The notes beneath the pieces are model-generated. The model was not told the DNA's origin and ran no database searches. It saw only the letters and a program-made list of their open reading frames with translations. Of a stretch of DNA of 64,000 nt, positions 1 through 64,000 are shown in pieces; position 1 is the first letter of the stretch; every line of letters starts with the position of its first letter. The DNA comes from Candidatus Krumholzibacteriota bacterium (GTDB lineage Bacteria; Krumholzibacteriota; Krumholzibacteriia; JAJRXK01), in contig CAVXTH010000006.1 in NCBI GenBank assembly GCA_963764625.1, positions 64,001-128,000 on the forward strand. The letters run 5' to 3'. The position numbers and the translations under genes were made by a program.

Positions 1-356
1 GATTCTCCCCAGCCCTGCGGGTGTACCTCGTCCCCTATCTGATCGTGTTTCCCATCGCTTTCAGTCTGAACCGTCTGGGTCAGCACTACGCCATCGATCC
101 TTCGGATGTCGCGCGTTGGAGCACCAGAATCGACGGGAATCCCTTTTGGCGGTGGATCTTCCTCTACTCGAATTACCATCTCGAGCATCACTACTTTCAG
201 AACGTGCCATTCTACAATCTGCAGCGTTTGAATCGAATTCTGTGCGAGTTCTACACGGCCCACGGCATTCCCAACTACGGTTATGGGCAGATCCTGCGAG
301 CGTGGTTCGTGGACAACGAGGCGCCGCACACGCGCTGGGCTTGCGAAAACGAATGA
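1..356 (+). CDS. fatty acid desaturase family protein, C-terminal part (5' truncated by window)
   Basis: Third histidine box NYHLEHHYF followed by PFYNL, and a preceding LGQHY motif, typical of membrane desaturases. Confidence 0.8.
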   Translation, partial: FSPALRVYLVPYLIVFPIAFSLNRLGQHYAIDPSDVARWSTRIDGNPFWRWIFLYSNYHLEHHYFQNVPFYNLQRLNRILCEFYTAHGIPNYGYGQILRAWFVDNEAPHTRWACENE

Positions 357-384
357 GGCCACCCAAATCCTGGGTGGCCTTTCC
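356..384. terminator. hairpin between convergent genes (possible bidirectional terminator)
   Basis: AGGCCACCCA-aatcc-TGGGTGGCCT perfect 10-bp stem; weak T tail. Confidence 0.55.
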
Positions 385-413
385 ATTTGATTCCCGAGCG
401 TTTTTTCGTGAAC

Positions 414-650
414 TCAGATCTTTACGCCCCGTGCCCGCATCTCGCGTAGCACGGTGGTGATGCCCTTCTTGGAGATGGTCTTCATACCCTTGGCGCTGAC
501 CGTGAGGCTGATCCAGCGATTCTCCTCGGGGATCCAGAAACGCTTCTTGTGCAGATTGGGCAGGAAGCGGCGCTTGTTCAAATTGTGGGCGTGGGAGACC
601 AAGTTGCCCGCCATGGGGCGCTTTCCCGTCACCTGACAGACTCGCGACAT
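414..650 (-). CDS. rpmB: 50S ribosomal protein L28
   Basis: [12 protein letters not shown]...[17 protein letters not shown]; GAGGAG RBS upstream. Confidence 0.98.
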
Positions 651-767
651 GATCGAAACTCCTCTTTTACCTGCTCGCGGCGGCTCTCTCGCCTCGGCGC
701 GCGATCGGGGGCTTGCTTTTCAGAACGCTGCGCGCGCTGATGGTTCTGCCCAGCCCAGCGGCCTACT

Positions 768-795
768 AGTATATCGATGTGGACGGCCTTGGCAA
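768..795 (-). promoter_or_regulatory. sigma70-type promoter for rpmB
   Basis: Minus strand TTGCCA-N16-TATACT. Confidence 0.6.
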
Positions 796-829
796 GGCTG
801 GGGAGCCTTCAGGAGCGCGTGAGAGGCGC

Positions 830-1261
830 TCAGTCGTCGCCAAAGGGGCTCGCCGGGCCCTTGCGCTGGAAGTTCTGGAAATCGTCGTCCAGGGCGCTAA
901 TTCGTTTTTTCTTCGCCGGCTCCTCACCCTCACGAAACAGGGATTCCAGCTTGGCCTGTTCCTGCGCCATCTTCTGGTCGAAGGCCTTGATGTCCTCCGC
1001 CAGCCCGCTGTCGTCCTCGGCCCTAGGAAGGGTCTCCAGTTTGAGATGGTCGCGGATCTCGTAGCGTTCGTCGTAGGCCGAACCCACCCGGACCAGGATC
1101 TCGTCTTCCACCAGCCCTCGAAGCAGAAAGCCGACTTTCTCGTTCGGCCAGCCCAGAAGCTCGGTAATTTCCTCGGCTTTGGGAGGGTGCTGCCGTTGAT
1201 GGGAAAGCATGCGGATGCAAGCCACTAGGAGATGTCCTTCTCGATACGGCACCTTGATCAT
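830..1261 (-). CDS. hypothetical protein with winged-HTH-like N-terminus and coiled-coil C-terminus
   Basis: GGAGGAG RBS before ATG at 1261; PKAEEITELLGW..EKVGFLLRGLVEDEILVRV resembles a wHTH. Confidence 0.6.
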   Translation of the reverse strand: MIKVPYREGHLLVACIRMLSHQRQHPPKAEEITELLGWPNEKVGFLLRGLVEDEILVRVGSAYDERYEIRDHLKLETLPRAEDDSGLAEDIKAFDQKMAQEQAKLESLFREGEEPAKKKRISALDDDFQNFQRKGPASPFGDD

Positions 1262-1399
1262 CAGCTCCTCCTTCCCTCCATACCGCAATGCTAGCTCCGA
1301 GTTCCTGGCCATGCCAAGCCCGAAGCGGCACCTCTTGCGCGGAATTCGGCCGAACACCTACTCTGAAGAAGAGTCCGGGGTTCTCCTGAGGAGGCAAAA

Positions 1400-3661
1400 T
1401 TGCAGCTCTTGGTTTGGCCGCTCCTGGCCCTCCTGACCCTGTCGCCCCCGGTGCTCAAGGGCGCGGATGAATGGCCGGCCGGCGCTCTCACGCCGCGGGT
1501 GGACCAACCTCCCTTGGTGGGGGAGGGACTCAGCCGCGGCGTCCTCCTGACGCGGATCGACAGCCTCACCACCCTGTATCGCGACGAGAGCCGCATCGAT
1601 CGCGGCCGCCTCGCCTATCGCATCGCCCAGCTCTATCTGTCGACCGGTTTGCTCAAGCACCACCGAATCGCTCTGGAGTATCTCGAATCCGCGATGCAGG
1701 CCGACTCCTCGCTCTTCGGCGCGCAGAGGTTACGCGCCTCCTTGGCACAGTCGATGAAGTACACCGGTCAGGCGCGTCGCTGGTACCTCGACCTGTGTCG
1801 CGCCTTTCCCACCGACGGGCGTGCGTGGCGCCTTTTGGGGGCCTTTCATTTCGAGCAAGCGCGGCGCGTCCTCGATCGCGATGAGTTCGAGACGGCGGCG
1901 CGCGCGTATGCCCGCGCGGTCCGGGTGGACTCGACCGACTGCCGTGCGCGGCTGGGTCTTTCCGCGAGTCTTATCGGCCTCGGCCGGTACGAGAAGCTCC
2001 CGGCCCTCCTCACGCCCGTCGTGGCGAACGAGTCGTTCGCGCAGTCTGCGCTCCTGATGCGCGCTGCCGCGGACCGCGCTCTGGGGGAGGAAGGGAGTTC
2101 CGCGGCCGATTTCGCGCGCGCTCTCCAGAACGCTCCCCCCGAGCTGCGAGAGACCTACCTGTACGGGCGCGAGTTTCTGGACAAGAGCGAGACCATCCAA
2201 CGCTTCGCGGCCCGGCTCGACCCCGAGCTCTTGAAGCAGGGAATGAAGGAAGTCGATCCCCACTGGAGAGACGAGGACGGTCTCGATCTCGGCAAGGCTC
2301 TGGGCGACAGTCTCGTTCTGCGGAGGGCCATCGAGGAATACTGGCGGGCCAACAACCCCTGGCCTTCCCACCTGACGAATCTGAGTCGGCTCGAGTACTG
2401 GCGGCGTCTGGTGGAAGCGGAAGTCCTCTTTGGCCGTCCGGAGGAAGGAGTGCCCGGCTATCGTCGCGAGCCGGGGGTGGCCTGGGTGCGCTGGGGACGT
2501 CCCGAGTCTTCGCTCTACCTACCCCCGGTCCATGGGGCGCGCTTGGATGATCTGGCCACCTTCGCCCTCGACCTGAACATGGCGTTGCCGCCGCCGGACG
2601 TTCCCCTGTGGGTTTGGGGTTATCGGGAGGGACCGTACCGCTTCGCCCTGGTGTTCCAGGACGTGGCGATGAACGGGAATTGGAACGCGCAGACGAGCAC
2701 CGCCAAGCGCCTTCGGCTCGCCAAGAGGGCCGCCCCTCTGGCCATCGAACCCCCCACGGTGCAGGCTCCCAGCTGCCGGATCTACCTCGCGTCCGCCGCT
2801 TTCTACCGGCCCAAGGGAGCCGCGACCCTCGAGAGTTATCTGGAGATCCAGAGCACGAGGCCGGACAGCTCGTTCTCCGCCGGCGAGCGAAACTTTCAGG
2901 TGGAGTACGGCATCTTCGACGCACAGGAGCGCCGCATCGAATATCGAAAAGAGGTTCTGGGAGTGAACGCTCGCCGGGGTGCCCTGCGCGAGAAGCTCGG
3001 CCTGTCCCCGCGGCAGGGGGACGACGATCCCTGGCTCGCGGAATTCGCAGCCGACCTGAAACCGGGACGCTACCGGATCGCGGTGGACGTGAGTGGGGTC
3101 GAAGGCAAAGACCACCAGGCGCGGCAGATCGCCCTGCTCATTCCCGAGCGCCCCACGCGCGAACTTTCGTTGAGCGATCTGCAGCTGGCCTCCACTTTCG
3201 AAGCTCTCCGGGACGGCAGTGAATTACCGGCCTCCATGGTGAAGCACGCGTTCGGTATTCTGCCCGTGCCCAGCGGAGTCTTTCCCCAGGCGGCCAAGAC
3301 GCTCTACGTGTACTACGAAGTCTATTACCTGTGCCGGGATCCCGAACAGAAGACGCATTTCGACGTTAGCTACCGGGTCTACCGCCGCAAGGACAAGGAC
3401 CACACGAGGGTTCTCACCCACCGCGTGGTTCAGGGCCTGAGCCCGGTCGATCCGCTTTCCCTGGGCTATCTCGAGGAGACGACCGCGGTATCCCCTCACG
3501 AGCACGTGGTGAAGGGGGGGATGGTGGACATCAGTGGATTGGAAGCGGGGCGCTACGTGCTGGAGGTGGTGGTGCGCGATCGAGTCTGCAAACAGGTGGC
3601 GCGTTCCTACGCTGCGTTCAGCAAGCAAAAAGGGCCGAACCCAGGAGCCCCAGTGGAATGA
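1400..3661 (+). CDS. secreted TPR-repeat / GWxTD-domain-like protein
   Basis: Signal peptide, TPR-like helices, EYWRRLVEAEVLFG...GYRREPGVAWVRWGRPE (GWxTD-type block), C-terminal LSLSDLQLA...YVYYEVY...LEAGRYVLEVVVRD; GAGGAGG RBS before TTG. Confidence 0.75.
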   Translation: MQLLVWPLLALLTLSPPVLKGADEWPAGALTPRVDQPPLVGEGLSRGVLLTRIDSLTTLYRDESRIDRGRLAYRIAQLYLSTGLLKHHRIALEYLESAMQADSSLFGAQRLRASLAQSMKYTGQARRWYLDLCRAFPTDGRAWRLLGAFHFEQARRVLDRDEFETAARAYARAVRVDSTDCRARLGLSASLIGLGRYEKLPALLTPVVANESFAQSALLMRAAADRALGEEGSSAADFARALQNAPPELRETYLYGREFLDKSETIQRFAARLDPELLKQGMKEVDPHWRDEDGLDLGKALGDSLVLRRAIEEYWRANNPWPSHLTNLSRLEYWRRLVEAEVLFGRPEEGVPGYRREPGVAWVRWGRPESSLYLPPVHGARLDDLATFALDLNMALPPPDVPLWVWGYREGPYRFALVFQDVAMNGNWNAQTSTAKRLRLAKRAAPLAIEPPTVQAPSCRIYLASAAFYRPKGAATLESYLEIQSTRPDSSFSAGERNFQVEYGIFDAQERRIEYRKEVLGVNARRGALREKLGLSPRQGDDDPWLAEFAADLKPGRYRIAVDVSGVEGKDHQARQIALLIPERPTRELSLSDLQLASTFEALRDGSELPASMVKHAFGILPVPSGVFPQAAKTLYVYYEVYYLCRDPEQKTHFDVSYRVYRRKDKDHTRVLTHRVVQGLSPVDPLSLGYLEETTAVSPHEHVVKGGMVDISGLEAGRYVLEVVVRDRVCKQVARSYAAFSKQKGPNPGAPVE

Positions 3662-3819
3662 AGCCCCTCCCCGCGGCACGGTTGGATGCGCGGGGTTCCC
3701 CCTCCCCCCGCACCAACAGGTGCCGCCCTCAGGATATGGGCGACCACCAGGGGCTCCTGGGTTCAGCCCAGGATAACCGGGTCCGATAATTGAACTTACT
3801 GAACCCGGCCTTGCTTGCT
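3620..3819 (-). ncRNA. candidate structured non-coding RNA (~200 nt), family unidentified
   Basis: Nested inverted repeats: 9-bp terminal stem, 13-bp 5' hairpin, 20-bp stem continuing into a long rod; G-U pairs favour the minus strand; U-tract at 3' end; upstream promoter-like site. Confidence 0.55.
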
Positions 3820-3822
3820 TCA

Positions 3823-3851
3823 GGTATACGACGCTCTCGATCGAACGTCAA
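3823..3851 (-). promoter_or_regulatory. sigma70-type promoter for the candidate ncRNA
   Basis: Minus strand TTGACG-N17-TATACC. Confidence 0.45.
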
Positions 3852-3957
3852 GTCTGCTTCTTTGCGAGCGGAGCTTCCCCTTGCCGCGGGCCCAAGCTCG
3901 TCGTAGAAAGGCAAGGGCCATTCGCCGGCATACCCCCCTTTTCGATGCGAGGCAACC

Positions 3958-5193
3958 GTGTCGCAGCGTTCAGTCAAATCGCTTCGCCATCGAGATTTCT
4001 ACCGGGACCTCGAGAAGCTCCTGACCCAGATCGATCACGCCCAGGGCTTCGAAGAGATGCTGAGTGATCTCCTGGAGAAGGTGATCAAGAGCTACGCCGA
4101 GTACATCGGGCTCGAATCGGCCCGCCTGTATCGGGACGAAGGTGACGCCTACGTGGTGCTGCGCTCCTTCGGTGCCAAGGGTACGCAGGTCCTGGGGTTT
4201 AAGGTGGACCGCGGCTACGAGGTCCTGCGCCAGCTCCCGCCGCATCAGACCAAGTTCTTTCCTCCCGACGATCCAGCGGTGAACCAGGAGCTGGAAAAGG
4301 CGCTGGGCGTACGCCAATTCGCGGCGTTCCTGGTGGGGCCGGCGCGTGACTACATCGCGGCCTTCGGTCTGAGCGATGATGCCGACATCCAGGAAGCCAT
4401 GCTGATTCTGAGCACGCTGCGGCACGCCATCGACACCCGCTTGCGCCAGAAAGATCTGGAGGGACAGCTGCTCGAAGCCCACTCGATCCAGACCAGTCTC
4501 TTCCCCGAACGGGCCGGCGAGTTCGAGGGCTACGAGATGACGGGTCGCAGCATTCCCGCCGACCAGGTCGGGGGCGATCTCATCGATTTTCTCCCCATCA
4601 GCGCCACTCTGATGGGCCTCGCGGTGGGGGACGCCTCGGGCCATGGCCTGCCGGCGGCCCTCCAGGCGCGCGACGTGATCACCGGGCTTCGAATGGGAGT
4701 GGAGAAGGACCTGAAGATCACCGCGGTCTGCGAGCGCCTGAACCGGGTGATCCATCGAAGCGGTCTCACCTCGCGCTTCGTGAGTCTTTTCTTCGGCGAA
4801 TTGGAACTCAACGGTAACTTCGTCTACGTCAATGCCGGGCACGATCCAGCTCTTCTCTTGCGCAAGGGGAAAAGAGGACAACTCTTGAAGTCGACGGGGC
4901 TCGTTCTGGGTCCGATGAAAGACATGGAATACCGTCGGGGATTGGTGAACCTGGAACCGGGGGACATGCTCGTCATGTACACCGACGGCATCGTGGAACG
5001 CCAGGGCCCCGACGGCGAGTACGGCCTGCCACGCTTGAGGGAACTCCTCCAACGCGGGTTGGAGGACGATCGGGGAGTAGAGGAGATTCTCGACGGCGTT
5101 TTCGACGACGTCAGTCGCTTCGGGCAGGGTCAGGAATGGGCCGACGACGTCACCATGATGATCGTCCGCCGCAAGATGCCCGCAGGAAAGTAG
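3958..5193 (+). CDS. PP2C/SpoIIE (RsbU-like) serine phosphatase with GAF-like N-terminus
   Basis: VGGD, GDASGHG, NAGH, YTDG and DDVT motifs. Confidence 0.92.
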   Translation: MSQRSVKSLRHRDFYRDLEKLLTQIDHAQGFEEMLSDLLEKVIKSYAEYIGLESARLYRDEGDAYVVLRSFGAKGTQVLGFKVDRGYEVLRQLPPHQTKFFPPDDPAVNQELEKALGVRQFAAFLVGPARDYIAAFGLSDDADIQEAMLILSTLRHAIDTRLRQKDLEGQLLEAHSIQTSLFPERAGEFEGYEMTGRSIPADQVGGDLIDFLPISATLMGLAVGDASGHGLPAALQARDVITGLRMGVEKDLKITAVCERLNRVIHRSGLTSRFVSLFFGELELNGNFVYVNAGHDPALLLRKGKRGQLLKSTGLVLGPMKDMEYRRGLVNLEPGDMLVMYTDGIVERQGPDGEYGLPRLRELLQRGLEDDRGVEEILDGVFDDVSRFGQGQEWADDVTMMIVRRKMPAGK

Positions 5194-5211
5194 AGGACGG
5201 AGGGACAATCC

Positions 5212-6036
5212 GTGGGATCCATCGTGGTCGTCATGCCGTTTTGGGGAATGGTCCCCGTGTATGGCCTCGCGTTCCTTTTGTACGCGTGGGCTTTCGCGAA
5301 GAATGACGTCGGCATCTATCGATGGGGCCGCATCGTTCTGGTGCTGGCCGGATTCGCTCACTTGCTCACCCTCTTGAACTTCGGGAGAGTTCGCGGAGAG
5401 TGGCCGCCGGTCAGCGGAGGAGAGAGCATGGTGATTCTCGCCAACTCCATCTCCTTCATCTACATGTACCTGGAGTTTCGTTCGCGCGCGCACGGATTGG
5501 GGATTTTCGCGACCTTCATCATCCTGGCCTTTCAGGTGGTGGGAAGCATCATCGGTCCCGCGCTCGAGGTTCCGGAGATCCTGCGTGGAGTGGGCTTCGG
5601 ACCGCACGTGGCGTTCAACATCACCGCGTTCGCTTCCTTCACCATCGCCGCCGCCACCGCTCTGACCTACGTGCTGCAGTACCGGCAACTGCGCAGCCTG
5701 CGTCCCGGGCCGCTGCTCTCGCGTCTGCCTTCTCTCGAGCAGCTCGATCACATGAGCCACCGTTCCACTCTCTTGGGATGGGTCTTTCTCAGCATGGGTT
5801 TGGTTCTGGGAGCCAAACTGGCCGAGCAGGTGTGGGGGAAGGCGTGGCAGTGGGATCCCAAGCAATGCACGACCTTGCTCACCTGGATGATCTTCGGATT
5901 CGCGCTCTTCTTGCGCCGCTTCCGCGCCTGGCAGGGGGGGAAGATGGCGACGGTGACCATCATCGGCTTTCTGTCCATCATTCTCGCGTTCGTTCTCTTC
6001 AACGGGCTGATGCCGTCAGTGCATCACTTCAGCTAG
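5212..6036 (+). CDS. ccsA: cytochrome c assembly protein (CcsA/HemX family)
   Basis: Multi-TM; LPSLEQLD and WGKAWQWDPK tryptophan-rich motif; directly upstream of hemA. Confidence 0.85.
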   Translation: MGSIVVVMPFWGMVPVYGLAFLLYAWAFAKNDVGIYRWGRIVLVLAGFAHLLTLLNFGRVRGEWPPVSGGESMVILANSISFIYMYLEFRSRAHGLGIFATFIILAFQVVGSIIGPALEVPEILRGVGFGPHVAFNITAFASFTIAAATALTYVLQYRQLRSLRPGPLLSRLPSLEQLDHMSHRSTLLGWVFLSMGLVLGAKLAEQVWGKAWQWDPKQCTTLLTWMIFGFALFLRRFRAWQGGKMATVTIIGFLSIILAFVLFNGLMPSVHHFS

Positions 6037-6044
6037 GAGGAGCC

Positions 6045-7313
6045 TTGCCGATCCTCCTCCTGGGACAGAACCATCGCACCGCTCCGGTCGAGCTTCGCGA
6101 ACAGCTCGCTTTCGACGACGAGAAAGTGCGTTCGCTGGCGACCCATCTGAAGGAGGACGAGGGGATCCGGGAAGCGGTCGTGGTGTCCACCTGCAACCGG
6201 ATGGAGATCTACGCGGTGGGAGACGATTCCGAGCGCGGCTTCGCCCGACTCGGCGAACTCTTGCAGCAGGTGCATGGAATACCTCTCGATCGGATCGATG
6301 GCTCCCTCTACCGCGCGACGGATGACGCCGCGGTGCGCCATCTCTTTCGGGTGGCGAGCGGGCTCGACAGCATGGTGTTGGGTGAAGGACAGATCCTCTC
6401 CCAGGTGAAGGCGGGGTACGCGGGTTCGCGAGACCTGGGGCTGAGCCGGGAGATCATGCACCGCACTTTCAATCAGGCCACCGCGTGCGGCAAGAAAGTG
6501 CGCACCGAAACCCGCATCGGAGAAGGCGCGGTCTCCGTCGCGTTTGCCGCGGTCGAACTGGCGAAGAAGATCTTTCAGGACCTCACCAAGGAAAAGGTCT
6601 TGCTGATCGGAGCCGGAGCCACCGGCCGCAAAGTGGCTCACCACATGAAGGTCTTCGGGGTGGAAGACGTGCTGGTGACCAACCGTACTCTCGAAAGAGG
6701 ACGGGCTCTCGCGGACGACCTGGGAGCTACTCTCGTTCCCTGGGAAAGTTTCGGCGCGTACCTGAGTGAGGTGGCCATCGTGGTGACCGCCGCGTCGGTG
6801 CAGAGGCCTCTCTTCACCCTGGAAACCGCGCAGCGGGCCCTGGAGGGACGCGGACGCCGTCCCCTGTTTCTCATCGATCTGGGGGTTCCCCGGAACATCG
6901 ACCCATCCATCAGCAAGAAGGCCGGGATCTTCCTTTACAATGTCGACGATCTCGAGAGCATCGTGGCGGAGTCGTCGGCGCGACGGCGCGGCGAGGCGGA
7001 GAAGGCCGAGGAGATCGTCGATGAACAGCTCTGCCTCTTCCTCGAATGGCTGGCTTCGCGTTCGATGACCCCGACACTGAAGCAGCTGCGCGAACGTCTG
7101 GAAGAAATTCGCGCCGCAGAAGTGGCCTTGGCGCGCAACCGGGTCGACGAGAAAGCGTTTACGGAGTTGGATCGGGTAAGCCATCGCATCGTGAACAAGA
7201 TTCTCCACACCCCGACCGTTCGCATGAAGGATGAAGTCGCCAAGGGCGAGGGGGCATCCATCATTCAGCACGTGCGGCACCTCTTCGGTCTGGACGACAA
7301 GTTTCTGCACTGA
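6045..7313 (+). CDS. hemA: glutamyl-tRNA reductase
   Basis: NHRTAPVELRE, STCNRMEIY, GLDSMVLGEGQIL, DLGVPRNID; AGGAGG RBS before TTG at 6045. Confidence 0.97.
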   Translation: MPILLLGQNHRTAPVELREQLAFDDEKVRSLATHLKEDEGIREAVVVSTCNRMEIYAVGDDSERGFARLGELLQQVHGIPLDRIDGSLYRATDDAAVRHLFRVASGLDSMVLGEGQILSQVKAGYAGSRDLGLSREIMHRTFNQATACGKKVRTETRIGEGAVSVAFAAVELAKKIFQDLTKEKVLLIGAGATGRKVAHHMKVFGVEDVLVTNRTLERGRALADDLGATLVPWESFGAYLSEVAIVVTAASVQRPLFTLETAQRALEGRGRRPLFLIDLGVPRNIDPSISKKAGIFLYNVDDLESIVAESSARRRGEAEKAEEIVDEQLCLFLEWLASRSMTPTLKQLRERLEEIRAAEVALARNRVDEKAFTELDRVSHRIVNKILHTPTVRMKDEVAKGEGASIIQHVRHLFGLDDKFLH

Positions 7314-7353
7314 ACGCGGCAGATCTCTGTTTCCGTCTTCGGGGAATGAGTCC

Positions 7354-8142
7354 ATGAGCGAGAGACTTTCCGGAATTCGTCTCTGGGTGACGCGTCCCGA
7401 GCCGGCCGCGCGGCGAAGCGCCCGAAGGTTCGAGGCGGAAGGAGCCTCTTGCTGGCTCGAGGCGACCGTCTCTCTACAAGCGGCAAGCCTACCGGCTCGG
7501 GATCGCGCGCAACTACGCGCCTTTCTTCCCGGATCGAGACTGCTCCTGAGCTCGGCCAATGCCGCGCGCTTCCTGGCGGACGCGGTCGCGTCGGACCGCG
7601 AGCTGCGGCAAGCGCTTCTTCAGCTTCCCGTGTCGGCGGTGGGGGAGAGTACGGCCCGACAGGCCCACTCTCTGGGGTGGCGCGTCGATCACGTGGCGTC
7701 GATTTCACTGGGAGTGGAATTCGCGCGTGAGCTCATGGACCGCGGAGCCATCCTGCGCGTGGTGCTTCCCGGTAGTGACCGGCGCCGCCCCGAGATCGAG
7801 ACCTTGCTGCGCGAGAACGGAGTCGAGGTGTTGCCCCTGTGCGTGTACCGCACGATTCCGGTGCGTTCGCTCTCCGCGGATCTCACCGAGGCTCTGACGG
7901 CCGGACAGTTCGATGCGAGCCTGGTGTATTCGCCGTCGGCCGTGCTGGGAATGCTCGCCGGCGCGCGCGCGCGCAAGCTGGATGCGGCGTGTCTTCCTCC
8001 ATGTCTGGCGCTGGGGCGAACCACCGGGGGAGAAGTCAAGGCGCAGGGTCTGCGACTGGCGGCCGCGCCCCGCGACCCCGGAGAAGATGCCCTGCTGGAG
8101 GCGGTGGTGGAGTGGTGGTCCAAGAGACGAGCGAACCCGTGA
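7354..8142 (+). CDS. hemD: uroporphyrinogen-III synthase
   Basis: WVTRP, SSANAAR, AVGESTA, VYRT and YSPSAV motifs. Confidence 0.85.
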   Translation: MSERLSGIRLWVTRPEPAARRSARRFEAEGASCWLEATVSLQAASLPARDRAQLRAFLPGSRLLLSSANAARFLADAVASDRELRQALLQLPVSAVGESTARQAHSLGWRVDHVASISLGVEFARELMDRGAILRVVLPGSDRRRPEIETLLRENGVEVLPLCVYRTIPVRSLSADLTEALTAGQFDASLVYSPSAVLGMLAGARARKLDAACLPPCLALGRTTGGEVKAQGLRLAAAPRDPGEDALLEAVVEWWSKRRANP

Positions 8143-9785
8143 GGGGTGGTCTCGGCAGCCGGCGATCGTTCTGGCTGGGTTGGGGCGCGGTGGCCCTGGC
8201 CGGTTTGAGTCTTTTCTTGATGCGGGCCCTCCTCAGCTCGACTCCTCTGAGCCTCCCCCTGGACGACGCGTACATCCACAGCGCCTTCGCCGCGCACCTG
8301 GCCCACGACCACGTCTGGGGACTCTTCGCCAAACTCAGCAGCGGTGGAGAGAGCTCTCCGCTTTGGCCCTGGCTTCTGGCGCCGGCCGAGCTGGGCCGCG
8401 TCCATGGTGCCCCGCGCCTGGCCCTGATCCTGGGCGCTCTTTCGTTTCTGGCGTTGCCGGGTTTGTGCTTCGGCCTGAGCGCGACGCGTACCCGCGGGCG
8501 TTGGCTCGCTTTGACCACCGCTCTCTGCGGGCCCCTTCTCTTTCTGGCGTTCTCGGGAATGGAATCTCTGCCCGCGCTGTGCTTGGGACTCGCCGCCCTC
8601 CATCGTCACCAACGCGGTGATGTTCGCGGAGCAGGACTGCTTGCCGCTGCCGCGGTCTTCCTGCGACCCGACGCCATTCTGCTTCTGGGCGCTCTCGCTC
8701 TCGCACACTTGGGGGCGAGCCCGGCCGTGGCGCAGAGCGAGGGATCGCCTTGGGTTCGCGCGCGAAGCCGCCGCTTGCTCGTCTTGGCACCGGGAGGACT
8801 CCTCTCGGTCGGGGCGTTTCTTCTGCTCTTCGCGCTCCAGGGCTTTCACGCGCCGACCACGCTGATCGGCCGGCGCTGGTTGATGGGAATTCCGGCCGAG
8901 CTGAACTGGAACACGCTTGGAGCGGGTGCCCCGCGTCTACTCGGAGATTGGTTGCACGCATTCGGGGCGGACTTTGGTCTGGGACGCGTGGTATTTGAGC
9001 ATCCGCACTCGCTCCTTTCGTTTCTCTTCTTGCTCTGGAAAGTCGCATTCGGCTTGAGCCTTCTGGCGGGTCTCTACGCGTGGGGTCGGCGGTGGAGAGA
9101 AGAACGCGGCGGCGCCGTGAGCGTGCTTCTGAGCTGGACGCTCTTGTCACTCGGGTTCTACGCCCTGGTTCTTCCCACCCGCGGGCACCTTGGCCGCTAT
9201 CAGCCTCAAGTCTACGTACTGCTCTTCTTCTTTGCGATCGAAGGGATCGCCGCGCTGCGGCGCGTACCGAAGACCGGCCGCGTGGCCGCGCTGGGGGCCG
9301 GTGTGCTCTTGCTCGCGGGACTGGGCGCCAGTACGGTGGAGCAGGGTGGGCTGTGGTGCTCAGCCATGCGCCATCTGCAATCGGTTCACGTGCGAGCCGC
9401 CACGGAGGTGAGCGCCATGCTCCCTTCTTCTTCGCACCTCGCGGTCTTCGACGTGGGTGCGGTCGCGTACCGAAGCGAGGCGTCGATGATCGATCTGAGC
9501 GGACTCTCCGATCCCCAGATCGCCCACGCTCTCCCCGATGCCCAAAGCGGCTCCATCGTGCGGATCCTGAAAGAGCGGGGGGCGACGCATCTGCTCTTGC
9601 CGGTGCTGAACGACGGCGCGCCCGACGGGCTGGATCGACGCCTGGGCCTGTGTGAGAACCACAGTCTCGAGCTCGTCGAGCTTCGGCGCTGGGCCAGCCC
9701 GATCGCGTCCTGGGGACCGGCCTTCGCCTACACCGGAAACGCGTTTCGGCAGCTCGTCCTCTACGAAATCAGCTGGGAGAGCTGA
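8139..9785 (+). CDS. polytopic membrane protein, GT-C-like glycosyltransferase
   Basis: DDAYI motif after TM1, SSPLW, SGME, RPDA, RY and DLSGL motifs; GTGA overlap with hemD stop. Confidence 0.65.
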   Translation: MRGGLGSRRSFWLGWGAVALAGLSLFLMRALLSSTPLSLPLDDAYIHSAFAAHLAHDHVWGLFAKLSSGGESSPLWPWLLAPAELGRVHGAPRLALILGALSFLALPGLCFGLSATRTRGRWLALTTALCGPLLFLAFSGMESLPALCLGLAALHRHQRGDVRGAGLLAAAAVFLRPDAILLLGALALAHLGASPAVAQSEGSPWVRARSRRLLVLAPGGLLSVGAFLLLFALQGFHAPTTLIGRRWLMGIPAELNWNTLGAGAPRLLGDWLHAFGADFGLGRVVFEHPHSLLSFLFLLWKVAFGLSLLAGLYAWGRRWREERGGAVSVLLSWTLLSLGFYALVLPTRGHLGRYQPQVYVLLFFFAIEGIAALRRVPKTGRVAALGAGVLLLAGLGASTVEQGGLWCSAMRHLQSVHVRAATEVSAMLPSSSHLAVFDVGAVAYRSEASMIDLSGLSDPQIAHALPDAQSGSIVRILKERGATHLLLPVLNDGAPDGLDRRLGLCENHSLELVELRRWASPIASWGPAFAYTGNAFRQLVLYEISWES

Positions 9786-9804
9786 GTTCGGGTCCCCGGG
9801 CGCG

Positions 9805-9833
9805 TTGGACAGCTTTGCTTCCCCCCGTATACT
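9805..9833 (+). promoter_or_regulatory. sigma70-type promoter for queE (probably leaderless transcript)
   Basis: TTGGAC-N17-TATACT, ending 7 nt before the ATG. Confidence 0.55.
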
Positions 9834-9840
9834 TTCCTCC

Positions 9841-10479
9841 ATGCGCATCAGCGAGATCTTCTACAGCATCCAGGGGGAAGGGAGCCGCCGCGGCCGCCCG
9901 TGTGCCTTCGTGCGTCTGACCGGCTGTCCGCTACGATGCCGCTGGTGCGACACCAGCTATGCCTTCGCGGGGGGCGACGAGCTTTCGATCGAGGAAATTC
10001 TCGGGGAGCTCGCGGCCTATCCCACCCGCCTGGTCTGCGTGACCGGGGGAGAACCCCTCGCGCAGGCGGAGGTCCACCCGCTCATGCGAAGTCTGTCGGA
10101 TGCCGGCTACACCGTCCTGTTGGAGACGAGCGGCGCGCTCGACCTCAGCGAAGTCGATCCCCGTGTGATCCGGATCATGGATTTGAAAGCGCCGGGTAGC
10201 GGAGAGGTGGAACGAAACCACTGGGCCAATCTGAACGAACTTGGTGAACAAGACGAGATCAAATTCGTTCTCGCCGACCGTCGTGACTACGAGTGGGCCC
10301 TTGAGATCATCGAGGGTCATCGACTCGACACGAAAGCTCCGGCCCTGCTCTTCAGCCCGGTGCACGGAGTCCTGGATCCCGCCCGGCTCGCGGCCTGGAT
10401 TCTGGAGGATGGGCTTGAAGTGATTCTGCAGGTGCAGCTGCACAAGCTTCTGTGGCCGAGTGTCACGAGGGGGGTTTGA
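9841..10479 (+). CDS. queE: 7-carboxy-7-deazaguanine synthase (radical SAM)
   Basis: EIFYSIQGEG, RLTGCPLRCRWCDT, TGGEP, QLHK. Confidence 0.95.
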   Translation: MRISEIFYSIQGEGSRRGRPCAFVRLTGCPLRCRWCDTSYAFAGGDELSIEEILGELAAYPTRLVCVTGGEPLAQAEVHPLMRSLSDAGYTVLLETSGALDLSEVDPRVIRIMDLKAPGSGEVERNHWANLNELGEQDEIKFVLADRRDYEWALEIIEGHRLDTKAPALLFSPVHGVLDPARLAAWILEDGLEVILQVQLHKLLWPSVTRGV

Positions 10480-10481
10480 TC

Positions 10482-11171
10482 GTGTCCCGCGCCGTAGTCT
10501 GTCTCAGTGGAGGCCTCGATTCGTGCGTTACTCTGGCCACCGCGCTGAGGGAGCACGACGAGATCGCGGCCCTGCATTTCAGTTACGGCCAGCGCACTCA
10601 GGAGCGCGAGCATCGAGCTTTCGAGGAGATCTGTCAGCATTATAGAGTTCAGCGGCGCCTGCGCGCGAAGCAGCCGGCCCTGGCCCAGATCGGAGGCTCC
10701 GCGCTGACCGACCGCACCCTGGAGATTCCCGGCGACGCGCCGGAATCCGCGCCAGCTCCCAAGGAAGACGAAGTGCCCATCACCTACGTTCCCTTCCGCA
10801 ACGGTCAGATTCTCGCGCTGGCCAGCGCCTGGGCCGAGACCCTGGGGGCCCGGGCGGTGTATCTGGGAGCAGTGGAAGAGGATTCCTCGGGGTATCCGGA
10901 CTGCCGCGAGGCGTTCTTCACCGCCTTCGCGAGCGCGGTCGAGGCCGGAACGCGCCCCGGCACCCACATCCAGATCGCTACCCCCTTGCTGCACTTGCGC
11001 AAAGGCGAGATCGTCAAGCGGGGTCTGCAGCTGGGGGCGCCGCTGCACTTGAGCTGGTCCTGCTATTCCAATTCGCGAAAGGCCTGTGGCCGCTGCGAGA
11101 GCTGCCGCCTGCGACTCAAGGGCTTCGCCGAGGCGGATGCCGTCGATCCTATCCCGTACGAGACGCGCTAG
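10482..11171 (+). CDS. queC: 7-cyano-7-deazaguanine synthase
   Basis: SGGLDS, TYVPFRN, GYPDCR, SCY..CGRCESC. Confidence 0.97.
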   Translation: MSRAVVCLSGGLDSCVTLATALREHDEIAALHFSYGQRTQEREHRAFEEICQHYRVQRRLRAKQPALAQIGGSALTDRTLEIPGDAPESAPAPKEDEVPITYVPFRNGQILALASAWAETLGARAVYLGAVEEDSSGYPDCREAFFTAFASAVEAGTRPGTHIQIATPLLHLRKGEIVKRGLQLGAPLHLSWSCYSNSRKACGRCESCRLRLKGFAEADAVDPIPYETR

Positions 11172-12066
11172 GTGGATTTACTTCGTACTTGGAGAAGTCG
11201 TGATTGGCGTAGGCGTCGCAGCGTGAGCAGAGCAGAAGCAGCTCGCGCCGGCCGTCGTTGAGGAGTTCTCGCACCGCGTCGTATTGCGGGGATTTCCAGA
11301 TCTCCATGACCGAATGGGTGGTGACGTCGCCGATCACTCCTCTCTCGGACGGATCCCAACAACAGAGGGTGGCCTGCCCGTCGCTGTAGAAGTACATGGC
11401 ATCGGTCATCTTCCAACAGGGTTTGCGGACGCAGCTCTCTTGGCCTTGCCACGGCCATTGATAGAGTTCGGTGATGAGGACCTCCGAACAGAGAGGCTCC
11501 CAGTAGGCGCGGAATGCGGCGTGCTCGTGGCGATTCTCCGGCATGTCGATCATGCGCACTTCGGTTCGGCAACTGTCTTCGTATCCGCCCTCGCGCCAGA
11601 TCTGAAGGAAGCGGGTCGTGCGCTCCTTCACTCGCTCGTAGTCCAGTCCCACGCGACTCGGGGCGTAGACCTCGGGGCTGAACCCATCGATCGAGAAGCG
11701 CATGACGTCGACACCGAGATCTAGGATTTCCCGGTCGAGTTCGTCGTTCAGCAGGCTGGCGTTGGTGTTGAATTCGATCTTCGCCGTGGGGTCCTTGCGG
11801 ATGTAGCGCATGATCTCGGGCATGCGTTTGTCGACGAAGGGTTCGTTGATGAGGAAGGGCCGGTACACCATTCCCATTCCCCGTGTCTCGTCGATGATCT
11901 TCTTCCAGACCCAATCGTGCATCTTGGCTGGCTCGCGCTGCACTTCGTGTTGGGGACAGAACGGACACTTGGCGTTGCAGACGATCACCGTCTCCATTTG
12001 GATGAAGCGCGGCGCCTCGGCGTAGGGCATGCGCCAGCGGGTGGAAGATTGGGTCTTTGGGGTCAT
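11149..12066 (-). CDS. radical SAM protein with SPASM/twitch domain
   Basis: CNAKCPFC motif; C-terminal PC...DGQATLCC.D...IG...CSRC. Confidence 0.9.
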   Translation of the reverse strand: MTPKTQSSTRWRMPYAEAPRFIQMETVIVCNAKCPFCPQHEVQREPAKMHDWVWKKIIDETRGMGMVYRPFLINEPFVDKRMPEIMRYIRKDPTAKIEFNTNASLLNDELDREILDLGVDVMRFSIDGFSPEVYAPSRVGLDYERVKERTTRFLQIWREGGYEDSCRTEVRMIDMPENRHEHAAFRAYWEPLCSEVLITELYQWPWQGQESCVRKPCWKMTDAMYFYSDGQATLCCWDPSERGVIGDVTTHSVMEIWKSPQYDAVRELLNDGRRELLLLCSRCDAYANHDFSKYEVNPPSASRTG

Positions 12067-12201
12067 CGCCCTTGCCTCGCTCCTGACGATCGTGAAGGAA
12101 ATTGGGTTCCAGCGGAGGAATGGTCCAAAGCGCAGGATCCATTCAAGAGCACGGAGGGCGCGAGCGCAAGGACCACGACCAATTTTCTCGAGGGGCTTGT
12201 G

Positions 12202-13581
12202 TCAAGCGCCGGGCGTAAATTCGCGAAACACTGCCTCACGAAGCAGGGCCACGCTGGCTTCGGTCGCGCCGCTCTGGGCCAGCACGAAATCGCGCGCGCT
12301 TTCTCCCGCGCGGATTCTGGCCTCTTCGTCGCCCAGCAACTGGTTCAGAACCCGCTGCGCGTCCCGGGGTGTCTTCAACACGTGGCCGGCGCCACGCTCC
12401 ACCAGGCGCTCCGCTTCGTAGGCATTGTGGATACGCGGGCCGAAGAGAACCGGCTGACCACACACCGCGGGCTCGAGCACGTTGTGCACTCCGGTGGAGA
12501 AACTCCCTCCCACGTAGGAGAGAATGGTCGAACGGTAGATGTCGGCCAGGACTCCGACCGCGTCCACCACGATACACCGCCAACGCTTTGGGTCGCGGGC
12601 TGCGGTGGTGGAGCGGCGCTGGTGGCTGCTCAGCTCGATGAGCTGGCTCAAGCGGCTGGGATTCAAGTTGGCCGCAAGTACCGCGCTCTCCAATTGTTCG
12701 AGGTGCTCGGGGGTCGGTTCGTGGGGGACGAGGATGGCTCCCAAACTCTCGTCTCTTTGCAGTTGCTCCAGAACCGGGGAGAGGATGCAGGGAAGGTCGG
12801 CCGGCCAGACGCTTCCCAAGGCCAGGTAACGGTACTCGCTCGCCGCGAGGAGCTTGGAAAGAGGTCCTCCTTCCGATTGGCGATAGCGGTGCACCACCTG
12901 ATCGGTGCGGGTGTCGCCCGTGACCTGAATCGGCGCTGTCGTCTTCAACTGTCGGCTGAATCGGTCTGCGTCGTCCTGGCTGATGGCTCCAATCGCATCG
13001 AAGCAATCGAATAGGCGGCCGTAGAATCTCCTCGCCACGGTTCCCAGTCGATAGCTCTTGCGGTGCAGGGTGGCGTCCAGGAGAAAGAGGGGAACGCCAC
13101 GGCGTCGTGCCGCCCAGATCAGGTTGGGCCAGCAGTCGAATTTCACGAAGATCAGCGCGCGAGGGCGAAGGATGTCCACGATCCGCCAGGCGGCGAGCCA
13201 GTTGTCCAGGGGCAGGTATTCGAGCTGGTCGAAGTCCTCGTGCCCCAGCGCAAAATTGTAGCCTGAAGGTGAGAACACGCTGACGAACACCGGAATGTCC
13301 CGACCACGCTCTCGGGCCTCTTCCCTCAGCGCCCGCAAGATGGGACGGGCCTGCTCGTATTCTCCCACGCTGCTCGCGTGGAACCACACCGCGCCGCGCA
13401 AGCGGGCCTTGACCGCTTCCAGACGCCGCCACAGACCCCGACGCCCGCGCTCGCCCTCACGCGCTTTCTCGTTCGAGAAACGCGAAAGGTGGAATCCGGC
13501 GGTGATGACCGGGGCCGCGATGGCGTTGTACAGGCAAAACCATCCGGGAGAGATTCCCTTCGGTGCTGGGTCAGTTTTCAT
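12202..13581 (-). CDS. waaA: 3-deoxy-D-manno-octulosonic acid (Kdo) transferase
   Basis: WFHASSVGE, YLPLD, GDTR.D, YVGGSF..GVHNVLEPA; ATGA overlap with the upstream GT9 gene. Confidence 0.92.
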   Translation of the reverse strand: MKTDPAPKGISPGWFCLYNAIAAPVITAGFHLSRFSNEKAREGERGRRGLWRRLEAVKARLRGAVWFHASSVGEYEQARPILRALREEARERGRDIPVFVSVFSPSGYNFALGHEDFDQLEYLPLDNWLAAWRIVDILRPRALIFVKFDCWPNLIWAARRRGVPLFLLDATLHRKSYRLGTVARRFYGRLFDCFDAIGAISQDDADRFSRQLKTTAPIQVTGDTRTDQVVHRYRQSEGGPLSKLLAASEYRYLALGSVWPADLPCILSPVLEQLQRDESLGAILVPHEPTPEHLEQLESAVLAANLNPSRLSQLIELSSHQRRSTTAARDPKRWRCIVVDAVGVLADIYRSTILSYVGGSFSTGVHNVLEPAVCGQPVLFGPRIHNAYEAERLVERGAGHVLKTPRDAQRVLNQLLGDEEARIRAGESARDFVLAQSGATEASVALLREAVFREFTPGA

Positions 13582-14570
13582 GTCCAGTTCTCCTCCAACA
13601 CCTTGATCACGCGCTCGGCGCTGCTGTTCAACAGGCAAAGCTGTTCCACCAGGTGACAGGGACGAGCGCCGTTGCGCGAGCACGGCCGGCAGGGGAGCTC
13701 GTTCTGCACCACTCTGCTGCGAGGATCTAGGGGGAAGTATCCCAGCTCGTGGCTGGTGGGACCAAAGATGGCCAACACCGGGGTTCCCGCCGCTTCGCTC
13801 AGGTGCATGAGGCCACTGTCGTTGCACAGGAGCACTCGACAACGCGCGAGAAGCGCGGCGAGTCCCCGCAGCTCGAGCTCCCCTGCGCTGAGGTAGGGTT
13901 TGCGCGGCAGCTCAGAGCCTAGCCTTTCGCAGAGTTCACGTTCGTCGTGGCTGCCGACGAGTGCCACTTCCCCCCCGTGCACGCGTTGCCAATGCGCCGC
14001 CACTTCGGTGAAGCGCTCCAGAGGCCACTGCTTCGTCGCGTGTCGCGAACCAGGAGCCACGGCCAGGATGGGAGCGTTTCCTTCGTTTACGATCGTGGCC
14101 GCGGCGGCACGGTCCTTCTCTCGAATCTGCAAGCGAGGGCGCACGCTCTGGCCTTCGGCTCCCGCCAGCGCGAGGTAGCGGTCGACCTGGTGGCGGCCCA
14201 GAGGGGCGGTGACGATGCCCGTCTTGAGGAACAACAAGCGCGAGGCGGTGTCCTTGGCGATGCGCTTCACCCTGGTGCCCATCAGGGCGAGACAGAGAAG
14301 CCGGCTGCGCAGGCTCCCGTGGGCATCGAGGATGAGATCGAACTTCTCCGCCCGGAGCTGGCGCGCGAGCTGACGCAGCCCACCGGACTCGGGGCTCAGG
14401 CAGAGCAGACGATCGATCCGCGCGTCGTCCTCGAAGAGTGGCGCGTACGCAGACTTGGTCACCAGCCAGAGTTCGGCCTCGGGCCGACGGGCACGCAGCT
14501 CCTCCACGAGGGCGCCGAGCAGCACCACATCGCCCAGAGAGCTGAAGCGGAGAATGAGGATTCGTTGCAT
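13578..14570 (-). CDS. waaF: GT9 ADP-heptose:LPS heptosyltransferase
   Basis: RFSSLGDVVL, KQWP, NDSGLMH, FGPT, CRPC. Confidence 0.85.
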   Translation of the reverse strand: MQRILILRFSSLGDVVLLGALVEELRARRPEAELWLVTKSAYAPLFEDDARIDRLLCLSPESGGLRQLARQLRAEKFDLILDAHGSLRSRLLCLALMGTRVKRIAKDTASRLLFLKTGIVTAPLGRHQVDRYLALAGAEGQSVRPRLQIREKDRAAAATIVNEGNAPILAVAPGSRHATKQWPLERFTEVAAHWQRVHGGEVALVGSHDERELCERLGSELPRKPYLSAGELELRGLAALLARCRVLLCNDSGLMHLSEAAGTPVLAIFGPTSHELGYFPLDPRSRVVQNELPCRPCSRNGARPCHLVEQLCLLNSSAERVIKVLEENWT

Positions 14571-14693
14571 CGTAGGGTTTCGGGGTGATCTCGCCGCGAT
14601 TCGGGCAGGGTAGGCAGTACCCGCGCGAGTGTCAACGTAACGCCTGCCTCCGCATGCCGTGCCTGGTGCTTGTAGAGCACGCGTGGTCCGTCT

Positions 14694-16001
14694 ATGCTGC
14701 CCCGGTTCAGGCCTTTGCGTATGCCGTGGCTCGGCGCTTTCCCGGGGTCTTCACACTTGCCCTCTTTCGTGCTCACCGACTTTCTCCCCCTGCTCGGTCT
14801 CTTGGGCCTCTCTGCTCTATTCAGCGGAGCGGAAACGGCCATCTTCAGCTTGCAAGAGATGGAATTGGACGAGATGGGGCAGTTGAAAGGCGCCCCGCGA
14901 GTGGCGGCATCCTTGGCCCGGCGTCCAAACCGCACGCTCATTACCCTGCTTCTCTCCAACATGGTGGTCAACGTGCTGCTGGCCACTCTCGCCACCGCGA
15001 CCGCTCTGCGAGCCATGGGTCCGATCGGATTGACGATCGCCATCCCCGTCGTCACCGTGGTGCTCCTGCTCTTGGGGGAGATCGTTCCCAAGACCATCGG
15101 ACTGCGAAGCAGCCGGCGCCTCGCCACCTCGGTCGCTCCGGTAATCGAGGTCTTGGCGCGTATCCTCTATCCGGTGCGGGTTCTGTTGGAACTCGTCACC
15201 TCGCGCTTCGGGGCTTCCAAACCCCCTTCGCGACTCACTCGTTCCGAGCTCTCCACCCTCTTGAGGATCGCCGGAGAGGAGGGCCTCTTCTCCTCCTTCG
15301 AGACCAAGGTGCTCTCGAGCGCGCTGCGACTCGGCGACACGCCCGTCGACCGGCTTCTACGACCTCGAGTCGAGGTGGTAGGAGTAGAGCGCAGCGCCAC
15401 CGTGGCCCAGGCGGTAGAGATCTTCGAGAAGAATGGTTTCAGCCGTCTCCCGGTATACGAGGACACCCTCGATCACGTGGTGGGAGTTCTTTACTTGAAG
15501 GACATCGTGACCGCACCACAACTGGCGCCAACCAGCAGTGTCGAGGACTTCATGCACGAGCCATTCTTCGTTCCCCAGAGCAAGCCGGCCGACGAGCTGT
15601 TCTCCGAATTCCAGTCGCTTCGGGTTCACTTTGCGGTGGTGGTGGGAGAGCACGGGGGAATGGAAGGCGTCGTCACCATGGAAGATTTGGCCGAGGAGCT
15701 GGTGGGGCAGATCAGGGACGAGAGCGACATCGAGAAAGTTCGCCTGGAAATCCTGGCTCACGACACATGGCGTGTCGATGCCGGAATCGAATTGGATGAG
15801 CTGGGAGAGGCGCTTGGCCACCCCATCGGCAAGGGACTCGACGCGGTCACTCTCGCCGGGCTATTGGGCGAAGCCCTGGGCAGAGTCCCTCAGGCGGGCG
15901 ACTTTCTGGAACGCGGCGGTTTCAGCTACCGGGTGCTCACCGCGCGTCCAAACCGGCCTCTCTTGGTGCGGGTGACCCGCAGTGGGAAGCGTGCACGATG
16001 A
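14694..16001 (+). CDS. hemolysin/CNNM family protein (DUF21-CBS-CorC); true start may lie slightly downstream
   Basis: FSGAETA, GEIVPK, FSRLPVY, EDLAEELVGQI. Confidence 0.9.
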   Translation: MLPRFRPLRMPWLGAFPGSSHLPSFVLTDFLPLLGLLGLSALFSGAETAIFSLQEMELDEMGQLKGAPRVAASLARRPNRTLITLLLSNMVVNVLLATLATATALRAMGPIGLTIAIPVVTVVLLLLGEIVPKTIGLRSSRRLATSVAPVIEVLARILYPVRVLLELVTSRFGASKPPSRLTRSELSTLLRIAGEEGLFSSFETKVLSSALRLGDTPVDRLLRPRVEVVGVERSATVAQAVEIFEKNGFSRLPVYEDTLDHVVGVLYLKDIVTAPQLAPTSSVEDFMHEPFFVPQSKPADELFSEFQSLRVHFAVVVGEHGGMEGVVTMEDLAEELVGQIRDESDIEKVRLEILAHDTWRVDAGIELDELGEALGHPIGKGLDAVTLAGLLGEALGRVPQAGDFLERGGFSYRVLTARPNRPLLVRVTRSGKRAR

Positions 16002-17011
16002 GCTGGGGCGTGAGTTGGATCTGGATGCTCGTGAGCGTAGCGGTGAACGGATTCTTCGCCGGTAGCGAGACCGCGTACACTACTGCCTCGCGCGTACGGG
16101 TTCTGGATCGCGCGCAGCGGGGACAGCGCGGGGGCGATCTCGCGGTGCGCCTGCTCAAGGATCGGGAGAGCGTCATCATCACCGCGCTCATCGCGAACAA
16201 CCTGGCGGTGGTGGTGGGTTCGGCCATCGCCGCCTCGGCATTCTTGGTCCGATTCGGGCCGCGGGGAGAAATCCTCGCGGCGACGACCATGGCCGCGCTC
16301 AACATCGTGTTCGGCGAGATCCTTCCCAAGTCCTACTTCCGTGCGCACGCGGAAACCGCCTGCTTGAAGGCCGCACCGCTCATTCTTTTCGCCGAGCGCA
16401 TACTCGCGCCAGTGCGACGGGCGAGTTCGATCCTCTCGCGGGGCATCCTGTGGATCCTCCGCATGCATCAGCTGCAGGCAGAGTTGACGCTCTCCCGCGA
16501 ACGGGTGCTGCGGACCTTCCAGAAGTCGGCCGCCCACGACGAGATCGACGAAGAGGAGAGGCGCTTCCTGAGCCGGACTATTGCGTCCTCCCGCACTCCT
16601 CTTGCGGCCCTTTGCGTTCCGGTCGAAAGGCTGCGTTGGCTGGCCGAAGACGCGAGCGTTGGGCAGGCCCTGGATCTGGTGCGGCGGCAGGGTCACAGTC
16701 GCTTGCCGGTGCGCGACGAGCAGGGAGGCGTACTGGGAATCGTGTTGTTCAAGGATCTTCTGCATCGGGCCGAGGGCGAACCCATTCTGCCATTGGTGCG
16801 GGAGGTCCTGCGTCTCGATGGGCGCATGCGCCTGGACGAGGGTATCATGGCCTTTACCAACTCCCGGGAGAGTCTCGGTGTGGTGATGGGAGATCAGGGT
16901 GAAGCGAAGGGCATCCTCACCCTCGAGGACCTACTCGAGCCGCTCGTGGGTGACATCGCCGATGAACACGATCCTCCGCCTGAACGCGGGTTCGAACTTG
17001 AGAGTGCGTAG
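15998..17011 (+). CDS. second CNNM family protein (DUF21-CBS, no CorC domain)
   Basis: FAGSETA, GEILPK, HSRLPV, EDLLEPLVGDIADEHD. Confidence 0.88.
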   Translation: MSWGVSWIWMLVSVAVNGFFAGSETAYTTASRVRVLDRAQRGQRGGDLAVRLLKDRESVIITALIANNLAVVVGSAIAASAFLVRFGPRGEILAATTMAALNIVFGEILPKSYFRAHAETACLKAAPLILFAERILAPVRRASSILSRGILWILRMHQLQAELTLSRERVLRTFQKSAAHDEIDEEERRFLSRTIASSRTPLAALCVPVERLRWLAEDASVGQALDLVRRQGHSRLPVRDEQGGVLGIVLFKDLLHRAEGEPILPLVREVLRLDGRMRLDEGIMAFTNSRESLGVVMGDQGEAKGILTLEDLLEPLVGDIADEHDPPPERGFELESA

Positions 17012-17015
17012 ACCC

Positions 17016-18593
17016 ATGCACGGCGTCCCAAGTTCCGTACCTCGGCACGGGGTTTCGTGGTTGGGGATGGCCTGCGCGATGAGTCTCGTTCTGTTGTTCA
17101 CATCTTCCGCTCTCGGCGCCGACGAAATTGGTCCCATGCGTCTGGGTCTGCCCGGACTGTGGAACGCAATCACGAGTTCGGATTTCTCCGACGCTCCCTT
17201 GCGGTTTGGCCTCTACGCGGCGCATGGCAACATCGACGACGGGCACGGGTTCGTCGATCCCACCTTCCTCCCCGGAGTCACGAGCGAGGAGTTTCGGCTC
17301 CAGCTCGCGCTACGCGTCTCTCACCTCGCCATCCTGTCCGCCTCCTTTCCCTGGAGGCGTTACGCGATCGCGGAGGGAGGGAAGGCTCTTCCTCTCAGCG
17401 CCAGCGGCAAGGGAGACTTTCAAGCCAGCGCCTTCGTGCGCGCTCTAACTCTGGCTGATCACCATTTGAACACTGGTTTCTGGGGAAGCCTCCGAACACC
17501 CAGCGGAGATCTCGAGAAGGGACTGAGCACGGGCAAGACCGAGAGCGAAGTTGGCTTCGCAGCCACGCTGAAGATGTTTTCGCATTCGAACAAGCCGGAG
17601 ACGCGATTCACTCTGAACGTGGGCTACCGGATCAACAAGAACGAGGCGAACGGGTACGGCAATCTCACCGAGTCGTACGCCCGACCCGACTCCACTGGGG
17701 TCTTCGCGCCGCAGTATCCGGCGCTGGGGCCGGACGAATCCGCCAGCGATAACGATCAACTGCTTCTGCGCGCGGGGGTCGAAGTGCGAAGGGACTGGGC
17801 CCATCTCTTCCTGGAGTATTCGGCCGACTGGCTGGCCTGGTACCCGGATGCTTCCTACCGCGAGAGCGCGTCCTGGATCACGCCGGGAATCTATCTGGGC
17901 ACCCAGGGAAGCCTGGCGTTCAAGGCCTCCTGGGCCATCGGCTTGTGGACCGACGACGCAAGGACAAGCTACGTGCCACGCCTGCCGGATTGGATGATTA
18001 GCGCCGGGATCTCGTATCCCTTCTTCTTGGGGACCCGGGACCGAGACGGCGACGGGATTCCCGATCGCCGCGACGGCTGCATCGACACGCCCGAGGACAA
18101 GGACGGATTCCAGGACGAAGACGGTTGCCCCGACTACGACAACGATGGCGATGGAATTCCCGACCGTCTCGACCTCGCGCCCAACCAACCCGAGGACTAC
18201 GACGGCTTCGAGGATCAGGATGGTGTCCCCGATCTAGACAACGATGGTGATGGCATTCCCGATATTCGCGACGCCTGTCCCAATCAGCCCGAAGATTTCA
18301 ACGGCTTCCTCGACCTCGACGGGTGCCCTGACGGCGTGCTCGATCGCGACGGCGACGGAATTCCCGATTCGAGCGACGTCTGCCCGGATCAGCCCGAAGA
18401 CCTCGACGGATTCGAGGACGCCGATGGCTGCCCCGATCTGGACAACGATCTCGACGGTATCCCCGACACTCTGGATCAGTGCCCCCTGCAGCCCGAAGAC
18501 TACGACGGCGACCACGACGACGACGGTTGTCCCGATCCCCCCGTCACCCCCCCGAGCCGCCTTCGCGAGTCTCAAAAATCTTCCCCGCGCTGA
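17016..18593 (+). CDS. outer-membrane beta-barrel-like protein with thrombospondin type-3 repeats
   Basis: Signal peptide, amphipathic beta-strand region, five D.DGDGIPD..D.CP..PED.DGF.D.DGCPD units. Confidence 0.8.
   Translation: MHGVPSSVPRHGVSWLGMACAMSLVLLFTSSALGADEIGPMRLGLPGLWNAITSSDFSDAPLRFGLYAAHGNIDDGHGFVDPTFLPGVTSEEFRLQLALRVSHLAILSASFPWRRYAIAEGGKALPLSASGKGDFQASAFVRALTLADHHLNTGFWGSLRTPSGDLEKGLSTGKTESEVGFAATLKMFSHSNKPETRFTLNVGYRINKNEANGYGNLTESYARPDSTGVFAPQYPALGPDESASDNDQLLLRAGVEVRRDWAHLFLEYSADWLAWYPDASYRESASWITPGIYLGTQGSLAFKASWAIGLWTDDARTSYVPRLPDWMISAGISYPFFLGTRDRDGDGIPDRRDGCIDTPEDKDGFQDEDGCPDYDNDGDGIPDRLDLAPNQPEDYDGFEDQDGVPDLDNDGDGIPDIRDACPNQPEDFNGFLDLDGCPDGVLDRDGDGIPDSSDVCPDQPEDLDGFEDADGCPDLDNDLDGIPDTLDQCPLQPEDYDGDHDDDGCPDPPVTPPSRLRESQKSSPR
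18039..18536 (+). repeat. five tandem ~99-bp intragenic TSP3 repeats
   Basis: Repeating ~33-aa Asp-rich unit, degenerate at DNA level. Confidence 0.85.
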
Positions 18594-18761
18594 GCGCGCT
18601 TCCTCCCGCTGCGGGGTTTGGCCCAGCCCGAACTCGACGAAATCGCGCGTGGGGCGGCGCATCTTGCCCGAATTGGTGGGATGTCACTTGGAATTGAGGG
18701 ATATCCCCCTCGTGCCCCAAACCGCCCTTTCAATCCCGTTTCTCCACCGAAGCGGCGAATT

Positions 18762-18777
18762 GGGCTCGCCGCTTGCT
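18762..18777 (+). promoter_or_regulatory. sigma54-type promoter
   Basis: GGGCTCGCCGCTTGCT = GG-N10-GC with TTGCT. Confidence 0.5.
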
Positions 18778-18857
18778 TGCTGGCCGGTGGATCCGGTGGA
18801 CTCGTTTCCCGGATCGAGTCTCCACCGCACCTCAGATTGGTAGGAGGATCTTGAACC

Positions 18858-19376
18858 ATGAGTAAGTTCAAGGAAGATTGGCGACGTCGTCGCCAGTACA
18901 TCGTGAACCCCCGGTATCAGCTGCAATTCGCGGCTGTTCTCGTGTTGCTCCAGGTCAACGTGGGAATTCTCTTCCTGGGCGTTCTCAGCCACAAATTTAC
19001 CGCGATGGCCGAAGACGCGGGCAGCCTGGAGATCTTCCTCGCGACCGATCTCTGGCGCGCGAGCCTGCCGGTGATGGCCTTGGCGTCGTTTGCGGCCTCA
19101 GTGGCCGTGGCCTGGCTGGGCATTCGGTATTCGAACCAGATCGTGGGCCCCATTCCCCGAATCACCCGTGCCATGCGTGAGCTGGCCGCTGGCAACACCA
19201 AGCAGCGTCTGGTGTTTCGCCCCGGTGACGTTCTGGAGGAACTCGCGGACGAGTTCAACTCGATGTGCGCGGCGCTCGACAAGGGCATCCCTTTGGGAGA
19301 GGGAAAGGTCGCGACGCCGGTGGCGGAGAGCCAGAACTCGGAATCGGAGAGCCAGGCGGAGCCGATACGCGCCTAA
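18858..19376 (+). CDS. small 2-TM HAMP-domain membrane protein
   Basis: RRRQYIVNPRYQLQF, two TM helices, SNQIVGPI..I..AM..LA.G....FRPGD.L.ELA..FN; AGGAGG RBS. Confidence 0.8.
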   Translation: MSKFKEDWRRRRQYIVNPRYQLQFAAVLVLLQVNVGILFLGVLSHKFTAMAEDAGSLEIFLATDLWRASLPVMALASFAASVAVAWLGIRYSNQIVGPIPRITRAMRELAAGNTKQRLVFRPGDVLEELADEFNSMCAALDKGIPLGEGKVATPVAESQNSESESQAEPIRA

Positions 19377-19496
19377 GCCACGCGCGGAACGGATCTTTCC
19401 GCGAGAGGGGTCGGGCCATGTCGGGGAAGTGAGGGGTCTCATCGGAAAGCACCCTTCCGATTCCGGAGCTGTTGGCCATGCCGAGAGCATCCCGCG

Positions 19497-19512
19497 CGGC
19501 ACAGCTCCTGCA
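19497..19512 (+). promoter_or_regulatory. sigma54-type promoter of pilin operon 1
   Basis: CGGCACAGCTCCTGCA = GGCAC-N7-GCA. Confidence 0.6.
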
Positions 19513-19551
19513 TCTTTGCCCATGCCCGGTGTACTCAAACGAGGTCCTGTG

Positions 19552-19998
19552 ATGCTGCGAGTAAGTCAAAACAAGACGGCAGGTTACACCATGGTGGAAC
19601 TCATGGTGATCGTCGTCTTGATCGGTATCGCGATGGCTGCCGTCATTCCGAATTTCGCCGGCAGCCTGCGCAGAACTCGCTCCGAGCGGGCCGCGGCCGA
19701 GCTTCAATCCGACGTGCGTTGGGCCATTTCCAATGCGCGCGCCAACGGCCGGGCCCTCCGGCTGGTGTTTTCCGCTAACGGATATTCGCTTTGTGACTCG
19801 GCGGACAGCACTTTAGTCGTGCGGTCGCGAGACTACGGGAACGCGGCTCAGTTCAGCGCGAGCATCGATCCCATGATCTTCCCCTGGGGGATGGTTCAAC
19901 CCGCCGCCGTCCAACTGGACGGGGCGACGGGAGTACGCCAACTCAACCTGCTTCCCACGGGCAAGCTCAGGTATCAGTACGAGGAGGCACAGCCGTGA
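19552..19998 (+). CDS. FimT/FimU/GspH-like minor pilin
   Basis: Class III signal AG|YTMVELMVIV; AISNARA; GAGG RBS. Confidence 0.85.
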   Translation: MLRVSQNKTAGYTMVELMVIVVLIGIAMAAVIPNFAGSLRRTRSERAAAELQSDVRWAISNARANGRALRLVFSANGYSLCDSADSTLVVRSRDYGNAAQFSASIDPMIFPWGMVQPAAVQLDGATGVRQLNLLPTGKLRYQYEEAQP

Positions 19999-20384
19999 TC
20001 CGAGCGACGGCCAGTTCACAGGCGGGATTCAGCCTGGTGGAAGTCCTCATAGTCTTCATCATCGTCTCTCTCGCGGTGTTGCCTCTGGCGGGGGTGCAGC
20101 TCAGCTCCCGCCGTGCGGTGGATGAGGCACAGCGCTACGGCGAAGCGGTAGAGGTGGCGCAGACACAGCTCGAGAAGCTGCGCGTCGATGATTTTGGCGT
20201 CGTAGGAACCAATAATTTCGTGGTGAACCGATTCAACGTCCAGACCGACGTCCAGCCCCAGATCAATCCGAACACGGGGATCGCCTCGAGCACGCTCGAA
20301 ACTCTGCACGTGACCGTCAATTGGGTGGAAAAGGGAGATTCACTGTCGGTCGACCTCTCCGGCTTGAGGGCGGCACGACAATGA
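19995..20384 (+). CDS. PilV-like minor pilin
   Basis: AG|FSLVEVL; AQTQLEKLR; VTVNW. Confidence 0.85.
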   Translation: MIRATASSQAGFSLVEVLIVFIIVSLAVLPLAGVQLSSRRAVDEAQRYGEAVEVAQTQLEKLRVDDFGVVGTNNFVVNRFNVQTDVQPQINPNTGIASSTLETLHVTVNWVEKGDSLSVDLSGLRAARQ

Positions 20385-20974
20385 ACGAGATGCACCGGCA
20401 GTTCAGGATGGGGAGTGACGGGATCACCATGGTGGAGGTCCTGGTCGCCATCAGCCTGGGCGCGGTCGCCATGGCCGTGCTCTTCTCCATTTTCGTGAGT
20501 GGGCAAGGGGTCTACGTCCAGACGCGTGCCGAGACCGGAGCCAACGGAGACGCGCGCGCGGTTCTCGGGCTCTTGGCCAACGAAATCCGTTCGGCGGGAA
20601 GCGACGCGGCCGAGTTCGGAATCCCCGGCCAGGGATTCGTCCTCGCGTCGGCGGACACTCTGCATCTGATGAGCGATCTCAACGGTGACCGCACGATCAG
20701 CGTCACCGAGCCTCCGGAGGACGTGCTTTACGCGTATAACAGCGGCCAAGGCACGCTCACCCGAGACGCGGGAGCCGGTCCGGTGGTCATTCTCGATCAG
20801 ATCGACTCGATGACCATGCGTTATCTCCAAGATCAAGGACAGGTCATCACCCCTCAGGCCGACGGCCACGTCGACCCCGACCTGGTACGAGCGGTCGAGA
20901 TCGCGATCTCGGTACGGACTCCCAAGGGTTCACTCGAGAAGGTCAAGGGCGTCTTCACCAAACGCAACCGATGA
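20381..20974 (+). CDS. PilW-like minor pilin
   Basis: DG|ITMVEVL; EIRSAG; C-terminal RN. Confidence 0.85.
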   Translation: MNEMHRQFRMGSDGITMVEVLVAISLGAVAMAVLFSIFVSGQGVYVQTRAETGANGDARAVLGLLANEIRSAGSDAAEFGIPGQGFVLASADTLHLMSDLNGDRTISVTEPPEDVLYAYNSGQGTLTRDAGAGPVVILDQIDSMTMRYLQDQGQVITPQADGHVDPDLVRAVEIAISVRTPKGSLEKVKGVFTKRNR

Positions 20975-21453
20975 GGACAAGAGCAATGAAGCGAACGAGT
21001 TCCATGAATCAGCTGCTCGATCGACACGGGATGGGACTGGTGGGCGTGATGCTCGCCTTGAGTCTGCTCGGCATTTTGGCCCTGGTGGCGGCACAACTCG
21101 CCAGTAACGAGAGACAGACCAGTTGGAACGAATGGGTACACGTCGGTTCGTTCCATTCGGCCGACTCCGGCGGAGAGGCCGCCATCGGCTGGTTGTTGGC
21201 GACGCGAGGCGCCCCTCCGTTGCCCAACCTCGCAGCCAACGACAGCACGGTGAACAGCCAGAGCAGCACCCAGCTCGAGGGTTCGCAACGCTATAGCTAC
21301 CAGATGAAATTCAACGGCCAGAAGTACAAAATCGGCCAGGGCACCAACTTCCCCGAACTCTACTTCAAGGTCGATGCCGCAGGGAAAGCCGGCGCGAAGG
21401 GAAACAGCAACATTGAACTCACGATGAGTAAGCGGGTCCAATTGGGCTACTGA
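20971..21453 (+). CDS. PilX-like minor pilin
   Basis: HG|MGLVGV lacking Glu5; SFHSADSG. Confidence 0.75.
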   Translation: MRTRAMKRTSSMNQLLDRHGMGLVGVMLALSLLGILALVAAQLASNERQTSWNEWVHVGSFHSADSGGEAAIGWLLATRGAPPLPNLAANDSTVNSQSSTQLEGSQRYSYQMKFNGQKYKIGQGTNFPELYFKVDAAGKAGAKGNSNIELTMSKRVQLGY

Positions 21454-21477
21454 GCCCGGCTCGAGGAAGGAAGCTCG

Positions 21478-24234
21478 ATGTTTCGCCATTCTCTGAACCC
21501 ACGCCCAAAGTGGTTGATCGTGGCTGCGATCCTGAGTCTCGGCATCGTCCCCTCGTGGGCGATGGCCCAGTGCGACGTGCCATTGGAGGTGCAGCAGGGA
21601 AGCGTGCCACCCAACGTGCTGATCGTGCTCGACACCTCAGGTTCGATGAACACGATCATCACCCACGAAGACTATGATTACAAGATCACCTGGTCGGGCC
21701 CGTTCGACTCAAACGACAAGTATCGGGTCAGCAGCGCGGGGCTCAAGTCGCCCAGCAGTTTCAATTCGACTTGGGACACCTCGCCCACGGCGCCCCTGAC
21801 CCCCAGTGATCTAGGCAGAGATGGTCAGTACGACGGGAACTACCTGAACTGGGTTTTCTACCACGCGACCGATGCGCAGCGCGCGGCCCTGCCGCAGATC
21901 TCGAGGATTCACGCCGGACGTGCCGCCGTCAGCGCGGTCTTGCAGGCCGCTCCGGGACTCCGCTACGGTCTCATGACCTTCAATGGCGATACGGGTGGCG
22001 CGCTCCAGGCCCCCATTGGGAGTTCCGAGGCCACCATTAGCAGCATCGCGAACACGATCGACGCCGACGGCTACACGCCTTCCGCGGAGACCATGCTCGA
22101 TGCCCTGAAACACTTTCAGAACGACGGCTGGATTCAGTACGATTGCCAGCAAAATTTCATCGTCTTCATCACCGACGGTTATCCCACCCACGATCTCAAC
22201 ATTCCTTCCTGGGTCGGCGACCAAGACGGTGACGGACGGGAGCCGGGTAACTGCGCGAGCATCGGAGCCCCTGATGCAAACTCCAACAATTGCTCCGACT
22301 ATCTCGACGACGTCGCCTACTACATGGCACACAACGACATCGACAGCTCCCTGGATGGCGACCAGTTTATCTACACCTATACCATCGGGTTCGGGATCGA
22401 TGCGCCTCTCCTTGCCGACACTGCGATCAACGGGGAGGGTCTCTACCAGAGCGCGTGGAACCTGCAATCGCTCACCCAGAGCCTGGGTACGGTGGTCGGC
22501 GACATCGTGAATCGGATCTCGGCCGGCGCCGCGGTGGCCGTCACCTCCAGCGAGCAGACCGAGGGTCATACCCTTTTCCGCGGCAAGTTCATGCCGGGGG
22601 TTTGGCGCGGTTGGTTCGAAGCCCACGATTTGCCCTACAATCAGAACGCACCGGCGCGTTGGGAAGCGGGACAGCTCCTCGCCACGCGCAGCGCCGATTC
22701 CCGTACCATTTACACCGGAATCAACGGCAGCCTGGTGTCTTTCGACCAATCGAACACCGACGCTCTGGACAGCTACCTTTACGGCGGGATCTACAACGCG
22801 TCGGACAGCGCTCAGGACGCGATTCTGGCCAACCTGGTGAACTACATCCGGGGTGAAGACATTGCCGGAATGAGAGATCGCGGGGGCTGGAAGCTCGGCG
22901 ATCTCGTGCACTCGACTCCGGTGGTGGTGGGGCGCCCGGCCTACTTCTATCTCGATCCGGGCTACCAGCAGTTCCTCATCAACAACGAGAACCGCGAGCC
23001 GGTAGCCTATGTCGGCGCGAACGACGGAATGCTCCATGCCTTCCGGGTCAGCGACGGATACGAGCTCTGGGATTACATTCCACGGGTGGTCCTGCCCAAG
23101 CTGGATCAACTCGCCGATCCCGACTACTGCCACCAGGCCTATGTCGATCTGAGTCCGAAGGCCTACGACGTCAAGCTCAACGGAAGCTGGCATACGGTTC
23201 TCATCGGCGGCGAACGCACCGGCGGCGATAGCTGGTTCGCGCTCGACGTCACGAATCCCAATTCACCGCAATTGCTGTGGGAGACCTCGGTCCCCGAGAT
23301 CATCTCCTCGTTCTCCGAGCCACTCCTGATCCATACCAAGCACTTTGGCCCCCTGCTCTGGAGCGGCGGCGGCAAGGACGCCATGGGACGATCCCGCTTC
23401 GCGGTACTGAGTATGGAGACCGGCAATCTGGTGAAATGGGGCTACTACAGCGAGGGTGCGGCGGGGAATCTGGCCAGCCCGCCGGTGGCGGTGGACATGG
23501 ACTTCGATGGCTATGACGACTGGCTCTACCAGGGCGAACTGAGCGGCGATCTGTGGCGTTGGGACCTGGGATCGGCCACGCTAGATGCCGACAACCCCGT
23601 AGTCGTCTTCGAAGGGAACCAACCCATCCAGGCGCGGCCGGCGCTCTCGACCGACGTGAACGGCAAGGTGCTGATCTACTTCGGAACGGGTCAATACCTC
23701 GACAGCGGCGATCTACTCGACACGACTCAGCAGAGCCTCTATTGCGTTCGCGACGACCCCGCCGCGTCCACGACTTCCACGCGGAGCGACCTGCTGGACC
23801 AGACCTCCGCGATCTCCCTCACCGAGGGTGGTCCGGGCTGGTTCGTCGACCTCACCCAGCAGTCGGGCGAACGCATGACCCAGCCAGCTTTGGTCCTGGA
23901 CGGCGTGGTGTACGCGAGTTCCTTTGCTCCCAGCGACGAGCCTTGTTCGGCAGGCGGGCACAGTTGGCTGTACCGTCTTAACTACCGCAATGGCAGCAAT
24001 CCACGGGAAGGGCACGACGACACTTCCGATCGGGTCGAGGACATCGGCCAGGGCGTGGCCTCGCAGCCGGTGGCGGATCTCACCGAAGGGAACCTGATCG
24101 TCCAGACCAGTGACGCCCGGCTCAACGTGATGGCTCTCACCACGCGGTCGCCGCGAATCCAGGTACGCTCGTGGAAGGAAACCTTCCCGGCATCGCAAGG
24201 CGGGACCGATCCCACGAGTACGCAAACCCCTTGA
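21478..24234 (+). CDS. pilY1: PilY1/PilC type IV pilus tip adhesin with vWA domain
   Basis: PNVLIVLDTSGSM (MIDAS), TDG, LGDLVHSTPVVV, YVGANDGMLHAF, YFGTG, RSWKE. Confidence 0.92.
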   Translation: MFRHSLNPRPKWLIVAAILSLGIVPSWAMAQCDVPLEVQQGSVPPNVLIVLDTSGSMNTIITHEDYDYKITWSGPFDSNDKYRVSSAGLKSPSSFNSTWDTSPTAPLTPSDLGRDGQYDGNYLNWVFYHATDAQRAALPQISRIHAGRAAVSAVLQAAPGLRYGLMTFNGDTGGALQAPIGSSEATISSIANTIDADGYTPSAETMLDALKHFQNDGWIQYDCQQNFIVFITDGYPTHDLNIPSWVGDQDGDGREPGNCASIGAPDANSNNCSDYLDDVAYYMAHNDIDSSLDGDQFIYTYTIGFGIDAPLLADTAINGEGLYQSAWNLQSLTQSLGTVVGDIVNRISAGAAVAVTSSEQTEGHTLFRGKFMPGVWRGWFEAHDLPYNQNAPARWEAGQLLATRSADSRTIYTGINGSLVSFDQSNTDALDSYLYGGIYNASDSAQDAILANLVNYIRGEDIAGMRDRGGWKLGDLVHSTPVVVGRPAYFYLDPGYQQFLINNENREPVAYVGANDGMLHAFRVSDGYELWDYIPRVVLPKLDQLADPDYCHQAYVDLSPKAYDVKLNGSWHTVLIGGERTGGDSWFALDVTNPNSPQLLWETSVPEIISSFSEPLLIHTKHFGPLLWSGGGKDAMGRSRFAVLSMETGNLVKWGYYSEGAAGNLASPPVAVDMDFDGYDDWLYQGELSGDLWRWDLGSATLDADNPVVVFEGNQPIQARPALSTDVNGKVLIYFGTGQYLDSGDLLDTTQQSLYCVRDDPAASTTSTRSDLLDQTSAISLTEGGPGWFVDLTQQSGERMTQPALVLDGVVYASSFAPSDEPCSAGGHSWLYRLNYRNGSNPREGHDDTSDRVEDIGQGVASQPVADLTEGNLIVQTSDARLNVMALTTRSPRIQVRSWKETFPASQGGTDPTSTQTP

Positions 24235-24253
24235 TCCAATAGGAGCTGAGACA

Positions 24254-24748
24254 ATGTGGAAGACTCTCGTAGTGGCAGCTCTCGGACTCCTCCTGTTCAC
24301 GGGGTCCAGCAGGGCCGAGAAAAAAATCGCCTACTCGACGGGACTGGACGGGAACGGCCCCGTGCAGCGCGAGCATCGTGCTCCGGTGGCGGCCCAGCAG
24401 TCCTTCAGCGCGCACAGCCCGCTGAAAGCGGTGCAAATTCATGGCGTACTGAACGCCAAGAGTAATGGTCGTCAGGTTGACATCGCCGGAGTGGGGGTGA
24501 CGGTGAGCCCGCAGTGCTCGATCTTTCCCGACTCGCATCCGGGCCGGCCTCACGATCTGAGCCAGTGGAACGGGAAGGAAGTGACGGTGTTCGGATTTGA
24601 GAGCTCTGGAGGAGTCGACGCGCGCCTGGTGATCCTGAACGACGCCGCGCGCATCAAGCTTCCCCGTGCAGCGGAAGAAAGTCTTCGCACCATTCCCAGT
24701 AACTCCGATCCGAGCGTAGGAGTGACACGACGTGATGCCCCGCAGTAG
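24254..24748 (+). CDS. secreted hypothetical protein
   Basis: AGGAG RBS, signal peptide, beta-rich. Confidence 0.7.
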   Translation: MWKTLVVAALGLLLFTGSSRAEKKIAYSTGLDGNGPVQREHRAPVAAQQSFSAHSPLKAVQIHGVLNAKSNGRQVDIAGVGVTVSPQCSIFPDSHPGRPHDLSQWNGKEVTVFGFESSGGVDARLVILNDAARIKLPRAAEESLRTIPSNSDPSVGVTRRDAPQ

Positions 24749-25649
24749 AAAGCAGTGCCTGGCGTACTGCGCTCTGGTCTTCCTGCTGCTCTTGGGAGCT
24801 TGCTCCAACGCGCGGAAGGACAGCGCCGAAAGTCGACGCGGCAAGCGCGGCATCGCGCAGCAGACGGACGTGGGGATCGTTCCCTCTCCGGCGTACGCGT
24901 TCCACGAGCTGCGACTCAGCGAAACCTCGACGGCTGCGCTGGGGTCCTCGATGGAAACCAGCCGGATTCGCTGGGAGGTGAATGGATCAGATGCTCATAT
25001 CGGCGAGAGTCTCGCACCCACCTACATTCACGCGGGAGCCAAAGTGACGGCAATCATCGAAACCTCTGATGGTGCCGGCGGCTGGCGGGAACTCACTCGC
25101 TATTCTTGTGTGGTGGAGAATAGCCCGCCTCGGGTGGAAGAAGTCGAGTTAAAGCGGGACCAAAACAATCCCTACCACATTGAGGCCGTGCTTCGTGCCA
25201 CGGATTCCGACGAGCAAGCCGTCGACCTGCGCTACCGCTGGTTTCTCAATGGGAAGGTGGTTCCCGACCAGCTGGGCGACTCCATCGTCTTGAACCAGCC
25301 CGAGCCGGGCTCGGAAGTTCAGGTGGAAGTCGTCGCATCCGACGGACAGGCATCCTCGGTTCCCGTACGCAGTCCCAAGCTGAAGATCGAGGCGCCGACG
25401 GTGTTCCTGACGGTGGGGGAGAAGGCGGAATTTCGGGACAGCAAGGACGGCGGACGAGAGGTGATCTTGCCTCTGCAGTACACCGAGGGCGCTCGCTTGC
25501 AGCTTCTCGATGCCCCTTCGAACGTGCGCTTCGAACCCGGCCACCTGGTTTGGGTGCCCAAGGAAAACGAGAAAGAGGTCAAGCTGAGCGTTCGGGTCAG
25601 CGTGAAGGATGGTAGCACCATCGAGCGCGAGATCACTCTGAACATCTGA
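24732..25649 (+). CDS. lipoprotein with Ig-like domains
   Basis: Lipobox LLGAC; ENSPP, YRWFLNG and VVASDG Ig-like motifs. Confidence 0.75.
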   Translation: MMPRSRKQCLAYCALVFLLLLGACSNARKDSAESRRGKRGIAQQTDVGIVPSPAYAFHELRLSETSTAALGSSMETSRIRWEVNGSDAHIGESLAPTYIHAGAKVTAIIETSDGAGGWRELTRYSCVVENSPPRVEEVELKRDQNNPYHIEAVLRATDSDEQAVDLRYRWFLNGKVVPDQLGDSIVLNQPEPGSEVQVEVVASDGQASSVPVRSPKLKIEAPTVFLTVGEKAEFRDSKDGGREVILPLQYTEGARLQLLDAPSNVRFEPGHLVWVPKENEKEVKLSVRVSVKDGSTIEREITLNI

Positions 25650-25664
25650 GGCGGAATTCGCTGC

Positions 25665-26504
25665 TCAGCACTTGTGATCGTTGGCCTTGCTTTCCTCCCA
25701 GTAGCGAAACATCTCGTCGCGGCTCAGATCCTCGATCTTCCTGCTCTCGTTCGCGCACCGGTCTTCCATTTCCTTGAAGCGGCGCGCGAACTTGCGGTTC
25801 GTTCCACTCAGACAGCTCTCGGGATCGAGATCGAGCTTGCGCGCGAGCTGCGTCGCCGCGAAGAGAATGTCGCCCATCTCGTCCCGCACCCTCGCCTCCC
25901 GGCCCTCTTTGAGCGCTTCTTCGAATTCTGCAATCTCCTCTTTCAGCTTGGAAAGCACCTCGCGGTGATCTTGCCAGTCGAAACCGGTCTCCGCCGCGCT
26001 CTGACCGAAGACCAAGGCCTGACGGAGCGATGAAGCGGCGGCCGAGAGATGCTTGAGGGCTCCGGCGTGCTCCCGGTCATCCTTTCCTCGGCTCTTCTTC
26101 TCTTTCGCCTTCTCGCGCTTCCAGATGCGCTGGGCCTCGTTGGAGGTAGTCGCGGTCTCGTCGCCGAAGACGTGCGGCTTGCGCCGAATCAGCTTCTGCG
26201 CCCCCAGTGCGGCGAGATCCTCGAGGCTTACTCCCGTCTCCTCGGAGAGAAGCAACCAGTTGAAGCACACCATGTAGAGGAGATCCGCCAGTTCCTCGGT
26301 CAACTCTCGCGCATCACCCCCCGCGGTGGCTTCCACGTACTCGACCACTTCATCCTGAAGAAAGCGTGCCGCCGACGATAGGGTCTGTTGCCGGTCCCAG
26401 GGACAGCCCCGCGGACCTCGCAATCGCTCGAGCACCTCGATCAAGACCAGTAGCGAATGTTCCACCGAGTTCGTTCTCCAGAAGGCTGGTTTGACCCGGA
26501 CCAT
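25665..26504 (-). CDS. mazG: nucleoside triphosphate pyrophosphohydrolase
   Basis: LRGPRGCPWDRQQT, PHVFG, GFDW, EMGDILF. Confidence 0.95.
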   Translation of the reverse strand: MVRVKPAFWRTNSVEHSLLVLIEVLERLRGPRGCPWDRQQTLSSAARFLQDEVVEYVEATAGGDARELTEELADLLYMVCFNWLLLSEETGVSLEDLAALGAQKLIRRKPHVFGDETATTSNEAQRIWKREKAKEKKSRGKDDREHAGALKHLSAAASSLRQALVFGQSAAETGFDWQDHREVLSKLKEEIAEFEEALKEGREARVRDEMGDILFAATQLARKLDLDPESCLSGTNRKFARRFKEMEDRCANESRKIEDLSRDEMFRYWEESKANDHKC

Positions 26505-26569
26505 AGAGCACGTTAAGCTCTTCGTCTGTCCTTGATTCCTCGTTTCACCCCGCTGGGGCCGGATGGGTA

Positions 26570-29365
26570 ATGGCGAGCGCCGAAGCTATCACGATCCACG
26601 GAGCCCGCCAACACAACCTGCGGAATCTGGATCTTTCCATTCCCAAGGCTCGTTTCACCACCATCAGCGGAGTCTCCGGAAGCGGCAAGTCCTCGCTGGC
26701 CTTTGACACCCTGTATGCCGAGGGGCAGCGTTGCTACGTGGAGAGTCTCTCCACCTATGCGCGGCAGTTTCTCGAGCGCCTGGAGAAGCCGGACGTCGAT
26801 TTCATCGACGGGATCCAGCCCGCGATCGCGATCCGCCAACGCAACACCATCCGTTCCAGCCGGTCCACGGTGGGGACCTCGACCGAGATTCACGACTACT
26901 TGAGGCTCCTCTACGCGCGAGTGGGGCAGACCTTCTGCCTCGACTGTGGGGTAAAGGTCAGCCCGGATTCTCCCGACGGGGCGGTCGCCAAGGCGAAGGA
27001 AACCTTCTCTGAGGGCGCGCGGCTCTACGTCGCTTTTCCGGCCGCCGCGACCCCCACTCTCTCCTTTTCGGAACTGGCCAGTCGCCTGGTGGCCCAAGGC
27101 TATCTGCGCGCGCTGCGCGGGACCGAGGTGTGCTCTCTGGAGGAGAGTTGGGCGAAGGAGCCCAAGGTGGGCGAAGAGATCTCCGTGCTCGCCGATCGCA
27201 TCGTCCTCCAGCCGAAGTACGAGCTGCGTCTGGCCGAATCGATCGAGGCCGCGCTCGGCGCCGGTGAGGGAAGGGCGAGTATCGTGGAGGAAGGTGGCCG
27301 AAAGACTCTGCCGCTGAGCAACGTGTTCGCGTGCTCGAATTGCGGCCGTGCGTACGAACTCCCCCACGCCCAGCTCTTTTCCTTCAATTCACCCCAGGGC
27401 GCCTGTTCTGCCTGCAACGGTTTCGGCGAGAGACTCGAATTCGACGAACGTCGGATCATCCCCGATCTGGGACGAAGTCTCGGCGCCGGTGCGGTGAAGC
27501 TCTGGACGAGTGACAGCTTTTCCCACGAGATGACCACGCTGCTCAAGGCCTGTCGCCGGCGCAAGATCCCCATCGACGTTCCGTTCGGGAAATTGAACGC
27601 GAAGCACAAGAACTTCGTGCTCGAGGCGCGCGAAAAGGACTACCTCGGAGTCATCCCCTGGCTCGACGAGATGCGCGAAGCGCGTGTGAAGGAAGGCCAC
27701 CGCTTCTACACGCGCCGCTACATGGGGCGCAGTCGTTGCAGAGCCTGTCAGGGCACACGCCTCAAGCCCGAGGCGAGGGCAGTGCAGGTGGGCGGAGCCG
27801 AAATCGGAGAGCTGAGCTCCATGAGCATTCCCGAGGCGAGAGCGTTCTTGCAGAAGCTCGAGCTGAGCGAGCCCCAGCGGAAGATCGTGGGAGACGTGAT
27901 CACCGAACTTCTCGAGCGTCTTGCCTTTCTCGAAGCGATCGGATTGGGATATCTCGATCTCGCGCGCGCCAGCCGCACTCTGAGCGGCGGAGAAATGCAA
28001 CGCATTCACCTGAGCAACGCGCTCTCGAGCCGACTGGTGGAAACGCTCTACGTGCTCGATGAACCCAGCATCGGCCTGCATCCCGCCGATACGCACCGCC
28101 TGATCGAGCGTCTGAAGGAGCTGGCTCAGCTGGGGAACACGGTGGTCGTCGTCGAGCACGATCTCGAGATCCTCAGAGCCAGCGATCGACTCATCGACTT
28201 GGGCCCCGGCGCCGGGACGCGCGGGGGCAAGGTGCTCTACGAGGGGGAGCCGCCGCGGGGAAACGAGCCGTGTGGAGAGGCGAAGAACAGCCTTACGTGC
28301 GCGTACCTCTCGGGCGAGCGCGAGGTTCCGGTGCGCAAGAACCGCCGCAGCGCGGGCCGCAAGAGGGTCACTCTGGTCAACGCACGCCTGCACAACCTGA
28401 AGGGGATCGACTTCACTCTGCCCCTGGGTCTCTTCGTGTGCGTGACAGGGGTGAGCGGTTCGGGCAAAAGCACGCTGGTGAACGAGTTGCTCTATCCGGC
28501 TCTCACCGGACAGATTTCGGGGGGGAGCGGCCGACTCCACGGCTTCGATGCCCTGCACGGGGCGGAGAACGTCGATCAGGTGGTCATGGTGGATCAGAGC
28601 CCGGTAGGACGGAGCGCGCGGAGCAATCCGGGCACCTACCTCCACATCCTCGGGGACATCCGCGAGCTCTTGGCGTCCACCACCGAGGCGCGCAAGCGCG
28701 GCTGGACCGCCGGGCGCTTCTCGTTCAACGTGGCGGGGGGGCGTTGTCCGGTCTGTCAGGGGATGGGCGAAGTGAGAGTGGAAATGCAGTTCATGGCCGA
28801 CGTCACCGTTCCCTGCGAGGAGTGCGGCGGCCGGCGCTTCGAGCCTTCGACTCTGCTCGTGAAATACCGCGGGCGAAACATCTCGGAAATCCTGGATCTC
28901 ACGGTGGACGAGGCCATCACCTTCTTTGCCGACTCCCCCGCCATCGGAGCCAAGCTTTGGCTTCTCCAGCGGGTGGGACTGGGGTACCTGAAGTTGGGAC
29001 AAGCGGCCGGCACCCTCAGCGGGGGCGAGAGCCAACGGCTCAAGATCTCGCGGGAACTCTCCCACGGCGGCAAGGAGCACGCGCTGTATCTTCTCGACGA
29101 ACCGACCTGCGGACTCCATCCTGAGGACATCCGGCGCCTGGTGACGGTCCTGGATGAGCTGGTGGAAGCGGGGAACACCGTGCTCGTGATCGAGCACAAT
29201 CTGGACGTGATCAAGAACGCCGATCACGTGGTCGATCTGGGGGTCGGAGGTGGACCCGAGGGGGGAAGGATCGTCGTCGCGGGTCCCCCGGAGAGTCTTC
29301 TGGAGAACGGCGAGTCCGTCACGGGGCAATATCTCCGCAGCGTGCTGTCTCTGCAGGGGAGTTAG
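26570..29365 (+). CDS. uvrA: excinuclease ABC subunit A
   Basis: GARQHNL, two GVSGSGKS Walker A motifs, LSGGE, zinc fingers. Confidence 0.97.
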   Translation: MASAEAITIHGARQHNLRNLDLSIPKARFTTISGVSGSGKSSLAFDTLYAEGQRCYVESLSTYARQFLERLEKPDVDFIDGIQPAIAIRQRNTIRSSRSTVGTSTEIHDYLRLLYARVGQTFCLDCGVKVSPDSPDGAVAKAKETFSEGARLYVAFPAAATPTLSFSELASRLVAQGYLRALRGTEVCSLEESWAKEPKVGEEISVLADRIVLQPKYELRLAESIEAALGAGEGRASIVEEGGRKTLPLSNVFACSNCGRAYELPHAQLFSFNSPQGACSACNGFGERLEFDERRIIPDLGRSLGAGAVKLWTSDSFSHEMTTLLKACRRRKIPIDVPFGKLNAKHKNFVLEAREKDYLGVIPWLDEMREARVKEGHRFYTRRYMGRSRCRACQGTRLKPEARAVQVGGAEIGELSSMSIPEARAFLQKLELSEPQRKIVGDVITELLERLAFLEAIGLGYLDLARASRTLSGGEMQRIHLSNALSSRLVETLYVLDEPSIGLHPADTHRLIERLKELAQLGNTVVVVEHDLEILRASDRLIDLGPGAGTRGGKVLYEGEPPRGNEPCGEAKNSLTCAYLSGEREVPVRKNRRSAGRKRVTLVNARLHNLKGIDFTLPLGLFVCVTGVSGSGKSTLVNELLYPALTGQISGGSGRLHGFDALHGAENVDQVVMVDQSPVGRSARSNPGTYLHILGDIRELLASTTEARKRGWTAGRFSFNVAGGRCPVCQGMGEVRVEMQFMADVTVPCEECGGRRFEPSTLLVKYRGRNISEILDLTVDEAITFFADSPAIGAKLWLLQRVGLGYLKLGQAAGTLSGGESQRLKISRELSHGGKEHALYLLDEPTCGLHPEDIRRLVTVLDELVEAGNTVLVIEHNLDVIKNADHVVDLGVGGGPEGGRIVVAGPPESLLENGESVTGQYLRSVLSLQGS

Positions 29366-29368
29366 AGG

Positions 29369-30349
29369 ATGAGAGTTCTGGTCACCGGCGGCGCCGGCTA
29401 CATCGGAAGCGTCACGGTCCATGGCCTCCTGGAGGACGGCCACGAAGTGACGGTTCTGGACGATCTGAGCACGGGGCACCGAGAGGCGGTGTGGCCGGAG
29501 GCTCGTTTCGTCGAGGGTCGCGTGCAGGACCCGGTGGCGCTGGCGGGAGCACTCGACGGCTCAGAAGCGGTGATCCACTTCGCCTCCTTGAGTCTGGTGC
29601 CTCAAAGCGTGAACAATCCGCGCCGGTATTTCCGCGAGAATCTTTCGGCCGCACTCGAGCTGCTCGAAGGGATGGCCAAAGCTGGAGTCGATCGCTTCGT
29701 GTTTTCCAGCAGCGCCGCGGTCTACGGAGAACCCGAGCGCGAACTCATCGAAGAAGAGACGCCGCTGCATCCAGTGAACCCCTATGGCATGAGCAAGCTC
29801 ATGGTCGAGACAATCCTCAAGGAAGAGGCGCGAGCCCACGGTCTGCGTGCGATGGCTCTGCGCTATTTTAATGCCTGCGGCTCCGACGGAATCCACGGCG
29901 AGCATCATGATCCCGAGACCCATCTCATCCCGCGCCTGTGCGCGGCTCTGCTCGCCCGCGGAGTGGAGTTCTCGATCCACGGCCGGGATTATCCCACCGC
30001 CGATGGAACCGCGGTGCGGGACTACGTACACGTCAGCGATCTGGCGCGGGCCCACGTCAGCGCGATCTCGGCTCTGACGGCTCCGGGATTCGAGGCGCTC
30101 AATTTGGGCAGCGGAAACGGCGCCAGCGTACTGGAAGTGGTGCAGGCCGCCCGCCAGGTCGCCGGCTCCTCGCGCGAGTTCCCCTTCGGTCCCCGCCGCG
30201 CCGGAGATCCGGCTCGACTGGTGGCCAGCCAGCGCCGCGCGGGGCAGCGCCTCGGCTGGCGGCCCGAGCATTCCTCGCTCGAGGAAATCCTCGAGAGCGC
30301 GTATCGCTGGCACCGCGAGCATCCGCGCGGCTACTCTTCCTCGGGCTGA
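29369..30349 (+). CDS. galE: UDP-glucose 4-epimerase
   Basis: GGAGYIGS, YGMSK, LRYFNA, RDYVHV. Confidence 0.95.
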   Translation: MRVLVTGGAGYIGSVTVHGLLEDGHEVTVLDDLSTGHREAVWPEARFVEGRVQDPVALAGALDGSEAVIHFASLSLVPQSVNNPRRYFRENLSAALELLEGMAKAGVDRFVFSSSAAVYGEPERELIEEETPLHPVNPYGMSKLMVETILKEEARAHGLRAMALRYFNACGSDGIHGEHHDPETHLIPRLCAALLARGVEFSIHGRDYPTADGTAVRDYVHVSDLARAHVSAISALTAPGFEALNLGSGNGASVLEVVQAARQVAGSSREFPFGPRRAGDPARLVASQRRAGQRLGWRPEHSSLEEILESAYRWHREHPRGYSSSG

Positions 30350-30522
30350 GTCGGCGTCGCCAAGGGCGGCTGATCCCGTCCCGCTGGCGGTGAAAAGCTG
30401 GGCAGCCTGCCTGCCTGGCCGGGCTTTCGTTTTTCCACCCAAATCGCGGATTCAGGCGCGAAAAGGCCCCCCAGAGGCCCTTTCTGTCGCTTGTACGCCC
30501 CGCGCTCCCTCCGCGCTCACTC

Positions 30523-30538
30523 TGGCATCCCGGTTGCC
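30523..30538 (+). promoter_or_regulatory. sigma54-type promoter
   Basis: TGGCATCCCGGTTGCC, close to the TGGCAC-N5-TTGC consensus. Confidence 0.65.
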
Positions 30539-30571
30539 CTCCCCAAGGGCACCTGGAGGGGAGAACGCGCC

Positions 30572-32338
30572 ATGAAATCCGAACTGCCCTGGTCCGTCGA
30601 GCCGGTGGGTCCCACGCTCGAGGCGGCTGAGCTGCTGAAGCGCATCCCGCGCCTCCTGCGCTTCCGTCTGGCCGGTCGCGCCGACCGGCTGTTGCTGCGC
30701 CTGGCCCGCAGAATCGGCTTCGTGGGTGGCGTGAGTCTCAATCTCGATCTCCATTCGCACCCCGATGCCTTCCCGATTCTGGCCCACCATGGGATCCCTC
30801 ACGAACGCTGGGCGCGTCAGCTGCACGTGGAGCGCATCGGTTTGCTCTCGGTGGCGCGTATTCCGGTCGCCCGTCGCCTCTCGGGAAGCTTCGAACCGGT
30901 CGCCGCACGTTTGCTTCAGGGACTCAATTTACAGCGCCTCACCGTGATCCCCCTCGGCTGCCGAGGGCAGGGATGGCGGATTCTGCTGCTTGCCGACGGC
31001 CCGCGTCTCAGCTCGGAGATCCTGGCCGGAATGCGGGACCTCGCGCGCACGGTGCTCGACGCTGCCCGACGACAGGAACTGAGCGCACGAACCGATACGG
31101 AGATCGGACGCCCTTCGTACGCGACCGGTCACTCCAAAGCCCGCGCCTCGCGTCGAGGGGAGCTGCGTCCGACAGGACCAAGCCAGTTGTCGCGCGCCCG
31201 CGCGTTGGTAAACCGCCACAGCGTCGCAGTGGGAAACCTCAGCCACGATTTGAAGAACCCGCTCTCCGCGATTTCGACCTCTCTTCAGGTCCTGACCAGC
31301 GGACGGGCGGGTGCGCTGGAACCGCAGCAGTTCCGACTGCTCGGGTTGGCCCAGCGCAACGCCGAACGCATGCAGCGCATGGTCGAGAACTTCGCGCTCG
31401 AATCTGAGCGGCAGGAGGGCGAGACCGTTTTCAATTCGTGCGAACTGAACGCGCAGGAGCTGGTAAATCGGGCGATGACAGCGTCGGCGGCCGTGGCCTT
31501 GGTGCAAGATCGCAACCTAGCCTGGGTCGCCGACCACGGGAGCCGCGTCTTCGGGGATGCCGATCGCATCCACCGCATACTGGACAACCTGGTGGGGAAT
31601 GCCCTGAAGTTCTCCGGATACGAGGGACACGTGCTGGTCAGCGCGCGCAAGCAGGTGAAGCGTGAAGGGGACGAAATCGCTCGCTCTGCCGCGCAGCTTG
31701 GCCTCGAGCTGAAGGGACTCTCGATCACGGTTGAGGACGATGGGCCTGGAATGTCCGAGGAAGTTCGCTCCCGCGCCTTCGAACGCTTCTGGCAGGATCA
31801 AGAAGAGCGGGGCCGAGGCCGCGGCTCCGGCCTGGGCCTGGCCATCGTTCAGTCTCTAGTTCTCGCTCTGCACGGGACCGTGAGTCTCACGAGCGAAGTG
31901 GGGAAGGGGACCCGCGCGCGCATCTGGCTGCCCTCCGATCAGACCTGCAGCCGCACCTGTGCCGGACTGCAGTCCCTCTTGCGCGAACTCGACCGCCTGC
32001 GTGGCAGGCGTCAATCCGCGAGTCTGCTTCTTCTGGAACTGACTCAGTCCAGCGACGAGTTCATGGCAGGATTTGAGCGCCTCCACCGTCAACTGGTGGA
32101 GGAAGGACGGAATCGATGGACGGTGCACCCCGTGAAATCCTCCACTCTGGTGCTCCTGCTCCCCGAGGACGAGTCCTACCCCTCTTGTCTCTCCTCGATG
32201 ACCGCCGAAGGAAAGAGTGGGATCCCATCCGCCTTGAGGCAGGGTACCGCACGTTTTTCAAGTAGTGGGGAGAGTCTGGATGCGTTGTTCGAACAAGCCC
32301 GGAACGAAGCAGCCGGGCAGCAGGAGAAAGCACGATGA
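30572..32338 (+). CDS. cytoplasmic sensor histidine kinase
   Basis: SHDLKNPL H-box, NLVGNALKF, DDGPG, GSGLGL; GGAGG RBS. Confidence 0.9.
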   Translation: MKSELPWSVEPVGPTLEAAELLKRIPRLLRFRLAGRADRLLLRLARRIGFVGGVSLNLDLHSHPDAFPILAHHGIPHERWARQLHVERIGLLSVARIPVARRLSGSFEPVAARLLQGLNLQRLTVIPLGCRGQGWRILLLADGPRLSSEILAGMRDLARTVLDAARRQELSARTDTEIGRPSYATGHSKARASRRGELRPTGPSQLSRARALVNRHSVAVGNLSHDLKNPLSAISTSLQVLTSGRAGALEPQQFRLLGLAQRNAERMQRMVENFALESERQEGETVFNSCELNAQELVNRAMTASAAVALVQDRNLAWVADHGSRVFGDADRIHRILDNLVGNALKFSGYEGHVLVSARKQVKREGDEIARSAAQLGLELKGLSITVEDDGPGMSEEVRSRAFERFWQDQEERGRGRGSGLGLAIVQSLVLALHGTVSLTSEVGKGTRARIWLPSDQTCSRTCAGLQSLLRELDRLRGRRQSASLLLLELTQSSDEFMAGFERLHRQLVEEGRNRWTVHPVKSSTLVLLLPEDESYPSCLSSMTAEGKSGIPSALRQGTARFSSSGESLDALFEQARNEAAGQQEKAR

Positions 32339-32736
32339 GCAAGCCTCGCATACTTCTGGTCGACGATGAACGTGATATCGCCGAAGCCCTGAGCTTCGCG
32401 TTGACGAGCGACGGATACGAAGTGGAAATCGCCGGTGATGGAGAAGAGGGCTACCGCTCGGCACTGCACGATCCGCCCGATCTTCTCGTGCTGGATGTCA
32501 TGCTACCCGGAATCAACGGGTACGAGATCAGCCGCCAACTGAAAGACTGGATGAAGGCCGCGCCAACCGGCCGGACCTTTCCCATTCTACTCATCACCGC
32601 GCGGCAGATCCACACTGCCCAAAGAGAAGAGTTCTTGTCGGTCTGGTCGAGGGCCGACGGTGTTCTCTACAAGCCGTTCGATCTGAGCGACCTCCTGAAG
32701 CGCGTCGAAGAGCTGCTGAGCCCGGCCGTGGCCTGA
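32335..32736 (+). CDS. single-domain response regulator
   Basis: LVDDE, LDVMLP, ITA, KPF. Confidence 0.93.
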   Translation: MSKPRILLVDDERDIAEALSFALTSDGYEVEIAGDGEEGYRSALHDPPDLLVLDVMLPGINGYEISRQLKDWMKAAPTGRTFPILLITARQIHTAQREEFLSVWSRADGVLYKPFDLSDLLKRVEELLSPAVA

Positions 32737-32842
32737 GCCATGCGCTGCCCTTGACACCCCCCACGGCTTCTACGATATTCTCCCTCCGCTTGGCCTCGAG
32801 TCCTTCAACCCGTGAAGGGGCTCGCTTGGATCCTTTGACGGT

Positions 32843-32918
<76 letters not shown>

Positions 32919-33065
32919 TCGTTCAACTCCGCAGCCAAACCGATAACTGACAGGCATACAGCACTTTAGATTCATCACCCCAGGAGGTGGCTTGCCAGAT
33001 TCCAGATTCTGCGTCAAGCTCCCCTCTTCTCATTTCCTCCGCCTCTTGCCCGGACGTGAATTTCG

Positions 33066-34064
33066 ATGCGGATGAGAAGGCTGATTCTGAAGGCCATCGA
33101 GTTCAGCGGCCTGTACCCGGTTCTCCGTCGCCGCCGTCACGGCGCCCTGGTGTTGGCCTACCACGGAGTGGAGGAAACGATTCTGGATCCGCGCATCCAG
33201 ACGGTACACATATCTTTGGTCCGATTCGAGCGACAGATGAACTTCCTGAAGCGTCACTTCGAAGTCATCAGTGTCGACGATCTGCTGAAACGCCTGGAGG
33301 CCAAGAACGGGCTCGACGGGAATCAAGCCGTAATCACCCTGGACGACGGCTACCGGAACAACGTGACGGTCGTGGCGCCGCTGCTGAACTCGATGGGGCT
33401 TCCCTTTGCGGTGTACGTGTGTCCGCATCGTGTCGAAGAAGGGCACCGTCTACCGACCTATCTCCTGCGCACCTCTCTCTATCTCACCGAGAAGCACTCT
33501 TGCCGCATTCAGAATCTCAATCAGGAACTTCCTCTGCACAGTCTCGAAGAGAAGGACTTCAGCGTGCGGTATCTCTCGTCCGCGTTGAAGACCTCACCGC
33601 AATCGGTCGTGGAGAGCATGCTGGTCGACCTTCAAACTCTCATCACGCCCGAGCAAAGACGTGAAATCGATGAGCGCTTCAGCTCGGATGCGCTCATGAA
33701 TTGGGACGAAGTGAAATCTCTACACGAAGGCGGCGCGATCATCGCCTCGCATGGACACAACCACTGCATCATGCACGACAAACAGGATCTCGGGTTGATT
33801 CATAACGAAGTGACCGCGAGCAAGAGCACCCTGGAACACAAGCTCGGGGCTTGTAAGTACTTCGCCTACCCCAACGGCGGCGCCTCGGACATCTCCGAGG
33901 TGGCGGTCGAGCAAGTCCGGGGAGCCGGGTATTCCCTGGGATTCACTTCGATCTTCGGGGAGACGCAGACGGGAAGTCCGCGGGCTCTCTTGCCTCGAAT
34001 GGATGCCGATGTTGGTTTCGACACCTTCAAGTTCTTTCTCAACAGTGCCTATCGGCCAAGGTAA
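33066..34064 (+). CDS. polysaccharide deacetylase (CE4)
   Basis: LAYHGV, ITLDDGY, SHGHNH, FAYPNG. Confidence 0.9.
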   Translation: MRMRRLILKAIEFSGLYPVLRRRRHGALVLAYHGVEETILDPRIQTVHISLVRFERQMNFLKRHFEVISVDDLLKRLEAKNGLDGNQAVITLDDGYRNNVTVVAPLLNSMGLPFAVYVCPHRVEEGHRLPTYLLRTSLYLTEKHSCRIQNLNQELPLHSLEEKDFSVRYLSSALKTSPQSVVESMLVDLQTLITPEQRREIDERFSSDALMNWDEVKSLHEGGAIIASHGHNHCIMHDKQDLGLIHNEVTASKSTLEHKLGACKYFAYPNGGASDISEVAVEQVRGAGYSLGFTSIFGETQTGSPRALLPRMDADVGFDTFKFFLNSAYRPR

Positions 34065-35241
34065 CGCGGGGGCCGTCCCCGTCATTGCCCTGGGGGGCTA
34101 CATCACGGTGCTGGGCGCGATTCGCTGCCTGGGCGCGGCTGGGGTTCAAAGCTTCTGCGCCACCGAAGTCGAATCCTACATCGAGCATTCCCGCTTCTAC
34201 CACGAACTTCCCTCGTCCGAGGGGGTCCTGTGTGATCCTGCGGATCTTCCGCGCTTCTTGGAGGCTCTCTCGATTCCCCGTGCGGTGCTCATGCCGTGCG
34301 CGGACGACTGGGTGATGGCGGTGGCGCGGCTCTCTCCCGTGCTCGCCGAACGATTCCCCGCGAGCGCTCCTTCCCTGGAAGTTCTCTCTGATCTTCTGGA
34401 CAAGTCGAGGCTCGAGACCCTGCTCGACCGCTTCGCGGTTCAGCGCCCGAGGACGCACCCCTTACCCGGGCGGCAATCGCTCGAAGAGGTGGATTGGTCC
34501 CCGGGAGTCTCCTGGTTTCTCAAGCCGGCGGACTCGCAGAGTTTCCGCCGCCGATTCGGGGTCAAGGCCTTTCGGGTCGCCTCGCTGCCGGAGGCACGGA
34601 CCCGCTGGGACGAAATCCACGACGCGGGTCTGGAAGTGGTGCTACAGGAATACGTGGCCGGGCCCGCCAGCAATCACTTTTTCGTCGATGGGTTTGTCGA
34701 TCGCGAAGGCCAGATCCAAGCCATGTTCGCGCGCCGTCGCGTGCGGATCCATCCTCCGGATTTTGGGGACAGCTCTTCGCTGGTGAGCGTGCCCCTCACC
34801 GAAGTCGCGCCGGCTGCCGAAGCTTGCCGGAGGCTTCTGAGGGGAGTGGGGTACCGGGGGATCTTCTCGGCCGAGTTCAAGCTCGACGCGAAGCAGGGCA
34901 CCTTCAAGCTCATCGAGGTCAACACGAGACCGTGGGCGAACGTCGGTTTTGCCGCCCGCTGTGGGGTCAACGCGCCTCTCATGGCCTACCGCGACGCGCT
35001 GGGAATGAGACTGCCCCGGGTGGAAAGCTACGCGGTCGGGCGCCGCTTCTGCTTCTTCCCCAGTGATTTCTCAGCCTGCCTGAAGCTCCATCACTCCGGA
35101 GAGCTCACGCTGGCTCAATGGTTCCGGACCTGGGTCGGGGCCCAGCCCTCGGTCTTCGCGTGGAACGATCCGCTTCCCGCGGTGAAGCAGGCTCTGGAAC
35201 TGGGGCTCTCGGCCCTCGCCAAGCTCTCCTCCCGAGCCTAG
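34045..35241 (+). CDS. ATP-grasp carboxylate-amine ligase (D-aspartate ligase-like); start uncertain (34003 or 34045)
   Basis: PCADD, DK, LKP, QEYVAG, EFK.D, EVNTRPW, DPLP. Confidence 0.8.
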   Translation: MPIGQGNAGAVPVIALGGYITVLGAIRCLGAAGVQSFCATEVESYIEHSRFYHELPSSEGVLCDPADLPRFLEALSIPRAVLMPCADDWVMAVARLSPVLAERFPASAPSLEVLSDLLDKSRLETLLDRFAVQRPRTHPLPGRQSLEEVDWSPGVSWFLKPADSQSFRRRFGVKAFRVASLPEARTRWDEIHDAGLEVVLQEYVAGPASNHFFVDGFVDREGQIQAMFARRRVRIHPPDFGDSSSLVSVPLTEVAPAAEACRRLLRGVGYRGIFSAEFKLDAKQGTFKLIEVNTRPWANVGFAARCGVNAPLMAYRDALGMRLPRVESYAVGRRFCFFPSDFSACLKLHHSGELTLAQWFRTWVGAQPSVFAWNDPLPAVKQALELGLSALAKLSSRA

Positions 35242-35445
35242 CCCCTTCCAAGTCTCTTTCTCTGCAGTTTCCTTGCAGATCCCACCATATGGGCCCGATT
35301 GGCTCGCAGCATGCACGTGGAGATCTCAACGACGCATGAGTCCACGGGGCACGATGCGAAATCATGAGAACGGTTGGGAACGCAGGAACTCCATTCAAGG
35401 GGTCTGATTCCTCGTGCTTCCCGCTTTCGGGGAGCTCGGCGGGGT

Positions 35446-35461
35446 AGGCACGGCTTGTGCA
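35446..35461 (+). promoter_or_regulatory. sigma54-type promoter of pilin operon 2
   Basis: AGGCACGGCTTGTGCA = GGCACG-N6-GCA. Confidence 0.65.
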
Positions 35462-35521
35462 GACCCCGTTGTGTTCTCTCTACTTAGGGCCCTAATCAGC
35501 GGGAAACGAAGAGGTTGAACC

Positions 35522-35941
35522 GTGGAATATCGGACTGATCCAGCAAGAATCGCCCACCGGAATCGTTGGGGCAATCAGCGTGGTTTCACGGTGGTGGAGT
35601 TGATGGCGGCCTTGCTGCTCTTCAGCATCGGACTGGTGGCACTGGCTCGCGTATTGCCGCAGGGAATGGAAGTTCGCGACCGTGGCCGGCGCATGACGGT
35701 AGCCACACAGTTCGCGCGCGGAGAAATTGAAATTCTCCGCAGCCTTCCCTTTTCGGACCCCGATCTTACCGACGGTCTACACGTGGATGACGAGGTCCTG
35801 GTGAACGGAAGATACCGGCGCAGATGGACGGTTCAGAATGACACGCCCATTCCGAACATGATGCGCATCGAAGTCAGAGTCGCGTTTAGCACATCCGAGG
35901 CAGACAGCGAAGCAGTGATCGTCACACAGCGAACCCGATAG
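35522..35941 (+). CDS. PilV-like minor pilin
   Basis: RG|FTVVELM; EIEILR; RRWTV...IEVRV. Confidence 0.85.
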   Translation: MEYRTDPARIAHRNRWGNQRGFTVVELMAALLLFSIGLVALARVLPQGMEVRDRGRRMTVATQFARGEIEILRSLPFSDPDLTDGLHVDDEVLVNGRYRRRWTVQNDTPIPNMMRIEVRVAFSTSEADSEAVIVTQRTR

Positions 35942-38923
35942 GTGGTGGCACCGATGAAGCACAACTGTGGCACGCAACGCGAGACGCGCTCATGGCTCGA
36001 GCGTAGATTCGCCATTTCGTCCCAGCAAGGATTCTCGCTCGTAGAGCTGGCCGTCACCATGGTAGCGTTTGCCGTGATCATGGTCGTGGCATTCGGCGTC
36101 ATGGGACAGCTCAACCGGGCGGGCATGGGAAACGAGCTCTTCGCTCGCACGCAGGCAGCGGCCCGCGCGGCCAGTGACCAGGTCGAAAAGGACCTTCGCG
36201 CCGCCGGTGTGGACGTCGATTTCAGCCGTGGACAGGAGCGCTTCGTCTATGCGGATGCGTATCAGATCGCGTTCAACGCCGATCTGAGCCCGACGGTCGA
36301 TCCCGATGGCACCGCCGCACCGTCCGCGGTTCACGCGGGCACCGTTCCGGCGCAGCTCGCGGCTCTCTTCACTCCGACCACCACCTACCAGACGGGGGCC
36401 GAGACGATCGTCTACACGCTCGATTCGAATGGTGATGGCACGATCGACGGGGCAGATGAAACAGATGATGCCGAGGAAGATACGCCGAACCCGCACGACA
36501 TGATGCTGTACCGGAGAATGTTCGGTTGGGACGGCACCGCCAACACCATGGAAGAGCGCCAGGTCGCGATCGTGCGCGGTCCAGACGCCAACTCCGATGG
36601 AGAGGTTCCCCAGCCGTTGTTCGCCTACCTCATCGACGACGACGACAACCAGATCACTCCCCCCGTGCTCCATGGCGACACCGATGGCGACGGGGTCCTC
36701 AGCAACGCTGAGATCATGGCGCTCACGCCACTCACGCAAGCCGAGCGCGCGCGTCTGGAGCGCGTGGTCTTGACGGTCACCGGAGAGACGGATCGCGCCG
36801 ATGCGAAAACGCATTCAAACGACGGCTATAATCGCGTCGTGCTCAAGAGCGAGGTCCTGGTGCGGCATGCGCCCCGGACCAGCGGCGTGGTTTACGGAAT
36901 CGTCTTCCAGGATACCGACGGCAATCAGGTGCAGGACCAAGGCGAGGGCGGAATCAGTGGCGTGACGGTACGCTCCAGCTCGGGCACCATCACCCGGACC
37001 GACGCCAATGGAAACTATCGTCTCGTTCTGAACCCCGGCTATCAGACGGTCACGGAGATCGATCCGTCCGGGTACGTGTCCAGCACCACGAACACCTACG
37101 ATCTGGACGTCATTCCTGGGGCGTATTCGCAGCTGAACTTCGGCGACCGCTCCCCGACGGGTTCCGCTTCCGTCCAGGGCACCGTCTTCAGTGACCTGAA
37201 CCAGAACTCCGTGATGGACACGGATGAGACCGGAATCGCGGGCGTCACCGTCTACTCCGACGGCGGCGAACAGGCGGTCACCGACGCGAACGGCGCGTAT
37301 ACGCTGACGGTCCCGGTGGGCAACCGGACCATCACCGAAACCGACTTAAGCGGCTACACCTCGACGACTCCGAATGGCGTCGACATCGTACTCTCCACCG
37401 ACGGACAGGTGGAGGTCGTGAACTACGGCGACTTCCTGCTGCAGGACTCCGGCACGATCGAGGGGTACGTCTACAACGACGACAACCACAATCAGGCGCG
37501 CGACGGCTTCGAGGCGGGAGTCAGCGGCGCCATGATCTATGCTGCCGGTGACAGCGTACAGAGCGACGGGACCGGGTACTTCTCCCTGACCGTCCCCTCC
37601 GGCCACTACGACGTGAGCGAAGTCGATCCTCCCGGGTACACCTCCACGACGCCGAACCTTATTCGCAACCTGCGGGTGGATCCCAACGCCACGATCCAGG
37701 TGAGCTTCGGAGACATCGTGCAGGAGAACGTCGACTTCGACATCATCACCCTGGCGGACACCGAGCGAGCGCTGTCGCTCACCAGCGGGGACGTCCAGGA
37801 GGACAACAAGGGTGACGCCGACCTGGTGCTGGGAACGCGCTCCAGCAGCGGCACGAACAACCTCATCCTGTGGACGAACGAGCGCCGCAATGCCAATACG
37901 CCCAATGGGGCCATCTTCAGCTCGACCCCCAGCGCCACCCGGAACGCGGGGTCGGACGTGATGGCGATGCGCTTGTTCGAGGACGGCGGGAGCCCCTACC
38001 TCGTCCTGGGGCTGAACGGAGCGGGATCTCCCGATATCAGCGTCTGGAGCTTCAACCGTGGCACGCCCGGAAACTCACCCGATAACTGGTACGCCACCAA
38101 CGGCGGCGAATCGGTCCTCGACCTGCAAACTCTCGACTTCTACGGAAGCAGCTCCATCGATCTGGTGGTTGGCGTGAGGAACGCCACGATGTCCGGCTCG
38201 GCGGAACTGTGGAGCGGTCTGGGTGGCGGCCAATTCTCGCGTATCCCGGGCGGAATCATCACCGTGGGCGCCTCTCCTCTAGGTCTGGTGCTCGGAGAGG
38301 CCCAGGCGGCGGTTCTCGCGGATGTCAACGGTGACGGTCGCGATGATTTGATTGTGGGCGCGCGTCAGACGACCAGCATGAGCACGGTAAACGTCTATTT
38401 GCGCTATCCGGATGTCAGTGGAATTCACTTCGAGCCCTACCAGGCCTTTCCGGTGAACGGACTCATCACCGACCTCATCGTCGGCGACATGGTCGACGAC
38501 GACCAGGGTCGGCCGGACATCGTGGTGGCGGCCGAGATCACCCAGACGAACGGTGGCATCGAACTGTGGACGCAGCACGACGACGGTTACTTCGGTATGC
38601 CGACGGGCACCGCCCGTAGCTTCGATGACTTCATGTTCACCGATGGTGCTCCGATCGTGATGGAAATGCTCAAGCTCGACAACGACGTCTTCCCGGATCT
38701 CTTGATCGGTACGAGGACCTCCAATACCTACCAGGGCTACGTCCTGATGGCGTTGGGCTTCGGCTACTTGCCCGCGGAAGCGACCCGGATCACCGACAAC
38801 TTGATCGGCGCGGTGGTGACCATGACGACCAACGACTTCAACAAAGACAACGCGATGGATCTGGCGGTGGGAACGCAGAACGCGGCCACGCAGGGCCAAG
38901 TCGTGATCTTTTATCGCCAGTAG
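35942..38923 (+). CDS. giant PilW-like pilin fused to three SdrD-B-like domains and FG-GAP-like repeats
   Basis: QG|FSLVELA, DLRAAG; three G.V(F/Y).D...N...D..E.G(I/V).G repeats; DVNGDGRDDLIVG, DFNKDNAMDLAVG. Confidence 0.85.
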   Translation: MVAPMKHNCGTQRETRSWLERRFAISSQQGFSLVELAVTMVAFAVIMVVAFGVMGQLNRAGMGNELFARTQAAARAASDQVEKDLRAAGVDVDFSRGQERFVYADAYQIAFNADLSPTVDPDGTAAPSAVHAGTVPAQLAALFTPTTTYQTGAETIVYTLDSNGDGTIDGADETDDAEEDTPNPHDMMLYRRMFGWDGTANTMEERQVAIVRGPDANSDGEVPQPLFAYLIDDDDNQITPPVLHGDTDGDGVLSNAEIMALTPLTQAERARLERVVLTVTGETDRADAKTHSNDGYNRVVLKSEVLVRHAPRTSGVVYGIVFQDTDGNQVQDQGEGGISGVTVRSSSGTITRTDANGNYRLVLNPGYQTVTEIDPSGYVSSTTNTYDLDVIPGAYSQLNFGDRSPTGSASVQGTVFSDLNQNSVMDTDETGIAGVTVYSDGGEQAVTDANGAYTLTVPVGNRTITETDLSGYTSTTPNGVDIVLSTDGQVEVVNYGDFLLQDSGTIEGYVYNDDNHNQARDGFEAGVSGAMIYAAGDSVQSDGTGYFSLTVPSGHYDVSEVDPPGYTSTTPNLIRNLRVDPNATIQVSFGDIVQENVDFDIITLADTERALSLTSGDVQEDNKGDADLVLGTRSSSGTNNLILWTNERRNANTPNGAIFSSTPSATRNAGSDVMAMRLFEDGGSPYLVLGLNGAGSPDISVWSFNRGTPGNSPDNWYATNGGESVLDLQTLDFYGSSSIDLVVGVRNATMSGSAELWSGLGGGQFSRIPGGIITVGASPLGLVLGEAQAAVLADVNGDGRDDLIVGARQTTSMSTVNVYLRYPDVSGIHFEPYQAFPVNGLITDLIVGDMVDDDQGRPDIVVAAEITQTNGGIELWTQHDDGYFGMPTGTARSFDDFMFTDGAPIVMEMLKLDNDVFPDLLIGTRTSNTYQGYVLMALGFGYLPAEATRITDNLIGAVVTMTTNDFNKDNAMDLAVGTQNAATQGQVVIFYRQ

Positions 38924-38933
38924 GGAGAGTCCA

Positions 38934-40244
38934 ATGGACATCAAGCGGAAGCTAATCTCCTCCGTCACCCGTTCGTCGAGTACTTCTTTGTGGCGCATTC
39001 TGCGCAACGAAGAGGGAATGGCGCTTGCCATCACCATCATCCTGCTCCTGAGTCTGGCGGCGATGGCACTGACCGCGACACTGGTGAGCAGCACCGACCT
39101 TTTGGTGGCGGGCAACCAGCGCACGAATTCCGCAGCGCTGGATGTCGCCGAGGCGGGCGTGGCGGAAGCTCTCAATCGCATGAGCCTCAATCCGGGAAGC
39201 ACGGTTCCGGTGGGTGCCGCCATGGTAGACGCTTCCATCCAGGACCCCACGTTTCCCCCGAATCCCAACTGGAAGGCGCACATCTTCCTGACGCCGATGG
39301 GCTCTTCGCCGGCGGTTCCGGCGGGTGAGTTCAGCACCGGGACGGTGCAACAAGCCGGAGACTATCTGAAGTACTCCGACCCCAGCGATCCCAACGAAGC
39401 GGTTCTGATCGAGCACAAGCTGCGCGACTTCAATGGCGATGGAAACGACGAAGTGGTGCTCTACGATCCAGGCCAGGTACCGCCAGAAAATCCCAACACG
39501 GGATCGCCGGTGGAAGTCATAACCGTGACGGGACACAAGGGAACCGCCAAGCGCTCGGTGCAGGTGGAGGCCATCCGCTTTCCCATTCACCCCAACGTCA
39601 CCGCCGCATTGAGCGCCAACGGATCGGTGGATCTGCGCGGTAACGTGACGGTATGCGGTCACAACCATCGCCTTGATACGCCTCGAGGCACCCAGCTTCC
39701 CTCGTGTTCGCCGAATTGGGACGAGACGACGGGGCACTTGCCCGCCGTCATGACCACCGGCTATGCGGTGGGGACGCGCGGTTCGACCGACCTCTTGGGA
39801 AGTCCCGCGGTCACCGATACCTCTTCCACGAACCACTTCTACAGCCTCTCGGAGGCGCTCGGCCTCACGCAGTCCGAGCTCAACGACATCCTCGCCAGTC
39901 CCGATCAGACCAGCGACAACGAGGCGGGTCCCTACGAGGGGATCACCTACATCCAGGGTGACGCCCAGTTCAATGGTACCGATGGCGAGGGACTGCTCTA
40001 CGTGACGGGTGACCTGACCCTGAGCGGAAACTTCAGCTGGGTGGGCTTGGTCTACGTGGAGGGAACCCTGCGCAATACCGGCAACACCTGGATCCTGGGC
40101 GGGGTGATGGCCGAAGGCGATCTACACGTCGCGGTGGACTTCGGAGCGGGAACGCCGGCCATTCTCTACAGTCAACAAGCTCTGACGCAGGCTCTGACCC
40201 GCTCCATGCGCTACGTGACCTTGGGGTGGAAGGAGCTGGACTGA
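38934..40244 (+). CDS. large PilX-like minor pilin with C-terminal beta-helix-like repeats
   Basis: EG|MALAI lacking Glu5; ALDVAEAG; GLLYVTGDL/GLVYVEG repeats. Confidence 0.82.
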   Translation: MDIKRKLISSVTRSSSTSLWRILRNEEGMALAITIILLLSLAAMALTATLVSSTDLLVAGNQRTNSAALDVAEAGVAEALNRMSLNPGSTVPVGAAMVDASIQDPTFPPNPNWKAHIFLTPMGSSPAVPAGEFSTGTVQQAGDYLKYSDPSDPNEAVLIEHKLRDFNGDGNDEVVLYDPGQVPPENPNTGSPVEVITVTGHKGTAKRSVQVEAIRFPIHPNVTAALSANGSVDLRGNVTVCGHNHRLDTPRGTQLPSCSPNWDETTGHLPAVMTTGYAVGTRGSTDLLGSPAVTDTSSTNHFYSLSEALGLTQSELNDILASPDQTSDNEAGPYEGITYIQGDAQFNGTDGEGLLYVTGDLTLSGNFSWVGLVYVEGTLRNTGNTWILGGVMAEGDLHVAVDFGAGTPAILYSQQALTQALTRSMRYVTLGWKELD

Positions 40245-40762
40245 TGCTGACGAGCCGACAATTCACACACCGGAACGCGAGCGCGCCTCGCGGCTTTACT
40301 CTCGTTGAGTTGATGGTCGCCATGGTAGTGATGGGGATCGCACTGACCTTCACCATCCCCACGCTCGCTCGCAGCGCCCAGATGCACAAGCTGCGGAGTG
40401 CGGCTTCGGAAGTCCAGACCGCGTTCGCCAGAGCGCGCTCCACCGCCGTCACCCATAAAGCCACTGTACGCCTGGACTTCTTCGGAGGAGGGAGTCAGTT
40501 ATACATCGTGCGCGAGGACAAGGACAACGACGGCGTGTACGACAGCTGGACCGGGGGAGGGCATATTCCCAACGGAGTGCAGATCACCAACCTCGATTTC
40601 GGCGGCAACAACTTCGTGAGCTTTGCTCCCAGCGGGACCCCGTCGGTCGGAGGATCGATCATCCTGGGCGCCGCGAGCCAGCAGCGCGAGATTCGGCTCG
40701 CCCCCGGCAGCGGGGCGGCGACCATTTCCGAGCCCGCGGGGACCCAAACCGCCATGAACTGA
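40244..40762 (+). CDS. FimT/GspH-like minor pilin
   Basis: RG|FTLVELM; ARARSTAV; F.PSG. Confidence 0.88.
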   Translation: MLTSRQFTHRNASAPRGFTLVELMVAMVVMGIALTFTIPTLARSAQMHKLRSAASEVQTAFARARSTAVTHKATVRLDFFGGGSQLYIVREDKDNDGVYDSWTGGGHIPNGVQITNLDFGGNNFVSFAPSGTPSVGGSIILGAASQQREIRLAPGSGAATISEPAGTQTAMN

Positions 40763-40852
40763 CTCCGGCGGGATGGGAACGCTATCCCCGGGGCCTCACA
40801 GTACTTGTAATTTACAACTATTTCAGGCTCGAAGAACCTAGGACGCGGGGAC

Positions 40853-41347
40853 TCAGCCCCGCGATTCGGGCTCCTGCGCCGCGTTCTTGCGCGTGCTCCG
40901 CTGGCGGTCCACCCAGCGTTGGGTCGCTTGTGCGAGCTGGCGGAGCCCCTCGACCGCATCCTCGCGCCGTTCGCCGGGGAGCAGGGCCAGGATTTCTCGG
41001 CAGGAGGCGCGGATCCGGCTTTCGAGTTCTTGAAACTGTTCCTCCCCGGCGGGCGTGAGCTGGACCTCGACGCGTCGGCGGTCCTGCTTGGCTGGCTGCC
41101 GAACCGCTAAGTTCTTTTTTTCCAAGCCGTCCACCACGCGGGTCAAGGTGCTCTGCGTCAGCCGTAACTCTTCGGCCAGGACCTTCATGCCCGCCGAGCC
41201 GAGCTCCCACAGGGTTTGCATCAGGTTCCATTGGCTCAGGCTGAGACCGGCCTCGGCGCAGAAGAAACGATCCCGCGCTGTCCCGCCCTGCGCAAGGATC
41301 CGTCCCTCGTGAAGAAGGCGACCGCTGAGTCGAAAACTCGAAATCAT
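40853..41347 (-). CDS. MarR family transcriptional regulator
   Basis: LAEELRLTQSTLTRVVDGLEKK, DRR.V.V.LT..G; GGAG RBS. Confidence 0.92.
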   Translation of the reverse strand: MISSFRLSGRLLHEGRILAQGGTARDRFFCAEAGLSLSQWNLMQTLWELGSAGMKVLAEELRLTQSTLTRVVDGLEKKNLAVRQPAKQDRRRVEVQLTPAGEEQFQELESRIRASCREILALLPGERREDAVEGLRQLAQATQRWVDRQRSTRKNAAQEPESRG

Positions 41348-41364
41348 GATTTCTCCAACTCTTT

Positions 41365-41389
41365 CGTAGATACAACTATTGTATCTACG
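41365..41389. promoter_or_regulatory. palindromic operator upstream of marR
   Basis: CGTAGATACAA-cta-TTGTATCTACG perfect 11-bp inverted repeat, AT-rich. Confidence 0.7.
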
Positions 41390-41445
41390 TAACTGGTAAG
41401 TTCAAGGAATTATTTCCTCTGGAGCGCTTTCTCACTGGAGGTATC

Positions 41446-41473
41446 TTGACAGCGGAATCCGAAGCGGTACACT
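41446..41473 (+). promoter_or_regulatory. sigma70-type promoter of tRNA-Thr
   Basis: TTGACA-N16-TACACT. Confidence 0.65.
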
Positions 41474-41535
41474 TCACCTCGGCGACACCATGATGCAGAA
41501 ATGGCATCGGGCTTCCGTCTTCCAAGTCGCATCGA

Positions 41536-41611
41536 GCTGGTGTAGCTCAGCTGGTAGAGCAGCTCACTCGTAATGAGCAGGTCTGCGGTTCGATTCCGCA
41601 CACCAGCTCCA
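41536..41611 (+). tRNA. tRNA-Thr(CGT)
   Basis: Cloverleaf, GCTCA-CT-CGT-AA-TGAGC, GTTCGA, CCA. Confidence 0.96.
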
Positions 41612-41672
41612 CTCGTGATTCGAGAGTCCCTGCATGCCTCGCGGGGAGTGATGCGGTCGCGGAATGTCGTCT

Positions 41673-41709
41673 GAAGGGGCCCTGCAGCCTGGGCCCCTTC
41701 TTCTTTTTT
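41673..41709 (+). terminator. rho-independent terminator after tRNA-Thr
   Basis: GAAGGGGCCC-N8-GGGCCCCTTC followed by TTCTTTTTT. Confidence 0.8.
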
Positions 41710-41733
41710 GCGCGGGGAAAGGAGCACGCGGAC

Positions 41734-43077
41734 GTGGCCTTGAAGATCAGCATCTCTGGAATTCGCGGAGTGGTGGGTGAGGATCTCAACGCCGAGGTCG
41801 TGGCGCAGTTCGCGGCGGCCATGGGGAACATGCTTCCCCCGGGTGAGGTCGTCATCGCGCGCGACTCGCGGCCTTCGGGTCCGGCGCTCAGTCGCGCCGC
41901 GGCCGCGGCCTTGCTCTCGACCGGACACGGGGTGGTCGACGCGGGAATCCTGAGCACGCCGGGCACGGAATTCATGGTGCAGGAGAGCGACGCGGTCGGC
42001 GGCATCATCGTCACCGCGAGTCACAACCCGGTGCAGTGGAACGCGCTGAAACTCCTCGACGCCAAGGGACTCTTTTTCCCCCAAGAGGCCATGGATGAAT
42101 TGCTCCGGCGCTTCGCCAAGCCGCGACAGCACGTGGATGCGCTCTCCCAAGGACAGTATCGAAAAGACACGCAGGCCAACGATCGCCACCTCGAAGCGAT
42201 CTGCGGCCTCGCGATGGTGGACGTCGAGAAAATCGCAAAGGCCAAGTTGAAGGTGGTGGTGGATTGCACCGAGGGCGCGGGAGGGTCGATCATGCCCTCG
42301 CTCCTGCGCCGACTGGGTGTCGAAGCCGTCGAACTCAACTGCGCGATGAGTGGTCACTTTCCCCACGACCCCGAACCCCGCCCCGAACACCTGGAAGAAC
42401 TGTGCGCGCGGGTCGCGGACGAGCACGCCGATCTCGGCTTCGCGGTCGATCCGGACGTCGATCGTCTCGCGCTGGTCGATCGCGGGGGCCAGGCGGTGAG
42501 CGAGGAGCGCACCCTGGTCGTGGCCGCCGACCACGTTCTTTCCCGCCAGCCGGGTCCTCTGGTCGTGAATCTCAGCTCCACCATGGCCCTGGACGCGGTG
42601 GCGCAGCGCCATGGGGTCCCCATCCACCGAACCGCGGTGGGGGAGGCCAATGTGGTCCGAAGGATGCTCCAAATCTCGGCTGTCGTCGGAGGAGAGGGGA
42701 ATGGGGGGGTCATTCTCCCCGCGCTTCACCCGGGACGCGATGCCCCCCTGGGGGCCGCCCTGGTGCTCTCCGCGGTGGCCGAAGCGGGGTCTCTGCGGGC
42801 CTGTCTGGACCGCTATCCCGAGACGGCCATGGTCAAGGCCAAGCTGGCCCTGCGCCCCGAAATCGACGATCCAAAACGGTGGGAGGCGTCCCTGAAGGCA
42901 CTCGGAGGGGGGGGACAGATGGACTCCACCGATGGACTCAAGTACTCTCTTAGGAGCTCCTGGGTCCATCTCCGCCGTTCCAACACGGAAAACGCGCTTC
43001 GCATCATCGCGGAGGCGGAAACGATGGCTTTGGCCTCCGAGCTGGTGGAGAGCGTGCGCCGGTCTCTGGATCGCTGA
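41734..43077 (+). CDS. glmM: phosphoglucosamine mutase
   Basis: SISGIRG, TASHNP, DPDVDR, GGEGNGG, RRSNTE; upstream of glmS. Confidence 0.88.
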   Translation: MALKISISGIRGVVGEDLNAEVVAQFAAAMGNMLPPGEVVIARDSRPSGPALSRAAAAALLSTGHGVVDAGILSTPGTEFMVQESDAVGGIIVTASHNPVQWNALKLLDAKGLFFPQEAMDELLRRFAKPRQHVDALSQGQYRKDTQANDRHLEAICGLAMVDVEKIAKAKLKVVVDCTEGAGGSIMPSLLRRLGVEAVELNCAMSGHFPHDPEPRPEHLEELCARVADEHADLGFAVDPDVDRLALVDRGGQAVSEERTLVVAADHVLSRQPGPLVVNLSSTMALDAVAQRHGVPIHRTAVGEANVVRRMLQISAVVGGEGNGGVILPALHPGRDAPLGAALVLSAVAEAGSLRACLDRYPETAMVKAKLALRPEIDDPKRWEASLKALGGGGQMDSTDGLKYSLRSSWVHLRRSNTENALRIIAEAETMALASELVESVRRSLDR

Positions 43078-43117
43078 TCCAAGCGCGCACCGGCCCGAGC
43101 CGAGAGGGGAATCTTTC

Positions 43118-44944
43118 ATGTGTGGCATCATCGCCATGGTGGGACACAAGCCCACTGCCAACATTCTCATCGAAGGTCTCAAGCGCCTGGAATATCGCGG
43201 CTATGACAGCGCGGGCATCGCGGTCCGCAACGGAAAAGGCCTGCAGCTTCGCAAGTGCGCCGGGAAGATCAATCGCCTCGAGGCTCTGCTCGCGAAGGAT
43301 CCGATCGACGGCGAGAGCGGCATCGCGCATACCCGATGGGCCACGCACGGTCATCCGACCCAAGAGAACGCCCATCCACACTTCAGCTGCGATCGCAAAG
43401 TCGTTCTCGTGCACAACGGCATCATCGAGAACTACCAGGCTCTGAAGTCGAAGCTCGAGAAAGTCGGCCACACCTTCGATACCGAGACCGACACCGAAGT
43501 TCTCGCGCATCTGATCGAGTACCACTACAAGGGTACTCTTGAGACGGCGGTGCAGGAGGCTCTCAAGCTGGTGCGAGGAACCTACGGAATCGCAGTGATG
43601 CATCAGGACGAGCCGGGCAAAGTCGTGGGCGCGCGCAACGGCAGTCCTCTGGTGGTGGGTTTGGGCGACGACGAGTACTTCGTCGCCAGCGACGTGGCGG
43701 CCATTCTGGCGCGGACGCGTCAGGTGATCTACCTGGACGACGGCGAGATGGTGGTCATCACCGCGTCGGGTTACCACACCATGGACATCGACAACAAGAA
43801 AGTAGACAAGGACATCCACGAGGTGACCTGGGATCTGGATCAGATCGAGAAAGGCGGCTATCCGCACTTCATGATCAAGGAGATCCACGAGCAAGCCCAG
43901 ACCATCGCCGACACCTTCCGCGGCCGTCTGCTCCCCGAAACCGGCGACGTGAAGCTGGGTGGGCTCGCCGACTTCGAGTCGCAATTGCGCCAGTGCAAGC
44001 GCATCCTGATTCTGGCGTGCGGCACTTCCTGGCACGCCGGTCTGGTGGGCGAGTACATGATCGAAGAGTACGCCCACGTTCCGGTGGAAGTGGAGTACGC
44101 CAGCGAGTTCAGATACCGGCAGCAACTGTTGGACAAGAACACCATCGTCTTCGCGATCTCGCAATCGGGCGAGACCGTCGACACTCTGCAGGCCATGCGC
44201 GAGGCGAAGAAGCGCGATGCCCTGGTCCTGGGGATCACGAACGTGGTGGGTTCCACCATCGCGCGCGAGAGCGATGGTGGGGTGTACATCCACGCCGGTC
44301 CGGAAATCGGAGTCGCGTCGACCAAGGCCTTCACCAGCCAAGTGACGGCCATGCTGCTTCTCACTCTCTATCTGGGCCGCATGCGCGACATCTCCGAGGA
44401 GATGGGGGTCAAGATCATCACCGGTCTCCAGGACATTCCCCGGCAGGTCGAGCGGATCCTGGCCCAGGAAGACCTCATCCGGGACATCGCGCAGGCCTAT
44501 GCGCAGCACAGCAACTTCCTCTATCTGGGACGGGGCTACAACTTCCCCATCGCACTGGAAGGCGCGCTGAAGCTCAAGGAGATTTCCTACATTCACGCCG
44601 AAGGATATCCTGCCGCTGAAATGAAGCACGGCCCCATCGCGCTCATCGACAAGAACATGCCGGTGGTCGTGCTCTGCACGCAGGACGGAACCTACGAGAA
44701 GATCAAGGGCAACGTGCAGGAGGTGAAAGCGCGCAGCGGTCGGGTCTTGGCCATCGTCAGCGAAGACGACTCGGACATCTGCAACATGGCGGACCACTGC
44801 CTACGGGTGCCCACGACTCTCGATCTTCTCTCGCCGCTCTTGAACGTGATTCCCCTGCAGCTCTTGGCCTATCACATCGCAGTATTGCGCGGCTGCAACG
44901 TCGATCAACCCCGGAACCTCGCCAAGAGCGTGACGGTGGAGTAG
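43118..44944 (+). CDS. glmS: glutamine--fructose-6-phosphate aminotransferase
   Basis: MCGII, LEYRGYDSAG, HTRWATHG, PRNLAKSVTVE. Confidence 0.99.
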   Translation: MCGIIAMVGHKPTANILIEGLKRLEYRGYDSAGIAVRNGKGLQLRKCAGKINRLEALLAKDPIDGESGIAHTRWATHGHPTQENAHPHFSCDRKVVLVHNGIIENYQALKSKLEKVGHTFDTETDTEVLAHLIEYHYKGTLETAVQEALKLVRGTYGIAVMHQDEPGKVVGARNGSPLVVGLGDDEYFVASDVAAILARTRQVIYLDDGEMVVITASGYHTMDIDNKKVDKDIHEVTWDLDQIEKGGYPHFMIKEIHEQAQTIADTFRGRLLPETGDVKLGGLADFESQLRQCKRILILACGTSWHAGLVGEYMIEEYAHVPVEVEYASEFRYRQQLLDKNTIVFAISQSGETVDTLQAMREAKKRDALVLGITNVVGSTIARESDGGVYIHAGPEIGVASTKAFTSQVTAMLLLTLYLGRMRDISEEMGVKIITGLQDIPRQVERILAQEDLIRDIAQAYAQHSNFLYLGRGYNFPIALEGALKLKEISYIHAEGYPAAEMKHGPIALIDKNMPVVVLCTQDGTYEKIKGNVQEVKARSGRVLAIVSEDDSDICNMADHCLRVPTTLDLLSPLLNVIPLQLLAYHIAVLRGCNVDQPRNLAKSVTVE

Positions 44945-44955
44945 GAGGAGACGCA

Positions 44956-45345
44956 ATGAGCGCGGATCGGCGAATCATCCAGAGCAAGAAAGCGCCTGCT
45001 CCGGTCGGTCCTTACAGTCAAGCCGTCGTGGCCGGCGAGTTCCTCTTTTCGGCCGGACAGATCGGAGTCGACCCCGCCACCGGAATGATGGCCGGACTCG
45101 ACGTGGCGAGTCAGACCCGGCAGGTGCTTCAGAACCTTCAGGCCGTGCTCGCCGCTGCCGGAGCCTCGCTTCAGCAAGTCGTGAAGACGACGATCTACCT
45201 GCAGGACATGGATGACTTCACGGTCGTGAACGAGATCTACGCAGAGGCTTTCTCCGAAGTGCTTCCCGCGCGAAGCACGGTGGAAGTATCCCGCTTGCCC
45301 CTTTCCGCCCGAGTCGAGATGGACGTCGTCGCTCTTTTGCGCTAG
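44956..45345 (+). CDS. ridA: RidA family reactive intermediate deaminase
   Basis: GPYSQA, GQIG.DP, PARSTVEV..LP. Confidence 0.93.
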   Translation: MSADRRIIQSKKAPAPVGPYSQAVVAGEFLFSAGQIGVDPATGMMAGLDVASQTRQVLQNLQAVLAAAGASLQQVVKTTIYLQDMDDFTVVNEIYAEAFSEVLPARSTVEVSRLPLSARVEMDVVALLR

Positions 45346-45368
45346 AAAGATCACGCACGATCTCGCGG

Positions 45369-45464
45369 GGGGATGGATGGGTCCTGGTGGACCCCGGGGA
45401 CTTCAAATCCTGCGGTCGGGCGCCAAGCGTCCGAGGTGGGTTCGATTCCCACACATTCCCGCCA
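45369..45464 (+). tRNA. selC: tRNA-Sec(TCA)
   Basis: CT-TCA-AA loop, 6-bp D stem with 4-nt loop (GGGTCC-TGGT-GGACCC), long variable arm, extended acceptor stem, GCCA end. Confidence 0.92.
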
Positions 45465-45491
45465 CTCCTCCCTTCACCGCGCGTTGAATCG

Positions 45492-46457
45492 ATGACTCAA
45501 ACCGAAGACAGCGCCAGCTCGAATGCGACCTCTCCGGATGTCGTGCTCATCCTCAACCCCACTGCGGGAAAGGGGAGAGCGGGACGAGAGCTTGTGCACC
45601 TTCGCAGTCACTTCACGGCTCGGGGCATCAAGGCCGACATCTTCCTCACCCGCGCCGAGGGAGACGGACTCCGCATCATGGAAGGACTGGACCCGACCCC
45701 CGGAACCATCGTGATCGCGGCGGGAGGGGACGGAACAGTCCACGAGATTGGCGGGGCCTTGATCGACAAGCAGGACCTCAGCCTCGCAGTAATCCCCATG
45801 GGCTCGGGGAACGACTACGCCAAGTTGATGGGCATGCCGCTCGATCCAGTCCGCTGCCTCGATCTCATCATGGAGGGTACCGACCAACTCTGGGACGTGG
45901 GTTTGGTGGGCGAGGAGTTCTTCCTCAATTCCGTGGGCTTCGTCCTCTCCTCGGCCGTGAGCTGGCACAGTCGCCATACCGGTCCGCTCACCGGAAGCGC
46001 GCGCTATGGTATGGCAGCTCTCCGCGCATGGGCCGACCACCGGCCGGTTCGCATGGGCTTCGACGGCCTGAAGGCTTCAGGCGACCACTGGGTGAGTCTC
46101 ATGGAAGTCGGCATCGGCGATCGGGCTGGCGGGGGGTACCGTCTCACGCCGCAGGCCCACCCGGCCGATGGGCTTCTGGACGTGTGTCTGGTGGACGCCC
46201 TGACGCGCTGGAAAATCCCGCTTCTTCTGCCGCGGGCGCGGACGGGACGCCATCTGAATCATCCCAAAGTGCTCTACGAACAGGTCTCGGGATTTCGTCT
46301 GCGTCTGGACTCCCGCACACTGATTCACCTCGACGGGGAACTCAAACGCCTCGAGAAGGGTGAATACAGCATACGCGTGAAGGGAAAGTGTCTGCGGGTG
46401 CGCATTCCCCGAGCTCGGGCCGAGGCCCTCCAGAAGAGGAAGGAGGAGACACCGTGA
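45492..46457 (+). CDS. diacylglycerol kinase family (YegS-like) lipid kinase
   Basis: NPTAG, GGDGT, GSGND, DGLLD, DGE. Confidence 0.92.
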   Translation: MTQTEDSASSNATSPDVVLILNPTAGKGRAGRELVHLRSHFTARGIKADIFLTRAEGDGLRIMEGLDPTPGTIVIAAGGDGTVHEIGGALIDKQDLSLAVIPMGSGNDYAKLMGMPLDPVRCLDLIMEGTDQLWDVGLVGEEFFLNSVGFVLSSAVSWHSRHTGPLTGSARYGMAALRAWADHRPVRMGFDGLKASGDHWVSLMEVGIGDRAGGGYRLTPQAHPADGLLDVCLVDALTRWKIPLLLPRARTGRHLNHPKVLYEQVSGFRLRLDSRTLIHLDGELKRLEKGEYSIRVKGKCLRVRIPRARAEALQKRKEETP

Positions 46458-47095
46458 AGCCGCTGACCGGGCGATTCCTCGCTCTGATCGTGGGCTTGCA
46501 GTGTATTCTCGTACCCTCCTGGGCTCGGGCATGGGACGATCCTCTGGCCGGGGCCAATGCGGTGGCTCGCGAAGACTCGACCCACGCCGCTCCTGTCCCA
46601 TCCCCCCTCGATCTGGGAAACGGTCCGGTCTACCCGCCCGTCGATGCCGCGGCGGTCGACACCACTCGCTTCGAGGCCCGTTCCACGACCGCGGCGGTCC
46701 TGATGTCCGTTCCCCTCCCCGGCTGGGGCCAGTTCTACGGAGACGCCCCCTTCTGGGGCGTGGTCGCCTTCGGCGCGCAGATGTGGTTCTACGGGAACAT
46801 CGCGATGCAGCTGCGGCGACAGGAGCGCCAGCGTGTGGCCCGTGACCAGGCTCCCTTGGGAAGCGCGGAGCGTGAGGTGCGCGACGCCCTGGTGACCGAG
46901 CATTCCGAACGCGCCCGCGATTTCATCTGGTGGGCGGCTGGGTCGCTCCTCTTGGTCTCGTTGGATGCCTACGTCAGCGTTCAGCTGGTCGATTTCGACT
47001 CGCCCATCCCGCCGACTCCCGACCTCGAGCGCGGTCTCGGCGCGGAGCTCGATCATGGCGGGGTGGTCGCCCTGACCTTACAATTGCCCTTCTAA
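46454..47095 (+). CDS. membrane protein (DUF5683-like)
   Basis: [14 protein letters not shown]; AGGAGG RBS. Confidence 0.7.
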
Positions 47096-47130
47096 GAGGG
47101 TCACCGCCACTCGCTCACGTGTCGAATTCC

Positions 47131-48931
47131 ATGCAACAGAGTCAAATACGAAATTTCTGCATCATCGCGCACATCGACCACGGGAAGTCGACTCTGGCCG
47201 ACCGTATCCTCGAACTCACCCATTCGGTGGCGGCCAAGGACATGCGCGCACAGCTCCTCGACTCGATGGACATCGAACAGGAGCGAGGCATCACCATCAA
47301 GAGCCATCCGGTGCGAATGGAATATCGTTCGCGCGAGGGACAAAATATCGTCTTCCATCTCATCGACACGCCGGGACACGTCGACTTCCACCACGAAGTC
47401 AGCCGCAGTCTCGCCGCGTGCGAGGGCTGCCTGCTGGTGGTCGATGCGGTGCAGGGAGTGCAGGCACAGACCATCAACAACCTCTATCTGGCCTTGGAGC
47501 ACGACCTCGCCATCATCCCCGTCATCAACAAGATTGATCTTCCAGCCGCGCGTCCCGACGAGATCAAGGAGCAGATCACCGATCTCATCGGTTGCGAGGA
47601 GGAAGAGATCGCCCTGGTCAGCGCCAAGAGTGGGGAGGGCGTCGAGGAATTGCTCGAGAGGATCATCAGGCTGATTCCGCCTCCACAAGGGAAGCGGGAG
47701 GCGCCGCTGCGCGCGCTGGTCTTCGACAGTCAGTTCGACGCCTACCGGGGAACCATCGCCTACGTGCGCGTCGTCGACGGTGGCGTGACCAAGGGCGATA
47801 CCATCAAGATGATGGGTGGGGGTCAAGTTCACGAAGTGATGGAGACCGGCTACTTCAAGCTCCAGCAGATTCCCACCGACAAGCTCGAGGCGGGCATGGT
47901 GGGATATCGTTGCGACGGGAGCCAAGAGCGTATCGGCCGTGCGGATGGGAGATACCATCACCCACATGGAGAAGCCGGCCGCCGAACCAGTCTTGGGATA
48001 CGTTGAAGCACGTCCCATGGTCTTCAGCGGATTCTATCCCATCGTCAGCGACGACTACGATTTGCTGAAGGACTCGCTGGAGAAGCTTCAGCTCAACGAT
48101 GCGGCCCTGACCTTCGAGCCGGAAACCAGCGCCGCGCTGGGATTTGGATTTCGCTGCGGGTTTCTGGGGCTCCTGCACATGGAAATCGTGCAGGAGAGGC
48201 TCGAGCGCGAGTACAATCTGAATCTCATCGCGACCTTGCCGAACGTAGAGTACAAGTGCCTTCTCAAGTCGGGGAAGGAACTCACGATCGAGAACCCCAG
48301 TATCATGCCTCAGCCCCAAGAGCTCGAGGAAATGTCCGAGCCCTACGTCAAGGCCTCGATCATCGTTCCCAAGGAGTACGTGGGGGCGGTCATGAAGCTC
48401 ACTCAGGATCGGCGGGGGGAACAGGATTCGATGGCGTATCTGAGCGGGGACAGGGTCGAACTCCAATACCGGATGCCGCTGGCGGAGCTCGTGGTCGATT
48501 TCTACGACAAACTCAAGAGCGTAACTCGAGGGTATGCCAGCCTTGACTACGAGCTATGGGAGTATAAGGTCAGCGATCTGGTGAAACTGGATATCATGCT
48601 CAACGGCGAGCCGGTGGATGCACTCAGCGTGATCGTCCACCGCAGCAAGGCCTACGAGTTCGGGAGATCGCTCTGCGTCAAGTTGAAGGAGCTGATTCCG
48701 CGCCAGCTCTTCGCGGTCGCGGTTCAGGCGGCGCTGGGGAGTCGGGTGATCGCACGGACGACGGTGAAGGCGCTTCGCAAGAACGTCACCGCCAAGTGCT
48801 ACGGCGGCGACATCTCGCGTAAACGCAAGTTGCTGGAGAAACAGAAGGAAGGAAAGAAGCGCATGAAGCAGGTGGGCAGCGTGGAGATTCCTCAGGAGGC
48901 CTTTCTGGCAGTGCTCAAGGTGGAACGGTGA
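47131..48931 (+). CDS. lepA: translation elongation factor 4 LepA, split by a +1 frameshift near 47908
   Basis: [16 protein letters not shown] in the first frame; [11 protein letters not shown] and [14 protein letters not shown] in the second frame. Confidence 0.95.
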
Positions 48932-49602
48932 GTAAGAGAAACAAGATCAAGAACTCAGGGGAATCGGAAAAACCAGACGCGCCCAAGGCGGCCAAGCTCA
49001 AGCGCAAGTCCGTAGTCCGTGAATACGCCGAGGCAATCCTGTGGGCGGTCGTGCTGGCCCTCCTCATCCGCACCTTCGCGTTTCAGGCCTTCAGAATCCC
49101 GTCGTCGTCGATGGAGGACACCCTGCTCATCGGCGACTATCTGTTCGTGAGCAAGTTTCTGTACGGCGCGGAGATACCGTTCACCCACGGTGCGCGGCTC
49201 CCCGCGGTTCGGCAACCGCACCGGGGCGACATCATCGTTTTCCGCTATCCAGAAGATCCCAGTGTCGACTACATCAAGCGCTGCGTGGCGGTCGGAGGGG
49301 ACACTCTCCTCTTTCGCGACAAAACCCTCTACATCAACGGCAAGGCACAGGATGAGCCCTTCACCAAGTACGTCGACGCCGGCCGATCGCACCGGCCCGG
49401 TTTCGATTCGGTGGGCCCCTTGGTGGTGCCCAAGGGGGAGCTGTTCATGATGGGCGACAATCGGGATCGGAGCGCCGACTCGAGAGTGTGGGGATTTCTG
49501 GACAAGAAATACCTGCGGGGCAAGGCTCTGTTTCTGTACTGGTCGTGGGATTCCAACGCCAAGCACCCCCGCTTCGGCCGGATTCTACACCTGGTAAAAT
49601 GA
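48928..49602 (+). CDS. lepB: signal peptidase I
   Basis: [26 protein letters not shown]. Confidence 0.96.
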
Positions 49603-50726
49603 GCCACGAGGACCGCGGAGTCGCCCTCTACGTACACATTCCCTTTTGTGACCGCCGGTGTCCGTACTGCCATTTCTACTGTTTCGTGAACAAGGACGAC
49701 GCGCTCCCTTTGCGTTACACGCAAGCGCTGGCGCGGGAGCTTGCGCTTCACTCCGAACGACTGAATGAGGGAATTTCCTCGGTCTATTTCGGGGGCGGAA
49801 CTCCGAGCGTGCTCGATGGACAGGCGCGGGAATCCCTCTGCCGTTGGCTGCAAGAGGAACTGGGCCCATACCTTCTCCCGGACGCTGAACTCACTCTCGA
49901 AGTAAACCCGGAGAGTGCGCGACCCGAAGCCCTCGATGTCTGGGTCGACGCCGGCGTGAATCGTATCAGCCTGGGGATTCAGAGCATGGATCAGAGCGTG
50001 CTCTCCTTTCTGGGTCGCTTGAACACCCCGGAATCGAATCGTCGCGCTCTGAATCTCTGTTGCGAGCGCGTGGAGAACCTGAGCATCGATCTCATCCTCG
50101 CGACTCCCGGAAGTAGGGCCGATGCTCTTGGATCCTCGCTCGAACTGGTGAAGCAACTTCCCATCACGCATCTCTCGGCTTACCTCCTGGAGATTCATCC
50201 CGAGACACGCTTCGGCCGCGACGTGGCGCAGGGACGCTGGGCTCCGCGTCCCGATGAGGAACAAGCAAAAACCTATCTCGCGGCCGTCGAGTTTCTGAAG
50301 GAGGCGGGCTTCGAGCACTACGAGTTGAGCAACTTCGCGCGGGACGGACTCTTTTCGCGACACAACCAATCGTACTGGTCGGGGAAGACCTACCTGGGCT
50401 TGGGTGCCTCGGCCCATTCATTCGACGGTGAGCGCCGCTGGTGGAACTTCTCTGACGCCGACGCATGGTGCACCGCGCTCGAGCAAGGGCGCAGCGGCGT
50501 CGCGGGCATCGAACTTCTCGACGCCAAACAGAAGCGCGACGAGGAGATTCTCCTGGGATTGCGCACGCGCGCCGGACTCGATCCCGGTTGGCTTTCCGGT
50601 CGGCGAGAACTCTGGAGGGAATGGATCGGCGCGGGGTACGCCGAGATCGACGCGGGGCGTCCGCGGCTGACCCCGAGCGGATGGCTGGTCATGGACGAGA
50701 TCGCCCGGGTGCTCGCCGCCAGCTGA
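49599..50726 (+). CDS. hemW: radical SAM heme chaperone
   Basis: YVHIPFC..RCPYC.F, GGGTPS, YELSNF, HNQSYW. Confidence 0.92.
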   Translation: MSHEDRGVALYVHIPFCDRRCPYCHFYCFVNKDDALPLRYTQALARELALHSERLNEGISSVYFGGGTPSVLDGQARESLCRWLQEELGPYLLPDAELTLEVNPESARPEALDVWVDAGVNRISLGIQSMDQSVLSFLGRLNTPESNRRALNLCCERVENLSIDLILATPGSRADALGSSLELVKQLPITHLSAYLLEIHPETRFGRDVAQGRWAPRPDEEQAKTYLAAVEFLKEAGFEHYELSNFARDGLFSRHNQSYWSGKTYLGLGASAHSFDGERRWWNFSDADAWCTALEQGRSGVAGIELLDAKQKRDEEILLGLRTRAGLDPGWLSGRRELWREWIGAGYAEIDAGRPRLTPSGWLVMDEIARVLAAS

Positions 50727-50832
50727 ATCCGGCGCCCTCTGCCGGGGGCCGCGCCCCGAGCTTCGCTCGGGAACCAGACCGCAACGTTCATCATGACAGC
50801 AACTTAGCTTTCCGGTTTGGTCTGCCGATCGC

Positions 50833-50861
50833 TTGACACTTTCCAAGCACTACCTTAGTTC
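50833..50861 (+). promoter_or_regulatory. sigma70-type promoter for the hrcA operon
   Basis: TTGACA-N17-TAGTTC. Confidence 0.45.
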
Positions 50862-50904
50862 TAGATTTTTGTGGAACGAGAGCGGACGGAGAGGAGGTTC
50901 CCCA

Positions 50905-51936
50905 CTGCGCAGTCCCATCGAGGAGCGAGATCGAAAGGTTCTGCAGGCACTCATCCGGATTTACGTCGAGCGGCGTGAACCGGTCTCCAGCCGCATGATC
51001 GAGGAGGAAGCGAATCTGGGAATTCGCAGCGCCTCGATTCGTAACGTCCTGGGCCGGCTCGAGCGCGACGGTCTGGTGGTGAAGCCTCACAGTTCGTCGG
51101 GACGGATTCCCACCGACGAAGGATACCGCGCGTTCGTGGATCAATTGCTCCCCGGCGACATGGCGCGCGAGCAGGAGAAGGCCATCGACCGCGCGCTGCG
51201 CGAAGCCGGGGAAGACCTCTCGCAAATTCTGCAGGCCACGGCACGGATGCTCGGTCGTTTCAGCTCGAACATCGCGATCATGGCCGGGCCCAAACAGAAG
51301 GACCGGAGTTCGCGCATCGACGGCGTCGAAATTCATGACCGCGGCGGCGGACACGTACTCCTCGCGGTGACTCTCGACAGCGGCACGGTGCGCACGGAAC
51401 TCGTTGATTTGAGAAGGGAGGTCAAACTGGGAATTCTCATCGCCGCCTCCTCCTTTCTCGCCGAGCGTCTCACGGGACACCGACTCGAGGACTGCCGCCA
51501 CGAGCTCGAACCCTACCTCACCGGCGAGTTCGATGAGGCTCGAAGCGTAGCCACCGACGTGGCCCAGAAGGGACGCGGGATCTTCGGACCCGAGCAGGTA
51601 CTGCGGATCACCTTCGAGGGAATCCCCGAGGCCCTCGAGCAACCCGAATTCGCCGACCCGGTTCGCCTCAAGAATCTCCTGGAACTGGTTGCGCGCCACG
51701 AGCTCTTCGAGCAGGCTCTGGATGATTTCGTGACCGGGGAAGTTGGAGAAGTGAGCCTGGCGATCGGTCGGGAGAACCCCTTGGAGGCGCTGCACCCCTT
51801 CACCCTGATGGCGACACGGTACGAACTGGGCGGGTCCACCGGGTATCTGGGGGTTCTTGGGCCTCGCCGGATGCGCTACGCGCGGACTCTTGCCCTCATC
51901 CACGGCATTGCGGCCCATCTGGATCGCTTGTCCTGA
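50905..51936 (+). CDS. hrcA: heat-inducible transcription repressor (probable CTG start; ORF track starts at TTG 50833)
   Basis: EPVSSR, SASIRN, PHSSSGRIPTDEGYR, GVLGPRRMRY. Confidence 0.93.
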   Translation: MRSPIEERDRKVLQALIRIYVERREPVSSRMIEEEANLGIRSASIRNVLGRLERDGLVVKPHSSSGRIPTDEGYRAFVDQLLPGDMAREQEKAIDRALREAGEDLSQILQATARMLGRFSSNIAIMAGPKQKDRSSRIDGVEIHDRGGGHVLLAVTLDSGTVRTELVDLRREVKLGILIAASSFLAERLTGHRLEDCRHELEPYLTGEFDEARSVATDVAQKGRGIFGPEQVLRITFEGIPEALEQPEFADPVRLKNLLELVARHELFEQALDDFVTGEVGEVSLAIGRENPLEALHPFTLMATRYELGGSTGYLGVLGPRRMRYARTLALIHGIAAHLDRLS

Positions 51937-52023
51937 GCCATTTGGGCATGGTTCCTTCTAAAGATATTCCCTGATTCCGTGGGTAGTGGCCCGCTGTGCC
52001 GTGCCCCAAGCTGGAGGAAATTG

Positions 52024-52830
52024 ATGGCGACCGAGTCAGATTCGAATCCCACCTCCCAGGCTCCCACTGGGGAAGAAGATGTCCCCGTGCGGGGATCCGC
52101 CCCCAGAGGCGCGGGAAACGCCCGTACCCCGGGCGAAGACCGCAGTGGCATGCCGGGCTGGTTCGTCGAGGCGGAGGATGACGAGCAGGAGGACGTCTCC
52201 CACGGCACCCCCCCGGTGCGCGAGGAACCCGCGGGAGCCGAATCGAACGCCGCGCGGGGCGAAGCAGCGGCCCCGGCGGATGAAATGGAGGCAGGGCCTC
52301 CCTCCGGTGACGCTCTCTCGTCCGATCTGGAGGTCGGGATGGCGGCCGAGCCGGCTGAACTGGAGGAGCCAGCCGAAAATGAAGTGGAGCTTTGGCGAAG
52401 AAAAGCCGAAGAAAACCGAAACAAGTGGATACGCGCTATGGCGGAAATGGAGAATTTTCGCAAACGCAGTCGTCGGGAGATCGAGAGTTCCATCAATTTT
52501 GCTAATGCAAATCTACTCAGGGAACTTCTCGAAGTTCTGGACAACTTCGAACGCGCCCAGGGCGCGGCCAGCATTGGCGAGGAGGGTTCCACCGAGGCCT
52601 ACATGGAGGGGATTCGTCTCATCTACCAGCGCTTCGTGGACGTCTTGCGACAGAGTGGTCTCGAGCGGATTCCGGCCAAGGGGGAAGGTTTCGACCCCAA
52701 TCTGCATGAGGCGGTGTCGCAAATCGAGACGGATGAGGTGGAAAGCGGACAGATCGCCCACGTTGTCCAGGAAGGCTACCGACTCAAGGACATGGTTCTG
52801 CGCCCCGCAAAAGTTGTGGTCGCAAAATAG
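52024..52830 (+). CDS. grpE: nucleotide exchange factor with long acidic N-terminus
   Basis: [27 protein letters not shown]....VLRPAKV; GGAGG RBS. Confidence 0.96.
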
Positions 52831-52850
52831 GACCCCGGGAGGGCCCCACG

Positions 52851-54643
52851 ATGGCAAAAGTACTGGGAATCGATCTGGGAACCACCAACAGCTGTTGCGC
52901 CGTTCTCAACTCGGGCCAACCCGAGATCATCGTCAACGAGCATGGTCACCGGACCACGCCTTCGGTGGTGTGCTATAGCAAGACCGGAGAGTGGCTGGTC
53001 GGGCATCTGGCCAAGCGACAGGCGATCACCAATCCCGAAAATACCGTGGCATCGATCAAGCGGTTCATGGGAATGCGTCACGACGAGGTTCCCCTCGAGT
53101 GTGAGCGCGCCGGATACGAAGTCAGCAAGTCCGACACCGGCATGGTGGAGATCAAGATCGGGAACGAAAAGTTCTCTCCGGTGGAGATCTCGGCCATGAT
53201 TCTGCGCACCATCCGCGAGCGCGCCGAAGAGGCTCTGGGGGAGGAGATCCACCAGGCGGTCATTACGGTCCCTGCCTACTTCAACGACGCGCAGCGCCAG
53301 GCCACGAAAGACGCGGGAACGGTGGCCGGTCTCGACGTACTGAGAATCATCAACGAACCGACGGCCGCGGCTTTGGCTTACGGTCTCGACGAAAAAGAAG
53401 CCCAGTGCATCGCGGTTTACGACCTAGGTGGAGGCACTTTCGATATCTCGATTCTGCGCGTTGGGGACGGCGTCTTCGAAGTGAAATCGACCAACGGAGA
53501 CACCCACCTGGGCGGTGACGACTTCGACCAGGCGCTCATCGATTTTCTCGCCGGGGAATTCGAGAAGGAAACCGGCATCAAGCTGCTCGAGGACCGCATG
53601 GCCCGCGGCCGTCTCAAAGAGGCGGCTGAAAAGGCCAAGTGCGACCTCTCCACCAGTCTGGAGACCCACATCAACCTGCCGTTCATCTCGAACGACGCCA
53701 CCGGGCCAGTTCATCTGGACATGCCCCTGACGCGAGCCCGCTTCGAGGCACTCACCGCCAATCTGGTGGATCGCTCCATGGAGCCCTGCGCGCAGGCGCT
53801 GGAAGACTCCGGTCTAGCCCCTTCGGACATCGACGAAGTCATTCTGGTGGGCGGATCGACGCGCATACCTTCGGTGCAGCAGGCGGTGGCCGAACTCTTC
53901 GGCAAGACCCCCAGTAAGACCGTGAACCCCGACGAAGTGGTCGCGATGGGAGCGGCGATTCAAGCCGGCGTGTTGAGCGGGGCGTTGGAGGACGTGCTCC
54001 TCTTGGACGTCACGCCTCTGAGTTTGGGAATCGAGACTCTGGGGAGCGTCATGACGCGCCTCATCGAACGCAACACCACGATTCCCACCCGTAGGACCCA
54101 GATCTTCTCCACCGCCGGCGACAATCAGTCCGCGGTGAGTATTCACGTGCTGCAGGGCGAGCGCGAAATGGCCGTGGACAATCGCAGCCTCGCCAGACTC
54201 GATCTCGTCGGGATTCCACCCGCGCCTCGAGGGGTTCCCCAAATCGAGGTCACCTTCGACATCGACGTCAACGGGATCCTCCACGTGCACGCCAAGGACC
54301 TAGGTACCGGCAAGGAGCAGAAGATCTCGGTGAAGAGCACTTCGAATCTCACCGAGGAATCGGTGGACCGCATGGTCCGCGAGGCCGAGATCCGCATGGA
54401 AGAGGACAAGCTGAAGCGCAAACTCGCCGAAACGCGCAATCGCGCCGAGATGCTGTTGCTCAATGTCGAGACCGTCTTTGCGGAGCATGGCTCGCGCGTG
54501 GGCGAGGATGAACGCAAGAAGATCGCCGAGGACATAGAGAAACTACGCGCGGCGCTCGAGGCCAAGGACGTTGCAGGCATCCAGAGCGCGATGGAGTACT
54601 TGAACGAATCCTCGCACCGCATGGCCGACGCCCTCTACCAGTA

Positions 54644-54644
<1 letters not shown>
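52851..54644 (+). CDS. dnaK: chaperone DnaK
   Basis: [42 protein letters not shown]. Confidence 0.98.
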
Positions 54645-57129
<2,485 letters not shown>

Positions 57130-57133
57130 AGCC

Positions 57134-57865
57134 ATGGAAGTCCAGTGGCTTCCCGCCGGCTCCCTCAAGGGCAAGAGCATCCTCTTGGAAGGCGACGAGG
57201 CGCGTCATATCCTGAAGGTGCGGCGCCGGTCGGTGGGAGATGAACTGACTTTCACCGCCGGCGACGGCAGCTTCATCCACGCCCGCATCGATCGCTGCGA
57301 CAGCCACAGTCTTCATGCCGAAATCCAGCGACGCGAGCAGGACCCACGAGAGCTCAACGCGCGCAGACTCACCCTGGCTCTCGCTCTCCTGAAGAACGAC
57401 CATTTCGAGCTCGCACTGGAGAAATGCGTCGAGCTTGGAGTGCACGAGATCGTGCCGCTGCTCGCCGAGCACTGCGTGGTGCGTTGGAAGGAAGGTTCAG
57501 AGTCCCGCAAACTGGAGCGTTGGAGTCGCATCGCGGTGAGCGCCATGAAACAGTCGGGCCGGTCGTGGCTTCCCCCAGTGCGTGCTCCAAGGAAGCTGCA
57601 GGAACTTCCTGCCGTGGTGGACGAAACAGCGTCCTGGATCGTCGGCGACGAGACCGAACGAGAGGTGCTCGTGTCGCAGGTGGATCTCAGGAGCGCCGGA
57701 TCATGCCTCGCCCTAATCGGCCCCGAAGGGGGCTTCAGCGAGTCCGAACGCGAGTGGTTGTCCGAGCGCGGAGCCACCGCGGTCAGTCTTTCGCCCTTCC
57801 GACTCCGAGCTGAGACAGCGGCAATCGCTCTCGTCTCGTCTCTCGCGGGGCCGCGCTTGACCTGA
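57134..57865 (+). CDS. rsmE: 16S rRNA m3U1498 methyltransferase
   Basis: H..KVRR, EK.VELG, QSGR, IGPEGGFS, LRAETA. Confidence 0.95.
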   Translation: MEVQWLPAGSLKGKSILLEGDEARHILKVRRRSVGDELTFTAGDGSFIHARIDRCDSHSLHAEIQRREQDPRELNARRLTLALALLKNDHFELALEKCVELGVHEIVPLLAEHCVVRWKEGSESRKLERWSRIAVSAMKQSGRSWLPPVRAPRKLQELPAVVDETASWIVGDETEREVLVSQVDLRSAGSCLALIGPEGGFSESEREWLSERGATAVSLSPFRLRAETAAIALVSSLAGPRLT

Positions 57866-57886
57866 AGGCCAGCTGATCCCTAGACT
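57857..57886 (+). promoter_or_regulatory. sigma70-type promoter for the yqeY-rpoD cluster
   Basis: TTGACC-N18-TAGACT. Confidence 0.5.
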
Positions 57887-57920
57887 CTCGTTCTCCCTTC
57901 GTTCGATCTCGCCAACCGGA

Positions 57921-58382
57921 GTGATGCCAGTGACGGTCAGTTTAGCGCAGCGCCTTCACGACGACATGGTGAAGGCCATGAAGCAAAGGGAAAAAGAGCG
58001 GCTGAGCGTGGTGAGGATGTTACTCGCGCTGGTCAAGGACGCCGCGATCGAAAAGCGCGCAGAACCTAGCGACGAGGAAGTTCTGCGCATGATCCATAGC
58101 TACGCGAAGAAGCGCGAGGACGCCAAGAGGGAAGCGGCGCGGGCAGGGCGCGACGATCTTATCGCGAAGGAAGATTTCGAGTTGAGCGTTCTGGCCGACT
58201 ATCTCCCGCAGGCCATGGACGACGACGAATTGAAAGAGCTGGTCGAAAAGACGATCCACGAACTCGGCGCGAGCTCGATGAAGGACATGGGTCGCGTCAT
58301 GAAAGAGTGTCAGGAGCGCGCGCAGGGGCGGGCCGACGGAAGTCGCATCAGCGCGATGGTCAAACCGCGTCTTTCGGGGTGA
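57921..58382 (+). CDS. GatB/YqeY domain protein
   Basis: AMK, R.DL..KE..E, YLP, KDMGRVM, GRADG. Confidence 0.93.
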   Translation: MMPVTVSLAQRLHDDMVKAMKQREKERLSVVRMLLALVKDAAIEKRAEPSDEEVLRMIHSYAKKREDAKREAARAGRDDLIAKEDFELSVLADYLPQAMDDDELKELVEKTIHELGASSMKDMGRVMKECQERAQGRADGSRISAMVKPRLSG

Positions 58383-58392
58383 GGAACGCAGA

Positions 58393-58989
58393 ATGCCCAC
58401 CATCATCGTTCTCAGTATTCTCATCATCCTCGCCATGATGGTGGACGGCTTCCGCCATGGTGTCCTTCAGCGCACTCTGGAAACCGTCGGATTCATCGCC
58501 GTCTTTATCTTCGCTTCCCGCCTGGCCGACTGGATCGAACCAACCCTCACCAAGGGATTGGCCGCCACGCCAAGGATCGCGTTCTTCGGCTCTTGGGCCA
58601 TCGTCCTGGTGGGGGGAGTCATTTTCGTGCGCATTGCCTCGGCCGCGTTCGCGAGCCTCATGAAATTCTCCATCGTGGGAATGCTCGACCACATCGGGGG
58701 CATGATCATGGGGCTGCTCTTTGGCTGCCTGCTCGTGAGCGTTCTGTTGATCGGAATGATCGCCGCCACCGACTCTCCTCGCCTGCGTACCGAAATCCAG
58801 GATCATCCCTTCACCGGACCCCTGCTGCACGTGGCTCCGGACGTCTACGACGTGGCTGCCAAGGCCTGGCATGGTGAGGGCTTCTTCAAGATGATCCAGG
58901 AACGGCTGGAGCCACTCGGCAAGGAGACCATCGACACGCTCAAAGCCCACGTCTCCCACTACGCGAAAGACGGCCAGAAGGAGAACTAG
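58393..58989 (+). CDS. cvpA: CvpA family membrane protein
   Basis: GFRHG, LDHIGG...GL, TM-rich; upstream of mutS2. Confidence 0.8.
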   Translation: MPTIIVLSILIILAMMVDGFRHGVLQRTLETVGFIAVFIFASRLADWIEPTLTKGLAATPRIAFFGSWAIVLVGGVIFVRIASAAFASLMKFSIVGMLDHIGGMIMGLLFGCLLVSVLLIGMIAATDSPRLRTEIQDHPFTGPLLHVAPDVYDVAAKAWHGEGFFKMIQERLEPLGKETIDTLKAHVSHYAKDGQKEN

Positions 58990-58991
58990 CC

Positions 58992-61427
58992 GTGGCGCGT
59001 TCGCGCAGCACCGAAGAGGAACGCAGCCTGAGGCTCCTCGAATTCCCTGCTCTGTTGGAACTAGTGGCGGAGCACTGCGCCAACCCGCGTGCCGCGGCGA
59101 GGCTCAGAAATCTTTTGCCCAACCCCCGGATGGACGAATTAAAGGTGCTGTGGGCCTGGGTGGAGGAACTCCTCGAGTTGCTACGTGGCGGAGAAGATCC
59201 TCCTCTGGGAGAGATCCTCGACCTCCAGAAGAGCTTGGGGGAGGACGAGAGGATTCCCGGACCCCTGGAAGCGGCGGAACTGGCCGCGGTAGGCGCCGCC
59301 TGCCGCGAGCTCTCCTCTCTCCTGCGCTTTGTTCGTGGCCATGCCGACGAACTCCCGCTCAGCGTGGAGCGGTTTGCAAGGAGCGAAGATCCAGGGACTC
59401 TGGGCGACCATCTCCTCAGTGCGCTCGAACCGGACGGGCGCCTCAAGGATGGGGCGAGCGGAAGCCTGCGTTCGCTTCGTGCCGCGGTACAGGCCGCGCT
59501 GGCCCAGGTCCGTAGAACGGCGCAGGCGGAGATGCAGCAGGCCAGCGCCAAGGGCTGGACGACGGCCGACGAACTCGTTCTGCGGGGCGACCGCTTCTGC
59601 ATTCCCCTGCGCGCCTCCGATCGCACGCGGGTGGAGGGAGTGATCCACGACCGCAGTTTCACCGGTCAGACTCTTTTCGTGGAAGCTCTGCCGGTGGTGG
59701 AGTCTTCCAATCAACTGCAAGAGGCGCGGCTCAATGTCCAAGAGGAGGAGGCGCGGATCCTGAGGCGCCTCAACGTGGAGGTGAGCGCCGCGGCCAAGGG
59801 ACTGCTCGAGCTCCATCGGGGCGCGATCGAAGTGGACTCTCTGCGGGCTCGTGCGCGCTGGGGACTGAAGCATGACGCGTTCGTGCCCCGGTTCTTCAGC
59901 CTGGGCTCGGCTCCGCTGAGACTGCGCGGCTTTCGACACCCGCTCCTGCAGGCGAGTCTTCGCCGGAGCGGTCGAGAGCGAGAGCTCATTCCGCTCGATC
60001 TGACCCTGGACGAATCCGACCGTGTGCTCTTGCTGAGTGGACCCAATGCCGGTGGCAAGACCGTGGTGCTCAAGTCGGTGGGGTTGGCGGCCTGCATGGT
60101 GCAGACCGGCATTCCCTTGCCCACCGAATCCGCGCCCGAGATCCCCGTCTTCGACAAGATCTACCTGGAACTCGGTGACGATCAGTCTCTGGCGAATGCA
60201 CTCAGTCACTTCAGCGCCCATCTCTCGCACCTGAAGGCCATGCACGAGGAGGCGACCGCGGAGAGCCTCGTCCTGCTGGATGAAGTGGGAGGGGGGACCG
60301 ATCCCGCGGAAGGGGTCGCGCTCGCGCGGGCCTACCTGGAAATCCTGGCGGAAACGGCGGGCCGGGTGTTGGCCACCACGCACTATGGTCAGTTGAAAGC
60401 CCTGGTGCACGAGCGCGAGGAGTTTCGCAACGCCTCGATGGCCTACGACGCGCAGCGTCTGCTCCCCTTGTTCCGGCTGGTGATGGATGCGCCGGGAGCG
60501 TCGCGAGGACTCCAGATGGCGGCCAGGATGGGACTCGACCCGCGGATTCTCTCCCGCGCGGAGGAGTTGGCGGAAGACGACAGCCTCAGGTTGAACGCGG
60601 TGCTGGTGGCGATGGAGGATGAACGAGAGGTTCTCACCCGCGCGCGCAAAGAGGCCGAGAGGGAGCTGGCGGTGCTCGCCAGGGAACGCGGGGAGTTCGA
60701 ATCCAGGGCGCGGGAGATCAAGCAACAGCGGCGTGAGATCCTGGATCGGGCTGAGCGCGAGGCGGAGGGCATCGTGCGCCGGGCCCGCGCGCGCATCGAG
60801 TCTCTTCTGGCCGAGATTCGCGCGGAAGGAGCCGATGCCTCTCAGATCGCGGCTGCCGCGCAGCGGGCTCGCGAGGAAGTGGACCGCCGGGCCGAGAGCT
60901 TGCGGCGCAGTCTGGCCGCGCGCCGAACGCCGCTCCGCGGGCACCGGCCCGCCCGGGTCGAAGTGGGGGCAGTTGTGCATCACGCGAGTTCGGGACTGAC
61001 CGGTACGATCGTGGAGATTCGCGGCAACCGCGTGGTGCTCTTGGGCAAGGGACGCAGGGTGCAGGTGCCGGCCGAGGAGCTGGTGGAACCCGAAGGCCAG
61101 GCCCTGGATCCACTCGCCGGGACAAAAGGCGAGCCGGGGACGCGCGGGGGAGGGATCCGGCTGCCTGAGGTGGATGCGAGTGCGGTGGCCAGTCGCGTCG
61201 ACGTGCGCGGTTACGAGGTGGAGGAGGCGTGGATGGCGGTGGACAAGGCCATCGACCGCTGTGTCCTGGCGGATACGCGAGTTCTGGAAGTGGTGCACGG
61301 AAAGGGAACCGGGACGCTGCGGCGCGAGCTGCACGCGCGCCTGGACCGAGATCCCCGCGTTCTGGCTTTGAGTCTGGCCGACGGTCGGCGAGGAGACGAC
61401 GGCCTCACGCTGGTGAATCTGAGCTGA
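58992..61427 (+). CDS. mutS2: endonuclease MutS2
   Basis: LEF, HPLL, SGPNAGGKT, DE.G.GTDP.EG, TTHY, Smr domain HGKGTG. Confidence 0.95.
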   Translation: MARSRSTEEERSLRLLEFPALLELVAEHCANPRAAARLRNLLPNPRMDELKVLWAWVEELLELLRGGEDPPLGEILDLQKSLGEDERIPGPLEAAELAAVGAACRELSSLLRFVRGHADELPLSVERFARSEDPGTLGDHLLSALEPDGRLKDGASGSLRSLRAAVQAALAQVRRTAQAEMQQASAKGWTTADELVLRGDRFCIPLRASDRTRVEGVIHDRSFTGQTLFVEALPVVESSNQLQEARLNVQEEEARILRRLNVEVSAAAKGLLELHRGAIEVDSLRARARWGLKHDAFVPRFFSLGSAPLRLRGFRHPLLQASLRRSGRERELIPLDLTLDESDRVLLLSGPNAGGKTVVLKSVGLAACMVQTGIPLPTESAPEIPVFDKIYLELGDDQSLANALSHFSAHLSHLKAMHEEATAESLVLLDEVGGGTDPAEGVALARAYLEILAETAGRVLATTHYGQLKALVHEREEFRNASMAYDAQRLLPLFRLVMDAPGASRGLQMAARMGLDPRILSRAEELAEDDSLRLNAVLVAMEDEREVLTRARKEAERELAVLARERGEFESRAREIKQQRREILDRAEREAEGIVRRARARIESLLAEIRAEGADASQIAAAAQRAREEVDRRAESLRRSLAARRTPLRGHRPARVEVGAVVHHASSGLTGTIVEIRGNRVVLLGKGRRVQVPAEELVEPEGQALDPLAGTKGEPGTRGGGIRLPEVDASAVASRVDVRGYEVEEAWMAVDKAIDRCVLADTRVLEVVHGKGTGTLRRELHARLDRDPRVLALSLADGRRGDDGLTLVNLS

Positions 61428-61549
61428 GCGGCTCAGTCCGCCCGGTCGCTCTCTCCCGCCTGTGCTTCCGGATTGGCCGAAGCGCGGCCCGCAGCCTACC
61501 TTTTCCCGTGGTCGCCCCTTCCACGCTCGTACTGCAATTTCTGAAGTTC

Positions 61550-63307
61550 ATGGCGCTACATATTCCACAGGACGTGATCGAGAAGATCCGGAGCGAGACC
61601 CCGATCGAAGAAGTGGTGCGTCACTTCGTTCCCCTTCAGCCCTCGGGTCGCACTTTCAAGGCGCGTTGTCCCTTCCACAACGAAAAGACGCCCTCCTTCC
61701 ACGCGATTCCCGAGAAGCAGATTTTCTACTGCTACGGCTGTCAGAAGGGAGGCGACGTCTTCCGTTTCCTCATGGAGAAGGAGGGGATGAGTTTCCCCGA
61801 ATCGGTGGAATGGTGCGCGAGTCGTTTGGGGCTGGACCTCAGCCGTTACGCGGCGGAAGAACCCTCGGCCAGCAACCGGGCTCACCTGTACGAAGCCACC
61901 GCCTGGGCCCAAGATTGGTTCGTCGAGCAGCTGCAGACCGAGGGCGGAAGCGCGGCGCGCCGCTACGCGCGGGAAAGGGGGCTCAAGCCGGAGACCCTGG
62001 AGATCTTCGGTGTCGGCTACGCGCCCGAGGACGGAAACGAACTGGTGGAGGCGGCGGCGAAGGCGAAAATCTCGACCGAGACCCTGTTGCAGGTGAGTCT
62101 GCTGGGACGGAAAGCGCAGCAGCCTCCCTTTGCCTATTTCCGATCGCGACTTATATTTCCGATTCGAGGGGTCGCATCGAAGATCCACGGTTTCGGCGGC
62201 AGAATCCTGGGGCCAAGAGAGCCCAAGTACTTGAACTCGCCCGAAACCTCCATCTTCCAGAAGCGTTCTATTCTCTACGGACTCTCCCACGCGCGTTCGC
62301 AGATCATCCGCGCCAAGAGGGCGATCCTGGTGGAGGGGTATATCGATGCCCTCATGCTCCATCAGGCGGGATGGGGCCAGACCGTTGCCACCTGCGGCAC
62401 CTCGTTCACGAAGGAGCAAGCGCGAACTCTGCGGCGCTACGCGGAGTCGGTCGATTTGCTCTTCGACGGCGACACGGCGGGCAGAAAGGCTGCCTTCAAG
62501 GCCGCCGACATGGCTCTCGCCGCCGGTCTGGATGTTCGCATCGTTCGGATCCCCATGGGAAAGGATCCGGCGGACTTGCTTTTGGATGGTGAGGTTGCCC
62601 TCTTGCGACAGGCAATCGACAGTGCACTCAGCCTGGTGGCCTCACTGGCCGCGGAGGTTGCCGAGCGGGGCAATCGCCGCGAGATGAAAGAGCATGCCCT
62701 GCATCACGTTCGTGAGACCCTGAGCAAGGTTGAAGATCCCATCCGGGCCGAGCTGATGGCCCAGGAGGCGGCGGTAGCCTTCGGGGTGCGCCCCGGGCTT
62801 CTGTTGGCCGCCGACGGGCGCCGCACGGCTGCGCCCGCGGAGAAAACCCATCAAGAGTCCGAGAAAGCTCCGACCGACGAAGGACCCTGGTTCGAGAACG
62901 AACTGGCCATCCTGCGATTCGCCATGGCGAGCCGGGCCTCCAGGCATCGGCTCTTCGAGATCCTGGCGGCCGAGGACTTTCGCAGCGACACTCTTCGCGA
63001 GATCTTTATCGCCCTGCACGAGATCGACGGTGAACTGGAGGAAAGCTGTGACCTGCGCATCCTCGAGAGGGTCTCCTCGGGTACGCAGTCTCTCCTCACG
63101 CGGATCCTGGTGGATCTGCCCGATGAGGGCTTCGATTCGCTGGCGGAGCTGAATGCGGCGCTTCACCAGCGCAGCGATTTGGGCTTGCGCGAGCAGACCG
63201 TTGCACGAAGGGAACAAATGAAACGGAAGTACCTGGCCGGGGAAGAGTGGCGGGGTGAACTTCCCAAGACCGAAGAAACCGACATCGTCGAGAGCGATGG
63301 AGTCTGA
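61550..63307 (+). CDS. dnaG: DNA primase
   Basis: CPFH.EKTPSF..CYGC, FGGR, PKYLNSPET, EGYID, FDGD. Confidence 0.97.
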   Translation: MALHIPQDVIEKIRSETPIEEVVRHFVPLQPSGRTFKARCPFHNEKTPSFHAIPEKQIFYCYGCQKGGDVFRFLMEKEGMSFPESVEWCASRLGLDLSRYAAEEPSASNRAHLYEATAWAQDWFVEQLQTEGGSAARRYARERGLKPETLEIFGVGYAPEDGNELVEAAAKAKISTETLLQVSLLGRKAQQPPFAYFRSRLIFPIRGVASKIHGFGGRILGPREPKYLNSPETSIFQKRSILYGLSHARSQIIRAKRAILVEGYIDALMLHQAGWGQTVATCGTSFTKEQARTLRRYAESVDLLFDGDTAGRKAAFKAADMALAAGLDVRIVRIPMGKDPADLLLDGEVALLRQAIDSALSLVASLAAEVAERGNRREMKEHALHHVRETLSKVEDPIRAELMAQEAAVAFGVRPGLLLAADGRRTAAPAEKTHQESEKAPTDEGPWFENELAILRFAMASRASRHRLFEILAAEDFRSDTLREIFIALHEIDGELEESCDLRILERVSSGTQSLLTRILVDLPDEGFDSLAELNAALHQRSDLGLREQTVARREQMKRKYLAGEEWRGELPKTEETDIVESDGV

Positions 63308-63357
63308 TTCCATCGTCTGGGCTTTGAGAGCGCTCAACAAGGGGACGATTTCGCACG

Positions 63358-64000
63358 ATGAAAAAGGCGATTTTCAACCGGCTCATCGGTCAGCTCAAGG
63401 AGAAGGCCCAGACCCACGGCGGCTACGTGCTCCACGACGAGATCAACAGTCTCCTTTCGGACGAATTCGACATTGGCGAGCTGGATCGAATCTACGACCG
63501 CCTGGGTGACCTTCGGATCGAGTTCTTCGATTCGGAAGAATCGGCCCGTCGCAGAATGGAGCTTCGCGAACGAAAGCGCCTCAAGAAGCTCCGGGCAGAG
63601 AAGCAAGCCACTCGCACTCACGTGAAATACGACGATCCGGTGCGGATGTATCTGCGCGAGATGGGGAAGGTACCCTTGCTCGATCGCGCCGGTGAGGTTC
63701 GCCTCGCCAAGCGCATGGAAGAAGGAAATCTCCGCGTAGTGAAGGCCATGCTCGAGTCGGCCAACACCATCGACGAATTACGCACCCTCGGCGACCGTCT
63801 GTCCCGGGAAGTCCTCGCCGTCGACGACGTCATCCAGACCGACGCGTCTTCGTGGAGCGTCAACACCACTCCCAAGAAGGAAAGCCAGCGCCTTCTGCGC
63901 GCCTGTGATCGCATCTCCAAGTGGCAGGCGGAAATCGCCGCGTCCACTCGGGAGCTCTCCGAGCTTCCCACTCCTGCCCGGGAGAAGACGCTGGAGAAGA
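63358..64000 (+). CDS. rpoD: RNA polymerase primary sigma factor (3' truncated by window; absent from the ORF track)
   Basis: Translated from ATG 63358: region 1.1, then DDPVRMYLREMGKVPLL; follows dnaG. Confidence 0.95.
   Translation, partial: MKKAIFNRLIGQLKEKAQTHGGYVLHDEINSLLSDEFDIGELDRIYDRLGDLRIEFFDSEESARRRMELRERKRLKKLRAEKQATRTHVKYDDPVRMYLREMGKVPLLDRAGEVRLAKRMEEGNLRVVKAMLESANTIDELRTLGDRLSREVLAVDDVIQTDASSWSVNTTPKKESQRLLRACDRISKWQAEIAASTRELSELPTPAREKTLEK

Follow-up and report, generated by a model that had tools for sequence, protein, structure and literature searches.

[quoted passage not shown] In mycobacteria, Ms1 is a lineage-restricted, highly structured RNA that binds the core of RNA polymerase and that co-exists with 6S RNA or stands in for it (PMC4191392). 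Ms1 illustrates that RNAs that bind RNA polymerase need not be homologous to 6S RNA. The element that we describe here is likewise predicted to be a lineage-restricted, highly structured RNA. Like 6S RNA (SsrS, RF00013), it would come from a stand-alone gene with a housekeeping promoter, measure ~180-200 nt, and have its ends closed. Its predicted fold also shares with 6S RNA a long closing helix (25 bp in the element), a conserved centre, a long apical helix (20 bp in the element), and a terminal loop; both helices of the element covary. But the element has an extra 5' hairpin, it is found in only one genus, its centre is predicted to be half paired, and it does not match the 6S model at E <= 10.

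GadY of E. coli is a 3'-overlapping cis-antisense RNA of convergent genes. Similarly, our element has its own promoter, is convergent with a protein-coding gene, and overlaps the 3' end of that gene. Unlike in GadY, the overlap is only ~40 of ~195 nt, the conserved parts lie outside the overlap, and the reading frames there differ across species. Another comparison is with the msr-msd RNA of retrons, which is followed immediately by a gene for a reverse transcriptase and is flanked by inverted repeats (a1/a2) that are conserved and include a priming G. The element also has a terminal inverted repeat, a short and then a long hairpin, and one promoter. However, neither the DNA downstream nor the rest of the genome has a reverse transcriptase, and the terminal repeat is not conserved in two of the five genomes that carry the element (G004 and G001).

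The element lies in a genome of the Krumholzibacteriota, which to our knowledge have no cultured members. (A full-text search of the literature turned up no description of a non-coding RNA from this phylum.) We found that the minus strand at 3620-3817 of the window, by which we mean the whole 64-kb stretch of DNA that was analysed, very probably holds a real and independent RNA gene. As read from the sequence, this would be a single-copy gene for a rod-shaped non-coding RNA of ~195 nt with its own promoter, restricted to one genus. An earlier note on the window had proposed a structured RNA with its own promoter here, antisense to the end of a GWxTD-like gene, and the promoter is present in all five genomes of the genus. 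The same note considered the RNA to be uncatalogued, and we agree: Rfam had no match for it on the window at the gathering score, none on 3400-4100 at E <= 10, and none at E <= 10 on three orthologous loci (L009, L011, and L012).

Several known classes of RNA were considered and rejected. The element is not the 6S RNA or the SRP RNA of this genome, as both lie elsewhere. The note had seen no features of SRP RNA, tmRNA, or RNase P, which fits with the absence of Rfam matches at E <= 10. A bacterial Y RNA does not fit either, as the genome has no match to Ro60/TROVE (PF05731), whose gene usually lies close to that of the Y RNA, and Rfam gave no match of the Y RNA type. Nor does a sponge for CsrA of the CsrB/RsmZ type, as such sponges have many GGA motifs in hairpin loops and the element has only about two exposed ones. 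(For CsrA itself, PF02599, the genome has one sub-threshold match, at 19.8 vs 27 bits, inside a 643-codon frame.) An Hfq-dependent sRNA was rejected because the genome has no match to Hfq (PF17209). Finally, a riboswitch or leader of the downstream plus-strand gene was rejected because the fold is selected on the minus strand and the promoter of that gene, which encodes a PP2C phosphatase, intervenes.

Promoter, ends, and fold of the predicted RNA

As judged from its two boxes (Table 1), the promoter of the RNA is of the sigma-70 type. The pattern TTGACR-N17-TAYA occurs once in the 64-kb window, where 0.03 occurrences are expected, and the window's tRNA genes carry similar promoters (TTGACA / TAnAnT). 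In all five genomes, CTTGACGT is accompanied by a TATA box at 16-17 nt, and the surrounding spacer cannot be aligned. In G004 and G001, the -10 box takes the extended form TGnTATATn, at 16 nt from the -35 box. (An automated scan of 3300-4300 for promoters and terminators flagged nothing. It missed this promoter because it accepts only -10 boxes with a final T, which this one does not have, and it missed the likely terminator because the loop of the rod is larger than the scan allows.)

Transcription is predicted to start at about 3816 (+/- 2), ~7 nt past the -10 box, so that 6-7 of the 9 pairs of the terminal stem would be inside the RNA. We place the end of the transcript at about 3620-3627, in the U-rich tract after the rod. 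This tract includes five U residues (3627-3631), and the U-rich tail as a whole is likely to be the termination site. A caveat is that the tails of the orthologues are weaker and pyrimidine-rich. As G004 and G001 have only a weak U-tract, we are not certain of the 3' end, and the transcript could run on as antisense RNA. A metatranscriptome run (X20) yielded two contigs at depth 2, which carry no information about strand or ends. They span 3446-3596 (less than 90% alike) and 3600-3747 (4 differences), and one of them crosses the predicted 3' end.

Table 1. Positions in the window of the RNA element, its predicted parts, and its neighbours
Feature	Position	Strand	Remarks
-35 box TTGACG	3846..3851	-	CTTGACGT common to 5/5 genus genomes
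-10 box TATACC	3823..3828	-	17-nt spacer to the -35 box
Predicted transcript, ~195 nt	3620..3817	-	both ends predicted
Terminal stem, 9 bp	3811-3819 with 3620-3628	-	from the sequence
5' hairpin, 13 bp	3777..3808	-	variable among orthologues
Conserved rod, 144 nt	3631..3774	-	core of the family; region of covariance model R1
Closing helix, 5' strand	3744..3769	-	pairs with 3632-3656; 25 bp, one-base bulge, tandem U.G/G.U
Closing helix, 3' strand	3632..3656	-	pairs with 3744-3769
Central region, 5' side, UCGCCCAUAUCCUGAGG	3727..3743	-	sequence nearly invariant
Central region, 3' side, GGGGAGGGGCUUCAUU	3657..3672	-	contains second GGGGAGGGG motif
Distal helix, 20 bp	3704-3726 with 3673-3695 (whole part 3673..3726)	-	covarying
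Apical loop, invariant, purine-rich	3696-3703, within GGGGGGAGGGGGAA	-	caps the distal helix
U-rich tail UUUUUGCUUGCU	3620..3631	-	distal part is 3' strand of terminal stem
GWxTD-like ORF, 753 codons	1400-3661	+	3' end inside the RNA element, antisense
Promoter-like TTGCCG-N17-TAGAAA of PP2C gene	3881..3909	+	back to back with the RNA promoter
PP2C/SpoIIE phosphatase gene	3958-5193	+	PF07228, E = 7.5e-43; divergent from the RNA gene

The minus strand has a predicted folding energy of -133.0 kcal/mol, compared to -90.9 +/- 4.7 for 200 dinucleotide shuffles (z = -9.0), and none of the 200 folds as well. The plus strand comes to -116.8 kcal/mol (z = -7.2). The promoter, the terminal stem, the 13-bp hairpin, the 20-bp stem, the inner rod, and the U-tract are all where the earlier note had put them. 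These include the 20-bp stem with its one G.U pair (3750-3769 with 3632-3651) and, in the inner rod, GCGGCAC/GUGCCGC (3720-3726 with 3673-3679), GUUGG/CCAAC, and an apical GGGG...CCCC helix. The apical loop has a predicted unpaired probability of 1.00 and is fully unpaired in all five predicted ensembles. One copy of GGGGAGGGG is in this loop, and a second is in the central region, on its 3' side. Within the central region (17 x 16 nt), two weak 4-bp helices are predicted, without support from covariation. One (helix 2) has a predicted probability of 0.99 in four of the five genomes and the other (helix 3) of 0.34-0.42. By eye, no consensus form of a K-turn or loop-E type motif fits the central region.

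The terminal stem and the 5' hairpin vary. The terminal repeat has 7-9 bp in G000, G002, and G003, and G004 and G001 have different, weaker pairings of the ends. The 5' hairpin is kept in G002 and G003, with one-sided changes and one mismatch, and longer, unrelated hairpins take its place in G004 and G001. This bears on two proposals of the earlier note. The alternative fold that it described (UCCUGGG/CCCAGGA) is indeed present in the window, but it is missing from one of the five orthologues (G001). The kissing loop between this fold and the 5' hairpin does not hold up, as the complement is not kept in G002 and G003, and it is likewise missing from G004 and G001, whose 5' domains are unrelated. 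And a conformational switch is not supported when the alternative hairpin is absent from G001 and other hairpins stand in place of its kissing partner, the 5' hairpin, in both G004 and G001.

Conservation and origin

The earlier note suggested searching related genomes for covariation and counting the copies in the genome. The element is present in all five genomes of its genus, and in the rod, 10 of 53 consensus pairs have changes on both sides and are still paired. (The alignment has five distinct sequences from one genus, which amount to three lineages.) All 10 of these pairs are in the closing and distal helices. In the closing helix (helix 1), 2 of the 25 pairs changed on both sides and 5 on one side, and 100% of the cells are paired. 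In the distal helix (helix 4), 8 of the 20 pairs have compensatory changes. Across the rod, 99.2% of cells are paired, compared to 37-54% if the partners are slid along, and none of 500 shuffles reached the observed score.

These data also indicate the strand. On the minus strand, the alignment has 21 G.U cells and no A.C cells, which implies that selection acts on the minus-strand transcript, so the RNA is on the minus strand. The earlier note's claim that the G-U pairs favour this strand is borne out.

The rod is more conserved than the protein-coding genes next to it. The rod of G000 is 99.3% and 97.9% identical to those of G002 and G003. In the same comparison, the PP2C gene has 81% nucleotide identity and the GWxTD gene has 69%. 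For G004 and G001, the identities are 82/79% for the rod, 74/71% for the PP2C gene, and 52/51% for the GWxTD gene. Coding cannot explain the conservation of the rod, because its 1-nt indels fall in loops and because the overlapping tail of the ORF is read in three different frames across species. (Small frames within the RNA that start with AUU or GUG are not kept across species.) With a conserved promoter, compensatory changes, and greater conservation than the neighbouring protein genes, this is a new and well-supported family of RNA.

The family has a narrow range. The covariance model R1 gives 145-172 bits for the five genus genomes and for three metagenome contigs, and the element is found in none of the 203 other genomes of the phylum that we searched. 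A motif scan of genome contigs gave only four matches, all in known members of the genus, and a scan of metagenomes gave five loci. Three of these are real, and nearly identical to G002 and G003; the other two are chance matches in coding sequence. In viral contigs (IMG/VR), a 15-mer led to 36 loci, none of them R1-positive (best E = 0.45), and a 22-mer to no loci. Comparisons to 72,556 plasmid and 50,697 phage records with blastn found no similar DNA. Within the genome, the copy number is 1: R1 finds only its own locus, and the other blastn matches are fragments of at most 26 nt with E >= 0.12. All five genomes have the element at the same chromosomal site.

We also looked outside the genus with less stringent methods. 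With the filters off, R1 found nothing better than 15.3 bits (E = 0.1, in coding sequence) at the syntenic loci of five genomes from the family's other three genera. A loose motif with two anchors matched in 34 of 208 genomes of the phylum (a reversed control pattern matched in about a dozen). As judged by eye, only the five genus genomes among these 34 have a rod between the anchors. In the family's other genera, the two genes that flank the element are also neighbours, with only short hairpins in the 106-158 nt of spacer between them. The gene would thus have arisen in the ancestor of one genus of Krumholzibacteriota, within the spacer between the GWxTD-like gene and the PP2C phosphatase gene. 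Since we can place its birth within one genus, it offers an unusual chance to study the origin of a gene for a structured RNA under strong constraint.

Possible functions

The explanation that we favour is that the gene stands alone and encodes a stable, rod-shaped non-coding RNA, which acts in trans, has a regulatory role, and probably binds a protein; we give this a probability of about 50%. Transcription, on the minus strand, would be driven by the gene's own sigma-70-type promoter and would probably end at the U-rich tract past the rod. The RNA would have a variable 5' hairpin and then the 144-nt rod, made up of the 25-bp closing helix, the central region, the 20-bp distal helix, and the apical loop. 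In acting in trans, its covarying helices may be rigid spacers, and the invariant central region and apical loop may be the surfaces that a partner reads, most probably a protein.

We infer protein binding for four reasons. First, a stem closes the ends. Second, nearly all of the RNA is helical. Third, most of the invariance of sequence falls where the RNA is unpaired or pairs only weakly. Fourth, no Hfq was found in the genome. For protein binding as the mode of action, modelled in this way, we would put the odds a little short of even. 6S RNA binds the sigma-70 holoenzyme of RNA polymerase and serves as a template for product RNAs. The best single guess at the partner of the element is the RNA polymerase holoenzyme, bound in the manner of a 6S-type decoy; this guess is itself unlikely to be right. 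Against a 6S-like reading, the genome already has a canonical 6S RNA. Also, predictions have about half of the central region paired, so it is not the large open bulge of canonical 6S RNA. (Ms1 is larger than the RNA predicted here.)

An alternative, which we also consider unlikely, is a base-pairing sRNA. The apical GGAGGGGGAA loop and the internal GGGGAGGGG would pair with C/U stretches in mRNAs or with the CCUCC anti-Shine-Dalgarno tail of 16S rRNA, altering translation or stability, and the rod would merely present and protect these seeds. The apical loop is invariant and is unpaired in the five predicted ensembles; GGAGG is part of both motifs; the 3' end of the 16S rRNA in this genome reads ...CACCUCCUUUCU; and a GAGG precedes a neighbouring start codon. 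The 5' leaders of the PP2C genes of all five species also have C/U-rich tracts (by eye only), but this match is not evidence because G-rich seeds pair promiscuously with any C/U tract. When we scanned the genome for complements to three conserved unpaired segments (with up to 3 mismatches), no target stood out. The matches were scattered and C-rich, as is typical for a genome with 62% G+C, and the two longer segments had 4-5 weak matches. Furthermore, merely presenting seeds would not require 144 nt to be almost fully conserved, and no Hfq was found in the genome.

Somewhat less probable is that the element acts in cis at this locus, as a convergent antisense RNA, as a two-way terminator, or as both. 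It would end the GWxTD-like transcript, insulate the PP2C promoter, and act on the 3' end of the GWxTD mRNA via the shared 40 nt. The overlapping ORF is GWxTD-like in that it scores 23.9 bits against the GWxTD domain (TIGR04514), which is below the cut-off of 28 bits. Its last 9 sense codons are within 3632-3656 and its stop codon (3659-3661) is just inside the rod. In four of the five genomes, the plus-strand ORF ends inside the rod, 26-31 nt into it; in G001, the frame has no stop codon for ~430 nt. The strong fold of the plus strand, the short hairpins in the spacer of the other genera, and the PP2C gene's own promoter downstream of the element, whose 17-nt spacing is kept in all five genomes, are also consistent with a role in cis. 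However, a terminator or insulator could do without a conserved promoter of its own, without invariance in the central region and the apical loop, and without 98-99% identity between species. The overlap with the ORF is short (~40 of ~195 nt), with frames that differ among species, and the 21 G.U and 0 A.C cells show that selection on the fold concerns the minus strand and not the strand of the GWxTD mRNA. If the RNA proves to be only a local sRNA, then it is an ordinary but clean addition to the catalogue.

Returning to an RNA that acts in trans, a more specific and quite improbable version is a decoy born de novo in one genus, which mimics either 6S RNA or a Shine-Dalgarno sequence. As a mimic of 6S RNA, not homologous to it, the RNA might titrate RNA polymerase, perhaps together with a sigma factor that is linked to the neighbouring PP2C partner-switching phosphatase. 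As a Shine-Dalgarno mimic, it might sequester 30S subunits by way of its two exposed copies of GGGGAGGGG, which would bind the CCUCC tail of their 16S rRNA. Either version, if true, would be a new class of global regulator, and recent enough that its intergenic origin can be traced. If the partner is RNA polymerase or the ribosome, this would show that such decoy RNAs evolve repeatedly and independently.

We doubt even more that the element is a second, highly diverged paralogue of 6S RNA, a true member of that family. Bacillus subtilis has a second 6S RNA, and the element has its own housekeeping-type promoter. Its size and build resemble those of canonical 6S RNA (as described in excerpts of PMC8414754). 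But neither the window nor the three orthologous loci have an RF00013 match at E <= 10, the element occurs in only one genus, and its centre is half paired instead of a large 5' bulge. The genome's real 6S RNA (C6:723021-723200, 55.7 bits for RF00013) lies elsewhere and looks unrelated in sequence. For the same reasons, we set aside the earlier note's suggestion of a divergent 6S RNA.

It is very improbable that the element acts from the plus strand, as a structured leader or riboswitch of the PP2C gene or as a site of processing between the cistrons of a GWxTD-PP2C operon. The two flanking genes are both on that strand, which folds well (z = -7.2), but there each of the 21 G.U cells turns into an A.C mismatch, without any G.U pair to make up for it; the element is separated from the PP2C gene by that gene's conserved promoter; and the promoter that adjoins the element points the other way. 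Last, a retron msr-msd RNA, a mobile repeat (REPIN or MITE), or a relic of a phage or plasmid, the first two of which the earlier note had raised, has next to no credibility: the topology of a terminal inverted repeat, a short hairpin, and a long hairpin is reminiscent of retron RNAs, and the repeat is real in G000, G002, and G003, but the genome (96.4% complete) has no match to the reverse transcriptase family PF00078, the DNA downstream is the antisense of the 753-codon gene, the element is in single copy at the same site in five species, no plasmid, phage, or IMG/VR DNA is similar, and compensatory changes indicate selection on the fold.

The neighbourhood of the element consists of housekeeping genes (hemA, hemD, queC, and a kdtA-like gene). 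Metagenomic DNA runs from salt marsh, wetland, soil, and sediment contain parts of this stretch.

Fold of the element and selection for it

The structural features that the earlier note described in this predicted RNA of about 195 nt are all present (see the table). On the minus strand, the 211-nt stretch has a folding energy of -133.0 kcal/mol, versus -90.9 +/- 4.7 kcal/mol for 200 dinucleotide shuffles (z = -9.0; none of the 200 equalled the real fold). The plus-strand fold is at -116.8 kcal/mol (z = -7.2).

Coordinates of the element and of nearby or otherwise mentioned features
Feature	Position	Strand	Remark
Element (predicted RNA)	3620-3817	minus	
-35 box TTGACG	3851-3846	minus	then 17-nt spacer
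-10 box TATACC	3828-3823	minus	
Terminal stem	3811-3819 with 3620-3628	minus	
13-bp hairpin	3777-3808	minus	
Rod (conserved 144-nt core)	3631-3774	minus	
Rod, outer 20 bp	3750-3769 with 3632-3651	minus	
UUUUU tract	3627-3631	minus	
GWxTD-like/TPR gene	1400-3661	plus	TIGR04514, 23.9 bits (below 28-bit cut-off)
SpoIIE/PP2C phosphatase gene	3958-5193	plus	PF07228, E = 7.5e-43
PP2C promoter-like site TTGCnn-N17-TAGAAA	3881-3909	plus	
Cytochrome c assembly ORF	5212-6036		PF01578
ORF with glutamyl-tRNA reductase match	5322-7313	plus	663 aa
Selenocysteine tRNA gene	45369-45460	plus	RF01852, 73.3 bits

We built a covariance model of the rod (R1) from five 144-nt cores, one per genome of the genus: G000, which contains the window, and G001 to G004. 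The consensus structure of these five sequences has four helices and 53 pairs. In the closing helix (25 pairs), 2 pairs vary on both sides and 5 on one side, and 100% of the cells are paired. In the distal helix, 8 of the 20 pairs have two-sided changes; for example, GCGGCAC/GUGCCGC changes to GUAGUGC/GCACUAC and to GCAACGC/GCGUUGC. The two short central helices show no covariation among the five sequences (one is invariant and the other is broken in G001). Standard pairs make up 99.2% of cells, versus 37-54% after a shift of the 3' partners by 1-3 columns, and none of 500 column shuffles equalled the observed covariation score; with five sequences from one genus, or effectively three lineages, these statistics are indicative rather than final.

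The minus-strand consensus pairs include 21 G.U or U.G cells and no A.C cells. Because these 21 cells would mismatch on the plus strand, the minus-strand RNA is the selected molecule, as the G-U pairs had led the earlier note to propose. The same note also proposed a conformational switch with a kissing loop. The alternative hairpin that this involves (UCCUGGG/CCCAGGA) does exist in the window, but it is lost in G001, and G004 and G001 have unrelated hairpins in place of its partner, the 5' hairpin. Since neither is kept across the genus, the switch idea is unsupported. In species that possess it, the alternative hairpin may form as an intermediate during transcription.

Promoter, distribution and known families

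The element appears to have its own promoter. All five genomes and three metagenome copies keep CTTGACGT with TATAnn 16-17 nt after it; the two halves of the genus cannot otherwise be aligned with each other, either upstream of CTTGACGT or in the 5' domain downstream. (A TGn extended -10 is also present in G004 and G001.) The tRNA genes of the window have promoters of the same kind (TTGACA / TAnAnT), and TTGACR-N17-TAYA occurs once in the window versus 0.03 times expected. A stricter automated scan did not flag this promoter because its -10 box lacks the final T. The predicted transcript would start around 3816 and end around 3620-3627. G000 has a good U-tract; those of the other genomes of the genus are weaker. 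In one metatranscriptome, two depth-2 contigs, which carry no strand information, lie over 3446-3747.

The element is present in a single copy and is confined to one genus. In G000 (3.57 Mb, 96% complete), the genome-wide check found one full copy by blastn; the remaining matches were fragments of at most 26 nt (E >= 0.12). Among 40 relatives, blastn found one copy in each of the four genus mates and none in the other 36. With stricter Infernal filters, R1 matched 5 of the 151 genomes in a class sample (its own, 4/4 genus mates, and 0/146 others). In a phylum sample, it matched 4 of 151, which are its own genome and the three genus mates drawn. With laxer filters, it matched 5 of the family's 10 genomes, every one of the same genus, and none of the five from the family's three other genera. 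A loose two-anchor motif matched 34 of 208 phylum genomes (a reversed control pattern matched about a dozen); by eye, the rod lies between the anchors only in the five of the genus. Scanning 185,579 species genomes by motif returned only the same four relatives, and a metagenome scan gave three further near-identical copies and two chance matches within coding sequence. No copy turned up in viral contigs or in phage and plasmid records.

The comparison to Rfam 15 placed the element in no catalogued family. It was unmatched in the window at the gathering score, and at E <= 10 there was no match in 3400-4100 or to the element in three orthologous loci. It is not the genome's 6S or SRP RNA, as both are located elsewhere: the canonical 6S RNA (RF00013, 55.7 bits), which is unrelated in sequence, is at C6:723021-723200 (+) (locus L013), and the small SRP RNA scores 77.8 bits. 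Searches of the 96% complete genome for the partner protein speak against several other identities: a retron, which the earlier note had considered (no reverse transcriptase found), a Y RNA (no Ro/TROVE protein found), a CsrA sponge (no CsrA above the cut-off) and an Hfq-type sRNA (no Hfq found). Full-text searches of the literature found no account of non-coding RNAs in Krumholzibacteriota. The element is well supported as a gene: a real and new one for a structured RNA, restricted to this genus.

Possible modes of action

Helices that covary around invariant loops are typical of RNAs that are read by proteins. The central region (~17 x 16 nt) and the purine-rich apical loop are invariant among the five genomes, and each contains one of the two occurrences of GGGGAGGGG. 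The predicted RNA would be promoter-driven, closed-ended and almost fully helical, with the covarying helices as spacers and the invariant loops as contacts for a protein. We give this reading a probability of about 0.45. Within it, RNA polymerase, bound as by 6S RNA, would be the single best guess for the partner and still an unlikely one. We chose it since the element has proportions like those of canonical 6S RNA, with its closing stem, centre and apical stem (PMC8414754). But about half of the element's centre is paired by prediction, and the genome already has a true 6S RNA.

A rival explanation is a base-pairing RNA that would act through its G-rich loops. The host's 16S tail does contain CCUCC, but we found no outstanding target.

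Another rival is that the element would work in cis, as an antisense RNA or a terminator where the GWxTD-like gene ends. The ORF of this gene overlaps the rod by 31 nt in G000, G002 and G003. In G004, this ORF enters the rod by 26 nt in a different frame from G000; in G001, it crosses the whole rod and both promoters in a third frame (stop-free for ~430 nt). Close relatives also differ by 1-base indels, both in the apical loop (G003) and at the central region's edge. The ORF therefore has the tail it has only because of where the element lies, and the rod's conservation is not due to coding. The rod is more conserved than the neighbouring protein-coding genes: its nucleotide identity to G000 is 99.3% in G002, 97.9% in G003, 82.1% in G004 and 79.3% in G001, versus 81%, 81%, 74% and 71% for the PP2C gene and 69%, 69%, 52% and 51% for the 3' 900 nt of the GWxTD-like gene. 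As a separate observation, the GWxTD-like ORF lacks a conserved stop; in the stretch shared with the rod (3632-3661, plus strand, in the window; also loci L036 and L037), it runs to whichever stop the rod supplies, in a frame that differs by lineage.

Locus and origin

The element lies between the GWxTD-like/TPR gene and the SpoIIE/PP2C phosphatase gene in a core chromosomal region, with further genes for cytochrome c assembly, hemA, hemD, a radical-SAM protein, queC and a Kdo-transferase-like protein. The spacing of the PP2C promoter-like site is exactly the same in all five genomes. This site and the RNA promoter point away from each other, with ~30 nt between the site and the -35 box of the RNA gene. 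That the PP2C gene has its own promoter-like site argues against the element being its leader.

The GWxTD-like and PP2C genes are also adjacent in 4 of 5 genomes from the family's other genera. The spacer there is only 106-158 nt, with short hairpins, and R1 has no match in it, so the RNA gene arose within this genus. At loci L039-L042 of the sister genera (genomes G006-G009), a short G+C-rich hairpin directly follows the stop codon, as in G008 and G009. It stands in the place that the RNA gene takes in this genus and is probably the original terminator.

We also noticed that the match of the ORF at 5322-7313 to glutamyl-tRNA reductase begins only at residue 247, and the first third of this ORF overlaps the cytochrome c assembly ORF in another frame, so the true start of hemA is probably near 6060. 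Finally, the selenocysteine tRNA gene suggests that the organism probably makes selenoproteins.
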